A DNA stretch of 17,595 nucleotides from a virus (Duplodnaviria; Heunggongvirae; Uroviricota; Caudoviricetes), in IMG/VR virus record IMGVR_UViG_3300036944_001243. One strand, written 5' to 3'. The notes beneath the pieces were generated by a model. That model made no database searches, was not told the DNA's origin, and worked only from the letters and a program-made list of their open reading frames with translations. Positions 1 through 17,595 of this stretch are shown here, one piece after another. The position numbers and the translations under genes are program-made. Each line of letters opens with the position of its first letter. The stretch's first letter is position 1.

Positions 1-2
1 AA

Positions 3-869
3 CAAGAAGGTATACAATTTACAAAAGAACAAGAAGAGTTTATTGTTCAACAGGCGAATACTGGACTGTCATCTCTAGCAATTGCCGAAATGCTTTTCCC
101 GAAAAAAGAGGTGAAACCTCTTTCTTTGGAGCAGAGAGCAGTTCACAGCATCATCAAGGAGATAAATCCCGACTATTCTCCATCACAAGATAGCGATGTT
201 GGACTCAGCAGTTATGTAGCGCCGAAATCGACGAGCCGAATCATCAAAAAGATCAACGACGCAACTGGTAATGAGTTGTTGGAAGAGAAGATTAATAGAC
301 AACATAAAATATGCGTAGATCGTCTCGGCATCAATTTGAATAACTCACGATTTCTGAAGATCGTCAATAATTATACATCAAAAGAAGATAGAGAATTATT
401 TGAACAAGAATTTATTCGCTTGACATGGGATAAACCCGATTTAACCGCTGATGAAATTAACCTTTACATGAACGTGTGTAAAGAAATCGTTAATCTAGAA
501 GTTGTCAGCAAGCATTTGAACAAGTTGAATGACATGTTTGATGTCGCCAATGATCAAGAAGAAATGAGCGTTAGGCTGGCAGAAATTATCAAAGCAAAAA
601 GCTCTGAATATCATCAGTGCGAAACCAGAATCGAAAATCTTACTAAAAAACTACAAGGTGATCGTTCTACAAGAATGCAGAGTAAGCAAAAAGAAAATGC
701 CTCTCTACTATCTTTGGTTCAATTCTTCCAAGATGAAGAAGAGCGTGCGAATATGGTAAAAATCGCAGAAATGCAAAAGGCCCTAGTCAAAGAAGAGGCT
801 CATAGACTAGAAGGAATGGCTGAATGGAAGGCGCGTATTTTAGGAATTTCACAAGACGATGTCATTTAA
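3..869 (+). CDS. Probable terminase small subunit / packaging DNA-binding protein (5'-partial)
   Basis: The frame is open from base 3 (QEGIQFTKEQEEFIVQQANTGLSSLAIAEMLFP...), so the ATG at 90 is probably internal. The N-terminal part looks like a helix-turn-helix and the C-terminal half is coiled-coil-like. It is the first gene of the coupled block leading to TerL. Function is inferred mainly from position. Confidence 0.55.
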   Translation, partial: QEGIQFTKEQEEFIVQQANTGLSSLAIAEMLFPKKEVKPLSLEQRAVHSIIKEINPDYSPSQDSDVGLSSYVAPKSTSRIIKKINDATGNELLEEKINRQHKICVDRLGINLNNSRFLKIVNNYTSKEDRELFEQEFIRLTWDKPDLTADEINLYMNVCKEIVNLEVVSKHLNKLNDMFDVANDQEEMSVRLAEIIKAKSSEYHQCETRIENLTKKLQGDRSTRMQSKQKENASLLSLVQFFQDEEERANMVKIAEMQKALVKEEAHRLEGMAEWKARILGISQDDVI

Positions 870-1797
870 ATGTAAAGAATGCGATCAAGAGTTTGAATCG
901 CTTAAAAGCTTGCATGCTCATATCAAAAAACATAATTTGATACTGGGTGATTATTATGTAAAGCATTTTCAAAGACGCAATAAGTTAAACGGTAATCTTT
1001 TGCAGTTTAAAAACTACGAAGATTACTTTGATAAAGATTTTACAAACAGAAGTCAAATGATCGAGTGGTGCAAGACCGCCGATAAAGAAGAAGTAAAAGA
1101 ATATATCCTTTGTTGCTTAAAAAAGAGAATAGAAAAAAAGAAATTAAAATATGCGCCAAACACTATCGAATTATTCACTGCTGATTTACCACCAATGCCT
1201 TTATACAAACAGTTGTTTGGTAGCTATTCTAAAGCGTGTGAACTTTGCGGTTCTGAGCCTATGTTCAAAGCTTCTTTGCCCAAAGAGTTTGATAATGATT
1301 ATAGGGATTTCAAGATTTATATAGACACTAGAGAACAACAACCACTTTCATTCAATAATTCTAGTTCTTTAAAATTAGATGTTGGTGATTATGCTGTCAA
1401 TGGAGATGAGTATGATTATACATACGTCGATAGAAAGTCATTTGCTGATTTCTGTTCAACAATGACAGTTGGATTCGATAGATTCGGAAGAGAGTTGGAA
1501 AGATGCAGAAGCTTAGGATGCTATTTGTTTATTGTTATCGAGTGCGATCTATATAAAATGGCCAAGCTTAACGCCTTCTCACCTAAGAGATACAATCTTA
1601 ATTATGTGTTTCACAATATGAAAGAGTTACAGCATGAGTATAGAGATTGCTGCCAATTTGTATTTAGCGGAAACAGAAGCAGTAGCATTCTTTTGATTCC
1701 AAAATTATTAATCTGTGGACAAAAGCTTTGGAATACTGATGTGCAATATTTCTTAGACGAAGGAGTTATGAATTATTACGAAAGGAGTAAAAAATGA
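859..1797 (+). CDS. C2H2 zinc finger + homing-endonuclease-associated repeat-like segment + ERCC4 (XPF/Mus81-family) nuclease
   Basis: CKECDQEFESLKSLHAHIKKH (871-933) fits C-x2-C-x3-F-x5-L-x2-H-x3-H. PPMPLYKQLFGSYSKACELCG resembles the P..Y...FGSW..A...G repeat. IYIDTREQ...LDVGDY...YVDRKSFADF...FGRELER...LFIVIE matches ERCC4 core motifs. It overlaps the upstream gene by 11 nt and TerL by ATGA. Confidence 0.8.
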   Translation: MSFKCKECDQEFESLKSLHAHIKKHNLILGDYYVKHFQRRNKLNGNLLQFKNYEDYFDKDFTNRSQMIEWCKTADKEEVKEYILCCLKKRIEKKKLKYAPNTIELFTADLPPMPLYKQLFGSYSKACELCGSEPMFKASLPKEFDNDYRDFKIYIDTREQQPLSFNNSSSLKLDVGDYAVNGDEYDYTYVDRKSFADFCSTMTVGFDRFGRELERCRSLGCYLFIVIECDLYKMAKLNAFSPKRYNLNYVFHNMKELQHEYRDCCQFVFSGNRSSSILLIPKLLICGQKLWNTDVQYFLDEGVMNYYERSKK

Positions 1798-3653
1798 GTT
1801 GGGAAGTCGGCTATCAAACGCTACATAAAAAATTTAAAAATGTAAATCAAGAAGTTTTAGAAACAAAAGGATTTCTTGACGAGAAAAAGGCAAAATTATT
1901 GTTGTATAAGTTCCTCAGAGAGAATCCGTCTTTTGCTTGCGAACTAATGACAGGAGTTAGTCTATTCCCATTCCAACATATGGCCATTAAAGCTATGATG
2001 GAAACTGATTACTTCTTAGGTATCTGGAGTCGTGGTCTTTCTAAGTCTTTCACCACTGGTGTATTTGCGGCGTTGGACGCTATTTTGAACCAAGGAGTTC
2101 AGATTGGTATTATTTCCAAGTCATTCCGTCAGAGTCGAATGATTTTCAATAAGATTGAAGAAATCTCTAAAAGCCCGAAAGCTGGTTTCTTGTCTCAATG
2201 TATTACTAAAGTATCAAAGAGTAATGACCAATGGGTTATGGAAATTGGAAGAAGCAAGATCATTGCGCTTCCACTTGGCGACGGTGAAAAGCTTCGTGGT
2301 TTCCGTTTCCAAAGAATGATTATTGACGAGCTTCTTCTTATGCCAGAAAAGATTGTCAACGAAGTTATTCTTCCGTTCCTAGCTGTTGTTGAAAATCCTA
2401 CCGAGCGTCAAAAGATCTACGATCTTGAAACAAAAATGATTCAAGAGGGCAAGATGCTTGAAGAAGAAAGGCATAAATGGCCGCACAACAAAATTATTGG
2501 TTTGTCTTCTGCATCTTATAAATTTGAGTATCTTTATAAGCTTTATAAACAGTATGAAAATCTTATTATGCATCCTGATAGGCAAGATAACGCTCATCGA
2601 GTTATTATGCATTTAAGCTATGACTGTGCGCCACAGCAATTGTATGACCAAAACCTTTTGGATCAGTCCAAAGCAACAATGAGCCAAGCTCAGTTCGAAA
2701 GAGAGTTCGGCTCTGTATTCACCGACGATAGCTCTGGATACTTCAAGGTGAGCAAGATGGCCGCTTGCACCATACAAGACGGCGAAGGGCAGTCTGTGGA
2801 GGTTATAGGCGATCCTAAAGCCAAATACATCATCTCATTCGACCCGTCTTGGTCCGAAAGTGATGGATCTGACGATTTCTCCATGCATGTGATTAAATTG
2901 AACCCGACAAAACAAACGGGAACCATTGTTCATTCATACGCATTGGCTGGAGCTAATCTTAAAAAGCACATTATTTATTTCTTGTATCTATTGATGCACT
3001 TTAATGTTGTGGGTATTGTTGGAGACTATAACGGTGGTGTTCAGTTTATCAACTCTTGCAACGAAAGCGAAATCTTTAAGAAAGCTGGTATCAAGATCGA
3101 CTGCTTCGATGTAGATTTCGATAATCCTCAAGAGTATGCTGCTGCATTAAGAGACGCTCGCAACCAATATAATCTAGAAACAAGAAAGATAGCATTCTTG
3201 CGCAAACCTAGTTCATATTGGATTAGATCTGCGAACGAAATGTTGCAGGCCGCATTTGACCATAAAAAGATTTGGTTTGCTGGTGCAGCATTAGATGATG
3301 ATTATACCAGACAAAGAATGGCTTCTATTCCTATTGAAGAAATCACTTTCTCTAAAAATGAAGACCAAGAGGATTCCGCTGCAAAACAAATCGATTTTAT
3401 TGAACACATCAAAGACATGATTGATATGACCAAGGTTCAATGCGCTCTCATTCAAGTATCATCGACAGCTAATGGAACACAAACATTCGATCTTCCTTCT
3501 AATTTGAAAAAACAAAGAAATGCAGACAAAGCAAGAAAAGACTCCTACTCCGCTCTTGTTCTTGGTAACTGGATGATGAACATTTATTACGATATGATGT
3601 CTACTCCTGTAGAAAGTGTGCAATCGACCTTTACTCCAATGTTTGTTTGTTAA
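1794..3653 (+). CDS. terL: Terminase large subunit
   Basis: ATPase motifs are the adenine-binding LFPFQ, a Walker A variant SRGLSKS, Walker B RFQRMIIDE and coupling motif GLSSA. RNase H-like nuclease acidic motifs are ISFDPSW, IVGDYNGG and RKDSYSA. An SD-like AAGGAG lies 6 nt upstream, and the portal gene follows. Confidence 0.93.
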   Translation: MSWEVGYQTLHKKFKNVNQEVLETKGFLDEKKAKLLLYKFLRENPSFACELMTGVSLFPFQHMAIKAMMETDYFLGIWSRGLSKSFTTGVFAALDAILNQGVQIGIISKSFRQSRMIFNKIEEISKSPKAGFLSQCITKVSKSNDQWVMEIGRSKIIALPLGDGEKLRGFRFQRMIIDELLLMPEKIVNEVILPFLAVVENPTERQKIYDLETKMIQEGKMLEEERHKWPHNKIIGLSSASYKFEYLYKLYKQYENLIMHPDRQDNAHRVIMHLSYDCAPQQLYDQNLLDQSKATMSQAQFEREFGSVFTDDSSGYFKVSKMAACTIQDGEGQSVEVIGDPKAKYIISFDPSWSESDGSDDFSMHVIKLNPTKQTGTIVHSYALAGANLKKHIIYFLYLLMHFNVVGIVGDYNGGVQFINSCNESEIFKKAGIKIDCFDVDFDNPQEYAAALRDARNQYNLETRKIAFLRKPSSYWIRSANEMLQAAFDHKKIWFAGAALDDDYTRQRMASIPIEEITFSKNEDQEDSAAKQIDFIEHIKDMIDMTKVQCALIQVSSTANGTQTFDLPSNLKKQRNADKARKDSYSALVLGNWMMNIYYDMMSTPVESVQSTFTPMFVC

Positions 3654-3670
3654 CTTTTAAAGTTAACTTT
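3649..3670. repeat. Overlapping palindromes / tandem GTTAACTTT repeat between terL and portal
   Basis: GTTAACTTT-T-AAAGTTAAC (3649-3667) is a 9-bp inverted repeat. AAAGTTAACTTT (3659-3670) is a perfect 12-bp palindrome. GTTAACTTT occurs at 3649 and 3662. The sequence is certain; the function is unknown. Confidence 0.7.
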
Positions 3671-3680
3671 GGGACTTTTT

Positions 3681-3690
3681 GTGTAATATA
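3681..3690 (+). promoter_or_regulatory. Candidate late-promoter motif GTGTAATATA upstream of portal
   Basis: GTGTAA ends 9 nt before the portal ATG, and the same hexamer precedes several other structural genes. Confidence 0.5.
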
Positions 3691-3695
3691 TAGAA

Positions 3696-5726
3696 ATGGA
3701 ATCTGGCAAGCGTCAATACAATAAAAAATCGGAATATTGGACTAAGTTCGAAAAACAAGAACAACCAATTGCATCAAAACCAACAAACTTGCTAGAAACT
3801 CTTGCTTCTTGTGAACCAGAACTATGCGGCGAGCCTTTTTATGTTTCACAGTCTTCTGTTAATGTCTCCACGGCAAGCGATTATTCAAGAACAGATGTTT
3901 CTTGGGAAAGAAGCGGTTCTAGAAAAAATAGAGCAGCAGTATCAAAAACAGTTGATCGATTTGGAAGTATCAGAAATGGTCTTTTACCATACAGCTTTGC
4001 TATTGACGGTGTTAATGTCCGCGAAGCTATTGAGCTTTGCCAAAAAGCTTATGCCAACGTAGCTATTTTTAGAAACGCTATTGATATTATGTCTGAGTTT
4101 GCTAATAGTGACATTTATCTTGAGGGCGGATCACAAAAAAGCAGAGACTTTTTTTATGAATGGTTCAAAAAAATTAAAATCTGGAAAGTCAAAGATCAAT
4201 ACTTTAGAGAGTATTATCGAAGTGGCAATATATTTATTTATCGCATTGACGGCAAGTTTAAGCTTGATGATTTTGCTGAACTAAGCAATAGAATTGGTAA
4301 TGGTGTCGGAGCCAAGAATGAGATTCCAATTCGATACATCATGCTCAACCCATTTGATATTGTTGCAAAAACAAGTTCCAGTTTTGCAGTTGGATTATAC
4401 GAGAAAGTTCTATCGCAATATGAATTATCTCGTTTGCAAAACCCATCTAATGAAGATGACAAGGAAATCTTGAGAAATCTTCCTAAAGAATTGAGAGATG
4501 GTATTGAAAATGGATCTTATTACACAAATGGATTGAAGATTCAGCTTGATCCAGAAAAGCTATCTTTCTCATTCTACAAAAAGCAAGATTACGAACCATT
4601 TGCTGTTCCTTTCGGCTATCCAGTGTTGGAAGACATCAATACAAAAATGGAATTAAAGAAAATGGACCATGCGATTACCCGCACAGTTGAAAACGTTATT
4701 CTATTGATTACCATGGGTGCTGAACCAGACAAGGGAGGCATCAACCAGAACAATGTAAAGGCGATGCAAACATTGTTTAAGAATGAAAGCGTTGGCCGCG
4801 TTCTTGTTTCCGACTATACAACAAAGGCTCAGTTTGTTATTCCTGATTTGAATAAGGTTTTGGGTGCCGAAAAATACAAAGTCCTTAACGAAGATATTAA
4901 ACAGGGTCTTCAAAACATTGTTATTGGCGAGGAGAAGTATAGCGCAACAGAAGTCAAGGCGCAAATCTTTATCGACAGATTAAAAGAATCCAGAAACGCT
5001 TTCTTAAACGATTTCTTGCAAGTCGAAATCAAAAGAATCGCTAAATCAATCGGTTTAAAAAATTATCCAACTGCAAAATTTAGAGATATTGACATCAGAG
5101 ATCAGACTCAGCTTATGAGAGTAACTACTCGACTTATGGAACTTGGCGTGCTTACTCCACAACAAGGAATGGATATGTTCCACACTGGAGAATTTCCAAA
5201 ATCAGAAGAAATTGCTCCTGCTCAAGAAGAGTTTATCAAAAACAGAAAAAGCGGATACTATAATCCTATTGTCGGTGGAGTTCCAACAACATCACCTCCA
5301 AAAGATCCTAATGCTGCCGCGAAAACAGCGGCTGTTAACAAAACTAACAAAGTTGCTGGACGCCCTCAAGGAACCACTGGTATTCCAGTTGTCAAAGCAA
5401 ACTTCTCTGTTAAAGACATTCAAAAAGTCGTTCAAAAAATCGAAGAAACAAGAGGTTCTATTGAAAACGAATTGAAGAAGAAATTCAATACCGAAAAATT
5501 CAATGCACAACAAGTCCAGATGATCGATAAACTATGCGAGGCAATCGTTGTATCACAAGATATAAAAACTTGGGAATCAACTGCAAATTCTTGTGTAAAC
5601 AATTTTGAAGAAATCTCTTCATTGGCCATAATGCCAGAAGTTTTATCTATTGTTGCTGAACATGAATTAGAAGATGATTATTCAGCCGCCTTGTTATACC
5701 ATTCCCAAAAAATAAATGAAAATTAA
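3696..5726 (+). CDS. Portal protein
   Basis: A 676-aa gene directly after terL and before the protease/capsid genes. It has portal-like segments (FRNAIDIMSEFAN, YFREYYRSGNIFIY, PFAVPFGYPVLEDI...KMD) and a C-terminal low-complexity linker with a GRP motif. Confidence 0.85.
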   Translation: MESGKRQYNKKSEYWTKFEKQEQPIASKPTNLLETLASCEPELCGEPFYVSQSSVNVSTASDYSRTDVSWERSGSRKNRAAVSKTVDRFGSIRNGLLPYSFAIDGVNVREAIELCQKAYANVAIFRNAIDIMSEFANSDIYLEGGSQKSRDFFYEWFKKIKIWKVKDQYFREYYRSGNIFIYRIDGKFKLDDFAELSNRIGNGVGAKNEIPIRYIMLNPFDIVAKTSSSFAVGLYEKVLSQYELSRLQNPSNEDDKEILRNLPKELRDGIENGSYYTNGLKIQLDPEKLSFSFYKKQDYEPFAVPFGYPVLEDINTKMELKKMDHAITRTVENVILLITMGAEPDKGGINQNNVKAMQTLFKNESVGRVLVSDYTTKAQFVIPDLNKVLGAEKYKVLNEDIKQGLQNIVIGEEKYSATEVKAQIFIDRLKESRNAFLNDFLQVEIKRIAKSIGLKNYPTAKFRDIDIRDQTQLMRVTTRLMELGVLTPQQGMDMFHTGEFPKSEEIAPAQEEFIKNRKSGYYNPIVGGVPTTSPPKDPNAAAKTAAVNKTNKVAGRPQGTTGIPVVKANFSVKDIQKVVQKIEETRGSIENELKKKFNTEKFNAQQVQMIDKLCEAIVVSQDIKTWESTANSCVNNFEEISSLAIMPEVLSIVAEHELEDDYSAALLYHSQKINEN

Positions 5727-6231
5727 TCCGACCGACGTAAAAGTGCCACTTCAAAAAACAGTGGAAGTTAAAAATGGAACTGTTGAAGTGTCTCTTTCTA
5801 AGAGAAATGCAGAAGCATCATTGGCATGCCAAGAGTTTGTTTCTATTTACGCAGCAATCGCAGAAACCTCTACTGTTGAAGAAGCTATTGCAGAGTTTGT
5901 TAAGCATGAGTCTGCTATCTTAGAGACTAGCGAATCTGCTGAACTTACTCCTGCTCAAAAGAAGCTTCCACCGAATGTCCAAAAGGCTATTCTTGAAAAA
6001 ATGAAGAAAAAAGGTGGAGCAGAAAAGTCGGAAACAAAGAAGGAAGAAAAGTCTGAAGACATGAAGAAGCAAGAGTCTAAGGCTGAAATGGAAGAAATGG
6101 ATGAAGAAGAGTGCGAAGATGGAGAAGATGGTAAGCCTTGCGGAAAAGAATCCTGCGCAGTTTGCAAATCAAATGCTTCTTCACAAAAAACTAAAAACCT
6201 TACCAAAGACGATTATATCGCTAAAAAGTAA
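5716..6231 (+). CDS. Hypothetical highly charged head-module protein
   Basis: A 171-aa ORF coupled to portal (11-nt overlap) and to the protease gene (TAATG). It is E/K-rich, contains ELTPAQKKLPPNVQKAILEKMKKK and has a C-x8-C-x4-C-x2-C cluster. Confidence 0.75.
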   Translation: MKINPTDVKVPLQKTVEVKNGTVEVSLSKRNAEASLACQEFVSIYAAIAETSTVEEAIAEFVKHESAILETSESAELTPAQKKLPPNVQKAILEKMKKKGGAEKSETKKEEKSEDMKKQESKAEMEEMDEEECEDGEDGKPCGKESCAVCKSNASSQKTKNLTKDDYIAKK

Positions 6232-7811
6232 TGCCGAAAAAATTTCCATATAAAACTTATTTTGATTGTCCAATCCAATTGAGCCCAATTGGGGCAGAGA
6301 GTTTTATATCAAAAGCTTCACTGGACAATCTGAAGCCTTTGATTCCAAAAGATATAGATTTCAAAGAAAACATCGATCTTTTAGGATTGGCTTATAATGC
6401 CGCAGTCATCAACATGTTTAATAAAAACGATGATGGCATGGATTCAGCTACAGCCGCTAAAGTTATTAAAAACTTCTTACATAAACCAACTAATATCGAA
6501 CACGATAAGTCAAAAGTTGTTGGACACATTGTAAATGCTGGATTTAGTAAATTTGAAGACGATAATCAATTATTAAACATCGATGAAATTATGTCGATGA
6601 AAGATCCTTTTAATATATCATTAGGTTCTGTTGTTTATAAATACGCTAATAAAGATTTTACCAAACTAATCATGAGATCACTAGATCCTCAAGATTCTAT
6701 GCATAATGAAATTTCTGCAAGTTGGGAAGTTGGATTTAGCGATTACTCAATTGCTTTGGGTAGTGACAATCTAAAAGAAGCCGAAATCATAACCAACCCT
6801 AATTACATCAAAGAGATGAAATCTAATCTCAAAATGTATGGTGGAAACGGCAGATTGAAAGATGGAACTCGCGTTTATAGATTATTGAGTGGTGAAATTT
6901 ATCCTCTTGGAATTGGATTCACATCAAATCCCGCTGCAAAAGTTAAAGGCATGGTTGGCGATGATAATGAAAGCGATATAGTAGAAATAAAAGACAAAAG
7001 AGATAAAAAAGTCTATTTTGATCTTAAAAAAATAAATTTTAACAAAAAAACTAACGAAGCAATTTCACAAATTGCTGCCGCCAATGTAAAACACGAAAAA
7101 GAAACTATTATGGATGTTGAAAAAATTCTTTCCGAAGTTCAGGCTCTTCTTGTCGAGAAAAAATTCTCTGAAGAAGCTGTCGCAAGTATGAGCAGCGTTT
7201 TCGCTGATGCAATTAAACAAAAGGACGCCGAGTATCGTGCTTCTCTTACCAAGGCAGAAGATGAAAAGACTGCAATTGCTAAGGAGCAAGAAGAACTCAA
7301 GGCATCTGTTTCAGATCTTCAAACAAAGCTTTCTGACGCGACTCAGAAAATCACTGAATTTGAAAACTTTAAGAAGCAAGAAGAAGCTGTTGCTCGTTTC
7401 AATTCTCGCATGGAAGTTATCGATCAAGCTTATGAACTTGACGATGAAGACCGCAAGGTTCTTGCTGACGACCTCAAGGGTCTTGCTGATTCAGAAGAAG
7501 CTTTTGCTTCTTATCAAGGCAAGCTTGCTATCATGTGGAGAGGCAAAAACAAAGAAGCTAAGGCTTCTCTTGACAAGTCTATCCAAGAAAGAATCGACGC
7601 CGAAGTTGCTAAGAAGCTTTCTTCCATCTCTCAAGCGTCCGAAACAAAGTCGGAAGAAACCGATAAAGAAGTCGCTGAAAACGCTCTTGATAAAGCCGAA
7701 GCATCAGATAAGGGAATCCCTAATTCTAATGAAGAAGCTTCAAGAACCCAACCAACTTTACGTGAAAAGTTCGCAAGTGCATTCACTCGCGAAAGCATTG
7801 TAATCTCCTAA
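6231..7811 (+). CDS. Prohead (maturation) protease fused to C-terminal scaffolding domain
   Basis: The N-terminal domain has protease-like motifs (KPTNIEHD...VVGHI, ISASWEVGF, GIGFTSNPAA). The C-terminal ~230 aa are an acidic/basic coiled coil ending in the amphipathic LREKFASAF. It sits between portal and the capsid genes. Confidence 0.8.
   Translation: MPKKFPYKTYFDCPIQLSPIGAESFISKASLDNLKPLIPKDIDFKENIDLLGLAYNAAVINMFNKNDDGMDSATAAKVIKNFLHKPTNIEHDKSKVVGHIVNAGFSKFEDDNQLLNIDEIMSMKDPFNISLGSVVYKYANKDFTKLIMRSLDPQDSMHNEISASWEVGFSDYSIALGSDNLKEAEIITNPNYIKEMKSNLKMYGGNGRLKDGTRVYRLLSGEIYPLGIGFTSNPAAKVKGMVGDDNESDIVEIKDKRDKKVYFDLKKINFNKKTNEAISQIAAANVKHEKETIMDVEKILSEVQALLVEKKFSEEAVASMSSVFADAIKQKDAEYRASLTKAEDEKTAIAKEQEELKASVSDLQTKLSDATQKITEFENFKKQEEAVARFNSRMEVIDQAYELDDEDRKVLADDLKGLADSEEAFASYQGKLAIMWRGKNKEAKASLDKSIQERIDAEVAKKLSSISQASETKSEETDKEVAENALDKAEASDKGIPNSNEEASRTQPTLREKFASAFTRESIVIS
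7110..7811 (+). CDS. Putative nested in-frame scaffolding protein (233 aa, MDVEKILSEVQ...)
   Basis: An in-frame ATG at 7110 follows an A-rich linker that contains TGTAAA (7085-7090). Codon usage and composition shift after this point towards the style of the capsid gene. Confidence 0.55.
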   Translation: MDVEKILSEVQALLVEKKFSEEAVASMSSVFADAIKQKDAEYRASLTKAEDEKTAIAKEQEELKASVSDLQTKLSDATQKITEFENFKKQEEAVARFNSRMEVIDQAYELDDEDRKVLADDLKGLADSEEAFASYQGKLAIMWRGKNKEAKASLDKSIQERIDAEVAKKLSSISQASETKSEETDKEVAENALDKAEASDKGIPNSNEEASRTQPTLREKFASAFTRESIVIS

Positions 7812-7835
7812 AACAAAATCTAAATAAACAAATAT

Positions 7836-8471
7836 ATGGCACTTAGAACACTACCATTCAGACAATATAGCGAAACAGACGTTATCAACATGTTCGCTCT
7901 CGGGACTGGATATGTTAACGAAGCTGTAACCAACACTGGAAACGGTGATGCTGGAGTTTTCGTTACCGTTGAATCTGGAAACCTTAACGTTGATACCATT
8001 ACTTATGATAATGCTTATGCATCTTATCTTGGTAAGGTTGATTACCCATTCGTTGGATCTAATCAGTATCCAAGAGTTAGCCTTAGCTTGAAGCCAGCAA
8101 CCTCTGGTGAAGCGCTTATCGGTATGACTCTTCGTCAAACTGCAAAGACCGACGAAAACGGTGAAAAGCTTCTTTATTACCCACAAAAGGCTGAAGAACT
8201 TATGTGCATGCTTCCAGGACAATCTGTTCCTGTTGCTGCTCGCGGTATCTTCACCATTACTGATGCCGCTTATGTCGGTTCAATCGGTATCGGTTCTGGT
8301 CTTAAACTTCCATCTGGTGTTAGCGGTAAGCTCACTGGATGCGCAATCACAGATCCTACCCAAGTGGCTATCGTTATTGCAACTGGTTCCCGCACATCTT
8401 CTACTTCGATTGCGGACCAATTCGCAGGAACTACTACTGGCGCTTACGCGATCATCGGTCTTCGCCTCTAA
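7836..8471 (+). CDS. Probable capsid decoration/stabilisation protein
   Basis: A 211-aa G/A/T/S-rich, beta-type protein immediately upstream of the major capsid gene, with the same high-expression codon bias. Confidence 0.65.
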   Translation: MALRTLPFRQYSETDVINMFALGTGYVNEAVTNTGNGDAGVFVTVESGNLNVDTITYDNAYASYLGKVDYPFVGSNQYPRVSLSLKPATSGEALIGMTLRQTAKTDENGEKLLYYPQKAEELMCMLPGQSVPVAARGIFTITDAAYVGSIGIGSGLKLPSGVSGKLTGCAITDPTQVAIVIATGSRTSSTSIADQFAGTTTGAYAIIGLRL

Positions 8472-8492
8472 TACTAACCAAGAAATAATCAC

Positions 8493-9635
8493 ATGAAAAT
8501 TACTTTAAAAAGAACACCTGAACAAATCGAATTGATCAAGGCAATGGCATCCAAGAACAAGAATGTTGCTATGGAAGCTCAAATCGCTCTTGCTGAATTC
8601 ATCGGACCTGTTTTGGCGGAAGTGATCAATAATGCTCCTACTTTGAGCAATCTTTTCACCAGCCTTCAATTCAACGCTGACGACAATCCAAGCATTCCGC
8701 TTGACCTTTACTACGACGTAACCGCTGAAGACTATATCACCGTGTATAGCCAAAGCGCTGCGGGTGGTCTTCCACAGAACCAAGTTCTTCCAACTGTTTC
8801 TGAAATGAAGATTCACACCTATACCCTCGACTCAGCACTTAGCTTTGATAAGCGTTATGCTGCTAAGAGCCGTATGGACGTTGTTAGCAAGACCTTCACT
8901 CGCTTGGCTCAAGAAATTCTCTTCAAGCAAGAGAAGACTTCTGCAAACCTTCTTTTGGGATCTCTTGCAAATGCTACCACCAATGGTAAGAAGCACGTTC
9001 AACGTGCAAACACCAACGGTCGCTTCTTGCTTGCTGACCTTAACGAACTCTTCACCCTTGCTAAGAGAATCAACACCTCATGGCTTGGTGGAACTCCAGA
9101 ATCTCGTTCTGGAAGAGGTCTTACCGACCTTATCGTTTCTCCAGAAGTTGTTCAAGAGCTTCGCGCTATGGCTTACAACCCAATCAACACCAAGGGAGCC
9201 CCAGGAGCTAACGCTTCATATAACGGTATCACCGTTCCAGAAGAAATGAGAACCGCTATCTATAATAGCGCTGGTATCCCAGAATTCTACGGTGTTTCCA
9301 TCATGGAAATCAATGAGCTTGGTCGTGGTCAACGCTTCAACTCTGTCTTCGACGCAGTTGCAGGAACCACCAACTATTCAAATGTTGGAGCAACCTCTAC
9401 TGGTGTATTCGACGGAGCTAACGAAGAAATCATCATCGGTCTTGACCGTAGCCGCGACTCTCTTGTTCGCGCTGTTGCTGTTGACTCTGAAAATGGTTCT
9501 GAGTTCTCTCTTACCGCTGACGACCAATACAACTTGCGTCAGAACAAGATTGGATACTTCGGTTCCATGGAAGAAGGACGTATGGTTCTTGACACTCGCG
9601 CCCTCGTTGGTAAGATTGTTTCTGGACTTGCTTAA
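8493..9635 (+). CDS. Major capsid protein (HK97-fold expected)
   Basis: A 380-aa gene at the canonical position after protease-scaffold and decoration. It has a strong high-expression codon bias (TTC, AAC, GCT, CTT, CGC/CGT), a P-domain-like DLIVSPE segment and a strong terminator downstream. Confidence 0.88.
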   Translation: MKITLKRTPEQIELIKAMASKNKNVAMEAQIALAEFIGPVLAEVINNAPTLSNLFTSLQFNADDNPSIPLDLYYDVTAEDYITVYSQSAAGGLPQNQVLPTVSEMKIHTYTLDSALSFDKRYAAKSRMDVVSKTFTRLAQEILFKQEKTSANLLLGSLANATTNGKKHVQRANTNGRFLLADLNELFTLAKRINTSWLGGTPESRSGRGLTDLIVSPEVVQELRAMAYNPINTKGAPGANASYNGITVPEEMRTAIYNSAGIPEFYGVSIMEINELGRGQRFNSVFDAVAGTTNYSNVGATSTGVFDGANEEIIIGLDRSRDSLVRAVAVDSENGSEFSLTADDQYNLRQNKIGYFGSMEEGRMVLDTRALVGKIVSGLA

Positions 9636-9654
9636 TTCAAACCCCTATAATCAA

Positions 9655-9685
9655 GGGCCGCTCCGAAAGGGGCGGCTCTTTTTTT
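9655..9685 (+). terminator. Rho-independent terminator after major capsid gene
   Basis: GGGCCGCTCC-GAAA-GGGGCGGCTC forms a 10-bp stem with 2 G:U pairs and is followed by T7. Confidence 0.92.
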
Positions 9686-9720
9686 GTTTAAAAATTGCAC
9701 TTATTTTTTATAATTAGATT

Positions 9721-10164
9721 ATGGAAGAATTTGAAACCACAAACGGAGCATTACAAAATCAAGAGTCTATCGGAAGCGTAGATAACCCAAAAGGACTTCT
9801 GCAAGAAATCCAAGAAATGAGACAAAATGGTCAAGTATCAAGCCCAGAATTTATTGCAAAGATGAGACAGTTAGAAGTCGTATTAGGCATCTCTCAAATC
9901 AGCCCATTCGGCACAAATGAATTGGAAATCTTTGAAGAAAATCTCCAATCAATGGGCAACTCTGATATGCAAAGACTAGCAACAAAGGTAGGAGTCAATC
10001 CATTTCAGGACAGAGCAATCCTTAAAAAAATCCTTATCAAAGAATTCAAGGACCAAACTAAGAATAGCCGCCGAAACATTATGCCAACGGCAATCAATAG
10101 TTTTATTCCTGATCTTGCTAATCCTAAGCATCAGAAATTAATGAAAATCCTTGGGGACAATTAA
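9721..10164 (+). CDS. Hypothetical protein, possible helix-extension-helix (LEM/SAP/Rho-N-like) segment
   Basis: A 147-aa ORF. LQSMGNSDMQRLATKVGVNPFQDRAILKKILIKEF resembles a small two-helix nucleic-acid/protein-binding module by visual pattern only. Confidence 0.7.
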   Translation: MEEFETTNGALQNQESIGSVDNPKGLLQEIQEMRQNGQVSSPEFIAKMRQLEVVLGISQISPFGTNELEIFEENLQSMGNSDMQRLATKVGVNPFQDRAILKKILIKEFKDQTKNSRRNIMPTAINSFIPDLANPKHQKLMKILGDN

Positions 10165-10179
10165 GTGTAATATATTACA
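10165..10179 (+). promoter_or_regulatory. Candidate late-promoter motif GTGTAATATA within a perfect 14-bp palindrome
   Basis: GTGTAA (10165-10170) ends 8 nt before the ATG at 10179. TGTAATATATTACA (10166-10179) is self-complementary. Confidence 0.5.
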
Positions 10180-10658
10180 TGAGTGTTCTTAGCGATTTAG
10201 CATTAAAAATCTTTCAAACAGAATTTGACGGTGATACTGGAGTAGTGTATCAATCTTACATTGAAGCTTGGCTTAATAATAACCTTGGCCAACTCAATAC
10301 TAGATTAAATGAGTCTTTTAGTGGAGTTGATGCTCCATTGAATTTAGAGGCCCAATCAATCTACAAAGAGATGTATATGGGTAGTTACTACCGAAAGCAG
10401 TCTAGAAGCGCTCTGAGGGGTCTTATAGGCAATACAAATGGCGCTGACATCCTAAGTCTTAGAGATGGAAACAGCGCTGTATCATTTACCAATAAAAACG
10501 AAGTCGCTAAAGTTTATAAATCAATGGCTGATGACTGCGAGAAGAAAATCAATGAATTATCTCACAGGTATAATATTTATCAAGCCGAACCTCTTCAATT
10601 AGGAGGTATTGAAACAACAGTATTGTCAACGATAGGAATGTATAACAAAGTTGGATAA
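10179..10658 (+). CDS. Probable head-tail adaptor/connector protein
   Basis: A 159-aa, mostly helical protein with an LSLRDGNSAVSF beta-hairpin-like segment, placed after the capsid genes. The call rests on size and position. Confidence 0.55.
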   Translation: MSVLSDLALKIFQTEFDGDTGVVYQSYIEAWLNNNLGQLNTRLNESFSGVDAPLNLEAQSIYKEMYMGSYYRKQSRSALRGLIGNTNGADILSLRDGNSAVSFTNKNEVAKVYKSMADDCEKKINELSHRYNIYQAEPLQLGGIETTVLSTIGMYNKVG

Positions 10659-10659
10659 C

Positions 10660-10687
10660 AAAAAAGCCCGCCTTTCGGCGGGCTTTT
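10660..10687. terminator. Bidirectional intrinsic terminator between convergent head and tail blocks
   Basis: A6-GCCCGCC-TTTC-GGCGGGC-T4 is a perfect 7-bp GC stem with U-tracts on both strands, lying between stops at 10658 (+) and 10692 (-). Confidence 0.92.
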
Positions 10688-10691
10688 CAGT

Positions 10692-11663
10692 TTATACTGT
10701 TATACCACTAAAGTTAACATATAGCTTTCGAAGAGGAGGAATTAGAGCCGCGACATCTGCGGCTGTTGTGTCAATTCGAATAGTATGATCGTTGATTTTT
10801 GTATACTGAATCATTGGTTCATTTGCATATACATTAACTGATCCATATTGCTCACCAGAAATGAATGCTGTATTGTTAAATGGTGCAGGAGGGTAAAGTC
10901 CTCTATTAATATCTGGAGAATTATTTTTATATAAAGCGTTTCCACTCCAATAAAATTCTATGCAAGAATTAGTATCCCACTCACCGCTTGAAAAATTAAG
11001 TGTTTGCATTTGCGAGTTTGAATCTAACCCTTTAACTATGATTCCTGTTGAGTCGAGACTGTTAATATTCACCCTTCTTGCCTGCCAAGAATAAGAATTT
11101 TTGTCAATTATAAAACCTGATAAACCTGTTAATGCAGTTACGTTCGCTTCAAACCAATCGAACTCGCCCATATCAACAAATCCATTTTCGTCATACTCTC
11201 CTTCTAAAATATCTCTTGCAGCCACTGGCCCCCACGTTAAATTAATAATATTTTCATTATACGCACCATATGCTGTAAATGATAAACCTGGAGGCGTAAA
11301 CGCAGTAGTTCCCATTGCCCAAAAACCTCCTGATGTATAAGCAACAGTAAAAGTTGATTCATTTTGATCATTCCATACCCCGCTATTATTTTTGATTAAA
11401 ACATAATCCGTATAAGAGCTAATATCTACATACGCTTCATCAAATGGAAGCTGCACGTTATCCATTGCAATTACTTTTAATTTACCAGAAACACCCACTG
11501 GCGCACCATCGAATGAGAATGTTATGATTGGATTTGTTTTATCTAAATCTGTTACAGATGATTTTATAGAACTATATAATCCTAAATGTTCTGGAGGTGC
11601 GATATTAGAACCAGCCCAAGATCCTGTTGGTGTTTCAAAATCTACATAATTAATTGTTGACAT
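10692..11663 (-). CDS. Hypothetical beta-rich (probably virion-associated) protein
   Basis: A 323-aa intact ORF rich in S/T/G/N/W/Y, downstream of the major tail gene and separated from it by a hairpin. No family was recognised. Confidence 0.75.
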   Translation of the reverse strand: MSTINYVDFETPTGSWAGSNIAPPEHLGLYSSIKSSVTDLDKTNPIITFSFDGAPVGVSGKLKVIAMDNVQLPFDEAYVDISSYTDYVLIKNNSGVWNDQNESTFTVAYTSGGFWAMGTTAFTPPGLSFTAYGAYNENIINLTWGPVAARDILEGEYDENGFVDMGEFDWFEANVTALTGLSGFIIDKNSYSWQARRVNINSLDSTGIIVKGLDSNSQMQTLNFSSGEWDTNSCIEFYWSGNALYKNNSPDINRGLYPPAPFNNTAFISGEQYGSVNVYANEPMIQYTKINDHTIRIDTTAADVAALIPPLRKLYVNFSGITV

Positions 11664-11696
11664 TTTTTTTATTTGTTAATTTATTTTGGCCCCTGT

Positions 11697-11732
11697 GAAA
11701 TAATAAGGGGAGCTAGTTTCCTAGCCCCCCTA
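11697..11732 (-). terminator. Probable leaky intrinsic terminator after major tail gene
   Basis: On the - strand, AGGGGGGCTAG-GAAA-CTAGCTCCCCT forms an 11-bp stem with one G:U pair, followed by an interrupted U-tract TATTATTT. Confidence 0.7.
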
Positions 11733-11750
11733 TGTTTGATTTATTTAATT

Positions 11751-11821
11751 TTATGGGACGAAAGCCCCGTAAACGCCGAATGCATCAAACGTTGTTGGTT
11801 CAGAGGGGCTAATTAAAAAGG
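11751..11821 (-). other. Candidate programmed -1 frameshift site and C-terminal extension of major tail protein (LISPSEPTTFDAFGVYGAFVP*)
   Basis: The gene ends CCT TTT TAA. The -1 frame continues for 21 sense codons to a TAA at 11751-11753, just before the terminator. The segment is about half G+C (31/59 nt by hand count) and has a GCCCC...GGGGC stem starting shortly downstream of the U run. Confidence 0.4.
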
Positions 11822-12949
11822 TGCTCCTGTATAGGAGCCACTTACTCTGATACCGTTAACAGCGTCGTTAGCACCACCAATTTGAGTTGAGAATGTCAAG
11901 TCAACGGTCTTATTTGAACCGATTGAGCTTGAGAAACCAATCGAATCCAACTGAGCTTGAGTGATGGTATATCTAACGGCAACTTCATTTGTTGTTCCAG
12001 GTTTCTTGATGCTGATGGTAATGTCGTTCTTAGGATTTTGTTCAATAAGATCAACCAAGCTTCCTCTTGAGGTTTCAGCTTGAATACCATTAACAGTAAG
12101 AGTAGAAACAATTGGGAAGTCAACAGTTCTCGCGAATGCGAACTTGGTTCCGAGTTGTTGGATTGGAGTTCTTCCCAATGGAAGAGCAAGACTTACACTT
12201 TGAACGTGAAGTTCTTCGTCTCCAAGCTTAGTGAATCCACCGACACCGCTTCCAGTAGCTGCGAAACCACCAAAGGAAATGGTTACATCACCTGGTCGAA
12301 GAGCTGAAATGACATTGCTGCCTTCTTCACCCGAAACAATTTGATTGCTTGGATTCTTTAAGAATGCGGGTCTATCCACAGAAGTTCCAGACTGAGGAAT
12401 GATACCTGCTCCAGAACCACTATTTCCACCGCTGAAGGTAAATGCATTCATGTTTGAACCTTCAAAGCTTACAGATGCGGTAGGAATGCTGCCAACAGCA
12501 AGATCAAGTGTGTAGTTAGTAAGATATGCATTACCAATACCAATTGCTGATTTACCACTCAAGCCAGCGGCTCCTGTTTCAGCGTTAAGGTCGGAACCTT
12601 CATTGGTGGTAACGATATAGAAGTTACGACCAGTTCCGTCTTGAACGTGACCAGATGGGAATTGGCCAGCGCTTGCACCACCAGTTTGAACATAGAAACC
12701 AAGGGCTCCTTCATTCTTACCGTCAGTTACGTAGTAGGTGAAATCAAGACCAACAGTAGGAGTTTCAAGAACAATAGAGTCAATACGAGCAAGCTGCCCA
12801 TATTGGTTAACGTCTTGACGCGCAATGTTGAAATTGTAGTTAGCTGATTGAACTCTCTTTAATTGAAAGTGATCTCCGCTGCCAGTAGAATTGTATTCTT
12901 TACTTACATAAAGACCTTCAGATTGATAAATTACTCTGTTTCTTGCCAT
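11813..12949 (-). CDS. Major tail (tube) protein
   Basis: A 378-aa G/S/T-rich beta protein with the same high-expression codon bias as the capsid gene. It follows the terminator-like gene and has tube-like segments (RVQSANYNFNIARQDVNQYGQL, SSSIGSNKTVDLTFSTQIG). Confidence 0.72.
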   Translation of the reverse strand: MARNRVIYQSEGLYVSKEYNSTGSGDHFQLKRVQSANYNFNIARQDVNQYGQLARIDSIVLETPTVGLDFTYYVTDGKNEGALGFYVQTGGASAGQFPSGHVQDGTGRNFYIVTTNEGSDLNAETGAAGLSGKSAIGIGNAYLTNYTLDLAVGSIPTASVSFEGSNMNAFTFSGGNSGSGAGIIPQSGTSVDRPAFLKNPSNQIVSGEEGSNVISALRPGDVTISFGGFAATGSGVGGFTKLGDEELHVQSVSLALPLGRTPIQQLGTKFAFARTVDFPIVSTLTVNGIQAETSRGSLVDLIEQNPKNDITISIKKPGTTNEVAVRYTITQAQLDSIGFSSSIGSNKTVDLTFSTQIGGANDAVNGIRVSGSYTGAPF

Positions 12950-12970
12950 AAATTTTTATGTTTACTGTCT

Positions 12971-12985
12971 TTACAACTTAATTGA
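12971..12985 (-). promoter_or_regulatory. Candidate late-promoter motif variant (CAATTAAGTTGTAAA) upstream of major tail gene
   Basis: TTGTAA ends 21 nt before the ATG at 12949. The flanking CAATTAAGT is shared with the motif before 10179 (CAATTAAGTGTAA). Confidence 0.4.
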
Positions 12986-13000
12986 AAAAAAGTGAAATTT

Positions 13001-13849
13001 TTATATTCTAGGATAACGTTGTTGATGTATCTCAAAATCAATAAATCCAACATGCAAATCGTTAGTTAAGCTTTTAGCAGATTTGTCTGATAGCTTTGAA
13101 GTATCAACGTCATTTACAAAAAATAATTGACTTGATTGATACTGAGTTTTTAATGCTTCGTAAGAATAAATTCCGCTTTTTAAATCACCATATTCAGTGA
13201 CTGGATGAGCCTCAAATGGAATAGTTGGAAACACAGATTGTTTTGAATCAGCAAAGATTGAAAGAACTCCTTCCAATTGATAAGAATTTTCGGCCAAAAC
13301 AACAGCCTTCATTAGTATTTTGGTTGTATCTTCACCACCAAAGGAGAATGGATCATTTTTAACTGTAGAGCTAGATAAGAAAATAGCAGGAACGACCGCA
13401 TCATAAGGGTTTATGTAATTTTCTTGAGGTGAGTATACTCTAGGATTTGCCACATACTTTCGGTCAACCAATAAGTCTTCTTCTGTTTCATTGGTAAAGT
13501 AAATGTTGAAATCTTTAACCGCAAAAGAACCTGTTACCGAATCAGTCTGTGAAATTCCGCTAGACAAAATGCGCCCATTGTCAAAATCAAAGATGACGCC
13601 GCTGTTACGATTTTGCTGCACTCCATTTACGAATACTCCTGTTGGAATATTAGCGCCACTAATTGAACTATCTGTTACCCATTGCTTATAAGGACTGCCG
13701 AAAGTTTTAAAACGAGGATCTAAGCGATCATCGGCGTAATAATAGAATTTGCCAGTTTTGTTGGAAAAAGCTTCTCCTTTTTTGATAAGATAATTATCAA
13801 ACCATAGAAAAAAAGAAGTAGTGGCGCTGTGAATGAATTGCGGTTTCAT
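13001..13849 (-). CDS. Probable tail terminator / tail completion protein
   Basis: A 282-aa gene immediately upstream of the major tail gene, with a VPAIFL...F.FGG...KAVVLAENSYQLEGVLSIF pattern. It is ATGA-coupled to the upstream gene. The call is mainly from gene order. Confidence 0.5.
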   Translation of the reverse strand: MKPQFIHSATTSFFLWFDNYLIKKGEAFSNKTGKFYYYADDRLDPRFKTFGSPYKQWVTDSSISGANIPTGVFVNGVQQNRNSGVIFDFDNGRILSSGISQTDSVTGSFAVKDFNIYFTNETEEDLLVDRKYVANPRVYSPQENYINPYDAVVPAIFLSSSTVKNDPFSFGGEDTTKILMKAVVLAENSYQLEGVLSIFADSKQSVFPTIPFEAHPVTEYGDLKSGIYSYEALKTQYQSSQLFFVNDVDTSKLSDKSAKSLTNDLHVGFIDFEIHQQRYPRI

Positions 13850-14463
13850 ATTTTAGATATTTTTATTTTAGAGTAATTTATTGATGTGAATTTTTGGGCA
13901 TATTTATTTATAAGTGCAGAAATATAAGGAGTGTTTGTAAATTTCCCAGTTGATATTTTTTTATCAATTTGAATACCACCTTCGGATCTTCCTTGGTTGA
14001 ATTTTTGAATATAAAAACCAAGCCCCGAAATTCCAGATTCTATGCCTTTCGCCCAACTTCTTCCAGATGCCCATGGCATAGGAGTTTTAGAGAATATCGA
14101 TTCGCTTGTTGGTATTGTTATTTTTACAATGAAATTTTTTCTATTAGAATATAAAAATTTAATATTTGATTGCTCTAAAACATTCAAAATATCCAGAATA
14201 GGATTATCTGAAGCTTCGAATCCGATAAAGGAGAAAAGATTGCCTGTTCGATTAGATAAAGTTCCAGAAGTGTTTTCAGCATTGACTCCACCCATGATCT
14301 CTTCTGTTACTGGATGGCTCATGAATTCTTGAATCATTTCATCTTTGATTCTATTGAATTCATCAGTGAGTGATTGCTGCAAATATTCCTTAGCTATAAT
14401 TTGAATAGCCTTTTCCGCAGCTTTGTCTAAAACTTGTTTTGGTATTTTGATTTGCCGACTCAT
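13846..14463 (-). CDS. Probable neck / tail-completion protein (HK97 gp10-like position)
   Basis: A 205-aa basic protein ATGA-coupled on both sides, lying between the probable head closure and terminator genes. Confidence 0.5.
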   Translation of the reverse strand: MSRQIKIPKQVLDKAAEKAIQIIAKEYLQQSLTDEFNRIKDEMIQEFMSHPVTEEIMGGVNAENTSGTLSNRTGNLFSFIGFEASDNPILDILNVLEQSNIKFLYSNRKNFIVKITIPTSESIFSKTPMPWASGRSWAKGIESGISGLGFYIQKFNQGRSEGGIQIDKKISTGKFTNTPYISALINKYAQKFTSINYSKIKISKI

Positions 14464-14918
14464 TCATTAAGTGGTGTTAGATAGAATTCATAGAAAATAT
14501 TATTAAATAAACCTCCTGGATTACCTGAACTGCGAACAGAGAATATGGTTCCATCGAATTCAATTTTACGAGATTCTTTGATAAACAAATAAGCATCCGC
14601 CTCTACAACAATCTTTACTGATCCATCTGGGAGAATAACTTTATCGTTTGATCCGTTAGCATTGCCGCCATTAGCAAAAAATTCTTGCTCAGATTTTATA
14701 TAATAAATTCGGGCGTTAAATTTCTTAACAACCATTTCATATTGAATGCTTTGACTCGGACCCTTATCTCCATAAATACTATTATACGCTGGAGAACTGC
14801 TGATGCAAATACCTTGCGCATTTTTATAAACAGTAATTTCTTTGATAAATGTATCGTGCAGATTTCTCATAACCGTCTCGATACTTTGTTGTCTTGATTC
14901 ACTAATTAAACTCGGCAT
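14460..14918 (-). CDS. Probable head closure (stopper) protein; start revised to ATG 14918 (152 aa, MPSLISESRQQ...)
   Basis: The ORF track's start at 14975 overlaps the divergent gene. The ATG at 14918 lies 8 nt downstream of a GTGTAA motif. The C-terminus KIEFDGTIFSV...FYEFYL resembles SPP1 gp16-type beta proteins. Confidence 0.6.
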   Translation of the reverse strand: MPSLISESRQQSIETVMRNLHDTFIKEITVYKNAQGICISSSPAYNSIYGDKGPSQSIQYEMVVKKFNARIYYIKSEQEFFANGGNANGSNDKVILPDGSVKIVVEADAYLFIKESRKIEFDGTIFSVRSSGNPGGLFNNIFYEFYLTPLNE

Positions 14919-14926
14919 ATTGAATT

Positions 14927-14932
14927 TTACAC
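14927..14932 (-). promoter_or_regulatory. Candidate late-promoter motif GTGTAA in the divergent intergenic region
   Basis: On the - strand the sequence reads AAAAAGTGTAAAATTCAAT-ATG, an 8-nt spacing like the copies before portal and the adaptor gene. Confidence 0.5.
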
Positions 14933-14963
14933 TTTTTTTTATATTATTAAATAAGGTATAAGG

Positions 14964-15251
14964 ATGAATGCTCAAAATTCACTAGAAAAACGATACAAAC
15001 AATCGACAACTTTCTTATTTAAAGTAATGTTGAAGATTATTGAAGATATGAAAGCTGATCATGATTATCATTATCAGAAATTATACGAGAACATCCCAAG
15101 TGAATATCACTCAATCATAAATGCCGCAAATCATTTTGATGATAGTAAATTAACTTGGATTAGAAAAAAAATTCTAGACACTGGCAACGAATCTTTGAGG
15201 GATTTTACTTCAGAACTAGAAAATTACACAGTAACATTTATATTTAAATAA
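14964..15251 (+). CDS. Hypothetical protein (95 aa)
   Basis: An intact helical-looking ORF and the first gene of the rightward tail block, ending 4 nt before the next ATG. Confidence 0.7.
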   Translation: MNAQNSLEKRYKQSTTFLFKVMLKIIEDMKADHDYHYQKLYENIPSEYHSIINAANHFDDSKLTWIRKKILDTGNESLRDFTSELENYTVTFIFK

Positions 15252-15255
15252 CCAT

Positions 15256-16017
15256 ATGGAAAAAACATTCAAGGAACTATATAGCTTCGTTGTAGACAAG
15301 GAAGTTGAAAAGGAAGAAGTCACTATCAAAGTTGACAAGAAAACAAAGGAAGAAACTACGGTTAAAAAGAAGGTAACTGTCAAAGAGCCAGTTACAATCA
15401 AGTTGAAAAGACCTTCTCGCCGCGAGCTTGAGGAGGCGGAACTTGAATTCAGTGTCGAAATGAGCCGATGCGTTAAAAAGGGAATTTTGACAAAGGCGAT
15501 GTTAGCTAAAAAGTATAGCGACAGCGGTGGTCTAATGAGTGAGGATGATGCTAGTTCACTGGTTGATTCTTATAAGAAGATTTTTGATTTACAGAATGAA
15601 TTCTCCAGATTAGAGATCGTGCAAAACAAAACTGATAAGCAGGTCGCTAGAGTTGAGGAAATTACTAAGCAGCTTGCAGAGGTCCGTCGCCAGATTGTTG
15701 AATTTGAATCTAACTATCAATCTCTATTTGATCATACAGCCGACGTAAAAGCTCAGAATAGACTCATTCTTTGGTATGTCATTATGCTTACCTATATTCA
15801 AGGCCCAGAAGATGAAGAAGCTGTTCCATTTTTTGGAAAAGGAGATTTTGATACGAAGCTTGAAGAGTATTACAAGAAAGAAGAGTCTGAAGACCCTCTA
15901 TATTTCTTGATTACCAAAAAGGCCGCGACTATTTTAGCATTTTGGTTCTTCAACCAAGCATCTGATAAAGACTCTTTCGATGGTCTTATGAAGAAACTTG
16001 AAAATAACGAACTGTGA
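15256..16017 (+). CDS. Probable tail assembly chaperone
   Basis: A 253-aa acidic coiled-coil protein with a PVTIKLKRPSRRE motif, two genes upstream of the tape measure gene. Confidence 0.55.
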   Translation: MEKTFKELYSFVVDKEVEKEEVTIKVDKKTKEETTVKKKVTVKEPVTIKLKRPSRRELEEAELEFSVEMSRCVKKGILTKAMLAKKYSDSGGLMSEDDASSLVDSYKKIFDLQNEFSRLEIVQNKTDKQVARVEEITKQLAEVRRQIVEFESNYQSLFDHTADVKAQNRLILWYVIMLTYIQGPEDEEAVPFFGKGDFDTKLEEYYKKEESEDPLYFLITKKAATILAFWFFNQASDKDSFDGLMKKLENNEL

Positions 16018-16988
16018 GCGACGAAGAATATATTGGAATAGTAGGAGAGATCTTTGATGGATATACAGAATTCGAATACCTCGGATCTACAGTATACTTA
16101 AAGCATTTCTCTATACGCGACCAAAGATATATTCACCGCTACTACGAAAAATACAAGTCAATTGCATTGAACAAGGGCATCCCTTCGGAAGAGGGGATGC
16201 TTTTGCAATTGAAAGAAGACGGTTTGTGGTCTGATAAAGAAGAAGACAAAATCGCCTCATTGAAATCTGAAGTAGACAACTTATTAAATACTCAAAAGAA
16301 ATTAATTTTGCCGTCTCAGAAAAAAGACATGCAAAAATCAATTGATGAGAAGAGATATGAGTTGAATAAACTGCTGATAACGCGAAGAGATGTTGTCGGC
16401 AAGACTGCTGAAGACTATGGTTCAACAAGAGCGAATGAAGAATTTATTCGCTATATTATTTATAAAGATGCTGCTCTTACAAAACATTATTTTACAGATG
16501 AGCAATTTGCTAATTTGAGCGATACTGAAATAGAGCCTCTTTTAAAAGAACATGAAGCATGTGGCAAGAGATTAAATGAGGAAAATATCCAGCACTGCGT
16601 ATTGAGAGATTTCTTCAATATGTATATTTCTCAAACAGAAGATGTTTCGGCATTTTATGGTAAACCGATTGTGCAGCTTTCTGCTTATCAATTAAAATTA
16701 GCTTTATATGCTAGAATCTTCTTTAATATCTTCCAGTATAATGAAGACATTCCAGAGCATATCAAAAAAGACCCATCTGCTGTTTTAAATTTCTCAGAAA
16801 ACAAAAGAAATAAAACATCATCAACTAATTTTACCAATAAAGAATCGGCGGCAACCGCAGTTTTTGGTGCGACACAAGAAGATCTAGAATTTATTGATCC
16901 AAATGCAAAAACAATCAAGTTATCAGATGAGATTAAAAAACAAGGTGGATCAATGAACATGGAACAATTGATCGAATTAATGGGGTAA
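16014..16988 (+). CDS. Probable second tail assembly chaperone / pre-tape-measure protein
   Basis: A 324-aa gene with a GTG start coupled by a GTGA overlap, directly before the tape measure gene. The segment FYGKPIVQLSAYQLKL resembles T-type chaperone C-termini. Confidence 0.5.
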   Translation: MSDEEYIGIVGEIFDGYTEFEYLGSTVYLKHFSIRDQRYIHRYYEKYKSIALNKGIPSEEGMLLQLKEDGLWSDKEEDKIASLKSEVDNLLNTQKKLILPSQKKDMQKSIDEKRYELNKLLITRRDVVGKTAEDYGSTRANEEFIRYIIYKDAALTKHYFTDEQFANLSDTEIEPLLKEHEACGKRLNEENIQHCVLRDFFNMYISQTEDVSAFYGKPIVQLSAYQLKLALYARIFFNIFQYNEDIPEHIKKDPSAVLNFSENKRNKTSSTNFTNKESAATAVFGATQEDLEFIDPNAKTIKLSDEIKKQGGSMNMEQLIELMG

Positions 16989-17002
16989 CAAATTAATTTT
17001 TT

Positions 17003-17010
17003 GTGTAAAT
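17003..17010 (+). promoter_or_regulatory. Candidate late-promoter motif GTGTAAAT upstream of tape measure gene
   Basis: GTGTAA ends 26 nt before the ATG at 17035. This leader also has an SD-like AAGGA. Confidence 0.45.
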
Positions 17011-17034
17011 AAGACAAAGGAATAAGGACCATTT

Positions 17035-17595
17035 ATGCAATCAATTCAACTTCCAGTAACCCAAACAGGATTAGAGCAAAGTATTCAACAAGCGTTAAAA
17101 AATGCTGGTAAGAATGCTCAAATTAATTTGGGAACAAATAGCCGCCAAATCAATGCATTGGCGCAGCCACTTGGAAGAATTACTGGACAAGCAGATGAGT
17201 TCACAAAATCCATGGAAGCCGCGAATGCGCGTGTATTCGCGTTCGGTGCGTCAGTGGGTATTATCAATGGAGTATCTAAGGCATTTACTGCTCTTGTAAA
17301 AAATACTATTGCTACAGAAAAAGCCTTGACTGACATCAATGTAAACTTAAATAAAAGTTCAGCAGAACTCGATAAGTTTGGCAATTCTCTTTTTGATTTA
17401 GCTAAATCTACAGGCCAATCATTCCAAACAGTTGCCGATGGCGCTTTAGAGCTTTCTAGACAAGGTTTGGATGCAGTAGACGTTGTTAAAAGATTAAATG
17501 ATGCGCTTATTCTTTCTAGACTTTCTGGTCTTGATGCTCAACAATCAGTAGAAGGTTTGACTGCTGCAATCAACTCTTTCTCAAGTGCGGGCGTT
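17035..17595 (+). CDS. Tail tape measure protein (3'-partial; absent from the ORF track because it runs off the window)
   Basis: The frame is open from ATG 17035 to the window end: MQSIQLPVTQTGLEQSIQQALKNAG...LTDINVNLNKSSAELDKFGNSLFDLAKSTGQSFQTVADGALELSRQGLDAVDVVKRLNDALILSRLSGLDAQQSVEGLTAAINSF, a TP901-family (PhageMin_Tail-like) core pattern. Confidence 0.92.
   Translation, partial: MQSIQLPVTQTGLEQSIQQALKNAGKNAQINLGTNSRQINALAQPLGRITGQADEFTKSMEAANARVFAFGASVGIINGVSKAFTALVKNTIATEKALTDINVNLNKSSAELDKFGNSLFDLAKSTGQSFQTVADGALELSRQGLDAVDVVKRLNDALILSRLSGLDAQQSVEGLTAAINSFSSAGV

Follow-up and report, generated by a model that had tools for sequence, protein, structure and literature searches.

A candidate packaging-associated ERCC4-type nuclease encoded between a putative small terminase gene and the large terminase gene in a large uncultured phage clade

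Phage resolving enzymes clear branched molecules that would hinder genome packaging (PMC3864405), and HNH nucleases are common beside cos sites and terminase genes, where they stimulate cutting by the large terminase subunit, TerL (PMC3592412, PMC9410871). When the literature was searched for ERCC4 or XPF in connection with terminase, packaging or phage, no description of a module of the type presented here was found, nor did the searched literature contain biochemical work on any ERCC4 nuclease of viral origin.

We analysed a window of 17,595 nucleotides (the whole stretch of DNA examined, from IMG/VR record IMGVR_UViG_3300036944_001243, class Caudoviricetes), which begins with the 3' part of a TerS-like gene followed by the gene of a protein designated P0001 and by TerL (Table 1). 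P0001 consists of a C2H2 finger, a helical region with a terminal segment resembling a homing-endonuclease-type repeat, and then an ERCC4/XPF nuclease domain. The claim of the initial annotation that this reading frame overlaps both neighbors holds: its start shares 11 nt with the upstream ORF (stop codon at 867-869) and its end shares 4 nt (ATGA) with TerL, whose start ATG lies at 1794 and whose Shine-Dalgarno sequence AAGGAG (1782-1787) falls inside the end of the P0001 gene. The P0001 gene is predicted to be transcribed together with the TerS-like gene and TerL, with translational coupling being probable.

Table 1. Features at the start of the window (positions of the whole stretch; residues refer to P0001)
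Feature	Position	Strand	Basis
3' part of upstream gene (putative small terminase)	3..869	+	full-length ORF in relative L014, alignment, model
312-aa zinc-finger/helical/ERCC4 nuclease protein P0001	859..1797	+	ORF list and translation
C2H2 zinc finger, residues 3-25 (C5, C8, H21, H25)	865..933	+	Pfam zf-C2H2_6/_4, alignment, model
Helical region, residues 29-97	943..1149	+	alignment
HNH_repeat-like (homing-endonuclease-associated) three-helix module, residues 98-131	1150..1251	+	PF18780 in relatives
ERCC4/XPF-type nuclease domain, residues 150-300	1306..1758	+	Pfam ERCC4, Hef 1j22 profile match, Foldseek, VIA-align
Large terminase (TerL), 619 aa	1794..3653	+	Terminase_6N 2e-8, phrog_2 1e-24

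Several independent comparisons assigned the C-terminal part of P0001, whose core begins at about nt 1306-1315, to the ERCC4 family. The Pfam model PF02732 matched P0001 with 25.7 bits (cut-off 24) and matched 33 of 33 relatives (best E 4.2e-10), phrog_3490 matched P0001 at 5e-12, and a profile of the nuclease domain retrieved the Hef nuclease 1j22 (E 1.4e-5) with the DxRE, GDY and ERKxxxD motifs and the downstream R/E positions aligned. The AlphaFold2 (AF2) model (pLDDT 91, pTM 0.85) had Aeropyrum pernix XPF (2bgw/2bhn; E 6e-6, probability 1.0) and Hef as its top Foldseek matches, and VIA-align gave Z scores of 11.1 (Hef) and 10.9 (XPF) for a restriction-endonuclease-like alpha/beta fold; restriction enzymes were present among the weaker fold matches. 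The catalytic set comprises D156-T-R-E159, G176-D177-Y178, D191-R192-K193 and D197, in which D156, E159, D177, Y178, R192, K193 and D197 are unchanged in all of 26 sequences, the most distant at 26% identity, while the first position of the ERK element is either D or E (D191 in P0001); the motif as a whole was detected in 122 of 126 full-length representatives. Thus, the ERCC4/XPF core that had been read from the sequence, for which profile searches and structure prediction had been proposed as checks, was supported by both, with an intact catalytic motif. Considering this motif and fold, P0001 is predicted to act as a metal-dependent endonuclease within the ERCC4 (XPF/Hef/Mus81) superfamily. 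An (HhH)2 domain is absent: no HhH family match was obtained for P0001 or the 33 relatives, the protein ends about 12 residues past the nuclease domain, and fold matches span just residues 139-290. There was also no HNH family match in P0001, the catalytic domain being ERCC4.

The N-terminal part is made up of different modules, which may take the place of (HhH)2 as an array of C2H2 finger, helical motif and HNH_repeat-type helix-turn-helix. The finger proposed in the initial annotation was recovered with its Cys-x2-Cys-x12-His-x3-His ligands and a beta-beta-alpha unit (strands 3-4 and 11-12, helix 15-25 in the AF2 model). Pfam C2H2 scores of P0001 itself were 20-23 bits against cut-offs of 25-27 (zf-C2H2_6 with 22.7 bits, slightly below its cut-off of 25), and 33/33 relatives matched C2H2 models with all four ligands (C5, C8, H21 and H25) unchanged; across full-length representatives, the pattern CxxC-x12-Hx3-4H was kept in 106 of 126. 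Within the helical region, residues 29-62 form a highly conserved motif (LGDYYVKHFxRxNKLxGxLLxFKNYxDYF) with a mean pairwise identity of 0.63, versus 0.32 at residues 63-97. This region gave neither a family match nor an atlas lead, and an ESM Atlas feature search with residues 26-135 returned zero matches. As for the homing-type repeat that had been suggested at 1150-1251, it is supported at the level of the family, in which 18 of 33 relatives matched PF18780 at E <= 0.1 (best 1.1e-5), and the sequence of P0001 itself had no match at E <= 1; residues 73-131 weakly resemble TetR-type HTH domains (Z about 5). Modules of these kinds are typically found in proteins that bind DNA sequence-specifically, and they would fit a site-specific and a structure-specific cutter alike.

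With regard to the neighboring genes, the family matches given in Table 1 confirm the downstream gene as TerL, and a TerL profile searched against PDB sequences matched P74-26 TerL in the ATPase domain alone (E 0.034). In the C-terminal half of TerL, D350, D411 and D583 are unchanged across 12 relatives, and it is these invariant acidic residues that suggest a nuclease domain. The upstream protein is 350 aa long when complete, as in relative L014, and its model shows a pair of three-helix modules at the N-terminus together with a long coiled coil. It had no match in Pfam, PHROGs, NCBIfam, PDB sequences or Foldseek-PDB, and ESM Atlas features offered nothing usable, with low-score YonG leads only; the gene is therefore named a putative small terminase from its position and its HTH-like and coiled-coil architecture.

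To what extent the nuclease gene belongs to this locus can be judged from its relatives. Full-length homologs of P0001 amounted to 711 in 90% clusters, with 265 representatives at E<1e-30, and the clade accounts for about a thousand contigs in IMG/VR (pattern matches 343 and more than 600), the phages being about 130-170 kb in size. With regard to a host, full-length members occurred only on metagenome-assembled genome (MAG) contigs whose bins belong to unrelated phyla; these are in all likelihood phage contigs placed in the wrong bin, and they point to no particular host. We found no cultured member of the clade and no close relative among GenBank phages: the best match of P0001 by tblastn was Halorubrum virus HRTV-27 (30% identity, confined to the nuclease domain), and for TerL the top matches had identities of just 24-27%.

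A P0001 homolog was present upstream of TerL in all 150 TerL-seeded environmental loci that had upstream DNA (78/78 and 72/72; the two subclades represented have TerLs of just 39% identity), and the gene order TerS-like/ERCC4/TerL was kept in 12 distant full-length members (30-53% identity). The TerS-like gene lies upstream of the ERCC4 gene throughout. Some relatives have one gene between these two, and some have unrelated genes spanning 1.4-3.7 kb between the nuclease gene and TerL; no locus was seen in which the TerS-like gene runs straight into TerL. The accessory genes neighboring the terminase locus vary among relatives while the position of the ERCC4 gene stays. Distance matrices of P0001 and TerL were correlated (r = 0.89, Mantel p = 0.001), dN/dS was 0.031 for P0001 (versus its closest relative) and 0.033 for TerL, and the P0001 gene is under purifying selection as strong as that on TerL. 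The initial annotation had proposed a survey of synteny, in which constant presence would speak for a core role and patchy presence for a mobile element. Because the gene was constantly found between its TerS-like and TerL neighbors, these comparisons of sequence and gene order support P0001 as a core gene that is inherited vertically within the terminase operon of a large uncultured phage clade.

The same data bear on whether P0001 might be a homing endonuclease sited in the terminase operon, be it a selfish gene that is still mobile or one that was domesticated recently. The HNH_repeat module seen in 18/33 relatives is typical of homing endonucleases, and the terminase region of this clade attracts mobile elements, such as inteins carrying LAGLIDADG in TerL. 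However, the sporadic distribution expected of a selfish gene was contradicted by the occurrence of the P0001 gene at the same place in 150/150 loci, and no locus had the TerS-like gene joined directly to TerL. Since the gene is not sporadic, co-diverges with TerL and is as strongly purified (dN/dS 0.03), an active homing endonuclease is rejected, and we consider this explanation as a whole highly improbable. Nor is ERCC4 known as a catalytic family of homing endonucleases. The DNA-binding module of a homing endonuclease may, nevertheless, have been domesticated in the ancient past as part of P0001.

Standing constantly between the TerS-like gene and TerL, with overlapping frames, the P0001 gene would also fit a second explanation, in which its product is a terminase cofactor for genome-end cutting. 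P0001 would then be the third member of the maturation complex, assisting the TerL nuclease or taking over part of its work when concatemers are cut at a specific site, as the HNH protein gp74 does for the HK97 terminase, and the zinc finger and HTH modules would read the cut site. The sequence-reading types of its N-terminal modules, the precedent of the terminase-adjacent HNH nucleases and the place of the ERCC4 fold within the restriction-endonuclease-like superfamily, in which weaker matches were obtained, all agree with such a cofactor. On the other hand, TerL keeps D350, D411 and D583 at the places that the triad occupies in terminase nucleases, and therefore its nuclease would need no replacement. 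The intervening genes in some relatives, on both the TerL side and the TerS-like side, imply that strict coupling is not required, and the ERCC4 enzymes known to date are structure-specific, none being site-specific. Considering these points, a cofactor for end cutting appears unlikely.

Alternatively, P0001 might serve another DNA transaction and merely be sited in the late operon, such as host DNA degradation, XPF-like flap removal in the repair of damaged phage DNA, or cleavage of a competing element or defence intermediate. Cellular ERCC4 nucleases act in repair, and the genome of a complete relative (G001, 133,831 bp) carries the UV-damage endonuclease UvdE, which shows investment in repair. 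Moreover, stand-alone viral ERCC4 genes are not located beside terminase genes, e.g., HRTV-27 gp075, whose surroundings are small early-type genes. If the function had nothing to do with packaging, however, it would be unexpected that the position of P0001 is kept down to 39% TerL identity despite the turnover of accessory genes and that selection on it equals that on TerL, and we regard this possibility, too, as improbable.

We favor, with a probability of about 0.5, the reading that P0001 is a packaging-time debranching or resolving nuclease. In this mechanism, the enzyme would cut branched DNA during packaging, in a replicating genome that is rich in recombination, its substrates possibly being forks, flaps, D-loops, and nicked or intact four-way junctions, and removal of these branches would allow the motor to translocate unbranched duplex; we infer the substrate class, a dimeric mode of action and the timing. 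A Pfam scan of G001 identified RecA-like, RuvB-like, SSB and PDDEXK_1 proteins, and no RuvC, RusA, Endonuclease_7, Hjc, RecU, endo I or VRR_NUC was among the matches listed for 148 of the 180 ORFs (E <= 1e-3, ORFs of 75-420 aa, one list holding the best 25 of 31 families). The debranching idea thus gains indirect support, because the genome has RecA-like, RuvB-like and SSB proteins and no recognisable classical resolvase among the matches listed for the ORFs scanned. Most genes of this phage match no family, so divergent resolvases could be missed; a family search of relative genomes was negative for Endonuclease_7, RuvC, RusA and Phage_endo_I, and the same search missed the known ERCC4 gene in 2 of 3 records. 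Four points count against a debranching role: the PDDEXK_1 nuclease of G001 could also process junctions, the DNA-binding modules of P0001 would suit a site-specific cutter equally well, known XPF/Hef enzymes require the (HhH)2 domain that P0001 lacks, and the debranching genes of T4 and T7 sit outside the terminase operon, unlike the P0001 gene.

A stronger version, close to the third component of the packaging machine that had been suggested from the sequence, would make P0001 an obligatory subunit tethered to the terminase via the 29-62 motif or the C-terminal tail, clearing junctions or cutting ends while travelling with the motor or being loaded by it. Co-folding of TerL and P0001 gave a score of 0.01 against a mark of 0.32, a value obtained without controls that is silent either way on binding, and we consider an obligatory subunit decidedly doubtful. 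If it were true, P0001 would be an XPF-type counterpart of HK97 gp74 and T4 gp49 combined.

Whichever role applies, P0001 represents a nuclease of the XPF type whose DNA-binding front end is new and whose gene is fixed in the terminase operon of its clade, and the TerS-like/ERCC4/TerL trio provides a practical metagenome marker for these phages. For large phages that depend on recombination and have no endo VII, RuvC or RusA types, P0001 is a concrete and testable candidate for the enzyme that clears branches before packaging. If it resolves junctions, the ERCC4 family would be extended to the resolvases of bacterial viruses, and a compact nuclease without (HhH)2 would become available for structural study; if it works with terminase instead, it would be a second, independent accessory nuclease recruited to the packaging machine.

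Compared with known systems, P0001 shares its fold with archaeal XPF/Hef (2bgw/2bhn, 1j22-1j25), eukaryotic XPF and Mus81 (rmsd about 3 A over 123-130 residues), and the catalytic motif of Hef aligns with it position by position. In contrast to XPF/Hef, P0001 is phage-encoded within a terminase operon, has neither an (HhH)2 nor a helicase domain, carries an unrelated N-terminal array of 150 residues (C2H2 finger, helical motif, HNH_repeat-like segment), and is only 18-24% identical in sequence. It also showed no orthology to Hef or archaeal Xpf in the NCBIfam models NF010337 (17.7 bits, cut-off 610) and NF040956 (14.7 bits, cut-off 300). The genes of T4 endonuclease VII, T7 endonuclease I and phage bIL67 RuvC are not known to be embedded between terS and terL. 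The role we propose for P0001 would be the same as that of T4 endonuclease VII (gp49), T7 endonuclease I (gp3) and bIL67 RuvC (PMC3864405), whereas their folds and families are unrelated to it. HK97 gp74 and other terminase-adjacent HNH endonucleases resemble P0001 in that a small nuclease gene with a zinc-binding element is conserved beside the terminase genes (PMC3592412, PMC9410871); however, the gp74 fold is beta-beta-alpha-Me HNH whereas that of P0001 is ERCC4/restriction-like, and gp74-type genes lie beside the cos site whereas the P0001 gene is located between the two terminase genes. Stand-alone viral ERCC4 proteins (phrog_3490, HRTV-27 gp075, and ASFV EP364R-like proteins of large DNA viruses) have the same nuclease domain, with fold matches in BFVD, but are mostly nuclease-only proteins of 145-230 aa or have other extensions and lack terminase linkage; the full architecture of P0001 was absent from BFVD. 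Actinobacterial fusions of an Lsr2 DNA-binding domain with ERCC4 (an ESM Atlas cluster) are similar to P0001 in that a separate DNA-binding domain replaces (HhH)2, although they are bacterial, use a different DNA-binding domain, and align to P0001 in the nuclease domain alone (TM 0.40 by query).

The predicted nuclease P0001 is encoded in a piece of an uncultured tailed-phage genome, where a portal-sized gene, head genes and a tape-measure gene follow on its 3' side and a PHROG search returned no family match for most phage genes. The initial annotation had the P0001 gene overlapping both of its neighbours, and this was borne out: its ATG lies 11 nt ahead of the stop of the upstream ORF, and its TGA has bases in common with the ATG of the large terminase gene (TerL), which is preceded by AAGGAG. 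TerL was identified by Terminase_6N (Pfam, 2e-8) and phrog_2 (PHROGs, 1e-24); residues D350, D411 and D583, which fall in the C-terminal half, are invariant, and their motifs (FDPS, GDYNGG and KDSYSAL) presumably form the acidic-triad site of the terminase nuclease, a domain that a sequence search with TerL did not confirm. The upstream gene is conserved throughout the clade and encodes, where complete (in the relative L014), a protein of 350 aa that combines two three-helix modules at the N terminus with a helical middle and a long coiled coil. Its position agrees with its earlier naming as TerS, and a putative small terminase is a reasonable assignment; because the protein had no match among families, PDB sequences or solved folds, the label is positional rather than demonstrated. 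Directly before this gene, all long loci encode a protein with a weak Sigma70_r2 match (stronger in two relatives, L094 and L095), with genes for a small zinc-ribbon protein and PhoH on its 5' side; the Sigma70_r2-like protein could serve the phage as a late sigma factor that controls the packaging operon.

Coordinates of features in the window and in loci of relatives (L handles)
Feature	Location	Strand	Length	Remarks
P0001 gene	859-1797	+	312 aa	ORF
Upstream ORF (TerS-like)	3-869	+		Open at window edge
Conserved motif, P0001 residues 29-62	943-1044
AAGGAG ahead of TerL ATG	1782-1787
TerL ATG	1794
Sigma70_r2-like protein	L014:3326-4027		233 aa
RuvB-like AAA+ protein of G001	L099:205-1107		301 aa	RuvB_N 34 bits, RuvB_C 31 bits
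RecA-like protein of G001	L106:32-1171		380 aa
Nuclease with C-terminal extension	L003:2600-3613
Inserts around ERCC4 gene	L011:4205-4999, L011:5908-8439
Intein-bearing TerL	L038:4555-7626

Within P0001, the Pfam score for ERCC4 was 25.7 bits, over the cut-off of 24, three C2H2 models each fell slightly short of their own cut-offs, and the PHROGs match was 'ERCC4-type nuclease' (5e-12). In an alignment of 33 relatives (53-84% identity), all of which match ERCC4 and C2H2 models, the zinc ligands C5, C8, H21 and H25 are invariant, as are D156-T-R-E159, G176-D177-Y178, D191-R192-K193 and D197. A profile of the nuclease half, built on 26 sequences with identity down to 26%, gave E 1.4e-5 for the nuclease domain of Hef (1j22) and 0.013 for the XPF of A. 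pernix, the alignment covering the DxRE, GDY and ERKxxxD motifs; the first 'ERK' position is D in P0001, and E (87) versus D (38) among relatives. The C-terminal half of the AF2 model (pLDDT 91, pTM 0.85) superposes on Hef (Z 11.1) and XPF (Z 10.9, 24% identity), and also on FANCM, human XPF and Mus81. Both the C2H2 finger and the ERCC4/XPF-type core of the initial annotation are thus upheld, whereas its homing-endonuclease-associated repeat fared unevenly, PF18780 (HNH_repeat) being matched over that segment by 18 relatives (best 1.1e-5) and not by the other 15. Since P0001, unlike XPF, Mus81 and Hef, lacks the usual (HhH)2 domain and falls far short of threshold with the NCBIfam equivalog models for Hef and Xpf, membership is assigned at the superfamily level only. 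Residues 73-131 of the model weakly resemble HTH domains (Z about 5), the front end has no counterpart in the solved or BFVD structures searched, and ESM Atlas clusters sharing the full-length shape are all viral. Sequence and model together place P0001 in the ERCC4 nuclease superfamily, with what appears to be a novel front end.

Residues 29-62 carry a motif (LGDYYVKHFxRxNKLxGxLLxFKNYxDYF) whose conservation equals that of the catalytic domain and which is still discernible as DYY..FPR.D in 30%-identity relatives; it matches no known family and could be a site of contact with protein or DNA. In many relatives (L003, L042, L054 and others) a basic C-terminal extension lengthens the nuclease to 336-338 aa, its coding sequence overlapping the TerL start by ~95 nt in a different frame. 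Stand-alone ERCC4 proteins of 150-215 aa, resembling the nuclease half of P0001 only (28-43% identity), occur in many bacterial MAGs (L115-L147; Desulfobacterota, Myxococcota, Verrucomicrobiota, Terriglobia and others).

Searches with P0001 yielded 711 matches in 90% clusters and 1239 representatives at E<1e-3 (265 of them at E<1e-30), with full-length matches to ~30% identity. The gene order TerS-like, ERCC4, TerL was found in all P0001-seeded loci and, as a guard against ascertainment bias, TerL was also used as seed. A homolog lay directly upstream of TerL in all 78 loci with upstream DNA among the 80 from the first seed (it usually shares 11-14 nt with the gene before it and 4-95 nt with TerL) and in 72/72 loci with 400 nt or more of upstream DNA from a second seed (TerL 39% identical to the window's); 12 distant members (30-53% identity; metagenome or MAG contigs) keep the order, so the placement first noticed in the window holds across relatives. 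The wider conserved order is PhoH, a small gene, the sigma-70-region-2-like gene, TerS-like, ERCC4, TerL and a portal-sized gene. Some lineages have accessory insertions on either side of the ERCC4 gene, whose position is unchanged in all: in the 48%-identity subclade of L011, a sulfotransferase sits between TerS-like and ERCC4, and a PDDEXK_15 nuclease, two methyltransferases and an NAD-dependent epimerase between ERCC4 and TerL, a gap that holds an N6/N4 DNA methylase in L094. In several relatives (L038-L041, L044, L047, L093 and L110) a LAGLIDADG intein splits TerL after ~residue 78 (or ~113), giving ORFs of 1023-1079 aa; the window's TerL is uninterrupted. ERCC4 and TerL distance matrices are correlated (r = 0.89, Mantel p = 0.001), the nuclease evolving at ~1.4x the rate of TerL, and dN/dS against the closest relative is 0.031 for the nuclease and 0.033 for TerL. 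Because of this co-divergence and low dN/dS, the ERCC4 gene appears, at the sequence level, to be a vertically inherited core gene, and it is highly improbable that P0001 is a homing endonuclease.

The complete relative genome G001 (133,831 bp, 95-bp end overlap; TerL 83% identical to the window's) was scanned with Pfam over 148 of 180 ORFs (75-420 aa, including four spanning fetch boundaries; one list comprised the best 25 of 31 families), most genes being too divergent for Pfam. The scan detected, besides a RecA-like recombinase, an ATPase resembling RuvB (RuvB_N and RuvB_C each above cut-off), together with SSB, primase, PDDEXK_1, UvdE, RNase T-type exonuclease and Metallophos proteins and the ERCC4 gene. 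Among the matches listed for these ORFs, RuvA, RuvC, RusA, Endonuclease_7, Hjc, RecU, endo I and VRR_NUC were absent, and the ERCC4 protein represented the sole recognisable structure-specific nuclease family. In two of the three relative records searched by PF02732 family (G001 and G002), the ERCC4 gene was overlooked although it is known to be there, and negatives of this search are therefore unreliable for these divergent phages.

Phage resolving enzymes serve to clear away branches that would otherwise obstruct packaging (PMC3864405). Because the RecA- and RuvB-like proteins imply branched concatemers, and given the ERCC4 protein's standing as sole candidate of its kind and its packaging-operon location, P0001 is best explained as a packaging-time debranching or resolving nuclease (probability about 0.5). 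The phage's own strand-exchange and branch-migration proteins would produce branched concatemers, whose branches the ERCC4 protein, expressed from inside the packaging operon, would cut at packaging time, its front-end modules holding duplex arms and standing in for (HhH)2. The main rival, a helper of terminal cutting like the terminase cofactor HK97 gp74 (PMC3592412, PMC9410871), would suit the sequence-reader-type modules and the position within the terminase operon, but appears unlikely, as the TerL triad looks intact and the coupling is loose in some of the lineages; service in an unrelated DNA transaction is similarly doubtful.

The literature searched contains no description of a terminase operon that encodes an ERCC4 nuclease. 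P0001 thus appears to be a known kind of nuclease in a new architecture and a new position, robustly conserved and with a predicted role, whereas its GenBank phage relatives consist of the nuclease domain only and are located elsewhere in the genome.
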